Below are positions 1 through 64,000 of a DNA stretch of 64,000 nucleotides, piece by piece. The DNA lies in contig JAPMXV010000049.1 in the NCBI GenBank assembly GCA_026936335.1, positions 186,001-250,000 of the forward strand, in the 5' to 3' direction. The notes under the pieces are model-generated. The model was not told the DNA's origin, did no database searches, and was given only the letters and a program-made list of their open reading frames with translations. Numbering within the stretch: position 1 is the stretch's first letter; each line of letters starts with the position of its first letter. This DNA comes from Mantamonas sphyraenae STR306 (lineage: Eukaryota; Protista; CRuMs). The translations under genes were made by a program, and so were the position numbers.

Positions 1-1166
1 CCAGGGAGCTGTCCCAGTCGTTGGTAGCCTCGTCAAAGAGCTTGCGGTTGTTGGCAAGTGCGTTCCAAACACTGCGGTTGAACGCGTATCCGGTGTTCAT
101 GAAGCCTCCAAAGGTAATAAAATCGCCCACGGCGTTCTTGGTGCTGCTTTCATAGCTGCCCAGGGCTACAGTGCTCGCATCCTGCACTTTGCCTGTGTTC
201 TTCATCACCACCAGCTTTTGCAGCGTCCGATAGAAATCCGGCGAAACTTGATGATCTTCCTCAATGAAGCACACGTCGCCTGTGTATTCCGGCAGCAGCT
301 GTGTCCATACAAACTCCTGGATCCATATCCAGTGGGACTTGAGCGCGATCGGCGACGCGTGGCTCACCGGGGACTTGGGGTGGATGATCTGCTTGACCTG
401 CGACACCATATGTACATCGATGCGTCAGTGGTACACTTGGACGGACTGTGTCACGCGTGCAGCACGCCTCGTATCCTCTCGGCGAGACACACGCGCGTGA
501 CAAAACGCGCTGGACCTGGCGCGCATGAGAGGGAGCTCTGTTGCCGCCTCCACAGCGGGACACGCAGGGCAGCGACACGCCCGCAAAGCAAAGAAAGGGG
601 AAGAGAACACGGGAGCAACCTACTTGGCAAAAGTCCACCGAGTCAACGAGCTTGAACATGCGCTCAGTGACCTTGTCGTGGGAAACAACGAGGATGGTTT
701 CGTCGATGCCGGTGACGTTGCGCAGCGAGTCGAGCACCTGTTCAAAGTAGTGAGGACGGTCGTACACATAAATGACAATTGGAATTGTGGGGAAGGCACT
801 GTTTGTGCGCTTGCGCGCCTGCTGCAACGTGACTTTGTCCTGATCCTTTGCAGCTCCGTTCAGATCGAACCCCATGAGCTGCAGCTTGGGAAACAGGTCC
901 ACGTTGCGGATGCGGCTATTCGTGTTGTATAACCGTTCCACCTCATACAAAGTGTGCTCCACCCGTGTGCGCAGTCCCTCATAGAATGGCCGCCGCGGAT
1001 CATGGTGCGTAACGCGATGCAGAACGAGCACGTTCATCAGAGAGTATGCGAGAGCCAACACCAGCACGGTGCCCACGCCCACTCCCCAATGGCTTGACCT
1101 GCTCAGTCTGAGCCGCATTTGCCGATGTGCTGGGGTGGCCCGCGCACGGCGATGGGTGCAACTCAT
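1..1166 (-). CDS. MGAT2: alpha-1,6-mannosylglycoprotein N-acetylglucosaminyltransferase II (GT16)-like; 3' end outside window; intron 398-623
   Basis: N-terminal TM anchor; motifs IVIYVYDRPHYFEQVLDSL..GIDETILVVSHD..VDFCQV; after a GTAGGT..CAG intron the frame continues VKQIIHP..FIEEDH..NTGYAFNR..NDWDSSL, collinear with MGAT2. Start is ATG 1166 or 1118. Confidence 0.75.
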
Positions 1167-2419
1167 TCCTCACACACAGCAGCAGACCGTGCCATAACCC
1201 ACCCTACCCCTCCCCACTCATCCCCACCATCGCCTACCCTTCTCCACCTCCCTCGTCTTCAACTCAACGCACACTCCACTGCCACAGAACGCCCCTTCCC
1301 CTTCACCATCATCCCTCTCTCACCCCATCAAACCATTCCATGTGCAAAGTTCCTGCAGTCGGTGTCTCCATTGCTTTTCGTTCACCTCTCTGCCTCCTTC
1401 TCAGCGGCTCTCCACAAGCTCATCCAGTGCACAGGGACCAAGTCGTCGGTAGGTCTCACTGCGAGGCTGCGGTCCGTTGCCTACAGAGCCCTTTCCCTTG
1501 TGGGCTCTGCTCCAGCAAACGTCCTCATCGCACCTCTCGATCCCCACCTGCGTCGTCTCCAAAAATGGACACCACGGGATTCCCTCTGCACTGTCTGTCT
1601 CTTGTTTTGTCTCCGCTGCTTCTTCTTCCTTCTCTTTCTCTGTACAAATCGCCTCTGTTGTTGTTGCTTGGTTGCTTTGTTCTCAGCCCACTCGTTCCGT
1701 ATCGGTGCGTCGTTCTCATGCCCAGTCCGTGAGGCGGCTTCGGGCCAGCCAAAGTCCAAGTCCGTCGAGCCACTCGCTGCGAGTGCAACACTCAAGCGTC
1801 GTGCAAGTTCCTTCAGAGCTTCCGCTTGCAAAGGTGCTCATCTGAACACACACACACACACACACGTCCATATCAAGCGTGTCCCACAGGTAGACCGTGT
1901 TCCAGTGGACTGCCATGTGTGCCTCGGCAAACAGGCTCAGGCTGCGTGCGTCTGCATGCAAGGTCCCATCCAGAAGTGGATCTCCCTGCCTGGTGGCTAA
2001 AAAGCACAACCCTGCTGGTCTCATCCAACTCCCAAAGTGACCTTCCTTGCCTCCGCCCGCATTCCCCTGTCCTGCTGCCTTGACACACTCGGCCTGTCCC
2101 TGTTCCCACTTGCCCTTCCATGTGTGTCTTTGCCTGGTTCCGTGTGTGTGTGTGTGTGCCTTGTCCACATGATGCTCCTTGCGCTTCAGCTCCTCTTGTC
2201 TCCTGCACATCCGCCCTCTGCGTCTTGCATCTCGCTGCTCTCGTGTCTCTCCCGTCCTTGTCCTTGCCTGTCCATCTCTTAATATGCCTCAGAACTCGCC
2301 AAACAACGCTCCCGGAACAGTCTTGCACATCGCTGCGCCCTTCGCTTTGCGCTCACGACTCCCGTTTGCTTCCCCACAGGGTCACAAGCGCACCCCAGCT
2401 GTCCGTGCTTGCTTCTTCT

Positions 2420-3022
2420 TCAAAGCAGCACGCACTTCTTCGTGCTCTTGCCCTTGCTCTTCGACTTGATGTTCCGTGCCTCAAACGCCGTCTTGATGCA
2501 CGTCTGGAACAGCTCCGTCACGTTCTTCCCAGTCAGCGACGACGTCTCAACGTACGCCGCGCCTCCCAGCTTTGCGCACAGCTTCTCCGCCTCCTCCGTC
2601 TTTACGTGTGTCTTCACGCTCAGCGAGTTGTCTCGGCGCAGGTCAACCTTGGTGCCCACAAGCACAAACGGCGTGTCCGGGCAGTAGTGCTGGATCTCAG
2701 GGTACCACTTGCTCGTCACGTTTTCGAACGAAGCACGCGATGTCACAGAGAACGTCACCAGGAACACGTCCGTCAGCGGGTACGACAGCGGCCGCAGCCG
2801 GTCGTAGTCCTCCTGCCCGGCCGTGTCCCAAAGCGACAGCTGCACCACACGTCCGTCCACCATCACGTTGGCACTGTAGTTGTCAAAGATCGTCGGCACA
2901 TGGTCGTCCTCAAACTTGTTTGTCGTGTAGCTGATCAGCAGCGAGGTCTTGCCTGCTCCGCCGTCGCCCACGGTGCACAGCTTCAGGCTGACCGGTGTAG
3001 ATGAGTAGCTCTTCGAGTCCAT
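2420..3022 (-). CDS. Rho/Rac-family small GTPase, copy 1
   Basis: GDGGAGKTS, PTIFDNY, WDTAGQEDYDRLRPLSYP, GTKVDLR, polybasic tail, CVLL CaaX; intronless 200 aa. Confidence 0.95.
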   Translation of the reverse strand: MDSKSYSSTPVSLKLCTVGDGGAGKTSLLISYTTNKFEDDHVPTIFDNYSANVMVDGRVVQLSLWDTAGQEDYDRLRPLSYPLTDVFLVTFSVTSRASFENVTSKWYPEIQHYCPDTPFVLVGTKVDLRRDNSLSVKTHVKTEEAEKLCAKLGGAAYVETSSLTGKNVTELFQTCIKTAFEARNIKSKSKGKSTKKCVLL

Positions 3023-3719
3023 GGTTGAATTCTTGTTGGTCCTTGTTGGGGTAGGTTAGGTTTGGCAATCGTAAAAACGATGCTAGGGAAATTTCAGGGG
3101 TTTTGGTTTGGTTGACGGACGCAAAGGATGGCGTTTTGCTTTTGTAGTGGGCCGCTTCGGAATTCCGCGCGAATTCCACACTCTCCTTCTCCGCCCGATT
3201 GACACTGTGCGTACCTTGGAGTGGATGTTCACGTCTTGGTGCGTCTCATGTGTGTGTGGGCCGTGCTCTTGGGTGCCCCCTGTGCTCTGGAGATGTGCAT
3301 GCCGTGCGTACACGCTACTTTGCCAAAGTTGCGCCTCCTCCGCTGCACTCCACACCACACCACCCACACACTCACACACATTCTCCCGTCCGCATACCTC
3401 CCACAGTCACCCCAGTGCGCTTTCCCCGCTCCCAAACGTCCCCCGTGTCTCCAGACGCGTCGTCGCTTCCACCCCCCTCTTCGAATTCCCCGTCATCCAA
3501 TCCAATCCACCCCCCTCACCATGCTCAAAAGCGAGTGAGGTCCACTTGCACCCCCATCACCAACTCAACACAACACAACACAACTTCACAAGACCACTTG
3601 TGCAATCGTATTCTGTGACCCGCCGGCCAACAACACTCATCCGCGTAACACAGAACCTACATCCAAAACCAACCAACCAACCAACCACCCAACCAACTAC
3701 AACCCATCAACCCATCAAC

Positions 3720-4280
3720 ATGGAGACCAAGATTTGCATGCTCGGAGGAGGAGGTGTGGGCAAGAGTGCCCTCACGGTGATGTTCTGCCACGCCCACTTT
3801 GTCGAGGTGTGGGATGCCACCATCGAAGACGCCTATCGCCGCCAGGTGACCATCGACGACTGCAGCCACATGCTGGAGATCCTGGACACTGCAGGACAGG
3901 AGGAGTACGCGTGCATGCGACCTGGCTACATCCGCAGCAACGACGGCTTTGTGCTGGTGTTTGACGTGACCAGCCGCTCCTCGTTTGACGAGGTGTGTGC
4001 TCTGCGCGAGGAGATCCTGCGCGTGAAGGACAAAGACAGTGTGCCCATGGTGCTGGTGGGCAACAAGTGCGATCTGCCGCGACGCGATGTCAGCGAGAGC
4101 GAAGGCATGGAACTGGCCAAATCGTTTGGCTGTGCCTACATCGAAGCCAGCGCCAAGGAGTGCAAGAATGTCGACGAAGTGTACTACGAGTGTGTGCGTG
4201 AGATCCAGAAGGCAGAGATGGCACACAAGGCACCCATTGGCGGAGGCAAGAAGAAGCAGAAGAAGTGTCTGCTACTTTGA
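3720..4280 (+). CDS. Ras-family small GTPase, copy 1
   Basis: GGGGVGKSALT, DATIEDAY, ILDTAGQEEY, GNKCDL, EASAK, KKKQKKCLLL CaaX; ATG at 3720 gives 186 aa. Confidence 0.95.
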   Translation: METKICMLGGGGVGKSALTVMFCHAHFVEVWDATIEDAYRRQVTIDDCSHMLEILDTAGQEEYACMRPGYIRSNDGFVLVFDVTSRSSFDEVCALREEILRVKDKDSVPMVLVGNKCDLPRRDVSESEGMELAKSFGCAYIEASAKECKNVDEVYYECVREIQKAEMAHKAPIGGGKKKQKKCLLL

Positions 4281-5736
4281 ACGAGGCCGTCTGAGGGCAC
4301 AACCACACAAGGGAGGACACGAGAGGACAGGAGACGGATGGAGAAAGAGAGATGAGCAACTCGTTCCTGGGGAACACACATGGTACGAGAGAGAAGAGCT
4401 CAGGAGCGACGACAATGTACAGCGTAACTTATGCACACCAACCAGGGACGTTGTGGAGCGGTGATATGCAACGGAAGGGCACACACAGTCCACGCCTTCG
4501 TACCATGAGTCTTTCCCCAGCCACCCTACCCCTCCCCACTCATCCCCACCCTACCCCTACCCTTCTCCCCCTCCCTCGTCTTCAACTCAACGCACACTCC
4601 ACTGCCACAGAACGCCCCTTCCCCTTCACCATCATCCCTCTCTCACCCCATCAAACCATTCCATGTGCAAAGTTCCTGCAGTCGGTGTCTCCATTGCTTT
4701 TCGTTCACCTCTCTGCCTCCTTCTCAGCGGCTCTCCACAAGCTCATCCAGTGCACAGGGACCAAGTCGTCGGTAGGTCTCACTGCGAGGCTGCGGTCCGT
4801 TGCCTACAGAGCCCTTTCCCTTGTGGGCTCTGCTCCAGCAAACGTCCTCATCGCACCTCTCGATCCCCACCTGCGTCGTCTCCAAAAATGGACACCACGG
4901 GATTCCCTCTGCACTGTCTGTCTCTTGTTTTGTCTCCGCTGCTTCTTCTCTTTCTCTGTACAAATCGCCTCTGTTGTTGTTGCTTGGTTGCTTTGTTCTC
5001 AGCACACTCGTTCCGTATCGGTGCGTCGTTCTCATGCCCAGTCCGTGAGGCGGCTTCGGGCCAGCCAAAGTCCAAGTCCGTCGAGCCACTCGCTGCGAGT
5101 GCAACACTCAAGCGTCGTGCAAGTTCCTTCAGAGCTTCCGCTTGCAAAGGTGCTCATCTGAACACACACGACACACACACACGTCCATATCAAGCGTGTC
5201 CCACAGGTAGACCGTGTTCCAGTGGACTGCCATGTGTGCCTCGGCAAACAGGCTCAGGCTGCGTGCGTCTGCATGCAAGGTCCCATCCAGAAGTGGATCT
5301 CCCTGCCTGGTGGCTAAAAAGCACAACCCTGCTGGTCTCATCCAACTCCCAAAGTGACCTTCCTTGCCTCCGCCCACATTCCCCTGTCCTGCTGCCTTGA
5401 CACACTCGGCCTGTCCCTGTTCCCACTTGCCCTGCCATGTGTGTCTTTGCCTGGTTCCGTGTGTGTGTGTGTGTGCCTTGTCCACATGATGCTCCTTGCG
5501 CTTCAGCTCCTCTTGTCTCCTGCACATCCGCCCTCTGCGGCTTGCATCTCGCTGCTCTCGTGTCTCTCCCTTCCTTGTCCTTGCCTGTCCATCTCTTAAT
5601 ATGCCTCAGAACTCGCCAAACAACGCTCCCGGAACAGTCTTGCACATCGCTGCGCCCTTCGCTTTGCGCTCACGACTCCCGTTTGCTTCCCCACAGGGTC
5701 ACAAGCGCACCCCAGCTGTCCGTGCTTGCTTCTTCT

Positions 5737-6339
5737 TCAAAGCAGCACGCACTTCTTTGTGCTCTTGCCCTTGCTCTTCGACTTGATGTTCCGTGCCTCA
5801 AACGCCGTCTTGATGCACGTCTGGAACAGCTCCGTCACGTTCTTCCCAGTCAGCGACGACGTCTCAACGTACGCCGCGCCTCCCAGCTTTGCGCACAGCT
5901 TCTCCGCCTCTTCCGTCTTTACGTGTGTCTTCACGCTCAGCGAGTTGTCTCGGCGCAGGTCAACCTTGGTGCCCACAAGCACAAACGGCGTGTCCGGGCA
6001 GTAGTGCTGGATCTCAGGGTACCACTTGCTTGTCACGTTTTCGAACGAGGCACGCGATGTCACAGAGAACGTCACCAGGAACACATCCGTCAGCGGGTAC
6101 GACAGCGGCCGCAGCCGGTCGTAGTCCTCCTGCCCGGCCGTGTCCCAAAGCGACAGCTGCACCACACGTCCGTCCACCATCACGTTGGCACTGTAGTTGT
6201 CAAAGATCGTCGGCACATGGTCGTCCTCAAACTTGTTTGTCGTGTAGCTGATCAGCAGCGAGGTCTTGCCTGCTCCGCCGTCGCCCACGGTGCACAGCTT
6301 CAGGCTGACCGGTGTAGATGAGTAGTTCTTCGAGTCCAT
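5737..6339 (-). CDS. Rho/Rac-family small GTPase, copy 2
   Basis: Same protein as 2420-3022 except S5N. Confidence 0.95.
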   Translation of the reverse strand: MDSKNYSSTPVSLKLCTVGDGGAGKTSLLISYTTNKFEDDHVPTIFDNYSANVMVDGRVVQLSLWDTAGQEDYDRLRPLSYPLTDVFLVTFSVTSRASFENVTSKWYPEIQHYCPDTPFVLVGTKVDLRRDNSLSVKTHVKTEEAEKLCAKLGGAAYVETSSLTGKNVTELFQTCIKTAFEARNIKSKSKGKSTKKCVLL

Positions 6340-6971
6340 GGTTGAATTCTTGTTGGTCCTTGTTGGGGTTGGCAATCGTAAAAACGATGCTAGGGAAATC
6401 AGGGGTTTTGGTTTGGTTGGCGGACGCAAAGGATGGCGTTTTGCTTTTGTAGTGGGCCGCTTCGGAATTCCGCGCGAATTCCACACTCTCCTTCTCCGCC
6501 CGATTGACACTGTGCGTACCTTGGAGTGGATGTTCACGTCTTGGTGCGTCTCATGTGTGTGTGGGTCGTGCTCTTGGATGCCCCCTGTGCTCTGGAGATG
6601 TGCATGCCGTGCGTACACGCTACTTTGCCAAAGTTGCGCCTCCTCCGCTGCACTCCACACCACACCACCCACACACTCACACACATTCTCCCGTCCGCAT
6701 ACCTCCCGCAGTCACCCCAGTGCGCTTTCCCCGCTCCCAAACGTCCCCCGTGTCTCCAGACGCGTCGTCGCTTCCACCCCCCTCTTCGAATTCCCCGTCA
6801 TCCAATCCAATCCACCCCCCTCACCATGCTCAAAAGCGAGTGAGGTCCACTTGCACCCCCATCACCAACTCAACACAACACAACACAACTTCACAAGACC
6901 ACTTGTGCAATCGTATTCTGTAACCCGCCGGCCAACAACACTCATCCGCGTAACACAGAACCTACATCCAA

Positions 6972-7002
<31 letters not shown>

Positions 7003-7024
7003 TACAACCCATCAACCCATCAAC

Positions 7025-7585
7025 ATGGAGACCAAGATTTGCATGCTCGGAGGAGGAGGTGTGGGCAAGAGTGCCCTCACGGTGATGTTCTGCCACGCCC
7101 ACTTTGTCGAGGTGTGGGATGCCACCATCGAAGACGCCTATCGCCGCCAGGTGACCATCGACGACTGCAGCCACATGCTGGAGATCCTGGACACTGCAGG
7201 ACAGGAGGAGTACGCGTGCATGCGACCTGGCTACATTCGCAGCAACGACGGCTTTGTGCTGGTGTTTGACGTGACCAGCCGCTCCTCGTTTGACGAGGTG
7301 TGTGCTCTGCGCGAGGAGATCCTGCGCGTGAAGGACAAAGACAGTGTGCCCATGGTGCTGGTGGGCAACAAGTGCGATCTGCCGCGACGTGATGTCAGCG
7401 AGAGCGAAGGCATGGAACTGGCCAAATCGTTTGGCTGTGCCTACATCGAAGCCAGCGCCAAGGAGTGCAAGAATGTCGACGAAGTGTACTACGAGTGTGT
7501 GCGTGAGATCCAGAAGGCAGAGATGGCACACAAGGCACCCATTGGCGGAGGCAAGAAGAAGCAGAAGAAGTGTCTGCTGCTTTGA
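7025..7585 (+). CDS. Ras-family small GTPase, copy 2
   Basis: Protein identical to 3720-4280; a few synonymous differences. Confidence 0.95.
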   Translation: METKICMLGGGGVGKSALTVMFCHAHFVEVWDATIEDAYRRQVTIDDCSHMLEILDTAGQEEYACMRPGYIRSNDGFVLVFDVTSRSSFDEVCALREEILRVKDKDSVPMVLVGNKCDLPRRDVSESEGMELAKSFGCAYIEASAKECKNVDEVYYECVREIQKAEMAHKAPIGGGKKKQKKCLLL

Positions 7586-7881
7586 ACGAGGCCGTCTGAG
7601 GGCACAACCACACAAGGGAGGACACGAGAGGACAGGAGACGGATGGAGAAAGAGAGATGGAGCACCTCGTTCCTGGGGAACACACATGGGACGAGAGAGA
7701 AGAGCTCAGGAGCGACGACAATGTACAGCGTAACTTATGCACACCAACCAGGGACGTTGTGGAGCGGTGATATGCCACACACGGAAACGAGGTCCATGAT
7801 CGTGCAGCGTGTCGGTGCCCAGTGGCTGTCCAATGGCACCGGCCAGAAGATGGCTGCGCGGCCTCTGCCAAACAAAATCCA

Positions 7882-10800
7882 ATGTCTTGGGAGGACGACG
7901 CGGACGACCTGTTGGACCTGCTTGGCAGTGATAGCCTGGATGAACCGGCCTATCGGTCGCTGACTGGAAGCAGGATGCACTCGGGTGGCCAGAAGGCCAA
8001 GCCGAGCCGCCTGTCCCCGCTGACGTCTGCAAATGGCTCGCGTGCGAGTCACCGCAGCACAAAGCAGGGCAATGCCTCGCAGCAGACACATCGGACGTCC
8101 AACGTGGGCAGCAGCAGCACAGGACGGACAAGAGCGTCCTTGTCGCCGCACGCCCTGCTGCTTCCCATTTCCGGCTCAGCAAGTACCAATGTACCCGAGC
8201 ACAATACACTTGGTGGCGCACGGGTGGACTATGCCTCTTCGTCTCCCTCGTTGTGCTCCGACGACGATTCCGAAGAAGACGCCGAAGCGGATAACTCGAC
8301 GCAGCAGACGATCCCACCTCTTTCTTTATCCGGTGGTGCTGCCAAGACAGGGAGCAACACAAACTCTACAACCTCGTCAAGGCGCTCACGCAGTGGAAGC
8401 ACAGGCTCCTCCTCGCGCCAGCGATCGTCGACATTTCATTTCCACCCGCGAAAGGCGGATAAGGCGAGGGCACAGTCCGGCAAAATGATGGCCGCAAACA
8501 CACCAAGCAGCGCCGCAACGCCCGGCGTGTTCTCCTCATCCTTCACCTCCCTCACAAATCCCAATCGTGCGCATTACCCTCTACAGTCGGGGAACGGCCA
8601 CACGGGGCCAGCCGCAAACTATGCTGGCACGCGCAGGCGGTGGAAGAGTGCCAGCGAGGATGTGTTTGCAGCCGCACTGGCCGCAACCAAGAAGGGCAGC
8701 CCCAAAATGCACAGCAAACACTCGAGCGAGTTGATTCGCAAACACAGCGGTGGTCTGGACACCGATGCTCTCAGTGCACACGACTCTGTGGCAGGCGGGG
8801 TGTCGCCGCGTAATCCGAGGCCGTCCCATGCTGCCCAGGATCGTGTGCAGGCGCTGCAGCTGGGCAACCTACTTACTCCGGCTGGCAGTGTCGGTGAGGG
8901 ATATGAAAACGACGACGAGCTCAGTGACAGCGACGAACCGCGGGTGTCCGCGAGCTCCAATTCGTCGCGGCCCAGCGGACTTATCCACGCCTCCAAGTCG
9001 CCTCGAAAGCGTGCCCAGGCCTCTTCGTCCGCTCGCGCCGCCTTGTACAGCACCTCCCCCTCCACATCCACCCACGGCAAGCCATTCAGCATCGACCCTC
9101 GCTCTGCACGGGGTAGCCTTCCGCTCTCGTTGTCCACCGCCTCCTCCACACACTCGTACGCCACCTCGTCGGCCACATCCTCGGGTCCAGCCACCCCCAT
9201 CCGTGTTGCTGGTGACTATTCCGACGGTGACGAGTCGAACAGTGACGACGGGTACGTTTCTGTGGCGCTTCCGCGAAACCAAGCGGCCGTTATCGAGGTG
9301 CCTTCTGGTCGAAACTGACACGCAGCCCACCACGCACACACTCACAAACACCGGCGTCATGCCACTCACACAGAAATGTGCACTCGGACAACGAGCTGCT
9401 TCAGCCGTCGCACTCGCTGCTGAGCGGCGCAGGCTCGTCAGTGAACGAGGATTCCTCGGACGACTTTTCCGACGACGAGTGGAAAGAAAACAACTTTACA
9501 GAGACTGTGTACTACTACGACGCATCGCGAGACGACACCTCATCGGAGGCAGAGAACATTCGGTTCCACCAGCAGTGCCTGGAGGACGACGACTGTTCGG
9601 AAAGCGAGGAGCTGCTGGACTACGAAGACTCGATGTTCCGCAGCATGCACCCAGCAAGTCGCACGTCTGCAGCGGTCGACTTGATGGCGTCGCACACGTA
9701 CTACGGTCACCACAGTACGCCCAGCAGCAACGAGTACGACGGCACAGGGGCACCGGCGCATCACGCAAGCAGCCCTGCGCCGCTCGGTTCGCCCAAACTT
9801 GCTCATCAGCTTGCCTCCACCACAGGAATGGCTATGGCCATGCCCATGTCCATGAGTGGTGCAGGTGGACACGGTCATCTCGTGCGCAAGGTCGTGCGTC
9901 AGCCACTGTCGCTCCTCGACCTGTGCGTGCGCGCAGTGGCACGAAACATGCCTCGCGCCTGCTCCACCTTTGATTTCGAACATGTGCCTCTGGAGCTGCA
10001 GATCAAGGTTTTGGAACGCCTGACGCTGTACCGCAAGGGTCTGTGGAACGTGGTGGCCGACGACTTTCTCTGCAGCGTTCTCCAGGCCGCCTTTGTCGAC
10101 GAGTTCAAAATGGACATCATGTGGCAAGACAATGTGACAGACACAACGGTGGGCAACATGAACCGTCTGTGCCCCAATCTGGAGCAGGTGCAGATCTCGG
10201 GCTCGAAGCTGCGTCGACCGGTGCTCCGCTTTGAGTATCTGCGCGAGTTTCGGCTTCAGGGATGCCACTCCATCCACACACTTCGCCTGTACGCACCACA
10301 CCTGGTCAAGCTGGACATTGTGTACTGTTCGCAGCTGCGCGATGTGCAGTTTGTGGACGAGAACGGCGACGGAGTGGACACGCACGGCGAGCTGGAGCAG
10401 CTGGAGCTGAGCAACATCGACGACAGTGCTCTGTGTCGCCTGCTCAAGGGACTGCCCGAGTTGAAGTCCCTCCGTGTGCGGCAGTGTCCAGTGAGCAGAG
10501 ACACACTGGCCGTCCTGGCCGACAGCTCGCCGCAAATCAACCAGCTCGCTGTCCACAACGCCAGCGAGGTCACCGACGAGGCTGTGCGCCTTTTGGTGGG
10601 CAAGTGCACTTACATCACTACGCTGGAGCTAGGCGACAAGAACGACGCCTCACACCAACTCTGTGTCACCGACGAAGGGCTGGCAACCCTTGGCCGTGAG
10701 TGCACATTCCTCACCAAACTCGCTCTCTTTGGCGGTGTCCACATCACCAACCAGGGCATTGCTGACCTGCTCGGCCATCGCGGTGACTCCCTGCAATTCC

Positions 10801-10976
10801 TTCACCTTGCCGGCTGTCCTCTGAACGACCAAGTCCTGCAAACGTTTACCGAGCAGGGTCCCAACCTGTCTGAGCTGTGGCTTTTCGGCTGTGGCGACAT
10901 TTCACAGCAGGCAAACCTTCTGCGCCGTGCCAACCCCAAGTTGTATGTCTCCTGGCGCAAGCGCTGGCGATCGTGA
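7882..10976 (+). CDS. LRR (AMN1/FBXL-type) protein with long Ser-rich disordered N-terminus and BC-box-like motif; intron 9252-9373
   Basis: GTACGT..CACAG intron joins ORFs 7822-9318 and 9378-10976 in frame; PLSLLDLCVRAVA followed by Cys-containing LRRs (VTDEGLATLGREC, ITNQGI, LQFLHLAGC). Confidence 0.7.
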
Positions 10977-11113
10977 GTTTTGTGTGGACAGCACGGGACA
11001 GGACAAGGAATGGACGTGTGGGCGAACGATTGTTCCTGTTCTCAATTTGTGTCTGTGTCTGTGTGTGTGCGGTGTGCCTCCCTCCCTCTCTGCATTGGAT
11101 TCCCCAGTGGACG

Positions 11114-12094
11114 TCACACCTTGCTCTCAAAGTCGTTGAGCAGGGCCTGCACCTTGTCCTGGTCGCGCACCTGGTTGTTGGCCCACTCACTGCGCTCGTG
11201 CGGATAGTGGACAATGAAGTGGTTGGGAATGGCCTTGAACTTGTAGCCCAGCTGGTACAGGTGATAGGCGTGCTGGATCTTGTCGTTGCCATAGTAGAGG
11301 AAACGTTCGTCGTACTGTGGCACGTCCAGAGTCGAGGCAACCACGTACGGCTCGTACCGGTGGTAGTATGTGATGTCGTACATCGAGTCGGCTGTGTACC
11401 AGAACTTGTAGTTGGTGGAGCGGATGTGGGGCACCTCGTCGACACCCTCAAACATGGGCCGGGTCAGCTTGTCGTCCACAGCCTTGAGCAGCGCCTTCTT
11501 GGTGGTGGGGATGCTGTTGGGGTGTCCCAGATGCTCAAAACACGGCACTACAAACACAGAGTCGGTCATCTGCGCCTGCAGCTCCTTGTTGTGCTCTTGG
11601 AAGTAGTCGAGCAGCGTGTCGTCCGGCACAAAGTCCACGTCCAGCAGGAAGCTGAGATGAGTCTCTGCCAACTGCATGGCACGGTTCCTCAGGATGTTGA
11701 CTGGGTATTGGTAGGAGGAGGAGGCAAAGATGCAGAAGCGGATCGAGCCCGGGTGGCGCGCAATGACCTCCCGCTCAAAGGCTTCAATTTGCGGCAGCTC
11801 CGTGGTGAAATTGCGCACGAAAAAGGCGATGGCTGCGTCCCCCTTCCATCGCTGCATGATATTCCGCAAGGCAGGCATGCGGTCCAGCGACAGATGAGTG
11901 ACCAGCGTCACGCCGTCGCGCATTTGGTTCGCTCGCGGATCCACCTTGCCCGTGTCCCGCGCCCTGCGGAACACAGCGGCTCCGATGAGCCAGCACACAT
12001 ACAATGCAACCATCAGTCCCACCAGCTTGGCGGGGCTCATCCGCCGAACCCGATCCAGGATTCCGCCGTTGTTTCGGGGACGAGGAACGCGCAT
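11114..12094 (-). CDS. GT49 glycosyltransferase (LARGE C-terminal domain/B4GAT1-like)
   Basis: TM anchor; VTLVTHLSLDR, YPVNILRN, FLLDVDFVP (DxD), YEPYVV, YDERFLYYGNDK. Confidence 0.85.
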   Translation of the reverse strand: MRVPRPRNNGGILDRVRRMSPAKLVGLMVALYVCWLIGAAVFRRARDTGKVDPRANQMRDGVTLVTHLSLDRMPALRNIMQRWKGDAAIAFFVRNFTTELPQIEAFEREVIARHPGSIRFCIFASSSYQYPVNILRNRAMQLAETHLSFLLDVDFVPDDTLLDYFQEHNKELQAQMTDSVFVVPCFEHLGHPNSIPTTKKALLKAVDDKLTRPMFEGVDEVPHIRSTNYKFWYTADSMYDITYYHRYEPYVVASTLDVPQYDERFLYYGNDKIQHAYHLYQLGYKFKAIPNHFIVHYPHERSEWANNQVRDQDKVQALLNDFESKV

Positions 12095-12499
12095 CCGGAC
12101 TACAACCTGGGGGTTGCCTCTGCCCGCGCATGCAGTCCCTCCCTACCTGCACCGGCTGTGTGTCGTCTTTCTCACTCGTGTCTGCGTGGGTTGGACCCGA
12201 GTGTGGCCTCCCACAGGCGTTTTGTTTGCGGCTGCTGTAGCCAGGTCACACCGCAGGGCTGCGCAGAAGCTCACACAACCGCAACCATGCCCCTGTGTGC
12301 ATGAGACCCTTGTCCACCACGCATGGCCTGGCGAATCGACCAAACGGATTCGACATTATCCAGATGTCACTCCACATCTTATCCAGACGAGGAGGGGCAC
12401 GCCAGCGTCGGCTGACGTCATTTCGGCGTTTTTGATTTCGCGAGTGCGTTGCCACCTGCCCGCCCACCCCAAAAAACCCCCCAACAACAACCCAAGCAC

Positions 12500-13502
12500 A
12501 TGTTTGCAAGCAATTTCAACGTGATCTCCGACGACGTGAAGCAAGACCAGGACTACCTGTACTCGTCGTACACGTACCACACCACAGTGGTGGAGCCTGT
12601 GGGCGTGAGCAGCGAAAGCAAAGACGAAGAGACGTCGTCGAGCAGCGCCACGGTGCAGTCCACGCGTGTGGGCGGATTCAACATCAAACCGGTGCAAGTG
12701 GATTACAACTTCCGCACAGAGACCAAGGTTCCCAAGACGGGTCTCATGATGGTCGGCTGGGGCGGCAACAACGGTTCCACCCTGACCGCCTCGTTGCTGG
12801 CCAACAAGAAGTACGTTGTCCTTGTGCCAGCCCCACCTCCTATTTCCCTGCCTTTCCACATCGCATCTCGCGTCCACGCACGCGCAGGGTTGGAGCCCTT
12901 CCGGCCCGCATTGCACTGCGAGGCGCGTGTCCGGAGCGGCGCCCTCGCATGCGACACGCCCCAACTCGAGCTTCGTTGCCCTTTTTCCTGCCCATCGCCA
13001 CCCCGTGGACGCTGTGCACACCACGCCACAAGCCCATACGGCATGGCCCACGTGAGTGCGACATACACTGACCCACGTCGTGGCCTGTCTGCAATCTCGC
13101 ACACAGCAACATCGAGTGGCACACAAAGGAGGGCGTGCAGAAGCCCAACTACTTTGGCAGCGTGACGCAGGCCACCACCATCCACGTCGGCACTACCGCC
13201 CAGGGCCAGGACTGCTACGTGCCCTTCAATGCCCTCCTGCCCATGGTCAACCCCAACGACCTCGTCATCGGTGGCTGGGACATCTCGGATGCTAACTTGG
13301 CCGAGGCCATGCAGCGAGCCCAGGTTCTCCCCTACGACCTCCAGCGCCAGCTTGAGCCCCTCATGGAGAATCTGCAACCCCTGCCCTCCGTCTACTTCCC
13401 CGACTTTATTGCCTCCAACCAGGAGCAGCGTGCAAACAACGTGCTCAAGGGCACCAAGCAGGAACTCCTCGCCCAGCTGCGTGCAGACATCAGGTACGCC
13501 CC

Positions 13503-13554
<52 letters not shown>

Positions 13555-14776
13555 CACACAACTCCCCCCGTTTATCCCTATGGACTTGTCCCGCATCCAA
13601 ACCTCTGCCCTCCCCCGCCCGGCCATTCAGGTGTTGGCACCTGCCTTTTCGCAGCTCGTGTTGCGGACCATTCGCTTTTTGCGGCGGCTGACGGGCTCCG
13701 GGAAAACCGCCCCCCAACGTCACGGCCCCGCACATCCACACACCGGCCCACCATGGCTCCGTGGCTCACACCATCGCTCGCGTACATGCGCCATACACGT
13801 GCTGCACCGACCTCACAGGCAATTCAAGGAGGACAACGCTCTGGACAAGGTGGTGGTCATCTGGACGGCCAACACCGAGCGCTTCGCGGACGTTCGCGAC
13901 GGCCTCAACGACACGGCAGAGAACCTGCTGGCGTCCATCGAGAGCGACGAGGAGGAAGTGTCTGCCTCGACTCTGTTTGCAGTGGCCTCCATCCTCGAGG
14001 GCACCACCTATATCAACGGAAGCCCGCAAAACACATTTGTGCCGGGAGTGATTGAGCTGGCCGAGCAGCACAAGGTCATGATTGCAGGCGACGACTTCAA
14101 GAGTGGCCAAACCAAGTTCAAGTCGGTGCTGGTGGACTTTCTGGTCAATGCAGGCATCAAGCCCACGGCCATCACGTCGTACAACCACCTGGGCAACAAC
14201 GACGGCCTGAATCTGTCGGCCCCGAAGCAGTTCCGCTCCAAGGAGGTGTCCAAGAGCAACGTCGTCGACGACATGGTTGCCTCCAACCCGCTCCTGTATG
14301 GCGAGGACGAGCACCCGGACCACACCGTGGTCATCAAGTATGTGCCCACTGTCGGCGACAGCAAGCGTGCCATGGACGAGTATGTCTCGGATATCTTTAT
14401 GAACGGCAGGAACACCATCAGCCTGCACAACACCTGCGAAGACTCTCTCCTGGCTGCTCCACTCATCCTCGACCTTGCCATCCTCGGCGAGCTCATGGAA
14501 CGCATCACCTACAAGACCGGCGACATGGATGACTACGAAGAGTTCCATCCCGTGCTCAGCATCCTGTCATATATGCTCAAGGCACCCCTCACCGCACAAG
14601 GAACCCCCCTTGTCAACGCCCTCTTCCGCCAGCGCGCTGCCATCGAGAACCTCCTCAAGGCCTGCATCGGCATGCAGCCCACAAACAACATGCACCTTGA
14701 GTTCAAAACCCCGTCTGTGGTCATGCCCAAGATTGCTGACAGCGAGAAGCAGACCGAGGCCGAGCTCAAGGCCTGA
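12500..14776 (+). CDS. INO1: myo-inositol-3-phosphate synthase; introns 12811-13106, 13494-13818
   Basis: Signature motifs [43 protein letters not shown]; both introns restore frame. Confidence 0.97.
13504..13560. repeat. (CA)n microsatellite in INO1 intron 2
   Basis: Directly visible dinucleotide run. Confidence 0.95.
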
Positions 14777-14967
14777 GCAAGCACGGGCTTAAGCTCTTCA
14801 CGTTCCCAACTTTGGCGCGCACATACACTTCACACCACTCCCAAATGGCGGCGCCACGCGCTGTCTGTAGGCCATGGGACCCCCTACGCTGATGGCAACC
14901 ACACAACGCCCAGCACAAAACGCAATGACAAACTTGGATCTCCAATTTGACCACTTTTTCTCCTCAC

Positions 14968-15885
14968 TCATTCTTCTGTCCTCTGCCGCTTGAGCCCATC
15001 CTGCTGCTGCGTTCCCTCCAAGGAATATCCTTGACTTTGCTCCTCGTCTCCTTCTTCCGCCTCCTCCCTCGTTCGCTTCAACGATGGCTGGAACGCTGCT
15101 GTGCCTGTTCCCACCCCCTGTGGAGCCTGGCTCCCGCCACCAAAGCTCCCGCTGCTGCTGCTACTGCTGCTGCTGCTACTGCTGCTGCTGCTGCTACTGC
15201 TGCTGTTCATGTTGTTGTTGTTGTTGTTGTTGTTGTTGTACATCGGGTGCTGTTGCGGCGGGCCTCGCGGAGGGTACATCCCACCCGGATATCCTCCTCC
15301 CTGCATGCCCATGGGCATGCCACGACCAGCTCCCTGCGGCGGCATTCCCATCATTCCGCCGTGCATGCCCATGTGAGGCTGGCCACGCCCACCACCCATC
15401 GCTGTCGACGCCCAAGTGTTAGCCAGTGGGTTGCCCGCGGAATGCACGCCTCCTCTTGACCTACAAACTCCTCCCACACCCAACGTACGCATCCCCATCG
15501 GCATTCCCATCGGCATTCCTCGTCCACCGTGCATTGGAATCATCCCTCCTCCAGCCATGGGCCCCATCCCCATTGGCATTCCTTGTTGCGGCCCTCCATC
15601 CGCGTTTCCCGAGTTGCCACCCATCTTCTGCTCAGCACAAACGCAAACCACCGGGTGTGTGTGTGAGCTCCAACCCAAACAACGTCTACCAACCCCCACA
15701 CACATTCCCACCTCCCTTCCCTTCCCTCCCTGCAAGCTCACCTCGGCCATCCACTCCTGGTAAAACTTGGTGTAGTGGTCCCGCACAGCCTCCTTGTGCA
15801 CACGGCCCTTGTTGTGTGACCGCCGCATGTTGATTGAGCTGTGCGTCAGAAAGATATCGCAGTAGTCACAGTAATACTTGACCAT
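14968..15885 (-). CDS. SNRPC: U1 snRNP protein C; probable introns 15628-15741 and 15402-15488
   Basis: [25 protein letters not shown] zinc finger followed by Met/Gly/Pro-rich tail. Confidence 0.9.
15150..15240. repeat. (GCT)n and (GTT)n coding microsatellites (poly-Ser/poly-Asn in U1-C)
   Basis: Directly visible. Confidence 0.9.
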
Positions 15886-15940
15886 GGCTTCTGCTTGCCA
15901 CAGCCTGCGCTCTCGCCGCCACAAACAACGGACAACACAC

Positions 15941-16916
15941 ATGGTATTGTTCTCCACATCCCAGCCTCCCTCTCACCGCCCCCACACACTCACACCCTCC
16001 TCTGTCAATCGCATGCACAACACCCCCCTTCCCCTTCCACCTCATCCCGATCTCTCTGCGACCCACGCCAACCGCATGCTGCAACGTTCCGCCCCTTCTC
16101 GCAGAGCGAAGAGATTTTTGCAGGCTGCGACGAGGAGCAGATCCGCCTCATGGCTGAGGAGTGCATCCTGATCGACCGTGATGACGCCGTCACCGGCCAT
16201 GACTCGAAAAAGAACTGCCACCTGATGGAAAACATCGAAACGGGTCTCCTCCATCGTGCCTTTTCCGTGTTTCTCTTCACCCCCTCGGGCGAGCTCGTCC
16301 TCCAGAAGCGTGCTAGCGAAAAGATCACCTTTCCCGACCACTGGACAAACACGTGCTGCTCCCATCCCCTGTACAGAGAGGAGGAGCTCGAGGCCAAGGG
16401 CCAGCTCGGCGTCCGCCGCGCCGCTCGCCGCAAGCTCGAGCACGAGCTCGGCATTGACCCCAAGAACATCGACCTCGACGAGTTTGTTTTCATCACCCGC
16501 ATCCACTACCTTGCTGCCTCTGATCCCGTCTGGGGCGAACACGAGAGTACGTTTTGCAGTCCCCTTCCATCCCTCACAAACCCAACACGCACCCCCAACT
16601 CTCACCCAAACTCACTCCCTCCTCCCCTCCCACCGCCTTCCTAGTCGACTATGTCCTTTTCCTTCAGAAGGACCTTGAACTCCAACCCAACCCCAACGAG
16701 GTCTCCGACGTCAAGTACGTCACCCAGAGCGACCTGACCGCCATGGTCCAAGAGGCCGAAGAGGGCAAGCTGCTCCTCACTCCCTGGTTCAAGCTCATCA
16801 ACGACAAGTTCCTCTACGCTCACTGGGATGCCCTGCTCAACAAGAGCCTCAACCCCAGTGACGAGGAGAACGAGTCCATTCTCCGCCTCGGCTTTGATGA
16901 CGACAAGGAGCAGTAG
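15941..16916 (+). CDS. IDI1: Isopentenyl-diphosphate delta-isomerase type 1; introns 15944-16104 (inferred), 16547-16644
   Basis: [42 protein letters not shown] (after splicing), TPWF. Confidence 0.95.
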
Positions 16917-16975
16917 CCAGTGTCCACAATACAGCCAAAGCATTCATCTCCATTCCTTTCCATTTCCAGACCCCC

Positions 16976-19900
16976 TCACAACAGGTCCAAATCTCCCGCC
17001 TTCAACATCAGCACCCTTTCTTCCAGCGCCACATTGATTTGCTTCAACAACGCGTACTTGTCTTGCACTGCCTCCAACTGTTGCTGCGAGCTCTTCTTCA
17101 CCCTGTCCAGCATCACCTTTTGCTGTTCGATCACTGCATGCAATCGTTGTTTCTCTTCCACCTGCTCCAACAGCTTCTGCTTGTGCTGCTGCACCAATTC
17201 CCGGGTCGCCGTCGCCAGTCGCTCCTCCTCCCATCCCAGCTGCCTCTTCAGCTCTTCGTTTTCCTCCCGCAGTTCCGCCAGCGCTCCTTCTCCCTTTTCA
17301 CGACCCCCTGGGCCAGATGCCACTTGCTGTTCCACAAACTGAGCCATTGTCTGCGACATCAACGTCACATGCCGCTCCAACTCTTCCGTCCTCGCCAACC
17401 GGGTTCCTTGTGTGCTCACCAGCGCCTCCAGTTCCGCAATTCGTTCCCGTTTAGCTTGTAGATCCAACTGCAGCCCCGCAATCGTCCTCTCCTGCTCGCT
17501 GTACTCCTGTTGCATCAGCACGTTGTGTTCTCCCACCTTTTGCCGCTCCCTCTTCACCTGCTCCAGCTTTCCGTTGATCTCTTCCTCCCGCCTTGCTGCT
17601 TCCAGCTTCACACGCTCCACCTCTTCCTTTTCGCTGTTCAGTGCCTGTGTCAGCGACACCAGGTTGCCCCGTTGCAGTCGTACCTTGCGCTGCAATTCTT
17701 CCACATTGGCTGCTCGCTCCTTCGCTTCCACTACCTCCCAGTGCAGCTCCTTGATGCGCTCCACGTGCAGCTCACGCACATATTGCTCGTACAGGAGCTC
17801 ATTCCGCAGCAACGCAATTTCCCCTTTGTACACACGGCCCTCCACTCCCTCGTACGCCCTCTCATCCTCCCCAGCCTCCTCCTCTTCGCTTCCACCCTCT
17901 TGTGTCTTTCGCATCCCTTGCACACGTGTCTTGCCGCTGCCCATGCGCATCGATTCTTGCAGCAGCGTTTGCAGACGCATCACCTGCTCCAGGTTCACTG
18001 CACTCTTGTCCGCCTCAAACGCATTCAACCACTCCTCCACCTCTTGCTGCGCTGCAATCGATGATAGTCCACTGGCGCTGTTTGTCATCGTTCGTACGGG
18101 CGTGTGACGCTTGAACGCGCTCCCACCCACTCCAAACTCCTCCTCCCCATCTTCCTCCAGCGTCTCCAGCCCTCCCAGCGTGCCCGACGTCCCTGCACTC
18201 GCCACGCTGCTTCGGTCGTCGTCACTTTCCCGCTCACTCACTCCCAGCATGCTCGACGAGAAGGTGCGCCGCCCACCCATCTCTCGTTTCGGTGTGCGCG
18301 ACCGCCCCTGCGATCGCACAGACCCTCCTGAGTAGCTGCGCGGAATACCCATGCGTGTTGATGCCCGAACTTCCTTTGTCTCCTTTGCAGACATTGTCCG
18401 CGGCATCACGCGCACATCTCCCCCATCCCCCTGCCCGCCATCTCCAATCCCCGCATCTCCGCCTCCCTCTCGCGGTGAATCCAGATCCAGCATCCCCACA
18501 AACGGCGACTCTCCTTCCTCGCTCATGATTTTGGTCTGCTGCCCGGCATGCGTCTCTTCAATGTGTGTCGAACTCACCGAATAGTGCAACCGCGTTGCGC
18601 TTTCCACACGCTGCAGCATCGTCGGCGCACTGAATCTCAATCTCTCCGGATCCAGCTCCTGCGCTTTCGACAGCATCAAGCCAGGGTGCAAACGCACTCC
18701 TTGGATCAGCGGCTGTACCCAGTCTCGGAACTGCTCCAGGCGCTCGCACTCCCGATGGATGTGCTCTGTAAAGTGGATTGGGAACGCACCGTACAGCGCA
18801 GCAAACAGCAACGAAACACTCTGTTTGAAATGTCCCACAAGTTTGCGGTCCTCGCTAGGCCACACCCCGGACGACCTTCGCCGCGGCGACTGCAACGACA
18901 ACGGCAACGACTGCTTGCTGCTGTGCCTGTCTGTATCCAGCTGCAACTCATCCACAATCACCTCTCCGTTCTTCCCGTACGCTGGCTGGTCCACAGACTC
19001 GTACTCGTACGACGTTGCTGTTTCTTCTGGTGTGAATGCCTTGCCCGGAGTCGACTTGGAAGACATGCTCCCTGCGGCGTACTCCTTGCTCCGCGGCGGG
19101 TTGTTGGCCGATGTAAACGCAGCCATCTGTTCTTTCACAGACGCAGACATCCCTGACGACGACGATGACGATGAAACTCCCTCTCCGTCCCGCTGACCCT
19201 GCTTTGCGCTCGGCACGTCCTGGACGTGCCCTGCCGAGAAAAACAGTCTCTGGTCACCGCCATCATCCATGGCTCCCTGTCCAGTCCCTCCCTCCGCCTC
19301 TTCGTGATATCCGTCCAGCTGCAGCATGCTCCACAACCACTCAAACTCGCTCAGCTGGCTGCAATTGGCCAACAGCAGCAACCGCGAAAAGATGCTTGAC
19401 ATTTCGCCCAGATGTGGCATAAACGAGATCACACTGGACAGAAATGCCATTACGACTGCGTTCACCGTAGAGGTGAGCAGCACAACATCCGTGCTCCTGT
19501 GCAACGTCCAGAAGAGCTGCGGTAGCAGATTGCTCGATGCAAGTGTGTGCGTGTCCTTCACATTGGCCGCCAGCACATGGTTCAGCAACAGCACCAGTGC
19601 CAACCGGTGATTTTCGCTGTCGTAGTACTCTGAACACTGTTCAAACAGCTGCTTGCACTGCTTTTCGGCCACCTGCAGGATCACCCGCAGCGCAAGCTTG
19701 CTCTGTGTCTCTATGTACTTCTCCAACACAAGTTCACGGAACCTGGCACTCATCTTGCACAGGGTTATCGAAAGCTCGCACAGAACCCTGTGTGTGCACG
19801 GGTGCCATATCCTCTGTGTCAGCGTGTCGCGTCGTGCGGAAATGCGAATGGACACTCAGTCCCGCCCCAACACGGATTCACACCCGCCCGAAACCCACTC

Positions 19901-20298
19901 TTGCAGCTCCAAATCACGTGTGTTGAATACATTCAGAATCAGCGAGAAGTATGACGTGGCCTTCTCCGCACTCTCCAGGGCGCACACAAAGCGTTGAATG
20001 TAGCGGAACAACGTCGTTGCCTGCTTCGTGTCGATCTGCTGGATCGATTTGAAGTGCTCTGTGGATGTGGTGAAAAACAAAGGAGTGATACGCATGTCCA
20101 AGATGTGTCAGCTCCCCGCTCGTGAAGCTACCGAGCTCCCGGCCTCGACCTACGCGGTTGCAAGAGTTCAACCACATTGAGCGCCGTGTTCACGCTCACA
20201 CTCGCCAGTCGTTCCAATGCCTCGCATGCCTCCTCGTCAAACTGGCCCTTGATGACAGCAGAAGACACTGCATTCGCCAATTCCTGTGTCGACGTCAT
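16976..20298 (-). CDS. TSC1: Hamartin (TSC1)-like; introns ~20059-20153 and 19788-19898
   Basis: LFAALYGAFPIHF, VRLHPGLM..ELDPER and LLRNELLYEQYVRELH match the conserved TSC1 blocks (LYGMYPCNF, HPEL..ELDP.RW, LLYERF.R.QH); C-terminal coiled coil. Confidence 0.85.
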
Positions 20299-20351
20299 GT
20301 TCGGGCAACTTTTTGGTTGCAGCTGCGCGCACGGCCAATTCCCTCTCAAGG

Positions 20352-22155
20352 GCCATGAAGCATGAAGACACGTCACCAATGAAACAGAGGAAACAAGTCC
20401 AACACCCCATCCCACTCCCCTCTCCCCGTCCCCTCTCCCTCCACAACACCCACTTCCCAAACCAACTTCCCATTCGCTGCACTGTTGCTTACATTGTCCA
20501 TGGCTCTGGCAGCTCCTCCTCTTGCGTGCTCATCCTCTCCAACAAACACCACTCCCGAGTGCGTGTCCCCATCGCCTCCCTCCCCCGCCCACCTCCCTCC
20601 ACATCACACACACGCACACACATTGTGTCCTCTGTCCAACCACGCACACACATCCTGCGCCCACTCACACACACACCTTACTTCTTCAGCTTCGTCAGCT
20701 CGTCGTGCGGGTTTGCCCCCACAAACTGGTCTCGGTTGAACGTGTTGCTGTTCTTGTGGCCCACAAGCTGGTAGCACGCCGCAGTTCCCTGCCCGCTCGC
20801 CACAGTGCTCCACGCAAGGAAAAAGATCCACAGTCGCTGCAGCGACTCCGGGTACTTCTTCTTGTCCAGCCCGTCCTTGTTTGCCATAAAGTTGTCATAC
20901 CACGCATGCAGCGTGTGCGAGTAGTGACGACCAATCGTCTCCACGCTCTGCACCTCGAATCCAGCAAGCTCCATCTGCTTCACATACCAGTTCAGCGGCG
21001 TCGACGCATCCGCGTTCGGGAAGATGTACCTGCTCATAAACAGACCCCACGCCACGTCCTCCCAGTTGCTTCCCTGACGCAGGCCTGCAACCTGCATCAG
21101 AAACACTCCGTCGTCCGACAGCATGTTCTTGATCCCTGCCAGAAAGTCCTGAAAGTTCGCCAGACCCACGTGCTCCGCCATCTCGATCGCAGACACGCAG
21201 TCGAAACGCAGCGACGGGTCGATCTTGCGGTAGTCCATCTCCAGCACATTCACGTGTGTTCCCTCCTTCTTGTTCTGCTCGTTGCACCATGCCGCTCCCT
21301 CCGTGCTCAACGTCACCCCGGTTGCCTGCGCTCCGTGGTACTTCTCTGCATGTCGTGCCAGCGTGCCCCACCCGCACCCGATGTCCAGGTATCGGTCCCC
21401 CTCCTTCATGTGCAACTTCCTGCAAATCAGCTCCAGCTTGTTCGTCTGTGCCTGCTCCAGGCTCTCGCTCAGGTCCGTGTACACTCCGCTCGTGTACACC
21501 ATCATCGGGCCCAGGAACGCCCCAAACCAGTCGTTTCCACGGTCGTAGTGGTCCGCAATCTCTCGCTTTGCAGTGCCCAGGTCGTACATCCCAGATGCAA
21601 TTCCAGGCAGCAGCTGCAGGTACAGATGCTTCACCGTGCTCCACGTCACCCGCCAGCACAGAATTCGTACCGCTTCTCCAGCAGCTCCAGCATGTCCCCC
21701 TTCGGCGACACCTTCTCCTCACGGTACGCAATCAGGAACGTCGTCACAGGGATCTTGTTGCGTGCCCACGACTTCTTGAATCCCTCGTCATGGAACTCCA
21801 GGTACTTTGTCGTGTCTGCTGCCTCCGTTTGCATGTACACGAAGTTGTAAAGAGCCACCAAGCCCGCCACAATTGCAAAACCACTCCACCACGCCACATA
21901 CAGGCTTGACAGCACGCAGCCCACCGCCACAAGCGGCAGTGCGATCAGCTGCACAGCGATCAGCACAATAGGCGGGTCCGTCCACCGCGTCGACATCTGA
22001 TAACCACACTGTGCTCGCTCCATGGTCGAAAAGAGGTTTTCTTGGGGTTGGGTTCGTCGGGCACCTGTGTTGGACGCGTCCGCGCATTGACCACCATCCT
22101 CGGTTGTGCTGTGGGATATGACCCCACCACATCCTACTTCCATGTCCAGCGCAGC
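20352..22155. repeat. Inverted duplication, left copy (~1.8 kb)
   Basis: Reverse complement of 34329-36139 with few differences. Confidence 0.95.
20678..22023 (-). pseudogene. Sphingolipid C9-methyltransferase, left copy with 1-bp deletion near 21661 (pseudogene or sequencing error)
   Basis: 1346 nt versus 1347 nt for the intact copy; cacagaattc here versus cacaggaattc in the other copy splits the ORF. Confidence 0.75.
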
Positions 22156-22226
22156 CTGTGAATGAATTTACGTACGGAAAAACTTGTGCATTGGCGAGTT
22201 TGCAGGGTTGGAGAAGGAAATGCAAA

Positions 22227-25200
22227 TCACAGGCTTCTTTGCACCGCCTTGGCAAAGCGCTGTGCCACTTTTTCCAGCTCCTTGAGCGAGGGCATGTCCT
22301 GAATCCATTGGGAGGCCTGTTCCTGCAAAGCGTTCCATCCCAAGTGGCAGCCAAGCAGGCTTGCGGCGAGCGCGGCGTTCGGGCAAGTTTCGCCTCCTTC
22401 CTTCACAATGTCCAGAAGCACATCGACAAAGCTGCGTCCGGCACAGGCCTCGTCCATGGCCCAAAGCGCCACCGCCATGGTCTTGAGAGCGGGTAGCGAG
22501 GACGAGGTCAGGGACACCAGCGACTTGCCACTCTCGTCGCTAGAGGACATGGCGCCGTCGAGATTCATGTGCGCATCCAAGTCCAGCTCACCCAGCGACG
22601 TTGCTGTGGCACTGCTTCGGAACTCGGACGCATGTTCACCCAAAGGCACATGCTTCTCCACAAAAGCAATGCACTGGTTGCGCAAGGCGCGCCATGCAAT
22701 GTCCGAATCTGCTGGTACACCGCGAAGCAGCAGAGACACACACATGGCCGTCATGACACCTGCCGCCACACAGCGCCCATCAGGATGGGTCAGCCGAGTC
22801 ACAGAGCTGCAGATGCGCAGTACGTCGTCTCTGTGCTGGAAGCGCATGGCGCCCACGAGAGGCGCTCGTCCAAGCGCTGCGTTGTCGTGCCATCGCTTGC
22901 CGTCACGACGCCACAGTCGCTCTGTGTCCTTTAGAGGCTCGGTTGTGAAGCGAGCACTGTTCAGCACACGCTGAAGCGATTCCGGTATGGACACCGGAGC
23001 ACCCCGGTCAAGGATGCCGTCCTCATTCCAGACCTGCAGGCGCATGGCCAGGTCGACCATGTTCATGGATCCTGGGCTGTCGATCATGGCCTGTGCAAAC
23101 ACAAGCATCTGTTCCGTCCACACAGTGTAATCTCCTGGCACCCATCGACTGCGGTGGGCGTCCTGTACAATGTCGCCCATCCGCAGCTGTTGCATTTGAG
23201 CACGCTCACCATACCGCAGCTTCACCTTGCTGGCACTCATATGCTCCGTAGCAAGCCCCACCGCATTCCCAATGGCATAGCCCAGCATCAACCCCTTGAC
23301 CCGATCCATCAGTTCAACCTCCCCGAGCCCACGCACACTCGACCGAAGAATCGGGATGGGTGTCACTGCAGGGAGTGATGAAAGCTGCAGCGACTCTTCC
23401 ACTGCATGTAACCCGAGGGCGTGTCCGACCTGGATGCAGCTATCGTGTAGTGCCTGCACGTCCAACTGTTGGTTGTCCAGAGTGTCTGCCACGACCACCA
23501 CGTCAAACAACCCCTGCAATACCTCCTGCGCATGCTTCGCCTGACGCTTGGCCGCGCCTACCAGTGACTCCATTGCTTTCTTCTTTGTGCCTGAATACCG
23601 CCTGCGAACGGCTGCCTCCATGATCTTGTCCGATTCTGCCTGCACATGCACGGTGACCACGTGCAGCGCGCGCGTATCCATCAACTTCTCGGCACCCATT
23701 ATATCCAGCTCCAGCACACCGATGCTTCCCTGCCTGGCGTCGCCCAGAGTCAGCGACGTCGTGACTGCATCTGCGCTGGTTGCCAGGGTGCTTCCTTGCA
23801 CCTTTTGCCACTCCAGACACACTCCCTGGGCGATGGTTTCTACCACCGTCTCCTCCTCTTCCTCAACAAACCACCCACTCGGGTGCTTCTTGTAGAAAGT
23901 CTCCATCTCGGCCAGCGCAATGCGTCCTTCCCACTCGTCAAAATCCGGCAGGTGCTGTGGCAGCTGACCCGTTGTGTTCCGCCAGACGGGTACAAATACT
24001 CCGGGATAGGCACGCATGAGCTCATGCACAAGCGCCGTTTTGCCCACGCAGGGTGCACCGGTGACCACCAGCACAGGGTAGGAGTCGAGCATCGTGGCAA
24101 CCTCCGTGTTTGGCGCAGGTGTGCTCACAAGCACCGCCGTATGAGACACACCCGCCGCCACGCACAATGACAATCCCCGTGTGTCGCCGTTGGCCAGCAC
24201 AGGCACGTCCCTCACCATGCGTTCTCGGAAGCCTTTGTCCAGCGAGCTCACCACCGAGGGTTCCTCAGTAAAGTTCAGCCCCCACGCAATCACATCCAGG
24301 TTTTCTGCCACCAACACGCAGTTGCGAGGTCCACAAAACACATGTTTGATCCCTGGGCGGCTGCGTGTGCCGTAGCCAAGCAACGAAAGCTCAATCTCAC
24401 GCGGCACAGCCTGCTTGTCATCCACCAAGAAAAAGCCCAGTTGGTTCACGTCATTGCACCCCCACGTGTACACATGTGGGTTCCCACGACGATCGCGTGT
24501 CAGAACCATCGTATGCTTGCTTCCACAGGCCACCTCCACCACCTCTTCGTTCCCAAACATCTGCACGAGTTGCGGCACTGCAGTCCCTTCGCCAAACTCC
24601 TCTCCCAGTCCCAGCTGTCCGTCCACGTGGCTACCAAACATGTACAATTGCCTGTCGTGCGTCACCACCGCCGTGTGATGCTCTCCACACTCCACCTGCA
24701 CCACCTGCAGCCCTTGCGAACGAAAGTGTTCGACGGGCAGGGGAAACAGGCACCGTTCTGTGTCCCCCAACCCCAGCTCTCCGTGTTCGTTGGCTCCCCA
24801 CGCATACAATGTGCCTGCTGCCGTCACTGCAAAGCTGTTGTGTGCACTGCATGCAATCGACGTCACTTCGTGGCCGTTGAGAAAGTCCAGTTGCGTCGGT
24901 GTGTGTGTTCCCTGCCCCCCTGCGTCATCTCCGCTATGCCCATCTCCCAATATGCCTGAGCCCCATGCAAACACCCGATGACACGACGTCAGAGCCATCG
25001 AGTGCGAATCCGAACATGCGCTGCGCACGAAAAAGCATCCGTCGTCTGTGTCCAGCTGCGCCAGCGACTCCTGTTGCTCTATGGCTCCTAGTCCCAGCTG
25101 GCCGTTGCGCCCGTCCCCGCAGCTGTACAGCTTGCCGTTATACCCCACGGCCAGCATGTGCATAGACGAACACGCCACATCCAGGTAGTATCCACTCACC

Positions 25201-26000
25201 AGTCCCGGCTCCTCGGCCGCCTCGCCTTTTCCATCTCCATCCATGCGTCCCACAAACGCACTGTCTCCCCATGTAACCAATACACCGACTCGATTACGCA
25301 GCTCTTTCCGCTCCTCCATCCCAAGCGGCCTTCCGTCTCCGCCTTCACTTCCCTGCGTCAAGCGTGAGTCGTTCAATCCGTCGTCCAGCTGAACCTTGAC
25401 GTGTCCGCTGTGCGTCAATTCTATGCTTCCACTTCCTCCTCCGCCTCCTTCCCCATCTCCTTCCTCTTCTGCCTCCAGCTGCCACAGATCTTGGGACTGG
25501 TGAACATCCGCCTCAACAAAGCCGTCGCCTCCGTATCCACTGCGGCCTCCAGGGGTGTGTGCCCCGCTTGGTGATGCAACCATCCCCGAGTACTCCAGCT
25601 CCCTGCTCTGGTCCATCCCTAAAGGCGTGGACGCTCCCTTTGGCGTTCCACCGTTTGCGTGCGCAGCCGTTTCCCGCGCCGAAAAGTCCAACGCGCGCAC
25701 CGGTGTTTCGCTGTCCCCAACCTTGCTCCCGGGCGTCCCAACATTTGAGACTTGGCTCCCGGGCATCTTTACCCCGCTTGCCATCGGAGTACTTCCGTTG
25801 TCTTTCAATATAATGTTCCCTTCCGGGGTACTCAGCACATGTTTGCTAATCTCGCTTCCTGGTGTCTCTTGCACTCGACTGCTGTTTGACACACTCTTTG
25901 GCGTGCCACTGTGCTCACTGTCCACCATCACCACGGACTCCTCCATCGCTACCCCCTGCTGACGCGGGGCAGCCTTTGCCTTTGATGCCCCGCAACCCAT
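22227..26000 (-). CDS. N-acylated RCC1-repeat / guanylate kinase-like / ADP-ribosylglycohydrolase-like multidomain protein
   Basis: MGCGAS start; RCC1 repeats (LYSCGDGRNGQLG, WGANEHGELG, VACGSKHT); P-loop GAPCVGKT; ARH fold motifs (DRVKGLMLGYAIGNAVG, NAALGR, LTHPDGRC, NAALAASLLG). Confidence 0.8.
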   Translation of the reverse strand: MGCGASKAKAAPRQQGVAMEESVVMVDSEHSGTPKSVSNSSRVQETPGSEISKHVLSTPEGNIILKDNGSTPMASGVKMPGSQVSNVGTPGSKVGDSETPVRALDFSARETAAHANGGTPKGASTPLGMDQSRELEYSGMVASPSGAHTPGGRSGYGGDGFVEADVHQSQDLWQLEAEEEGDGEGGGGGSGSIELTHSGHVKVQLDDGLNDSRLTQGSEGGDGRPLGMEERKELRNRVGVLVTWGDSAFVGRMDGDGKGEAAEEPGLVSGYYLDVACSSMHMLAVGYNGKLYSCGDGRNGQLGLGAIEQQESLAQLDTDDGCFFVRSACSDSHSMALTSCHRVFAWGSGILGDGHSGDDAGGQGTHTPTQLDFLNGHEVTSIACSAHNSFAVTAAGTLYAWGANEHGELGLGDTERCLFPLPVEHFRSQGLQVVQVECGEHHTAVVTHDRQLYMFGSHVDGQLGLGEEFGEGTAVPQLVQMFGNEEVVEVACGSKHTMVLTRDRRGNPHVYTWGCNDVNQLGFFLVDDKQAVPREIELSLLGYGTRSRPGIKHVFCGPRNCVLVAENLDVIAWGLNFTEEPSVVSSLDKGFRERMVRDVPVLANGDTRGLSLCVAAGVSHTAVLVSTPAPNTEVATMLDSYPVLVVTGAPCVGKTALVHELMRAYPGVFVPVWRNTTGQLPQHLPDFDEWEGRIALAEMETFYKKHPSGWFVEEEEETVVETIAQGVCLEWQKVQGSTLATSADAVTTSLTLGDARQGSIGVLELDIMGAEKLMDTRALHVVTVHVQAESDKIMEAAVRRRYSGTKKKAMESLVGAAKRQAKHAQEVLQGLFDVVVVADTLDNQQLDVQALHDSCIQVGHALGLHAVEESLQLSSLPAVTPIPILRSSVRGLGEVELMDRVKGLMLGYAIGNAVGLATEHMSASKVKLRYGERAQMQQLRMGDIVQDAHRSRWVPGDYTVWTEQMLVFAQAMIDSPGSMNMVDLAMRLQVWNEDGILDRGAPVSIPESLQRVLNSARFTTEPLKDTERLWRRDGKRWHDNAALGRAPLVGAMRFQHRDDVLRICSSVTRLTHPDGRCVAAGVMTAMCVSLLLRGVPADSDIAWRALRNQCIAFVEKHVPLGEHASEFRSSATATSLGELDLDAHMNLDGAMSSSDESGKSLVSLTSSSLPALKTMAVALWAMDEACAGRSFVDVLLDIVKEGGETCPNAALAASLLGCHLGWNALQEQASQWIQDMPSLKELEKVAQRFAKAVQRSL

Positions 26001-26160
26001 TGCTTTTTTGGCTCGACTCGTGCAGTGCCAATCGCCAATGATTTCGACCTTGTGTGTCAAACGGACCTCTCATCCAATCCTATCACTCAACGCAACTCGG
26101 CGTTTTCATCGTCTGCATGACTCAGCCGCCGGCCGAGCAAAGCAAACGAATTTTTCCAGG

Positions 26161-27793
26161 ATGCCATCGTGGACTCAGCGTCCCGCGCGCTCGCAGGATC
26201 TCTCCATAGATGGCAGTGACTCGGAGAGTGACACCGAAGATTTCGCAGACGTGCTGTTGGAGCAGGAGGTGGCTTCCGGAATGCCAAGCGGCGGATTTTA
26301 CGGAAGCAGCACACATTCACAGGAAGGTGTTCACCTGGTTTCCATTCCGCGTACGCGTCACGCAGTGCCCGGGTACAACCATGGAGCGTCTTTACAGCAC
26401 GAAGAGACATCCATGGAGGACGACGACGTGATTGATGTGGAGCCAGCTGGAAGGCCACGGGTTCCAGAAGACATGGAAGAAGGGTACAACAGCGACGACG
26501 AGCGCACACTGGAGTCCATTACGCAAAGATTGAATGTGCACACAGTGGAGGAACTGGTGAGTTTGTTGGACGCACGCCACGGGGTCGCTAATTCTGGTGT
26601 TTGCTTTTTGAGGTTGCTCCCAGCCATGCCCTACGAAAGAGGGCAGATGTTCTCTAACGCACATCCTCGTCATCATCCCGTCAACCCTCCTCTGCCACAC
26701 ATGCACAGCTGGCAATGGAAGCAAAGTTCGAAGATACGCTCAAGCAAGAACGGGGACTGGCAGTTCGCAGAGTGCAGAGCGACGGGAACTGCCTTTTCCG
26801 AGCCGTAGGTAAGTCAACAGACCCGAAACCCTGGCTCATTCCACCCCACTGTCACGGTTACAGCCAAAATTTATCACCACCAGCTCACACGTGGCTCGCC
26901 GTACAGCGCTGCTTGTGTTCGGGGACGAAGAATTGCACGCCAACGTGCGCCAAACATGCATGGACTGGATGGTGGCCGAACGAGACCACTATTCCCAGTT
27001 CGTTACGGAGGACTTTAACGATTATATCAAGCGCAAGCGGGAGGACAAGTGCTTTGGCAACAACCTGGAGATTCAAGCCATGAGCGAACAGTACAACAGG
27101 CCCGTGGAGGTGTACAGCTACTCCAGCGAGCCCATCAATATCTTTCAAGGGCAGCCCGACCCACAAACTGTGCCCATCCGCCTCAGCTACCATGCAAACA
27201 ACCACTACAACGCCGTGTACAACCCAGACAAACCCGGGGAAGGCGTAGGCCAGGGTCTTGGGGGTGCCGAGGAACAGCGGGACTTGGAAGAGAAGCTGCT
27301 GATGGAAGACACACTGGCAGAGAGTGAAAAGATGGCATTGGAAGAGGAAACGGCACAGGCTGTGCTGGAGTCAAGTCGAGCCGAGATGGAAGCTCAGGAA
27401 AGGGAAGAAGAGCAGCGAGCCATGCTTCTCAGCATGGGCATGAATGCAAGTAGCAGTGACCATATGGACGCAGACGTCGACCAGGTCATCGCCGAGAGCA
27501 AGCGCGAGCGCCAGGAAGTGGAAGAGGATCAGGAGCGCAGGGCTCTTTTGATGAGCATGGGCGTCGACGTCTCATCCATGAGTGCCAAGGAAGTGCAACG
27601 TATGGTGGCCACTCTTGAGGAGGAGGACGATGGCCAGGGAATGTCGGACATGATCCTCGACGCCTCGTCGTCTTCTCACGGCGGGCCTCAACTCACACCC
27701 GAGCAACGTGCCATTCTGGAATCCATGGGCTACAAGGTGGAATTTATGGATGCATCCACATTGGAAGCTGTTCTGCAATCCATGGGGCTGTAG
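26161..27793 (+). CDS. OTU-family deubiquitinase (OTUD5-like) with C-terminal UIM-like helices; introns 26557-26708, 26809-26906
   Basis: SDGNCLFRAV, GNNLEIQAMSE.YNRPVEVY, IRLSYH..NHYNAV; repeated (A/V)(L/I)xES motifs. Confidence 0.9.
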
Positions 27794-27881
27794 GGGAGCA
27801 GAAATGAACTCAACTCGACTTGTGTGGGTTGGCTGCCAGGGTTCCCGACCGTTGTTGCGTTTTCATCGTCGGATGGACCAC

Positions 27882-28772
27882 TCAGTTGCTGTTCTTGAGG
27901 TTGTTGGCCACAAAGTTCCAGTCGACGACCTTCCACCAGTTGGCAAGGTACTCGGGGCGGCGGTTCTGGTAGTCCAGATAGTACGCGTGCTCCCACACGT
28001 CCACAGTCAGCAACGGAGTTTGGTTGTTGACCTGCGGGTTGCCTGCGTTGAACGTGTTGGCCAGCTCCAGCTTGCCCTGCTCGTTCTTCACCAGCCAGGT
28101 CCAACCCGAGCCGAACAGCGCTGTGGCGTTGGCCGTAAACTCGTCCTTGAACGAGTCAAAGTCGCCAAACGACTCGTTGATGGCCTTGAGCAGCTCCTCG
28201 TCCTGGGGAGTGTTGTTGTCCACGTCCGTGTTCTCGCTCATGCAGTGCCAGTAGAACGTGTGGTTGACAATCTGCGCCGTCTGGTTGAACAGGCCAGCCT
28301 TGGCCGTGTCCTCCGCCGCAATGAGCATCACCTCCTCCACAGGCTTCCCCTCCAGATCCGAACCCTCCAGAAGGTTGTTTGCGTTGTTCACGTACGTCTG
28401 TGGGTGTCACCGTGTCCAGTGTTTGCGTTTTGTGTCAGCCGGAAAAGCTCCGTTCCCGCCCTCTGGCGGAAAATGCCCTTCCCGCACCTCACCTGATGGT
28501 GCTTGTTGTAGTGGTAGTCCAGCACGTTGGGCGACAGTGCAGGCTTCAGACCATCCTGGATGTAGGAGATCTCAGGCAGAGTGTACTTGCTTGCACTCTG
28601 TGTTCCGTCGTCGTCCGTGTCAGTTGCGTTGGGCATGGGCCACTTTCGTACCTGCAAGCACGTCCACATGGCTCTCTCTACACCTCACCTGGGTTGCAGA
28701 CACACTTGCAGCTACGCTGGCAGACGTCTTGGATGCAGACTTGATGACAGAAGAGCGAGAAACAATCGACAT
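27882..28772 (-). CDS. Iron superoxide dismutase with putative mitochondrial presequence; introns 28598-28688, 28398-28492
   Basis: HYNKHHQTYV, FNQTAQIVNHTFYW (Fe-type AQ), FGSGWTW, DVWEHAYYLDYQNRR; Ser/Ala/Lys-rich acid-free exon 1. Confidence 0.9.
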
Positions 28773-28791
28773 TTTTGTTGGAAGAGTTGGC

Positions 28792-31700
28792 TCAGACGCG
28801 GCTGCGTTTCTCGTCGTGCGTCCCTCCATTGGTGACCGTAGACCCATCCTCATCATTGGCATCCTCAGTCTCCATCACATCTCGCTTGCGCTTGCGTTGT
28901 CGGCGTTCTCTGACGAGCTCGTGGACAGCGTCCGCTCGTGCTCCCAGCTCCTTGAGGAAGATCTTGATCACATCCCTGCCTTTAACCACATTCTGCACTC
29001 GAATGCGTTCGTTCTCCACGTGGGCATGGTCCGACGCCTGTACCAAGGGCAAGTGCAGGGCAGGGGCTTGCAGAATGGTTTCCAGGAATGGGATCGTGGG
29101 GATGGTGCCGCCTTCTCGCACCAGCATGGGTTCCGTTTCCCATACCTGCTTGATGGCTTCTTTGGCGCACTGGAACGGCACGTTTTCGTGGTCGGCCAGC
29201 CACCAGTTGCCCGAGCGCAGCACCTCCACATGCAATTCGTTTCCGGTCTGCTGCGCTTCAAACTGCCTTTGCAGGTGCTTGATGACGATGTCTTCGACGT
29301 CTTCCACAACCTGGTCTGGGACGATGCGTACACTCAATGTGGCCTCGGCGACGTTGGAAATGACTGACCATGCGTGGTTGTGGCTTGTGCGCACACTGTG
29401 GATCGAAAGGCTCGGTTGCCGCCACCGCTGCTTCAGGATTTCCACCTTGTCGTCTTGCTGACCACGCAGCTTGTTTACCGCAATCTCTTTACGGTACTGC
29501 TCCACGTCAAACTCGAGGTTGTCGTACAAGGGACCCTCCGTTTCTGCATCCCAAGGCCGCACCTGGTCGTAGAATCCAGGCACGTGGATGTTGCCCTCTG
29601 CGTCCACCAACTTGCTCAGCAACTGCATGAGGGCGTGCATGGGCTCGTACACGACGCCTCCGTGGACACCAGAGTGCATGTTTTCCCCGGGTCCCTTCAC
29701 CGTCACGCGCATTGTGATGATGCCTCTCATGCCGTAGCAAAGGCACGGTGTGTGGTCACCAATCCAGGTTGCGTTGGACAATACGATCACATCTGTGTCC
29801 TCTAGGAACTCCTTGTTCCGTTCCACCGCGTCCTGCAACCCCTGGCTGTCGCATTCTTCCTCACCTTCGATCAAGAAGTTGATGTTCACGGGCAAACTCT
29901 CTTCCTCCTGCAGCTCATGGGCAGCCATCAGCATCATCATGATGGGGCCCTTGTTGTCGCTTGTTCCACGGCCGTAGAAGTATCCGTTTCTTCCCATCAT
30001 GCTCCACGGATCCTGATCCCATCCATCATCGGCAGAGGCCTCCACCACGTCGTAGTGGCCGTAGAACGTCACAGTGGGCTTCTCCTCCGGATGTTTAGCC
30101 ATGATCTTGGAAAAAATCAACGGATTGGCACCTTCCTTGCCCACCACCAACTTTGAGGAGAAACCGAGCTGATCCAACACCGCAGTGAGCATGCTGGCCA
30201 TCGCGTACGACTCGTCCTTGTAGCGCGGGTTGCCGCTGACACTGGGGATGGCCACCGCACGGTTGAGGAGAGCAAACAGGAGCTCGTTGCCATGGAGACG
30301 TGAGATCATCGCTTCCACACTGGCGTTTGCGCTCACAAGCAGTTTGCGTTTGCTTCGCGGCGTGCCTCCAGCACTTGTGTCGTGCGAGCTGTCTCCGTCC
30401 TCGGACGCTGCTGCGACCATGTCATCCTGGTCCATTGCGTCGGAGATGTCGTCGTCCACCGTGCCCGTGGCGACCGGAAACATGCACACAGTGCCATCGA
30501 GGGAGCCTGTGAAAAAGAACGAACCACGGACCACGAGGCTGGTGACGGCGTCGTCGTGCGCCTGAAAGCTGTACATACACTCCAGATTGCTGAGGGACCA
30601 CTGTCGTACGGTGCCGTCGCGGCTTGCAGAGAACAGGTACTCGGGAGTGGAGGCAAGGGCGAGGACGTGTGCCTTGTGCGCAAGGCGGCGCTTGCAGAAC
30701 ATGGGCTCCTGAGTGGCGTCCCACACACGCACACTGTTGTCTGTGGAGCCAGAAAACAGCAGCTCGTGTGTCGCGTTGTAATGGAGCGCCATGATGTTGC
30801 CCTGGTGTCCCACGAGCCCTTGTGCACATTGCATCGAACGCGCGTTCCACACGCGGATGGACATGTCCCCCGACCCGGACACAACGTACTCGGGAGTCGA
30901 GGCAAGGCTGTACACGTAGCCGTGATGGTGGAACTTGTTGTGCCGCCGGCGGTTCACGCGCTCCATGTCGATTTGTGTTTCGTCGCCACGGAGCTCGTCC
31001 ATGATGCCCAAGAGGTCCAGCGAATAGATGGTCATGTCCTGTGCACCAACAAAGAGGGTGCGGGAGTCGTCGCCCACAGAAAGGCTGTAGATGCCCGAAA
31101 CGGGGCATCGGATGGTCAGCCGCAGCTGGAAGGACGACAGGTCCCAAAGGCGAATGGTTGCATCGCTGGAAGAGCTCAACAGCCAGCACACCCCGTCCTG
31201 GGAAAAGGTGAGCAGACACAGGACGGAGCGAGTATGGCCCTTGAGTGCAGCCTTGAGTTCCAAGGATTCAATGTCGTGCACGTTGATGGTCGAATCTTGC
31301 GAGCCGCTGAGAAGGTAGTGAGCAGAGGCCGCAAGTGCAAGCACGGGGCCTGAGTGCTCTGTGAACCGATGCTTGTCCGTAGCTTGCATCGCCATCATGT
31401 CCTCCTCAGCGTTGCTGGCGACCATGAGCATGGACATGGAGGACGATTTTGTCAGGCGGCCTTGCCCTTCCGAGGTGAAATCGGAATTGGTGGACAATGA
31501 TGATGATGATGAACTGCGATGAGTAGGGTTGTGGACGTCTCTTAGACGCTGAGCTTGGACATGTTTGAGGGCACGAATGATGTCCTGGCGGGTCCCGCGG
31601 CAGCGCGAGTTCATGGTTTCCGTGACGACGCCGGCATAGTCTGTCGAGTTGTGGGATGTCCTGAGGGCGGAAGTAGCAGCGGCAGCGGATTTGGTTGAGG

Positions 31701-32992
31701 AAGATGAAGACGAGGATGATGATGACTGCTGGGAAAACGCCGGCGGACCGGAGAAGCAGGTCGCGTTGTGGGACGTGGCAGCCGCTGAGGGGCCGACGTC
31801 GATGTGGTGGGGTTTGGAAGTAAGCTGTTCGTAGGGGTAGAGCAGGATACTTGTGTCGCTGGTGATGACAAGAAAGGTGTTGCGAGGCACGGGGCACCAG
31901 TCGGTCCGGTCCCAAAGGGGCTCTGAGGCAACGATGACGAGCTGTTCTCCCTTGTCTCCGTGAACCACGTTGTAGGAATCGACCTGGTTGGATGATGCTT
32001 GAGCTTTGCTGTTGCGCAGAGAGGGCTCGACGTCGCTCTGGTCGTACAGGTTTTGGTTGATGAGGGAGCGGTTGGATGTGAGCTTGTCGGCTGCGCTGAT
32101 GATATCACTTCCAGAGCTGTAATACAAGCTGACGGGTTTGTGTTTCGGGTCGTTGGAGGAGATGTAGCGCGTGCAGACGACGGTTTCTCCGTCAGTGACG
32201 GCAAAGTTGAGCAGCATGGGCTTCTCGAGATTGCATTCGACAGCCCACTCATTGAGCTGCTCGATGACGCGCACAAGATACTGCAACAGCAGTTCGGGTG
32301 ACAGTTCGTCCGAGGCAAAGTCGAAATTGTCTGGAAACTGGCTAAGGAACAAGGCGAAGCAGTACTCGGAATCGGTTGTGCCCTGCAAGTGAGCAATTCC
32401 GCGAGGACAGGTGTCAGCAGGGCGAGAAACACACGAAAGAGACTACAACGAGTCGGGAGAGGGCAGATGGCAGGCACGGCGAGTGGGCAGATGGCCATGC
32501 AGGGCGAACACGAGGGTTCTGGAAATCGCGGGAGCTCTCCGGACGTACAGTGACGGCACTGAAGGCAACCGGGTTGAGGGCCAGAATAAGCTTGCGCTTG
32601 AACCCACTTTGCACAAAGGTGGGAATGTCACCATTGTGCATGAACATGTAACGGCCAAAGGCCCATGGGTGGCAGTTTGCATCGCTGGCAGCCGAGCTGG
32701 TTCCGGCGCGCACATGGGCAAAGAGCATGGGGGAGAAGGTCTTTGCGGCAATGCGCTGGAGGTTGATGGAGTTCCACGCAGGTGTTAGGGAGGTAAACAC
32801 GCACGGGGTCGAGTCTCCATCGTCCTGGGGTGTGTACCAGCCCACGCCAAAACCTTCGCTGTGTGGGATCCCTCGGCCGGAAACCAGCTCCTGATTGCCG
32901 TATGACTGCTTCAAGATGCTATGTGTCGGACGTGTGATCAAATCTGCCATGCAGATGCTATGATCGCCCGCATACACCAAGAAACGGCACAT
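28792..32992 (-). CDS. Fusion of class II glutamine amidotransferase (Dug3-like) + WD40 + M20 peptidase (Dug2-like); intron 32383-32548
   Basis: MCRF N-terminal nucleophile, GFGVGWY, FAHVRA, NCHP, MHNG, GTTDSE; then WD40 repeats; then YGHYDVV, GRGTSDNKGP, EGEEE, HSGVHGG, AHVENE. GTTDSE through M20 lies in one 1198-aa open frame. Confidence 0.88.
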
Positions 32993-33038
32993 GAGAAAGG
33001 GATGAGAGGTGTTTTGTTGGAATGCAGGGCGCGCTTTG

Positions 33039-34269
33039 TCACTGTGATGATGATGATGATGATGATGACGAGGAAGAAGACCCTTGCCACTCGTTCTTCA
33101 ACGAGTATTTGCCATGGAGGGGACCGGTCTGGTGATACTCTGTGATCTCGCCCATGACCTCCTTGAGAAACACCTCGGGCTGCTGGACGACGTCGTTGAT
33201 CTCTTTCAGCGACAGGGCCTCGGCTCCTTCAAACACGGAAAAGATCTTGGATTTGAGCAATTCGGGATCGATGCGAACTCGTGTCTTGGAGTAGTCGCGC
33301 TTCGGCGCATCTTTGACCGCTGCCTTCTGCGCTCCGTCGTCGTGATGTGTGCCAATTGGGGATAGCGGGAAGCGGGAGCGACGTGAGGAACACGGGGATG
33401 TGAACCATGGACATGTGTGTGTGTGAGAGAGAGACAAAGCCACAATTGCTTGGCCGTGAGGGCACCGAGGGGAATGCTCGAGCAGCGCCCCTCTTGGCGA
33501 GCAAGCTGAGGCGCTGCATGTATGTCTGTGGGTGCGTGTGTGTGCATGTGCGTGCAGATTTGGGCCCACTTACGTAGCGTTCCATCCTTTGCTGTGCGCT
33601 TTGGATGCGTGACTGGCGCTCCTCTTCCTCGGTGAGCACTGTGAGTTTGTTTGCGTGTCGCTGGCGTTGGGCAGCCTCGTGTCGTTCCCGCAGAATGGCC
33701 TTGTACTCGTCGGTACGACTGGGCACACCGTCCCAGCGCTGTGAAATACGTCCAATGGCAGACATTTGGCCCCCGCGTTCTTTCAACACCTTCATGGGCC
33801 CGTGCTTTGCGCGAACCTTTTTCAGATCAAAGTGCCGAGCGAGCTTCTTTCCGTCTGCGTTTGCCAGACCCTCGTCCATTTCCACAGTGATGACGGGGTC
33901 TACACCCGGCGTTTGCGCTTGGGTCACCCGCACGATGCCAATCTGATCTCCGTGTTGTGCATGTGCCAGCTGCTTCATAAAAAACGTGGGCATTTTGACC
34001 AGCCACACGCGCGAGTTGTCTCGTTCGACGTCCTTGAGATGGTCCGAGTAGTGGCTAACTTCCTCGCCATCAAACACAAGCACCTGTCCCTTGCCAGGGT
34101 GGTTCAACACGGACAGGCCCCTCTTCCCGTTCTCGTTGACGCGATCTTCCGTTTCAACCTCCTCCTGCGTGTCTTTCTGTCCATTGTCCTCCACATCCAT
34201 CGAGTCACCGGACACAGATTCGTCCACTTCCGCCTTGGCTTTGGACTTTCGCTTCTTTTTCGATGGCAT
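33039..34269 (-). CDS. GTF2F2: Transcription initiation factor IIF beta subunit (RAP30); intron ~33327-33573
   Basis: VWLVKMP N-terminal motif; C-terminal winged helix IFSVFE..LKEI..QPEVFLKEVM.EI..GKYSLKNEW. Confidence 0.85.
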
Positions 34270-34328
34270 GGCGATTGCGCTGGGCAAACCCGCGCGACGC
34301 GGACGTGTGCTCTGCAACACGATGCATC

Positions 34329-36139
34329 GCTGCGCTGGACATGGAAGTAGGATGTGGTGTGGTCATATCCCACAGCCCAAGCGAGGATGGTGGTCAATGC
34401 GCGGACGCGTCCAACACAGGTGCCCGACGAACCCAACCCCAAGAAAACCTCTTTTCGACCATGGAGCGAGCACAGTGTGGTTATCAGATGTCGACGCGGT
34501 GGACGGACCCGCCTATTGTGCTGATCGCTGTGCAGCTGATCGCACTGCCGCTTGTGGCGGTGGGCTGCGTGCTGTCAAGCCTGTATGTGGCGTGGTGGAG
34601 TGGTTTTGCAATTGTGGCGGGCTTGGTGGCTCTTTACAACTTCGTGTACATGCAAACGGAGGCAGCAGACACGACAAAGTACCTGGAGTTCCATGACGAG
34701 GGATTCAAGAAGTCGTGGGCACGCAACAAGATCCCCGTGACGACGTTCCTGATTGCGTACCGTGAGGAGAAGGTGTCGCCGAAGGGGGACATGCTGGAGC
34801 TGCTGGAGAAGCGGTACGAATTCCTGTGCTGGCGGGTGACGTGGAGCACGGTGAAGCATCTGTACCTGCAGCTGCTGCCTGGAATTGCATCTGGGATGTA
34901 CGACCTGGGCACTGCAAAGCGAGAGATTGCGGACCACTACGACCGTGGAAACGACTGGTTTGGGGCGTTCCTGGGCCCGATGATGGTGTACACGAGCGGA
35001 GTGTACACGGACCTGAGCGAGAGCCTGGAGCAGGCACAGACGAACAAGCTGGAGCTGATTTGCAGGAAGTTGCACATGAAGGAGGGGGACCGATACCTGG
35101 ACATCGGGTGCGGGTGGGGCACGCTGGCACGACATGCAGAGAAGTACCACGGAGCGCAGGCAACCGGGGTGACGTTGAGCACGGAGGGAGCGGCATGGTG
35201 CAACGAGCAGAACAAGAAGGAGGGAACACACGTGAATGTGCTGGAGATGGACTACCGCAAGATCGACCCGTCGCTGCGTTTCGACTGCGTGTCTGCGATC
35301 GAGATGGCGGAGCACGTGGGTCTGGCGAACTTTCAGGACTTTCTGGCAGGGATCAAGAACATGCTGTCGGACGACGGAGTGTTTCTGATGCAGGTTGCAG
35401 GCCTGCGTCAGGGAAGCAACTGGGAGGACGTGGCGTGGGGTCTGTTTATGAGCAGGTACATCTTCCCGAACGCGGATGCGTCGACGCCGCTGAACTGGTA
35501 TGTGAAGCAGATGGAGCTTGCTGGATTCGAGGTGCAGAGCGTGGAGACGATTGGTCGTCACTACTCGCACACGCTGCATGCGTGGTATGACAACTTTATG
35601 GCAAACAAGGACGGGCTGGACAAGAAGAAGTACCCGGAGTCGCTGCAGCGACTGTGGATCTTTTTCCTTGCGTGGAGCACTGTGGCGAGCGGGCAGGGAA
35701 CTGCGGCGTGCTACCAGCTTGTGGGCCACAAGAACAGCAACACGTTCAACCGAGACCAGTTTGTGGGGGCAAACCCGCACGATGAGCTGACGAAGCTGAA
35801 GAAGTAAGGTGTGTGTGTGAGTGGGCGCAGGATGTGTGTGCGTGGTTGGACAGAGGACACAATGTGTGTGCGTGTGCGTGATGTGGAGGGAGGTGGGCGG
35901 GGGAGGGAGGCGATGGGGACACGCACTCGGGAGTGGTGTTTGTTGGAGAGGATGAGCACGCAAGAGGAGGAGCTGCCAGAGCCATGGACAATGTAAGCAA
36001 CAGTGCAGCGAATGGGAAGTTGGTTTGGGAAGTGGGTGTTGTGGAGGGAGAGGGGACGGGGAGAGGGGAGTGGGATGGGTGTTGGACTTGTTTCCGGTGT
36101 TTCATTGGTGACGTCTCTTCACAGCAGCTGCTTCATGGC
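34329..36139. repeat. Inverted duplication, right copy
   Basis: Reverse complement of 20352-22155. Confidence 0.95.
34461..35807 (+). CDS. Sphingolipid C9-methyltransferase-like (CFA synthase family), intact copy
   Basis: Two N-terminal TM helices; HYDRGND, FLGP.MVYTSG, LDIGCGWGTL, EMAEHVG, LMQVAGLR..ED..WGLFM.RYIFP.ADASTPL, typical of the fungal C9-MT subgroup. Confidence 0.85.
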   Translation: MERAQCGYQMSTRWTDPPIVLIAVQLIALPLVAVGCVLSSLYVAWWSGFAIVAGLVALYNFVYMQTEAADTTKYLEFHDEGFKKSWARNKIPVTTFLIAYREEKVSPKGDMLELLEKRYEFLCWRVTWSTVKHLYLQLLPGIASGMYDLGTAKREIADHYDRGNDWFGAFLGPMMVYTSGVYTDLSESLEQAQTNKLELICRKLHMKEGDRYLDIGCGWGTLARHAEKYHGAQATGVTLSTEGAAWCNEQNKKEGTHVNVLEMDYRKIDPSLRFDCVSAIEMAEHVGLANFQDFLAGIKNMLSDDGVFLMQVAGLRQGSNWEDVAWGLFMSRYIFPNADASTPLNWYVKQMELAGFEVQSVETIGRHYSHTLHAWYDNFMANKDGLDKKKYPESLQRLWIFFLAWSTVASGQGTAACYQLVGHKNSNTFNRDQFVGANPHDELTKLKK

Positions 36140-39100
36140 TCGTGTGATGTTGACAAGACCCGAGTACCCTGGTGTGCATGTGGGCATGGAGAGCGAGCCG
36201 AGGAGGGTCTCTTCCACCACGGTCTCGTCGATTCCAAAGTCAACCTCGATGCCGTAGAGGAGAGGGGTGCTGGCAAAGTTGGCGTGCATGTCGAGAGACA
36301 CGTCAAAGGCGCAGTTTGTGGTGGCCGAGGAAAAGTGAATGGTAAAGGTGGTGCCCTCTGTGCTGCACCTGTGGCTGCGGCGGATCTTGCCCATGCTGAG
36401 CTGGAGGTCCTGGATGCGACTGACGAGGGTGGCACAATGGGAGAGCACCTGACGCAGATCGGCCTGGGTGGAGGCTTGCTGGACCACGTTCTTAAATGCA
36501 CACTGTTTGAGCATGGCATTGACAATGACGGGCAGGTTCTTGCTGCCTTGTGAGACGACCTGGATGTGAGCGGTGGTGTCTGCCTCGCTCTCGCCCTCAT
36601 CGCCAAGCGTGATGCTGAGGCTGAGATAGTCTGCAATTTGCAGTTGCAGGGTGTCGTCGTCGAGAGATTCCAGAGCCCAACCGTTGAGACCAGCGAGGAG
36701 GTCGACGAGTTGGTCCTGCTGCTGGACGCTCTGCTCCCCCAGAATGACAAAGCCTTTTTCGTGGCGCACGGTTTCAAGTTCGTCCTCGAGTTGGGCGCAG
36801 TCGGTGACAAGTTGTTGCTTCTGCTCGTCGAGCTCGGCGCGCTGGGACTCGAGCTCGAGCTCCTCTTCGGAAAACTGGGTCAGAACGCTCTGCAGCTCCT
36901 CAATGTCGTCCAACAGTCGACGGACCTCCTTGCGTTCCTGGTTGGCCTGCTCCTCCACCTGGTTCATGTCTGCGGTGATGGCTTCCCGCATGTCTTGGAG
37001 CTGAGCCTTGTATTCAGCGAGAAGGGCGAGATCGCCGCGCAGGCGGCTGCTGTGTTCACCCAGCAGACGCCCTGTGTTGGCCACAAGTTTCTGAAGCCAC
37101 GCATGCCAGGTGAGTTCGCCTTCGAATTTGCGCATGGATCGCATCTTGGCCATCTGGTTGCGGAAGAAGAGTTTGTCGGCGTTGGCGGCGCTGGCCAGCT
37201 TGGCAAACACGGCCGGGTTGTGTGCATTGACGGCCTCCTCCAAGTGCTGGGTGTCCTCTTTCATGCTCTGCAGAATGTCCAGGAGCTGGGAGGTGCCCCA
37301 GTTGTAGTTGTGCACGTGGGTGTTTGTGATGCAGGCCGTTTCGAGGAGCGAGGACATGCGTTCAGTGTCAGACAGTCCTGCGTGTGCCTTGTCCGCCTCG
37401 GCGTCGGCCATGTACGGGTTGTACCTTCGCTCCAGGCTGAGGTCGTCCAGAAAGCGAATGCTGGAGAGGCGAAGAAAGTCCGCAAACGTCATGTGAGCAG
37501 CCTCCGCGTCACGCTGGACGTCGGGGAGAGTGATGGTCATCTGCGAAGCATCGAGATCCATAGCAGCAGCGGAGGACGGGACGTCTTGAGCAGAGGAGGA
37601 GGCGGTGGATGCGACAGAGTCATCAACGAGGTCGAGCTCGGCGGCAGTCTGCTCGAGGACGGCCTCGACGACGCTGCGAATGGGCTCGGGCTGCTCGACT
37701 GCCTGCTCGACGGTGGTGTCGAGGACGGAGAGCTGGGAGGCGCTGATGGATGTGGAAATCTCGTCGGCAACTCGGCTCATGGTGGAGGTAATGGCTTCGT
37801 GGGACATGGAGGCGTTGAGGATCGAGGCACGCTTGGTAGGGGAGCGCTGGATCTTGTTGGAGCGAGCAAAGATTTCCATGAGTCGCTGCTCGGAGGTGTT
37901 GAGGTTGTGTGTGGTGGTTGTGGTCTGGTCGATGTCCTGCGTGTCGTCCTGTTCCATGTGTGCGGAATCGGACTCTGCAGCATCGGCGGTGTCGTCGGGG
38001 ATGACGACGGTGGGAGAGGGCGGTTGCACGTTGAGCTCGTTGTAGGCACGAGACATCATGCGCTGGAGAACAAGCACGGTGGCCTCCTCCTCTTGGTCAA
38101 GAAGAGCAGTCGGTTCGGTGTCGATCTCGGAAAGGGCAGTGTGGTCTCCCATGGAGGCGGCGGTGAGGGCGGTGAGGTTGTTGACGTTTGCGGTGAAGCC
38201 TGTGACTGTTTCGTCACTGGGCGAAAAGTTGGACAGGTCGGTGATGTTCATCAGAGTCATGGTGGGCTCTGCTGCACCTTGACGGGGGGAAGGAAGGGCA
38301 TCCAGATCCATGGTGTCCTCATCATGGATAGTAGGCTCGGAATTGTCGGCCTGGACGACATTGGTGGTCTCTTCCATGCTGAGGTCGTCTTCGGTCGGCT
38401 CAGCCTCCTCATCGGCCTCGACGACGTTGGTGGTCTCTTCCATGCTAAAGTCGGCAGTCATGGAGGTAGGCTCGCCGACGTTGCGGGTCATCTCCATGCT
38501 GAGGTCGTCTTCGGTGGGCTCAGCCTCCTCATCGGCCTCCACGACGTTGGTGGTCTCTTCCATGCTAAAGTCAGCAGTCATAGAGGTAGGCTCGCCGACG
38601 TTGCGGGTCATTTCCATGCTGAGGTCGTCTTCGGTGGGCTCAGCCTCCTCATCGGCCTCGACGACGTTGGTGGTCTCTTCCATGCTAAAGTCAGCGGTCA
38701 TGGAGGTAGGCTCGCCGACGTTGCGGGTCATCTCCATGCTGAGGTCGTCCTCGGTGGGCTCAGCCTCCTCATCGGCCTCGACGACGTTGGTGGTCTCTTC
38801 CATGCTAAAGTCAGCAGTCATGGAGGTAGGCTCGCCGACGTTGCGGGTCATTTCCATGCTGAGGTCGTCCTCGGTGGGCTCAGCCTCCTCATCGGCCTCG
38901 ACGACGTTGGTGGTCTCTTCCATGCTAAAGTCAGCAGTCATGGAGGTAGGCTCGCCGACGTTGCGGGTCATCTCCATGCTGAGGTCGTCTTCGGTGGGCT
39001 CAGCCTCCTCATCGGCCTCGACGACGTTGGTGGTCTCTTCCATGCTAAAGTCGGCAGTCATGGAGGTAGGCTCGCCGACGTTGCGGGTCATTTCCATGCT

Positions 39101-40311
39101 GAGGTCTCCAGTTTGGTCGAGATCGCCGACGTTGCGGGTCATCTCCATGCTGAGATCTCCAGTCTGGTCGAGATAGGCAACGTTGCGAGTCACATCCATG
39201 CTGAGGTTGCCGGTCTGGTCGAGGTAGGCGACGTTGCGGGTCATGTCCATGCTGAGGTTGCCGGTCTGGTCGAGGTCACCGACGTTGCGTGTCATCTCCA
39301 TGCTCAGCTCGGCGGATTCGTTTGCATCGCCGACGTTGCGTGTCATCTCCATGCTGAGGTCACCTTCGTCCAGGGTCTCGTCTGCAAGGAGGGAATCGGC
39401 GAATGAATCGTTGGTGGAGGAGCTGCTGGAGCCTTGGGCCGCGGTCGTCCATCCCGGAGAGAGAGTTGCACGGGCATTCGCAGCAGGCGCCTTCATCGGG
39501 GTGTTCTTGTCAAAGAGGCGCACATTGGCCTTGTGGGCAAAACTAACTCGGCGGTTAGCCATGGACTTGCGTGCTTTCTTGCGGCCGCGCTTCATGGCGC
39601 TCACAGGCTCTGTAACGCTGCGCGTGTTGTCCAGTTCGAGGAGATCCTCCTCCTCAATGTCCACGTGCTGGTCGCCTGCGGCGTTGGTCTGCATGTCATC
39701 GTGTGTTCGCTTCTTTTCTTGCTGCAACTGGTGGTTGTTGCTCAGCTGGGCCAGTGGTGCGCTCTTGCGGCGTCCGGTGCTGCTGCGTGTGCGACGTTTG
39801 GCGCTGCCGCTCTTTGTCAGCGGCTGGCTTGCGGCCACGCTGTGTCGCTTACTGCGTCGCAGGTTCCCCGACTGTGTGTGTGTGCGACGTGTCAGTGTTG
39901 TACTCTGGGTTGTGTTGAATGTACTCGCCACATGGCACGGCGGGAACCAAACCTGTCAAAAATCCGGGGCGTTCAACGGCCACCCGATTTTTGGCGCGCC
40001 AATCACCCCAGGGCCCCACTTTGCGGGATGTGTGTCCTTTCATGATTGCAAACACGCAGATTTTGCATGCAATGGTGGTATATGATGTGTTGCTGCGCTG
40101 AATGTCAACCTACGTTGGCCATGTCGACGAGATTCTGCACCAGATTGGCGGCCATGTTCTCTTGATCGACAACCTGCCCTTCGCGTGTTTGCATGCTCTT
40201 TGCCTGCGGTGTGTTGCTCAGGCTGTTGACTCCTGTCTCGGTGTCTCCTTCCATGTTGTCCTCGTGGACCAACTTGTCCGTCAGCAGTTGTGTGCTCCTG
40301 AGACTGGCCAT
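36119..40311 (-). CDS. KNL1: Kinetochore scaffold KNL1/Spc105/Spc7; 5' exon (~40114-40311) tentative
   Basis: RRVSF PP1-binding motif, many MELT-like M(E/D)xT repeats, TFADFL..IRFLDD block, coiled coil and RWD-like C-terminus. Confidence 0.85.
38360..39360 (-). repeat. Coding minisatellite: six 120-bp units plus about five 51-bp units, encoding MELT-like repeats
   Basis: cagcctcctc recurs every 120 bp from 38401 to 39001; 17-aa DLSMxxTRNVxxLDQTG units upstream. Confidence 0.95.
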
Positions 40312-40748
40312 TTTGGTGGGTTCGAAAAACAAAAATTCCTTGGCGCCGCGAGCGCACTGGGGCGTCAACTGAATTCCCTGCACACAAGACACAAAGGTGG
40401 GTGGGATGTTTGCGCGAACGAGTCTCATGTTGTGCATGTCCGTTTGGCTTGTATCTGTGTGTCTCGTCAAGGCTGTGCATGTCTGCGGTGGGGAGGAGCT
40501 GGGCGCGCGCAAGCCCTTTTTCCGGGTGATCAGCCAATTTGGTCGCCAATCACTGCGACAGCCTCGTATGCCCGAGAGCGTGACGTTCTTGCTTGCCCTT
40601 TGAATTTCCGTGTATCCGACCAAATTTTCCGCGTGCTGGCGCAGTTTGGAGGGTGTTAGACAACGTGAGCGTGTGTGAGGGTGAGTGGAGGCTGACGCAC
40701 GATTTCCACCGCTCAAATTTCTGGGCGTAGGGCAAAAACGCGCGCGTC

Positions 40749-41807
40749 ATGAGCAACCGAGCGCATTTGCGTCAGGAGAACACGGCGTCTCCCATGACAA
40801 GCATGGTGCAACAGTTTTCGCACACCAACATCGAAACGCCGCCGCATCGTCAGAAGAAGGCAGGGCGGGAACAGCCGTTGGGGAGCGCGCGGGGCTCGCG
40901 AAGTCACGGTTCGCATCTGAAAGCGCTTCGTCGCCGTGGAGCCGGCCACCTGGGGTCCAAGGTACAGTTTGGGAAGGTGGAGGAGGAAGAAGTGGTGGAA
41001 GAGGAGGAGGAGGTGGAGGAGGGTGAGGATACTTGGCAGACGGAGGGCCAGGAGCTGGACTCGACGGCCGGGTCGTGGCGCAGTGTGAGCGCCGAAAAAC
41101 TGGGCACCGTGCACCACGGGTTCCGGTTGGAGCAGCAAGACACAGCGGACAGCAGCTACCTGAACGAGCTCATTGGCGACGACGACGAACTGAGCAGTCC
41201 GGAGGACATCAGGGTCGAGGAGGACCGGGAAAACAAGCACGTGGGCAACGCGGGCGGCAGCGTGACACGCGCGTCGAAGCGGTCGCTTTTTGGAGGGAGC
41301 CACAAGACGCGTGAGGAAGAGGCAGCAATGACAATGCGTCGGACATCGCGTCATTTGTACGACCTGAACGACAGTAGCGTGTCCCTGGAGCTGAGCACGG
41401 ACAGCATCGATGTGGACCAGGCGGATGCCAGCGACAGCGACGAGGGCCTAACGCAAGAGACACAGCTGACGCAGCCGGACGACCTGGATACCCTGGACGA
41501 GCCCGCAGGGTTTGAAGATCTCAACGGCTCGCACATTTCGTCCGTCAGCAACAGCATGGACGGCCTGGATGAAGAAGAGGAGGAGCTGCTGGGGTTTGCG
41601 GATGTGGAGGAGGACAAAGGAGCCGAGGAGCCCGAAGAGCTCCCATTGGTAGGAGCCGAAGTGCTCTTTAACTCGCCTAGCAACGTGTCGTCTGTGAAGG
41701 GCAAGTCTAAGCATCGTACGAAGCGGCGAAAAGTCGTGCGTCCGCAAACGTCGCTTGGGTTGGCATCGCCAGCCTCGTCGTTCGCACGCGGAGCAGCGAC
41801 GTCATCG

Positions 41808-41838
<31 letters not shown>

Positions 41839-44000
41839 TGTTTGGAAGTATGGAACCCATGAACACCGCGAGCGTGTCTGTGTACGGCAGGGTGGGCGAG
41901 GAAGAGGCAGCGGAGGCCGAGCAGCAGATCGATGCGATGGGCTGGGATTCGACAGTTGGCCCCGAGTCGTTCGGGGAGACCCTGAGGCGTCCGCTGAATG
42001 GAACGAGGGACAGAGTGGCCAAGTCAAGCGGGCGTGGCTTCAAGCGAGCGCGGTCGTTTGCACGCGACAGCGAGAGCGAGAGCGAGCAGGACAGCGACGG
42101 ATTTGTGGGTGTGCGGCAGCTGCGGTACGACGATGTGCCGGGCAGTGCAAGCAAGCTTGGCTCGGGATCTGCTGTGCAGCGTAGCGACATGCTGGGCATG
42201 CAGCCGCCTCGAGGATTGTCCCTGTTTGGTGCAGGTTCGCGCCACGAGGAGGATGCGGCGGAGAACCGAGATGAGAGCGAGGGTGAAACGGAGTCTGAGA
42301 GCGAAAACGAAGGCGAGACGTACCGAAGTGCGCTGTCCAACGACTACTCCGTGGGGGAGAAGGCCAAGCAGTATGCACTGGAGCGCACCAACTCGTCCGA
42401 GTGGCCCGTCGCCAAGCGGCTGGGAGGTGACTCGGCTGCGGGCGAGGCATCGAGCGAGAGCGGCCAAGACGACCTGAGCGGGTTCAAGATGGGGCGACAG
42501 GGGTCGCGCTCGCAGCGCTTGGTGGAGGAATCAGCAATGCGATCGATTGTGGGCGACTCGGACGCGAGCGGGGGCGAGGAGTTTGCAGCTCCGGCGCCAC
42601 GCCGCAAGAGCCAGGCGTGCGGAGGAGACGACGGATTCCTGTCGCGCTCGGGACCGATGATGATGGGTGCGCGAAAGCAGCGTGCATTGCTGGGGCGAGT
42701 GGGGAGGTCGAACAGCGAAGTGAGCATGATGCCTTCGTCCCGGACAGCATCGCGGAAGGCTCCCAAAGTGGAGAGCGGATGCGCGTTTGACTCGAGCGAC
42801 GAGGAGCTGGAGGTAACGGGGCCGCCAAAGGTGAAGGAGTGGGTGGAGGAGCACAACGACACGGAGAATGTGCTGCCCACTCTCAAGAACGGCAGCAAAC
42901 AGGATTTGAAGTGCATCAGCCCCGACACAATGGTGGCCGTGCTGGAAGGCGAGTACGAAGACAAGTATGACCGCCTGTTTGTGGTGGACTGCCGCTTTCC
43001 GTACGAGTACGAGGGCGGGCACATCCGTGGGGCGGTGAACTTTACGGACATCGATCAGGTGATTGAGACGTTTGTGGAGGAGCCCATCCAAGAGTCCTGC
43101 GTGATTATTTTCCACTGTGAGTTCTCCAGCAACCGTGGACCGAAGCTGTGCCGTTTCCTGCGCCACTTGGACCGGCTGGCCAACTATGAAGTCTATCCGG
43201 CACTGTACTACCCTCAGGTGTATCTGCTGGACTCTGGCTACCAGGTGTTTCACCACCTGTATCCCGAGCAGTGTACACCGTGCAACTATGTGCGCATGCT
43301 GGATCGGCAGTACAAGGACGAACTGCGGGCTTGGAAGCGGCAGCACAACGAAATGGAAAAGCGGCGACTGGAGTACTACCGGCACGAAACGACGACAGCT
43401 TTCCAACGGCATCACCGTCGCATGCTGCAGGAGTTGGAAGGGGAAGACGGAGTGGGTGCTGGGCCTGCGCGGTTGGGAGGAAACAGCCTCGCGAACAAGA
43501 GAGGACGAACTCTTACGGCCACGATGTCGCTGGATGCGGCTGGAATGGCGCGCCTGGCCAACACAAACAGGCCAGTGAGCGCTCTGGAGTGTCGCAACCG
43601 CAGGGGAATGGGCATGGAGGAGGAGTTGGATCGAGGATTGTCGATGACAACGAGCACGTCTGCGCTCAGCTCGAGCCTGGACAGCCGCAACAACCAGTTG
43701 CAGGTGTCACGACGAGAGCAGCAGGCACGCCGATTTGAGCGACGTCGATCACGTTCTCGAGGGCTGTTTCAGGAGGAGAGTTTCGATGTTGAGGATGACG
43801 AGGAGGAAGAGGAGGAGGACGAGGAGGTGGCGGTGGCCACGGGGGCCCGAGCCCTCAGTAGCATGCGATCAACAGGTCGATTGTCGGCGACATCGTCGCC
43901 TACATCGTCGCAGCATCGAAGGATGAGGCGCTCGACGTCGACGTTGGAGCTGCAACGGGCGACGGCGTGGGACGAAGAAGACGATGATGGATGGCGCTGA
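40749..44000 (+). CDS. CDC25: Cdc25 M-phase inducer phosphatase (rhodanese fold)
   Basis: ISPDTM, VDCRFPYEYEGGHI.GAVN, FHCEFSSNRGP, LYYPQVYLL..GY..F, C.P.NYV.M. Confidence 0.93.
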
Positions 44001-44051
44001 ACAAAACATAGCGAGTATCTACAGGTTGCATTTGGTAGGGTGATGCATGAC

Positions 44052-44611
44052 TTATGCAAACTGCACAATCGTCCTTGTGGTGAGCTGAAGGAGTTCGAGA
44101 TACGAAGAAACCATGACGCGGAGCATTTTCACCTGCTCGGCAGAAAAGGAACTGTACATGGGCCAAGCAAGGAGTGGGTGTGAGTGGCGTGGGAATGGAG
44201 ACAAAACACGGGGAATGGGGGCCAGGGAATGACAGTGGAGAGGGCGTCACACGTACGCAGTGAGGACGTTCTTGGAGCAGCTGATGTCGCGTGTCGCCTG
44301 CTCTGGGCGGAGCTCCTTGTCGACGCAGAGGGAGTTGTATGCAATGGTGGCCCACTTTTCCGAGGGAAAGGGAACAGTGACAACGCTGTGTGTGTGTGTA
44401 TGCGTGTGCGTGTGTGTGTGTGTGGTGTGGAAGAGGGAGTGTGGGTGTGGCGCTTGTGTGAGTTTGTGTGCGAGCTTGACAAACCAGCACCAACCACGCA
44501 CCAAGTGTACTGGTGGCTGCCGGAGCGTTGTACAGGAGTGGCAAGGTCCATGGCCGCATCTCCAGCGAGGTCTGAGGACGAAGTGGGCCTGGCAGCAGCT
44601 TCCATGTCCAT
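44052..44611 (-). CDS. PCC1: KEOPS complex subunit Pcc1/LAGE3; introns 44386-44501, 44152-44256
   Basis: Spliced product VTVPFPSEKWATIAYNSLCVDKELRP..VLTASFSAEQVKMLRVMVSSYLELLQL; both GT-AG introns keep frame. Confidence 0.85.
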
Positions 44612-44671
44612 TCAGGGGAGTTTCTGGGGGTTGACTTGGGACGGCGCAGGCGCGGCCACTTTCTCTGCGAC

Positions 44672-45756
44672 ATGGGCAACTCGGGAAGCAGTGAACCGCC
44701 GGCATCGCTGTCGCGCGTGGAACAGGGACAGAATGAAGACGCTGCGGCGAACAGCGGGATCTACGTAAACCCGAACGTGCTGGCGAGCGGCGCGGAGGGA
44801 GGGTCTGATTCGACCAACGGCAACGGGGCGCAGGTGGATGCGGAGGGGAGCGCGGGAGGCGGGGAACACAATGGCACGGGCAACGGAAGCGGAAGCGGAC
44901 GTGGAGGCCAACAGCAAGCGGTGGCTGTGCGGAACACGGAGCAGAGCGAGGCAGCGATTCGGCAGCGGGGCGAGTCGCGTGTGCTGGCCGATGATGCCAC
45001 GACGCAGAAGGAGATCATGGCCATTGAGCAGCGTGCGTACGAGCGTGGCCGCCGCGACCAAATGGAGCAGCAGGTAAGTGTGTGGAAAGGGCGGTGAAGA
45101 GCGGTCTGTGCCAGCACCACAGCGCAGAAGCGAGGGTGAAACGGAGGAGAAGCTTCCGACGCATTTCGTCAAGCGAGCTGTGTTTAGGCTGTGTTTGCAC
45201 GGAGCAGGGAATGCGGAAGGGATGAAGAAAGGCTTCGAGGGTACAATGGGCACACACTGACACCGCTGGACACACCTCTGGATGGATGGATGGCGTAGTC
45301 GTTGCACAAGGAAGCCATCGAGGAGCAGGTGCGGAAGCGCGAGGTGGAGCGCCTTCAGGAGCAGGAGGTGGAGAACGAGCAGCAACTGCAGACCATGGTC
45401 AAGGAACTGTCCAGCCGCAAAGCCAAGTAGGTTTGTATGAAGGGACAGTAGCAGGGGGTTGAGGGAGGAAATGGGGTGTGTGGGGGACTGCGATGAGAAA
45501 CATCCTCAGCAATTGCGACCGAAGCTGACACGTGTGGTTGTCGTGCGTGATGTGTGCGGATTGTGCGGGCTGGTGGCGAAATAGGAACTACAAGCTGGTT
45601 GGGTGCGATCTGGAGCGTCAAAACTGTGTTGATTGCTACCGGGACAACGTGAAGAACCCGCTGGAGTGTGCAGAGATTGTGCATCGCTACTCGATGTGCG
45701 TGCGTGCGACCCACCAAAGCCTGGTCGACCAGGTGGCCGCAGATGCCGAGAAGTGA
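44672..45756 (+). CDS. MIC19: Mic19/CHCHD3-like MICOS subunit; two introns (~45074-45310, ~45428-45584)
   Basis: MGNSGS myristoylation motif, coiled coil, C-terminal twin CX9C (CDLERQNCVDCY.DN..NPLECAEIVHRYSMC). Confidence 0.7.
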
Positions 45757-45949
45757 AGGAGAGGAATGCCGAAATGGAATCGATTTGGTTTTTTGCACCA
45801 ATGGATGCTGCACAAGAGCTGGAGTGCGAACGGCGACATGCGCCGGGCAGCGCACAAAACAGTGGATGTTATTGGGGACGCCGTTGAAGCCATGATGGGG
45901 ACACCATTAGTACCCTTGTGCGTGGTGGCCACCACCGAAAACCACATCC

Positions 45950-47430
45950 ATGAGCACAACGGAAGAGTTTGAGCAGGACGAAGATCCGGGTATCGCCGAT
46001 CAGAAGGTGATGACGATGTACACGACAGCTGGCGAGCTGGTGAACAGCGTGTTTGAGGCGACGGTTGCGCGTCTGCAGTCCGAGTGGGAGACGCTGGACA
46101 TTGTGGACCTTGCTGTGGACAACGACAAGGCTCTGGAGGAGGCAGCGGAGGGTGTGTACTCCAAACTTAAGGAAAAGGGCCTGTGCATGCCCCTGTGGTA
46201 GGTTTCCAGCTGGCAAGAAAGCGCAAATGGCCATCCGTCCGCTTGCATGCGGCCCCGTTCTTTTTCGCAGTCGGCCCGCATGGCCCGCAGATCCACACAG
46301 TTGCCCCGCAAGTCCAGCCACGCATTGGATAGCGACACCTGCACACGCCTTGGGTGCTGAGGATGTGGCGGGTGCGGCGAGGCAACGGGACAGGGTGGTT
46401 CATTGCGACGTGTGTTGATCATGCGTTTCGGCCGGTGCAGGTCGCGTGAACAGAAGGCTGAGGGAAAGAGAAAGAGGCTGATGTGGAATGGGAGACACTA
46501 ACTATAGGGCACACACGTGGGCATGGGACACACAGCGTGAGCATCAACGAGGTGATTGGCAACTTTGCGCCGCTGAGCTCGGACAAGGGCAAGATTACGC
46601 TCAAGGAGGGCGACGTGGTCAAGCTGGACTGTGGTCTGCACATCGGTGGGTACGCAGTGATGGCTGCAACCACGGTGGTGCTGGGAGCGACTGCCGAGGA
46701 ACCTGCTACGGGCCCTGCTGCTGACGTGGTCATGGCCGCGTACGAGGCAAGCATCGCCGCCATGAAGATGCTCAAGCCGGGCACGAAGAACACAGAGATC
46801 ACCAAGGTGATTGGACAGATTGCCGAGGCGTACCATGTGACGCCCGTGCAGGGTGTCCTGTCGCACGACCAGAGCAAGTACCAGTACGACGGCCCCAACG
46901 TGATCCTCAACCGCGCCGACACCGACGTGCAGGCGGACGAGTTTGAGGTTGGCGCCGACGAAGTGTACACCCTGGACGTGGTCATGTCTACCGGTGAGGG
47001 CGAGAGCAAGAGCAAGGACGAGCGCGTGCGCGTGTATGCGCTGAACATCGACGAGAAGTACCAGCTGAAGATGAAGAGCGCACGCAAGGTGTTTTCTGAA
47101 GCCCAGAAGCGATTCGTGTCGATGCCGTTCCCGCTGCGTGTGTTTGAGGACGGCCAGAGCCGCCTGGGCATCTCGGAGATGCTCAAGCACGCCCTGCTGA
47201 TTGAGTACCCGGTGACCGAGGAGAAGAAGGGTACCCTGGTGGCCCAGTTCAAGTTCACCGTGCTGGTGACCAGCACCAACACCCTGCGCATCAGCGGCCA
47301 GAAGCTGGATGCCCCGTACGTCAAGAGCGAGTACAAGGTGGAGGACGAGGCCATTGTTCAGATTCTCAACTCGACCACCAAGCGCAAGAAGAAGAAGAAG
47401 AAGAAGAAGGCCGCCTCCAACAGCGAGTAA
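45950..47430 (+). CDS. PA2G4: Proliferation-associated protein 2G4 / EBP1 (M24 fold); intron 46198-46535
   Basis: V...Y..AG.LVN, P.CVSIN..NFAPL, GDVVKLD.G.HIGGY, GVLSH, MPF.LR, VAQFKFTVL, Lys-rich tail. Confidence 0.9.
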
Positions 47431-47524
47431 ACCATGTTCTTTGTTTGGGAACGCATGCATTTTGCATTGCAAGTGTGTCAGCAGTGTCGAGAGCAGTTCA
47501 TTGCGCGCTCTCGCAGGCAGCCAG

Positions 47525-50500
47525 ATGTCGGTGCCAACGCGCTCCCTCGTGGAGGCAGTGCCCACACTGCACGTCGACAGCGGCGCCGGGGAGGACTCTG
47601 ACAAGGTGGCCATGTTGGTACACACTGAGCTGGGTCTGCTGCGAGTGGTGTGCGACGCAGAAACGACAGTGGGCCAGATCAAAGCAAGGTTGGCTCGCCA
47701 CTACGCAGACCTGGTTCAGAACAGCAAGCATTTCAGGAGTGGCAGCAACGAACTCAGCAAGGAAGCACGGGCGGCCATTGAGAGCGACGAAGAGCACATT
47801 CTGAGTGCGCTGGTGCACCGTCTGGCATTGGCCGACTCGTCGTTTTCGTTGGCCGACTCGATGGTGGTCGAAGACTTTCTTGACGTGATGGAGGTGCACA
47901 CGCTTGCCAGGGACCGAGCGTACGAGGACGACGACGACGGAGAGGACGATTACGGCGAGTCGCAGGAGGCCCACTTGGTGGCAGACTTGCACCCGAGTCT
48001 GAGCGTGGGCCACAGGAGAGCCGCGGAGCAAGCTGCCCAAGCAAAGACCGCCTCGGTGCGCGTGTCTGTGGACATGGATGGCCACGACGAATGGGGCACC
48101 GAAGTGGTGATGGAGTGGCCCATCAGGCACAGTGATAGCACGCTGGATGAGGTGTTGGCCCAGGTGGTGAGCCAATACCGGGTGTTTCTTGCTGCGCGAC
48201 GAGCTGTGTTTGTGGACGTGGAGGACACGCAGATCGCATACGTGGAGCTGCGTGGCCTCCACACAGAACGGCTTCAAGGAAAGGTTGCACACAAACGCAG
48301 CCTCAGCCCAGAATGGGTTTCACAATTACAGCAAGGTCAGGCCCAGCTGCACGTCCAGCTGCAGCTGCTAAGCGAACAGGACTCGGACGACACCCTCTCT
48401 TTGCGAGTCCAGGTGGGCCCCAACGACTCGGATGTCCTGCACATAGAAGCCTCACGTACGGAATACGTGTCCAGTGTGTGTGCAAAGGTGGAAGCGGCGT
48501 GTGGAGGTCGCACCGTCCTGGAGCTGCAGCTGCTCCCTGAATTCTTTGGCAACCCTGCAGACGCCATCTCTCTGGGTGAGGACATGGCACTGGAGGACTG
48601 CATGGACATCCTCGAGGGTGATTTTTGCCTGGTGGCCCAGTTTGAGGACAACCAAGAGCCTGCAGACACGCATGCCGTTGCGGAACGAGACACGGACAGC
48701 TCCACGCCTGCCAAGCTCGAACGTCAGTCATCCGCCCAGCTTAGTGCGCAGCTGTCCACGCCCAGCTTCTCCACTCAGCTCAAGTTGCTCAAGGTGCACG
48801 TGTGCGACCCCGCGTGCGAGCTGTACATTCCGCAACGCGGGGTCGACGTGCGTCGTGCAAAGCGGCTCATCGCTGACTGTCTGCAGCTGGGCAGGCACGA
48901 CGTGCGCCTGTGTCTGCAGACCAGCGACAGCATACACAACCACGAGGATGTGGATGACGGCACCTGCATTGTGCTCGAGGATGCAGACGCCCTCTTTGAG
49001 GAATACGAGGAGTTTCTTGTCGACGAGTCCTGGATGCTCGTCGCGTGTGTACAGAACCAGGCTCCCGGCGTGTTTGTGTGGCTGCGCACAGAGGACGGCT
49101 CTGCTATGCTTCCACCGCCTGAACAGACCAAAGGCGGCGACGACGACGACGATGGCCACTCCTCGTCCACTCCTCTTCGCGCCGGGTTCTTTGTCCAAGT
49201 AACCGATCCTCTTGATTCCGTGTGTGTCGGCGACGTCATACAGCGCTGCCGTGACTTTCTGGTGGAGGGCGACATGCTCACCGGGCTCTGTGTGTTTCAG
49301 GACGGCGACGCATGGCCGCTAGAGGATCACGAGGCCACTCTCGAGGACATGGAGGAGCTGTTTGAGCTGCATCAGGACAGCCAAATGGTGCTCACAGCCC
49401 CTGGCGTGGATCTTTGGCTGTGCTGCACCCCTTCTGTGTATGTTTGTGTCGATTATGTGTGCCATGGCGCGGATGAGCTGGAAGCGAAACTGTATCCCAT
49501 GCTGCGACCCGTCTCTCTCGAGTACCACACCTGTGGTGTGCTGATGGCCATGTGTCATCAGCACTTGCGCCATCAACGTGGAGGGCACCTGCGTCTGCAA
49601 TCGTTGTGCCTGTTTGACGACCCGCAACGCACGGAGCTCGATCCCGGTATTATGGTCGAAGACCTCGCCGATTTCACTCTGCACAACACCCTCTTTTTGC
49701 AGGCCGTGCTTGTCAGCAACATTGCCGCGCTGTCGATAAGTTCGAGCAGCAGTGCAGTTAGCAGCGGCAGTGGCGTTGCCGTGCCGGTCGTGGCCACCGC
49801 GGCCAGCTCCTCCTCCTCCTCCTCCTCTTCTGACTCCTCGGGGGCTTCGTCCTCCAGCATTCACCTGAGCTTTGCCAGCAGCGGTGACGAAGGCGACAGA
49901 GTGCAGGTGCATGTGGACGCCAATGTGTACACACTGCCTGCTGAGGGGACCAACGTCTTGCGAACCGGCTTGGATTTGAGAAAGGCGGTGAGCAAGGCCT
50001 GGTGCGCTCAAAACACCCAGCTTGGCAAGCAATCAGATGGCATGCTCACGTACCTGGTGATTGAGATGAAGAACGGCGAGGTGCAGCGCATCCAGGACGA
50101 GGCTAGCCTGGACGGAGTGCTTCCGCTTCCGCCCGGATTCCGACTGCGTGCAAGCAACGGAGTGCAGGCTCGGTTCCTGTTTGGTGAACAAACATTCGAG
50201 CTGGCGTGCTTGCCCTGGGTCAACGTCCAACATATGCTGACGTCGCTACGGCGCAAGAGCAAGATGAAGAAGATCGGCGGTCTCCATCTGGTGGTGGGTG
50301 GCCCCTACACACACTACTGCCACTCCATGTCGCGATTGGACAACATGGACTTGAGCACACTGCTGTCGGGCGTGGTGGCTGAGCACGAGGACCTTGCATT
50401 GGGAGATCTGCTTGCTCGCCATCCAAGGAATCCTTGGTGGATTGCCGCCTCTCCTCCTCTCGATGTGGTGTATGTGGACGGCCAGCGGCACAAAGTGCCT

Positions 50501-50851
50501 CCGCTGTGGATGCCCGTGCATGTGTCCAACACAGAGTGGATCCTGCTTCACCTGGACCCGCTCGACTCGGCCATCGAGATTGTCGAAGCCACCCTCGACC
50601 GGGTGTATGCCAGCAACAAGCGGCGGGAACAGAAGACTCCTGTCGGTGAAGAGATGGAAGTGTCGCTTATGTTTCAGTCGGGCAAGGAGATTGTGCTGCA
50701 GGAGGCCACCATTGTGGAAGAACTGATGATCGACGGTGTTGTGGACGAGCAACTGGGCCAGTTGATGAGCGGCTGCCACCTTGTTGCTGCGTGTGTTGCA
50801 GACAATTTGAGCGACGGAGACGATGGCAGCGACTTGGAGGATGGCTTGTGA
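47525..50851 (+). CDS. Uncharacterised ~1100-aa acidic protein, possibly tandem ubiquitin-like domains
   Basis: Long ORF filling the gap between PA2G4 and the U-box gene; recurrent L-x-D/E-x2-3-(L/V)-E-D motif. Confidence 0.7.
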   Translation: MSVPTRSLVEAVPTLHVDSGAGEDSDKVAMLVHTELGLLRVVCDAETTVGQIKARLARHYADLVQNSKHFRSGSNELSKEARAAIESDEEHILSALVHRLALADSSFSLADSMVVEDFLDVMEVHTLARDRAYEDDDDGEDDYGESQEAHLVADLHPSLSVGHRRAAEQAAQAKTASVRVSVDMDGHDEWGTEVVMEWPIRHSDSTLDEVLAQVVSQYRVFLAARRAVFVDVEDTQIAYVELRGLHTERLQGKVAHKRSLSPEWVSQLQQGQAQLHVQLQLLSEQDSDDTLSLRVQVGPNDSDVLHIEASRTEYVSSVCAKVEAACGGRTVLELQLLPEFFGNPADAISLGEDMALEDCMDILEGDFCLVAQFEDNQEPADTHAVAERDTDSSTPAKLERQSSAQLSAQLSTPSFSTQLKLLKVHVCDPACELYIPQRGVDVRRAKRLIADCLQLGRHDVRLCLQTSDSIHNHEDVDDGTCIVLEDADALFEEYEEFLVDESWMLVACVQNQAPGVFVWLRTEDGSAMLPPPEQTKGGDDDDDGHSSSTPLRAGFFVQVTDPLDSVCVGDVIQRCRDFLVEGDMLTGLCVFQDGDAWPLEDHEATLEDMEELFELHQDSQMVLTAPGVDLWLCCTPSVYVCVDYVCHGADELEAKLYPMLRPVSLEYHTCGVLMAMCHQHLRHQRGGHLRLQSLCLFDDPQRTELDPGIMVEDLADFTLHNTLFLQAVLVSNIAALSISSSSSAVSSGSGVAVPVVATAASSSSSSSSSDSSGASSSSIHLSFASSGDEGDRVQVHVDANVYTLPAEGTNVLRTGLDLRKAVSKAWCAQNTQLGKQSDGMLTYLVIEMKNGEVQRIQDEASLDGVLPLPPGFRLRASNGVQARFLFGEQTFELACLPWVNVQHMLTSLRRKSKMKKIGGLHLVVGGPYTHYCHSMSRLDNMDLSTLLSGVVAEHEDLALGDLLARHPRNPWWIAASPPLDVVYVDGQRHKVPPLWMPVHVSNTEWILLHLDPLDSAIEIVEATLDRVYASNKRREQKTPVGEEMEVSLMFQSGKEIVLQEATIVEELMIDGVVDEQLGQLMSGCHLVAACVADNLSDGDDGSDLEDGL

Positions 50852-51010
50852 GCAGAGAGAGCCCGAAATGAACCAAAGCAAAAGTTGCGAGTTGTGGTGG
50901 GTTGCCATTGCCGTTTCATGCGTGTAGGACGGGGCGGCGGGACGGGCTGGGCTGGGCTGACACACATTGCGTGCGATGTGGAATGTCTGGTGTCCAGATC
51001 GAGGGACGCA

Positions 51011-52339
51011 ATGGACGACGCGCTGCGGGATCCGATCGATTTTGAGTTGTTTGTCGATCCCGTGACGACGCCGTACGGACACACTTTCTCACGACGAACG
51101 ATTGAGCGATGTCTGGACGCAAAGCCCAGCTGTCCAATCACACATCAGCCGCTGCAGAAGAAAGGTGAGCAGTGCGGACGGAAGACGGAAAATATCGGCC
51201 TGCTTTCGGAGAAACCTAGCCCACTGACACAAGCTTGCAACACGACATCGGGGTTGTCCTTTGCGCGTCGGCCTGTATGCTACGTGACTCGGGTGCAAAG
51301 ACTTGATCCCCAATTTTGTCTTGCGTGACGTGGTGGAGGCATACGCTGCCGAGCGGAACGGCGGCAACGAGAACGACGACACACAACGGCGGAAGCCCGG
51401 CAAGGGGGTGCTGGAAAGCTTGGGGAGGAGAAGCGCCGGTTGTTGATGGCCAAGGTGAAGCGAGATCATCAAACAGCTCGACTGGCAAGCATTGACGCAC
51501 AGCTGGAGAGCATGCCGAGGACGCGTACGGAATTGGCCGAGAGGCTGCAAGCGCTGCAAGAGGAGCTGACCGCGTTGAAGCAAAGCCAAGACGTGGATGC
51601 ACACACTCTCATGGAGAAGGAGGAGATCGTGGAGCAGGTGTCCAGCGACGAGCGTCACCTGGACAAGCGTCAAACTGAGCTGGAGACGCAGCGCACCGAG
51701 TTGGAGCTGCAGGCGGAGGACCAGAGCGCCATGGTGAGCTCGCTGTCCTCTGCATACGACAAGCTGTACATGGAAGCCATGACCATGTTCCAAGAGGTCG
51801 AGGAGATGAGCATCGAGCACGACGAGAAGGAACGACTTCAACGACTGGACCTGGCGACGGAGGTCAAGGAGAAGGGCAACCGCATGTACAGCAAGAAGGA
51901 ATACCAGGAAGCCGTGGAGCTGTACTCGCAGGCCATCGAGATGTACGAGCCGTTTGTCAACGGCTTCTTCCACCTCAACCGCTGTGCGGCGTACACAAAG
52001 CTGAACATGCTGCGCGAGGCGTTGGCAGATTGTCACACCGTGCTGCTGTTGTTCCACTGGAACCCGGACACGCTTGCCCCGTTCAAAGAGGGCAGCGGCG
52101 GAGGTAGCGAGAGCAGCAGCAAAACGGGGCCCGGCGCCTCGTCGTCGTCAACCGCCTCCACGACGCAGTTGCTCTCCACCGAAGACAGAAACATGTTGAG
52201 CAAAGCACTGCGTCGCATGGCTGAAGCCTACTTGCAGGATGGGCGGAAAAAGGATGCCTTGGCGCCGCTGCTGCGTGCGCTTGATCTGAACGAGAACGAC
52301 AAACACGCCAAGAAGCTGCTGGAGACAATTCAGGCGTAG
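51011..52339 (+). CDS. U-box + coiled coil + TPR protein; intron 51165-51300; apparent frameshift near 51380
   Basis: DPIDFELFVDPVTTPYGHTFSR..I..CPITHQPL..LIPNFVLR; TPR KEKGNRMY..EYQEAVELYSQAI, NRCAAY, KALRRMAEAY. Confidence 0.8.
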
Positions 52340-52431
52340 GGAAGATGCGAATGGAAGGGGACGAGGGAGAGTTGTGAGAATGGGGAATGGACACTCGGAT
52401 GCTGCCACCAACCCATCAAAAATTCACCTCC

Positions 52432-53865
52432 ATGAGCACGCGCTACGGCTCGTCCTCGTCGGCATCGTACGGGACCACACGGTGGAAGATGGACACTGTG
52501 AAGGAAGTGGTGAGCTCCAACTTTGAGAAACGAGGGTGGATCAAGACATCAAGTGATGGTGAGTGCCCGGGGGCGAGGGGCGATGAGCGGTTCCTGTGCG
52601 GCAAACTCCGGCTCACACACGCGCACGTGGCGGGTCTCCTGCAGAGGATTGGAATGTGTACTGGGCGTCGGTGTACTCTGTGAAACAGATTTTCAACCCA
52701 GAGTTTGGCTATCGGCTGAACGATTGGCAGTACGTTGGTAGAGGCGCGGCGCCGGGAAAATGGGCGCGCTATCGATGGACTTTCGCGCGAGGCTGACACA
52801 CAAGGGGATGCGTGTACACCCCGCATGCGTACGGAAAGGATCATCAACCACTTTCCCAACCACTACGAACTCACGCGCAAGGACCTGATGGTAAAGAACA
52901 TCCGTCGATACCGCAAGGAACTGGAAAAGGAGTTTTCGTCGAGCAGCGAAGCTGAGCAACAGGAGTTTGAGGAGATGCTGGACTTTGTGCCATCGACGTG
53001 GTCGTTGCCCACAGACTACTCGTTGTTTGTGGAGCATGCACGCAAGAATCCAGACTCGGTGTGGATTCTCAAGCCGTCCGCGCGCGCTCAAGGTGCAGGC
53101 ATCTTGATCCTGAACAAGCTCAGCCAGCTGAAAAAGTGGAGCAAGGACAACAAAGCCAGCGGGAACAGAGATCACTACATTGTGTCCAGATACATCGACA
53201 ACCCGTTGCTGATAGGGGGCAAGAAGTTCGATCTGAGGATGTACGTGCTGGTCACGTCATACCGGCCGCTGAAGGCTTACCTGTTCAAAGACGGCTTTGC
53301 ACGCTTCTGCACGGTCGAGTACAGCAACGACATCAGCGACATGGACAACATGTATGTGCATCTGACCAATGTGGCCATTCAGAAACACGGCGAAGAGTAC
53401 AACTACGCGCACGGCGGCAAATGGCCCTACAAGAACCTGCTGATGTACCTGCAGGCCAACTACGGCCAAGACGAAACCGATACAATGGTGGAGCAGATGC
53501 ACATGATTTTTATTCACTCCCTAAAGGCGGTGCAACGGGTGATCAACAATGACAAGCACTGCTTCGAATGCTACGGCTACGACGTCATCATTGACGACAA
53601 CCTGAAGCCTTGGCTGATCGAGGTCAATGCCTCACCGTCCTTGTCCTCGACCACCGCCAAGGACAAACTGCTCAAAACGACGCTCCTCGATGATGTGATG
53701 AGCATTGTCGTGCCCGACGGCACTGCTGATGTAAGTGCAAAGAATCAATTCTCAGAGACAGAGAATCTGGGCAACTTTGTCATGCTTTACGACGAGCTGG
53801 CCGAGTTGGAGGAGCGCACGAGCAGAGAGTCCTCGTCGTCACGCGGTCGCAAGGGGAAAAGGTGA
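52432..53865 (+). CDS. TTLL1: Tubulin polyglutamylase TTLL1; introns 52559-52644, 52730-52838
   Basis: INHFPNHYELTRKDLMVKNI.RYRKELE, KKFDLRMYVLVTSYRPL, HLTNVAIQK, CFECYGYD, WLIEVNASPSL. Confidence 0.95.
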
Positions 53866-53886
53866 CGGGTGACAATGCACGCATTT

Positions 53887-56800
53887 TTAGTTGTTCGTGG
53901 ATGAACCATCTTGACCGTTGTGGCTGCTGGAGCTGGAGGAAGACGAGCTGGTGGAGCTGGTGGAGCTGGCACGCTTTCTTCCCAACGCAAGGGACGCAAG
54001 TTGCTTGACCATGTCCGACTTTTTGCTGGTGAGAAGCTCCACCTGTAGCTCAAGGTCGTTCACGCGTGCCGAAAGGGATTCGTTCTCCGCCTCCAGTTCC
54101 GACACACGTGTGGATTGCTCGCGCTTCTGTGATCGCAGCTGGGAAGACAGCTTTTGGGCAAGCGCAAGCTTCTTCTCCAACGCAGCAATGGCCTTGCTCG
54201 AGTCGGACTGGACCAGGCCTTCGTTCGCAAGAGACGCCTTCTGAAGGGCATCCATCTCCATCTCGTGGGTGACTCGCAGATCCTCCAGCGCCTGCTCCTT
54301 GGCGGCAAGCATTGCTTGTTCCTGTGCAACCAATGCTTCTTCTCGCTCCCGGTCCTTCTCCGTTCGTACCTGCTCCAGCCTGTGGCTCATCTCCTCTGCA
54401 AGGCCATCTTCCTCCTTCTTCCGCTCCAACGCCGCTCGTGCCACTTGTGCCACCAGCGCCTTCTTCTCCTCCTGTGCCTCGTCAATCTCCTCCTGCAGCT
54501 CATCCACATCCTCCTGCAACCCATCACGCTCCTCTTCCACACTTGCCAGCTGCTTCTCCACTTCGCTCTTCTGCTGCTTCACCTCCCCCAGCATCTTCTG
54601 CAACAAGCTCATTCGCTTCTCCATACTGGCCACTTCCTTGCCACAAGACTCCACAGCCACCTTCAACTCGGCGTTCTCATCTTCCAGCTGACTGCGCGTC
54701 GTGCGCAGCAGACGTTCTGTGAGCTCCAACTTTTCCAGGGCCCCCACGCGGTCAGCCTCTGCCTTTTTGAGCAGCTGAGCGTTGTGAGCCAGCCGCTCGT
54801 CCAGTGTTTTGATCTCGGAGAGCAGCCTGCGGTTGTCTGCTTGCAGGACAAGGAGATGCTGGTGAGACTCCAGGGCCTTGTCGTGCTGTTCCTTCAGCGC
54901 AGTCAATGCATCCTCATGTGACTCATCCTTGACAACGAGCGCTTGCGCATGTTGCTCCTGCAGTTCTGCCACAGCCTTGTCATGCTCTTCCTTCAGCTCA
55001 GACATGGCCTTGTCATGCTCTTCCTCCAGCTCAGTCAGTGCGTCCTCATGCGACTCATCCTTGACAACAAGCGCTTGCGCATGCTGCTCCTTCAGTTCTG
55101 CCACAGTCTTGTCATGCTCTTCTTTCAGCTCAGTCAGTGCATCCTCATGCGACTTATCCTTGACAACGAGCGCTTGTGCATGCTGTTCCTTCAGTTCTGC
55201 CACAGTCTTGTCATGCTGTTCCTTCAGCTCAGACATGGCCTTGTCATGCTCTTCTTTCAGCTCAGTCAGTGCATCCTCATGCGACTCATCCTTGACAACA
55301 AGCGCTTGCGCATGCTGCTCCTTCAGTTCTGCCACAGTCTTGTCATGCTCTTCTTTCAGCTCAGTCAGTGCATCCTCATGCGACTCATCCTTGACAACGA
55401 GCGCTTGCGCATGTTGCTCCTGCAGTTCTGCCACAGTCTTGTCATGCTGTTCCTTCAGCTCAGTCAGTGCGTCCTCTAGCGACTCATCCTTGACAGCGAG
55501 CGCTTGCGCATGTTGCTTCTGCAGTTCTGCCACAGTCTTGTCATGCTCTTCCTTCAGCTCAGTCAATGCATCCTCATGCGACTCATCCTTGACAGCGAGC
55601 GCATGTGCATGCTGCTCCTTCAGTTCTGCCACAGTCTTGTCATGCTCTTCCTTCAGCTCAGTCAGTGCATCCTCATGCGACTCATCCTTGACAACAAGCG
55701 CTTGCGCATGCTGCTCCTTCAGTTCTGCCACAGCCTTGTCATGCTCTTCTTTCAGCTCAGTCAATGCATCCTCATGCGACTCATCCTTGACAACAAGCGC
55801 TTGCGCATGCTGCTCCTTCAGTTGAGCCACAGTCTTGTCATGCTCTTCCTTCAGCTCAGTCAGTGCGTCCTCTAGCGACTCATCCTTGACAACAAGCGCT
55901 TGCGCATGTTGCTCCTTCAGTTCTGCCACAGCCTTGTCATGCTCTTCCTTCAGCTCAGTCAGTGCATCCTCATGCGACTCATCCTTGACAACAAGCGCTT
56001 GCGCATGCTGCTCCTTCAGTTCTGCCACAGTCTTGTCATGCTCTTCTTTCAGCTCAGTCAGTGCATCCTCATGCGACTCATCCTTGACAACAAGCGCTTG
56101 CGCATGCTGCTCCTTCAGTTCTGCCACAGTCTTGTCATGCTCTTCTTTCAGCTCAGTCAATGCATCCTCTTGCGACTCATCCTTGACAACAAGCGCTTGC
56201 GCATGCTGCTCCTTCAGTTGAGCCACAGTCTTGTCATGCTCTTCTTTCAGCTCAGTCAGTGCATCCTCATGCGACTCATCCTTGACAACAAGCGCTTGCG
56301 CATGCTGCTCCTTCAGTTCTGCCACAGTCTTGTCATGCTCTTCTTTCAGCTCAGTCAGTGCATCCTCATGCGACTCATCCTTGACAACAAGCGCTTGCGC
56401 ATGCTGCTCCTTCAGTTCTGCCACAGTCTTGTCATGCTCTTCTTTCAGCTCAGTCAATGCATCCTCATGCGACTCATCCTTGACAACAAGCGCTTGCGCA
56501 TGCTGCTCCTTCAGTTGAGCCACAGTCTTGTCATGCTCTTCCTTCAGCTCAGTCAGTGCGTCCTCTAGCGACTCATCCTTGACAACAAGCGCTTGCGCAT
56601 GCTGCTCCTTCAGTTCTGCCACAGCCTTGTCATGCTCTTCTTTCAGCTCAGTCAATGCATCCTCATGCGACTTATCCTTGACAACAAGCGCTTGCGCATG
56701 CTGCTCCTTCAGTTCTGCCACAGTCTTGTCATGCTCTTCCTTCAGCTCAGTCAGTGCGTCCTCTTGCGACTCATCCTTGACAACAAGCGCTTGCGCATGT

Positions 56801-59800
56801 TGCTCCTTCAGTTCTGCCACAGTCTTGTCATGCTCTTCCTTCAGCTCAGACATGGCCTTGTCATGCTCTTCCTCCAGCTCAGTCAATGCATCCTCATGCG
56901 ACTTATCCTTGACAACAAGCGCTTGCGCATGCTGCTCCTTCAGTTCTGCCACAGCCTTGTCATGCTCTTCCTTCAGCTCAGTCAGTGCATCCTCATGCGA
57001 CTCATCCTTGACAACAAGCGCCTGTGCATGCTGTTCCTGCAGTTCTGCCACAGCCTTGTCATGCTGCCCCTTCAGTTCAACCACCACTGTGTCGTGCTCC
57101 TTCTCCAGCCCAGTCACCACTACCTCGTGCTCTGCCTTCATCGCAGCCAGTGCCTCCTTCATCTGCGTACGCTGCTCCCCACGTTCCCTTTCAAACTCTT
57201 CTCGCTCTTTCTGCACCGCCTCATCAAGCGCAGCCTTTCTCTCCTCCTCCATCTGCGCCCTCAAAGCGGCCAACGCCTCCTCCTTCTCCGTTTCCTTCAG
57301 CTGCACTGCCCCAGCCCACTTGCGACGCGACCCAGCCAGCTGCATCACCATCACCGCTTGTTTCTTCGCCGCCTCTCGTCGCCGCTCTCGCTCATCCCGA
57401 CCATGGCCATCCACGCCATCATCCGTTCTCGACTCTGTGTGTGCCCCGCCTTCCTCGTGGTCCACTTCTGCCTCCACATAGGCCCGACGTACACTGCCCG
57501 TGTGCTTTTGCGCTCGCGCCATCCACACATCCTCACTGCCACCGTTACCAGTACCACCACCAGCGCCGGTATCGCTACCCACGTCGTCACCGCCATTGCC
57601 CCAGCCCACAGTGTTCACCTCCTCCACACCCTCTCTGTACACGGCGCCCAGTCGTCCATCCATCATCTCCGCCTCCAAGTGGTGGGCCATATCTGTCCCC
57701 GTCAGCTCTTGGGCCCTCGCACACACGACACAGCTGTCGACGTCGTGCCTCAGCGGGTTCTCTGCACGCTCCTGTGCCAGCAGTGCCTCGCAATGGTCAC
57801 GCGCAGCAGCCAACGCGACCAAGTGCGCCGCGTGCGCAAGCTCCAATTCCAACGCCGTCTGCGACGCCATACGACGCTCCTCAGCCACTGCCTCTGCTGT
57901 CCGCTCTTGCAGTGCCAATGCCCCAGCCAGCCATTGCTGCTGGGTGTCCCATGCAGCCCACAGCTCTCGACGTTGGCACTGTGCACGCTCCTGCACATCA
58001 ACAATCGCGTCCATTCCTTCGGACGACAGTGTGTGACGCACCCCGCCGACGTTGTCTGCAATCGACACAACGTCGAGTGTGCGACGGTGATCAGCTTCCA
58101 GACGGCTCCGCAGTGCCGCCAGTGCCTGGTCGTGTTCAGCACGAGCTGCTTCCAGGGTGGCTTGTGCAGCCCGTCCCAACGAGGATTGTTGCTCATCCAG
58201 CGCCTCTTGCTTCTCCCTCTCTAGCTGCTGGGATTGGGATTGCAGAGCAACCTGGATTTCTTCACTTAGCTCCAACTTCTGTTGCGCGAGTGCCTGCTCC
58301 TTGGCGGCAAGCATTGCTTGTTCCTGTGCAACCAATGCTTCTTCTCGCTCCCGGTCCTTCTCCGTTCGTACCTGCTCCAGCCTGTGGCTCATCTCCTCTG
58401 CAAGGCCATCTTCCTCCTTCTTCCGCTCCAACGCCGCTCGTGCCACTTGTGCCACCAGCGCCTTCTTCTCCTCCTGTGCCTCGTCAATCTCCTCCTGCAG
58501 CTCATCCACATCCTCCTGCAACCCATCACGCTCCTCTTCCACACTTGCTAGCTGCTTCTCCACTTCGCTCTTCTGCTGCTTCACCTCCCCCAGCATCTTC
58601 TGCAACAAGCTCATTCGCTTCTCCATACTGGCCACTTCCTTGCCACAAGACTCCACAGCCACCTTCAACTCGGCGTTCTCATCTTCCAGCTGACTGCGCG
58701 TCGTGCGCAGCAGACGTTCTGTGAGCTCCAACTTTTCCAGGGCCCCCACGCGGTCAGCCTCTGCCTTTTTGAGCAGCTGAGCGTTGTGAGCCAGCCGCTC
58801 GTCCAGTGTTTTGATCTCGGAGAGCAGCCTGCGGTTGTCTGCTTGCAGGACAAGGAGATGCTGGTGAGACTCCAGGGCCTTGTCGTGCTGTTCCTTCAGC
58901 GCAGTCAATGCATCCTCATGTGACTCATCCTTGACAACGAGCGCTTGCGCATGTTGCTCCTGCAGTTCTGCCACAGCCTTGTCATGCTCTTCCTTCAGCT
59001 CAGACATGGCCTTGTCATGCTCTTCCTCCAGCTCAGTCAGTGCGTCCTCATGCGACTCATCCTTGACAACAAGCGCTTGCGCATGCTGCTCCTGCAGTTC
59101 TGCCACAGCCTTGTCATGCCGCTCACTCAGCTCCGTCAGTGCATCCTCATGCGACTTATCCTTGACAACAAGCGCTTGCGCATGCTGTTCCTTCAGTTCT
59201 GCCACAGCCTTGTCATGCTGTTCCTTCAGCTCAGACATGGCCTTGTCATGCTCTTCCTTCAGCTCAGTCAATGCATCCTCATGCGACTCATCCTTGAGAA
59301 CGAGTGCATGTGCATGCTGCTCCTTCAGTTCTGCCATAGCCTTGTCATGCTGCTCACTCAGCTCAGTCAGTGCATCCTCATGCGACTTATCCTTGACAAC
59401 AAGCTCTTGCGCATGCTGCTCCTTCAGTTCTGCCACAGTCTTGTCATGCTCTTCCTTCAGCTCAGTCAATGCATCCTCATGCGACTCATCCTTGACAACG
59501 AGCGCATGCGCATGCTGCTCCTTCAGCTCTTCCACAGCGTTGCCATGCTCTTCCTTCAGCCCAGACATGGCCTTGTCATGCTCTTCCTCCAGCTCAGTCA
59601 GTGCGTCCTCATGCGACTCATCCTTGACAACAAGCGCTTGCGCATGCTGCTCCTTCAGTTCTGCCACAGCCTTGTCATGCTGTTCCTTCAGCTCAGTCAG
59701 TGCATCCTCATGCGACCCATCCTTGACAACGAGTGCATGTGCATGCTGCTCCTTCAGTTCTGCCACAGCCTTGTCATGCTGCTCACTCAGCTCAGTCAGT

Positions 59801-62800
59801 GCATCCTCATGCGACTTATCCTTGACAACAAGCGCTTGCGCATGCTGCTCCTTCAGTTCTGCCACAGTCTTGTCATGCTCTTCCTTCAGCTCAGTCAATG
59901 CATCCTCATGCGACTTATCCTTGACAACAAGCGCTTGCGCATGCTGCTCCTTCAGTTCTGCCACAGTCTTGTCATGCTCTTCCTTCAGCTCAGTCAATGC
60001 TTCCTCATGCGACTTATCCTTGACAACGAGCGCTTGTGCATGCTGTTCCTTCAGTTCTGCCACAGCCTTGCCATGCTCTTCCTTCAGCGCAGACATGGCC
60101 TTGTCATGCTCTTCCTCCAGCTCAGTCAGTGCGTCCTCATGCGACTCATCCTTGACAATGAGCGCATGTGCATGCTGTCCCTTCAGTTCTGCCACAGCCT
60201 TGTCGTACTACTGCTCCTTCAGCGCAGTCAGTGCATCCTCATGCGACCCATCCTTGACAACGAGCGCTTGTGCATGCTGTTCCTTCAGTTCTGCCACAGC
60301 CTTGCCATGCTCTTCCTTCAGCCCAGACATGGCCTTGTCATGCTCTTCCTTCAGCGCAGTCAGTGCATCCTCATGCGACCCATCCTTGACAACAAGCGCT
60401 TGCGCATGTTGCTCCTTCACTTCTGCCACAGCCTTGCCATGCTCTTCCTTCAGCGCAGACATGGCCTTGTCATGCTCTTCCTCCAGCTCAGTCAGTGCGT
60501 CCTCATGCGACTCATCCTTGACAATGAGCGCATGTGCATGCTGTCCCTTCAGTTCTGCCACAGCCTTGTCGTACTGCTCCTTCAGCGCAGTCAGTGCATC
60601 CTCATGCGACCCATCCTTGACAACGAGCGCTTGTGCATGCTGTTCCTTCAGTTCTGCCACAGCCTTGCCATGCTCTTCCTTCAGCCCAGACATGGCCTTG
60701 TCATGCTCTTCCTTCAGCGCAGTCAGTGCATCCTCATGCGACCCATCCTTGACAACAAGCGCTTGCGCATGTTGCTCCTTCACTTCTGCCACAGCCTTGC
60801 CATGCTCTTCCTTCAGCGCAGACATGGCCTTGTCATGCTCTTCCTCCAGCTCAGTCAGTGCGTCCTCATGCGACTCATCCTTGACAATGAGCGCATGTGC
60901 ATGCTGTCCCTTCAGTTCTGCCACAGCCTTGTCGTACTGCTCCTTCAGCGCAGTCAGTGCATCCTCATGCGACCCATCCTTGACAACGAGCGCTTGTGCA
61001 TGCTGTTCCTTCAGTTCTGCCACAGCCTTGCCATGCTCTTCCTTCAGCCCAGACATGGCCTTGTCATGCTCTTCCTTCAGCGCAGTCAGTGCATCCTCAT
61101 GCGACCCATCCTTGACAACAAGCGCTTGCGCATGTTGCTCCTTCACTTCTGCCACAGCCTTGCCATGCTCTTCCTTCAGCGCAGACATGGCCTTGTCATG
61201 CTCTTCCTCCAGCTCAGTCAGTGCGTCCTCATGCGACTCATCCTTGACAATGAGCGCATGTGCATGCTGTCCCTTCAGTTCTGCCACAGCCTTGTCGTAC
61301 TGCTCCTTCAGCGCAGTCAGTGCATCCTCATGCGACCCATCCTTGACAACGAGCGCTTGTGCATGCTGTTCCTTCAGTTCTGCCACAGCCTTGCCATGCT
61401 CTTCCTTCAGCCCAGACATGGCCTTGTCATGCTCTTCCTTCAGCGCAGTCAGTGCATCCTCATGCGACCCATCCTTGACAACAAGCGCTTGCGCATGTTG
61501 CTCCTTCACTTCTGCCACAGCCTTGCCATGCTCTTCCTTCAGCCCAGACATGGCCTTGTCATGCTCTTCCTTCAGCTCAGTCAGTGCATCCTCATGCGAC
61601 TCATCCTTGACAACGAGCGCTTGCGCATGTTGCTCCTGCAGTTCTGCCACAGTCTTGTCATGCTGTTCCTTCAGCTCAGACATGGCCTTGTCATGCTCTT
61701 CTTTCAGCTCAGTCAATGCATCCTCATGCGACTTATCCTTGACAACAAGCGCTTGCGCATGCTGCTCCTTCAGTTCTGCCACAGTCTTGTCATGCTCTTC
61801 CTTCAGCTCAGTCAGTGCGTCCTCTTGCGACTCATCCTTGACAACAAGCGCTTGCGCATGTTGCTCCTTCAGTTCTGCCACAGTCTTGTCATGCTCTTCC
61901 TTCAGCTCAGACATGGCCTTGTCATGCTCTTCCTCCAGCTCAGTCAATGCATCCTCATGCGACTCATCCTTGACAACAAGCGCTTGCGCATGCTGCTCCT
62001 TCAGTTCTGCCACAGTCTTGTCATGCTCTTCCTTCAGCTCAGTCAATGCATCCTCATGCGACTCATCCTTGACAACGAGCGCATGCGCATGCTGCTCCTT
62101 CAGCTCTTCCACAGCGTTGCCATGCTCTTCCTTCAGCCCAGACATGGCCTTGTCATGCTCTTCCTCCAGCTCAGTCAGTGCGTCCTCATGCGACTCATCC
62201 TTGACAACAAGCGCTTGCGCATGCTGCTCCTTCAGTTCTGCCACAGCCTTGTCATGCTGTTCCTTCAGCTCAGTCAGTGCATCCTCATGCGACCCATCCT
62301 TGACAACGAGTGCATGTGCATGCTGCTCCTTCAGTTCTGCCACAGCCTTGTCATGCTGCTCACTCAGCTCAGTCAGTGCATCCTCATGCGACTTATCCTT
62401 GACAACAAGCGCTTGCGCATGCTGCTCCTTCAGTTCTGCCACAGTCTTGTCATGCTCTTCCTTCAGCTCAGTCAATGCATCCTCATGCGACTTATCCTTG
62501 ACAACAAGCGCTTGCGCATGCTGCTCCTTCAGTTCTGCCACAGTCTTGTCATGCTCTTCCTTCAGCTCAGTCAATGCTTCCTCATGCGACTTATCCTTGA
62601 CAACGAGCGCTTGTGCATGCTGTTCCTTCAGTTCTGCCACAGCCTTGCCATGCTCTTCCTTCAGCGCAGACATGGCCTTGTCATGCTCTTCCTCCAGCTC
62701 AGTCAGTGCGTCCTCATGCGACTCATCCTTGACAATGAGCGCATGTGCATGCTGTCCCTTCAGTTCTGCCACAGCCTTGTCGTACTGCTCCTTCAGCGCA

Positions 62801-64000
62801 GTCAGTGCATCCTCATGCGACCCATCCTTGACAACGAGCGCTTGTGCATGCTGTTCCTTCAGTTCTGCCACAGCCTTGCCATGCTCTTCCTTCAGCCCAG
62901 ACATGGCCTTGTCATGCTCTTCCTTCAGCGCAGTCAGTGCATCCTCATGCGACCCATCCTTGACAACAAGCGCTTGTGCATGCTGTTCCTTCAGTTCTGC
63001 CACAGCCTTGCCATGCTCTTCCTTCAGCGCAGACATGGCCTTGTCATGCTCTTCCTCCAGCTCAGTCAGTGCGTCCTCATGCGACTCATCCTTGACAATG
63101 AGCGCATGTGCATGCTGTCCCTTCAGTTCTGCCACAGCCTTGTCGTACTGCTCCTTCAGCGCAGTCAGTGCATCCTCATGCGACCCATCCTTGACAACGA
63201 GCGCTTGTGCATGCTGTTCCTTCAGTTCTGCCACAGCCTTGCCATGCTCTTCCTTCAGCCCAGACATGGCCTTGTCATGCTCTTCCTTCAGCGCAGTCAG
63301 TGCATCCTCATGCGACCCATCCTTGACAACAAGCGCTTGCGCATGTTGCTCCTTCACTTCTGCCACAGCCTTGCCATGCTCTTCCTTCAGCGCAGACATG
63401 GCCTTGTCATGCTCTTCCTCCAGCTCAGTCAGTGCGTCCTCATGCGACTCATCCTTGACAATGAGCGCATGTGCATGCTGTCCCTTCAGTTCTGCCACAG
63501 CCTTGTCGTACTGCTCCTTCAGCGCAGTCAGTGCATCCTCATGCGACCCATCCTTGACAACGAGCGCTTGTGCATGCTGTTCCTTCAGTTCTGCCACAGC
63601 CTTGCCATGCTCTTCCTTCAGCCCAGACATGGCCTTGTCATGCTCTTCCTTCAGCGCAGTCAGTGCATCCTCATGCGACCCATCCTTGACAACAAGCGCT
63701 TGCGCATGTTGCTCCTTCACTTCTGCCACAGCCTTGCCATGCTCTTCCTTCAGCGCAGACATGGCCTTGTCATGCTCTTCCTCCAGCTCAGTCAGTGCGT
63801 CCTCATGCGACTCATCCTTGACAATGAGCGCATGTGCATGCTGTCCCTTCAGTTCTGCCACAGCCTTGTCGTACTGCTCCTTCAGCGCAGTCAGTGCATC
63901 CTCATGCGACCCATCCTTGACAACGAGCGCTTGTGCATGCTGTTCCTTCAGTTCTGCCACAGCCTTGCCATGCTCTTCCTTCAGCCCAGACATGGCCTTG
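53887..64000 (-). CDS. Giant His/Glu/Lys-rich coiled-coil repeat protein (>3300 codons, 5' end outside window) with one in-frame TAG at 60208-60210
   Basis: ORFs 60208-63993 and 53887-60195 are in the same frame and built from the same 11-aa units. Confidence 0.8.
54880..57070 (-). repeat. 33/99-bp coding tandem repeat array
   Basis: HAQALVVKDES-HEDALTELKEE-HDKTVAELKEQ repeated. Confidence 0.95.
58880..64000 (-). repeat. 33/99/132-bp coding tandem repeat array with 363-bp higher-order unit
   Basis: The Tyr-variant marker gtcgtactg recurs at 363-bp spacing (gtac at 60571, 60934, 61297). Confidence 0.95.

Follow-up and report, generated by a model that had tools for sequence, protein, structure and literature searches.

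In Saccharomyces cerevisiae, the (Dug2p-Dug3p)2 glutathione hydrolase is built from two gene products. A gene of the protist Mantamonas sphyraenae raises the question of whether a single polypeptide can correspond to this complex outside fungi, and how unusual such a polypeptide would be. The gene lies in a 64-kb stretch of genomic DNA, called the window below. Its predicted product carries the three domains of the yeast complex (a class-II Ntn GATase with Cys2, a WD40 propeller and an M20A domain) on one chain, in the order GATase-linker-WD40-M20. The catalytic motifs and an Asn at the position of CNDP2 Asp195 are also common to both systems. Fungal Dug2 and Dug3 are ~35-45% identical to the Mantamonas protein, which has in addition a Ser-rich linker of 137 aa and ends in a basic tail. 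The DUG route has been termed "fungus-specific", or a route of "yeasts and fungi" (PMC9012958; bioRxiv 10.1101/2024.07.21.604522). We consider it likely that the Mantamonas protein is a homologue of the yeast hydrolase in single-chain form, and that the fused form is probably ancestral and the two-gene form of fungi probably arose from it by fission.

Structure of the fused gene

The gene (32992..32549 + 32382..28792, on the minus strand, as are all features given below) is predicted to have two exons and one 166-nt GT-AG phase-0 intron (GTACGT...TTGCAG, 32383..32548). Exon 1 (32549..32992) encodes 148 amino acids, namely the Met-Cys2 start and the N-terminal half of a class-II (Ntn) GATase, with the motifs MCRF, GFGVGWY, HVRA, NCHP and HNG. 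Exon 2 (28792..32382) is a single stop-free frame of 1196 codons (32382..28795) followed by the stop codon TGA (28794..28792). The protein length of ~1344 amino acids is the sum of the two pieces (148 + 1196), which were searched, aligned and folded separately. With the intron left in place, the exon 1 frame meets a stop after 44 further codons, and in alignments the junction between exon 1 and exon 2 agrees with homologues, with zero residues gained or lost. From these sequence features we infer that the intron is spliced and that the fusion is expressed as a single transcript.

Within exon 2, the C-terminal half of the GATase domain (31813..32382; motifs TDSE, LNFAVTDG and ASEPL) is followed by a low-complexity linker of ~137 amino acids, 23% of them Ser (31375..31785), a WD40 beta-propeller of ~327 amino acids (30394..31374) and an M20A metallopeptidase-fold domain of the CNDP/Dug1/Dug2 type with its dimerisation lid (28939..30306). 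The remaining 48 amino acids past the M20 domain (28795..28938) form a tail whose basic cluster, RRQRKRKR, resembles a nuclear localisation signal. Profile searches and alignments recovered every feature that a first-pass annotation of this DNA had listed from its letters (Cys2 in MCRF, the Ser-rich linker, WD40, M20 and SNATW). That annotation had also argued that the fusion holds irrespective of the intron call, which is borne out by the one stop-free frame that carries the GATase C half together with WD40 and M20.

The locus might instead yield two products, as in fungi, if the intron were retained or if an internal promoter gave rise to a separate WD40-M20 protein. The Ser-rich linker exceeds the length seen in most homologues, and could in principle conceal an internal start. 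However, the GATase C half, which an active enzyme requires, is in the same frame as WD40 and M20, exon 1 alone would encode a truncated GATase, and orthologues are found as single transcripts or single ORFs. We therefore regard two products as very improbable, and treat the gene as encoding one chain. A search of the organism's own genome found each half (GATase and WD40-M20) to be single-copy, and an Rfam scan of the whole window returned zero matches.

The GATase domain

The MCRF start (32992..32981) places Cys directly after the initiator Met, and an MCR start is common to all 21 fusions examined, six fungal Dug3 proteins and 18 bacterial relatives. The catalytic and oxyanion motifs HVRA, NCHP, HNG, TDSE and SEPL are complete across the two exon pieces. 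Exon 1 matches Pfam GATase_4 (E 8.4e-8) and PDB entry 3mdn (E 2.4e-21). The C half matches GATase_4 weakly (E 0.012), and a phmmer search of it against PDB returned chance MAD2 matches and nothing else; it is assigned to the domain because it aligns with homologues.

Among NCBIfam models, exon 1 is matched best by EgtC (TIGR03442, E 2.6e-27), an amidohydrolase of ergothioneine biosynthesis. Identity with EgtC was rejected, as the match reaches 95.8 bits against a curated equivalog cut-off of 218.65, a score that is in part length-limited because it comes from exon 1 alone. Bacterial standalone class-II GATases of ~285 amino acids (of the PDB 3mdn type, often auto-annotated as EgtC) and true EgtC (PDB 4zfj) share the fold and motifs of the Mantamonas domain, and these standalone proteins are 40-43% identical to a proxy query, the GATase domain taken from the Thecamonas fusion. 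Unlike the Mantamonas protein, they lack the WD40 and M20 domains, and they fall on the opposite side of the GATase tree. In this quick tree, eukaryotic fusions and fungal Dug3 are separate from the bacterial 285-aa GATases (SH-aLRT 90), and fungal Dug3 forms one clade (100). The two Mantamonas exon pieces are both placed with the eukaryotic (Dug3) sequences, among which their position lacks resolution and the exon 1 branch is long.

By analogy with yeast, the putative function of this domain is hydrolysis of the gamma-glutamyl bond of glutathione. After removal of the initiator Met, Cys2 would attack glutathione, or a related gamma-glutamyl peptide, at its gamma-glutamyl amide bond, with Cys-Gly freed first and glutamate second. 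With the same fold and chemistry, the physiological substrate might be a different gamma-glutamyl compound (a gamma-Glu dipeptide, for instance), or a gamma-glutamyl intermediate in a step like that of EgtC. This would fit with EgtC as the best NCBIfam match, with uncharacterised bacterial 285-aa GATases as the closest standalone relatives by identity, and with the cleavage of gamma-Glu-Met by yeast Dug2/Dug3 (PMC7617739). However, the EgtC score is far under its cut-off, the domain groups with Dug3, and only the Dug system has a WD40-M20 partner, so a substrate other than glutathione seems unlikely. Glutathione itself, the substrate suggested by the yeast enzyme, is the candidate we prefer.

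The WD40 propeller and its predicted contact with the GATase lobe

WD40 repeats are strongly matched (PF00400, E 2.4e-38); Pfam scores five of them, and the span has room for seven blades. A model of the complex between the two GATase exon pieces and the WD40 domain scored 0.86 (best of three controls, 0.00), a mark attained by 51 of 78 solved complexes and 2 of 108 mismatched pairs in a calibration set that differs from this case of three chains from a eukaryotic protein. At least 92% of contacts are shared between runs, and the pLDDT of the partner is at least 86. The residues predicted to contact the propeller are 138-146, 160-163 and 176-183 of the exon 2 piece, all in the GATase C half. 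The model supports docking of the GATase C-terminal lobe on the WD40 face, although its high score may reflect family likeness instead of binding. The predicted contact agrees with the Dug3-Dug2 interaction reported in yeast. Thus, a contact that in yeast joins two separate proteins would here be made within one chain, with the lobe resting on the top face of the propeller.

The M20 domain

The last domain matches Peptidase_M20 (PF01546, E 1.4e-23), M20_dimer (PF07687, E 1.7e-9) and mouse CNDP2 (E 4.5e-83). In common with Dug1p and CNDP2 (PDB 2zof, 4g1p), it has the M20A fold with a lid, and retains the His, the bridging Asp, the Glu-Glu pair, the second His and the lid His, among them four of five metal ligands. 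The conservation of these residues goes beyond the needs of a pure scaffold.

The exception is the sequence LSNATW (29764..29781), which aligns with ISDNYW of CNDP2 and places an Asn at the position of the metal ligand Asp195. Of 18 named fusions and 14 Dug2-type (WD40+M20-only) proteins compared, nearly all have the same Asn, and the one true CNDP-like sequence in the comparison has Asp. By alignment, Asn at this position marks the Dug2 clade as a whole, in line with the first-pass annotation, which had read SNATW as consistent with a Dug2-like scaffold. Identity with the Cys-Gly dipeptidases Dug1 and CNDP2 was considered and rejected: the five-ligand set (His, Asp, Glu, Asp, His) is incomplete, its fourth member being Asn. 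With its attached WD40 and GATase domains, the protein also differs from Dug1p and CNDP2 in architecture, and it belongs to the Dug2 branch rather than that of Dug1. In the M20 tree, fungal Dug2 forms one clade (99) that is placed among the fusions. The Mantamonas branches are long and without resolution in both trees. These trees agree with the earlier proposal that a protist outside fungi has a Dug3-Dug2 homologue on one chain, as both halves group with their fungal counterparts.

Yeast Dug2p reportedly has no peptidase activity; its WD40 domain is said to bind Dug3p, and its M20 domain to dimerise. If the yeast protein is a guide, the Mantamonas M20 domain, with Asn at one metal-ligand position as in Dug2-type proteins, would likewise lack peptidase activity and would chiefly dimerise the enzyme. 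The Glu-Glu pair, which the Mantamonas protein keeps, is lost in many fused orthologues (red algae, streptophyte algae, Entosiphon and Namystynia), several algal fusions among them, and catalysis at the M20 site is therefore dispensable for the family.

Glutathione metabolism and the fate of Cys-Gly

The genome encodes a glutathione synthetase, and so the organism makes glutathione. It also encodes two GGT genes and one ChaC, and the label "GGT-independent", which the first-pass annotation gave to the enzyme, does not hold for this organism. An M17 leucyl aminopeptidase is present. A genome search with a true CNDP-type query detected no free Dug1/CNDP2 gene: its top match is the M20 domain of the fusion itself, followed by one with an E-value of 2e-9 and 24% identity. 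The enzyme had further been called self-contained, which could apply at most to the first step (glutathione to Glu and Cys-Gly), and not to the later cleavage of Cys-Gly. That breakdown would be completed by another peptidase.

One alternative is that the M20 domain is active or binds substrate, such that one metal holds the Cys-Gly end of glutathione, or the site cleaves Cys-Gly, and one chain carries out both steps. Retention of four metal ligands, the catalytic Glu and the lid His is compatible with this idea, as is the lack of a detected CNDP2/Dug1-type gene. On the other hand, the Asp-to-Asn change is common to fungal Dug2, which reportedly has no peptidase activity, the Glu-Glu pair is dispensed with in the orthologues named above, and the M17 aminopeptidase is available for Cys-Gly. 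Thus, an active or substrate-binding M20 domain is quite unlikely. A more general proposal also strikes us as unlikely: that the M20 domain is not a dead scaffold, that its one-metal site holds or cleaves Cys-Gly, and that a possibly bifunctional fused form was ancestral, from which the three-gene DUG system of fungi arose by fission and subfunctionalisation. Were the M20 domain functional, one chain would perform the whole of glutathione breakdown in Mantamonas. A dimerising domain that leaves Cys-Gly to another peptidase is the role that we favour. A natural single-chain version would be a handy object for studies of structure and mechanism, given that the yeast form needs two subunits.

Distribution of the fused architecture

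The first-pass annotation itself named widespread occurrence of the fusion as a finding that would count against it, and the fusion is not unusual. Of the 150 best 50%-identity representatives, at least 25 show the same architecture, starting from residue 1 (MCR...). Fused proteins are found in NCBI, UniProt and EukProt, in at least 10 major eukaryotic lineages. They occur in ichthyosporeans (Amoebidium), choanoflagellates (Salpingoeca), apusomonads (Thecamonas), amoebozoans (Soliformovum), green algae (Picochlorum, Volvox), streptophyte algae (Mesostigma, Chlorokybus), red algae (Porphyridium, Cyanidium, Cyanidioschyzon), euglenozoans (Entosiphon and three diplonemids), chromerids (Chromera) and dinoflagellates (Symbiodinium). 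Several of these orthologues are complete ORFs on single assembled transcripts, and three are single uninterrupted genomic ORFs.

Some database copies carry informative annotations. The Cyanidioschyzon merolae protein (XP_005539305.1) is annotated as [quoted passage not shown], that of Porphyridium purpureum (KAA8496877.1) as "putative di- and tripeptidase DUG2", and the Symbiodinium copy as "DUG2"; Thecamonas trahens XP_013754763.1 is a further fused GATase-WD40-M20 protein. These four are identical to the Mantamonas protein in domain order, MCR start and Asn signature. Database fusions differ from it in sequence, with at most ~45% identity to its M20 domain, and the nearest is that of Amoebidium. 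No other fused copy from the CRuMs lineage, to which Mantamonas belongs, was among the matches found.

Our literature searches turned up no described Dug3-Dug2 fusion. The nearest report is a paper on Euglena that names one transcript contig as an orthologue of "GSH degradosome proteins" (PMC6351624). Within this fused family, which is under-described, the Mantamonas copy is unremarkable, and by itself carries little weight, as the family is already in databases from many protists and algae. The presence of the fused form across Holozoa, Apusomonadida, Amoebozoa, CRuMs, Archaeplastida, Discoba and Alveolata suggests an ancient cytosolic glutathione hydrolase, probably of LECA age, that was lost in animals and land plants and split in two by fungi. 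This broader pattern of an ancestral fusion and fission in fungi is modestly interesting, and merits a short comparative study.

The neighbouring Fe-SOD gene

Downstream of the fusion gene, a 19-nt spacer (28773..28791) separates its TGA from the first possible Fe-SOD start codon, an ATG at 28772. For the Fe-SOD to begin at this ATG, a 37-nt GT-AG intron (28688..28652) must be removed; without this splice, the first in-frame Fe-SOD ATG is at 28669, 122 nt past the stop. Thus, the distance of 19 bp given in the first-pass annotation is correct for the ATG, and as a distance to the Fe-SOD start it is conditional on splicing. The suggestion of a redox mini-cluster was rejected, as the arrangement is absent from four other genomes (Thecamonas, Picochlorum, Porphyridium and C. 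merolae): in none of these is a SOD gene found within 6 kb of the fusion.

As a separate observation on gene spacing, neighbouring genes in the Mantamonas genome are routinely tens of bases apart.

Gene model and domain architecture

The fused gene for homologues of yeast Dug3 and Dug2 lies on the minus strand, in a region of 55-61 % GC. ORF reading of the window finds an ORF of 1198 codons (28792..32388) and, upstream of it, one of 192 codons that begins with MCRF at 32992. Exon 1 has 148 codons (32992..32549), with a GTACGT donor directly after codon 148. It is followed by a predicted phase-0 intron of 166 nt, which ends in a TTGCAG acceptor at 32383, and by an exon 2 of 1196 stop-free codons (32382..28795). 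The predicted product has 1344 residues (148 + 1196, the sum of the exon lengths), and the two exons were treated as separate pieces in all searches, alignments, trees and folds.

Exon 1 resembles the Pfam profile GATase_4 (E 8.4e-8), the class-II GATase of PDB 3mdn (E 2.4e-21) and the EgtC equivalog model (E 2.6e-27), the last with 95.8 bits, which is under the 218.65 cut-off. Exon 2 encodes the remaining GATase fold, a 137-residue linker with 23 % Ser, WD40 repeats (PF00400, E 2.4e-38), and an M20 domain (PF01546, E 1.4e-23) with its dimerisation lid (PF07687, E 1.7e-9). Mouse and human CNDP2, CNDP1 and yeast Dug1 are nearest to the M20 part (E 4.5e-83 to 1.2e-72). Alignment with relatives finds all six GATase motifs intact (MCRF, HVRA, NCHP, HNG, TDSE and SEPL). 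In the M20 domain, YGHYDV supplies the first His, SDNKGP the bridging Asp and DHAHVENE the last His; the Glu-Glu pair and the lid His are likewise retained, and LSNATW places Asn at the position of the CNDP2 ligand Asp195. Profile matches, motif alignment and frame reading thus confirm the fused GATase-linker-WD40-M20 protein with SNATW that the first-pass annotation had described.

A 48-residue tail beyond the M20 domain (28795-28938, minus strand) contains a basic cluster, RRQRKRKR, that resembles a nuclear localisation signal. This tail is outside the stretch aligned with homologues, and M20 matches stop near ORF residue 1150.

Distribution of the fusion

To take a census of similar proteins, we searched 1.84 billion representatives exhaustively with exon 2 as the HMMER query, and then ran a local phmmer search with the two GATase pieces. 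Species names were obtained from database look-ups and a word-indexed search. At least 25 of the best 150 representatives at 50 % identity have a GATase domain from residue 1 ahead of WD40 and M20. The best match, from the ichthyosporean Amoebidium parasiticum, covers 96 % of exon 2. Other fusions are found in choanoflagellates (Salpingoeca kvevrii), apusomonads (Thecamonas trahens), Amoebozoa (Soliformovum irregulare), green algae (Picochlorum and Volvox reticuliferus), streptophyte algae (Mesostigma and Chlorokybus), red algae (two Porphyridium species, Cyanidium and Cyanidioschyzon merolae), Euglenozoa (Entosiphon and the diplonemids Lacrimia, Namystynia and Diplonema) and alveolates (Chromera velia and Symbiodinium). 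Several are complete ORFs, each on one assembled transcript, and in Picochlorum, Porphyridium and C. merolae the entire protein is a single uninterrupted genomic ORF. Fungal matches, of 830-1000 residues, have only WD40 and M20.

The architecture is therefore not unusual, and the window gene is a further member of a kind already visible in databases. The C. merolae protein is named [quoted passage not shown], that of Porphyridium "putative di- and tripeptidase DUG2" and that of Symbiodinium "DUG2". The host was rightly described as a protist outside fungi, M. sphyraenae being a free-living CRuMs flagellate whose published FALCON assembly has 25.06 Mb in 78 contigs, with 59.19 % GC (PMC10492846).

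Evolutionary affinity and origin

Both domain trees are effectively unrooted and poorly resolved at the base. In a quick IQ-TREE analysis of 44 M20 sequences, rooted on the single true CNDP-like sequence, all 14 Dug2 proteins of fungi group together as a single clade (SH-aLRT 99) amid the fused forms. The window domain is a long, basal branch of unsettled placement, with Amoebidium as its nearest relative (45 % identity). In the GATase tree (52 sequences), fusions, fungal Dug3 and both window pieces stand opposite bacterial GATases of 285 aa (branch support 90), and fungal Dug3 is again one clade (support 100). As far as single-domain trees tell, then, the two halves of the window protein belong to Dug3 and Dug2, and the grouping suggested in the first-pass annotation is recovered within that resolution.

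A fused ancestral enzyme with fission in fungi fits these sequences, though it is not proven: almost every supergroup has the fusion, and the split form falls in a single fungal clade in each tree. Repeated fusion or gene transfer is possible instead, and the weakly resolved base of the trees leaves room for either. As a comparative result, the pattern across supergroups is real, if modest. The DUG pathway has been termed "fungus-specific" (PMC9012958) and attributed to "yeasts and fungi" (bioRxiv 10.1101/2024.07.21.604522), and a Euglena study names one transcript contig, without comment, as an orthologue of "GSH degradosome proteins" (PMC6351624). Our literature search, with most subscription journals outside it, found no paper describing a Dug3-Dug2 fusion, which is weak evidence.

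Two EukProt proteins have only one half each: P0007 ("Rmarinus", 858 aa), a non-fungal eukaryotic WD40-M20 protein without GATase, and P0297 (GFYU01009510, 295 aa, complete ORF), a free eukaryotic Dug3-like GATase. Both branch near Thecamonas and the window gene, and may represent either truncated transcripts or a further split that took place independently of the fungal one.

Mechanism and the M20 site

Kaur, Ganguli and Bachhawat reportedly found in 2012 that yeast Dug3p is a GATase requiring Cys2, and that Dug2p, which is said to have no peptidase activity, uses its WD40 domain to bind Dug3p and its M20 domain to dimerise. The resulting (Dug2p-Dug3p)2 complex is said to hydrolyse GSH, yielding Glu and Cys-Gly, the dipeptide that Dug1p goes on to cleave. 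In outline, PMC9804317 and PMC7617739 agree with this scheme.

Our three-chain model comprised exon 1, the GATase portion of exon 2 and the WD40 domain. The complex scored 0.86 (best of three controls, 0.00). Of 78 solved complexes 51 reach this mark, as do 2 of 108 mismatched pairs; the job is unlike the tool's calibration, and the pass may reflect family likeness. Model runs share at least 92 % of contacts, with partner pLDDT of at least 86. Predicted contacts involve the final GATase strands (exon-2 residues 138-146, 160-163 and 176-183) and the full length of the WD40 domain, as expected if the top face of the propeller interacts. Given this docking model and the yeast scheme, the most likely mechanism is that of yeast, with the Dug3-Dug2 subunit contact made inside one chain. 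We infer both the GSH substrate and the dimer for the window protein.

SNATW was correctly read as Dug2-like: in the alignment, the Asn of SNxxW is common to nearly all fusions and fungal Dug2-type proteins, and the CNDP-like sequence has Asp. To regard the window M20 domain as a mere scaffold would be a further inference from yeast. The catalytic, metal-binding Glu-Glu pair is retained in fungi, Mantamonas, Thecamonas, Salpingoeca, Picochlorum, Volvox and Chromera. It is replaced in the red algae Porphyridium and C. merolae, and in Mesostigma, Chlorokybus, Entosiphon, Namystynia, Symbiodinium and Amoebidium. Its loss in many fused orthologues shows that catalysis at the M20 site is dispensable in the family, and, judged from the alignment, its decay is lineage-specific.

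Glutathione genes in the same genome

Searches of the M. sphyraenae assembly (25,061,354 bases, 78 contigs) found one GATase of the Dug3 kind, which is the window gene, and one CNDP-type M20 domain, which is within the same fusion. A true CNDP-like query found nothing better than E 2e-9 elsewhere in this genome, and homology searches of it found no free Dug1/CNDP2-type dipeptidase gene. The description of the enzyme as self-contained thus holds for the first step only, unless the M20 domain is active. The genome also has two gamma-glutamyl transpeptidase (GGT) genes, and one each for ChaC, M17 leucyl aminopeptidase and eukaryotic GSH synthetase. GGT-independence, also claimed earlier, is therefore a property of the enzyme's chemistry but not of the organism. 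Other M20 genes in the assembly (labelled C33, C11, C72 and C34) belong to distant subfamilies.

Neighbouring genes

Upstream, in the interval 32993-33041, the stop codon of a minus-strand TFIIF-beta gene (with ORF pieces at 33039..33569 and 33229..34320) precedes the ATG of the fusion gene by 46 nt. At the other end of the fusion gene, its TGA (28794..28792) is followed after 19 nt by an ATG at 28772, with Fe-SOD domains farther downstream. The distance agrees with the first-pass annotation, but this ATG is the SOD start only if a 37-nt GT-AG intron (28688..28652, minus strand) is removed, which would give a Ser/Ala/Lys-rich presequence. The other candidate start is an in-frame ATG at 28669 (minus strand), with an acidic N-terminus. 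A second intron, of ~90 nt, follows KHHQ. Hardly any intergenic DNA separates the three co-directional genes; either their promoters and UTRs must overlap coding sequence or they share transcripts. Because the 46-nt and 19-nt spacers make tight packing the rule here, and no SOD occurs within 6 kb of the fusion gene in any of four other genomes (Thecamonas, Picochlorum, Porphyridium and C. merolae), we reject the suggested redox mini-cluster.

Elsewhere in the window, a 1277-aa ORF (22227-26060, minus strand) has an unusual combination of RCC1-like propeller, guanylate-kinase-like and ADP-ribosylglycohydrolase domains. Pfam matches to two adjacent, very long ORFs of 2102 aa (53887-60195) and 1261 aa (60208-63993), both on the minus strand, are all fragmentary and zero-stretch (DUF4108, PucR, Sds3 and FBF1). 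The two ORFs probably encode coiled-coil or low-complexity proteins, or belong to a single gene with an intron between them.
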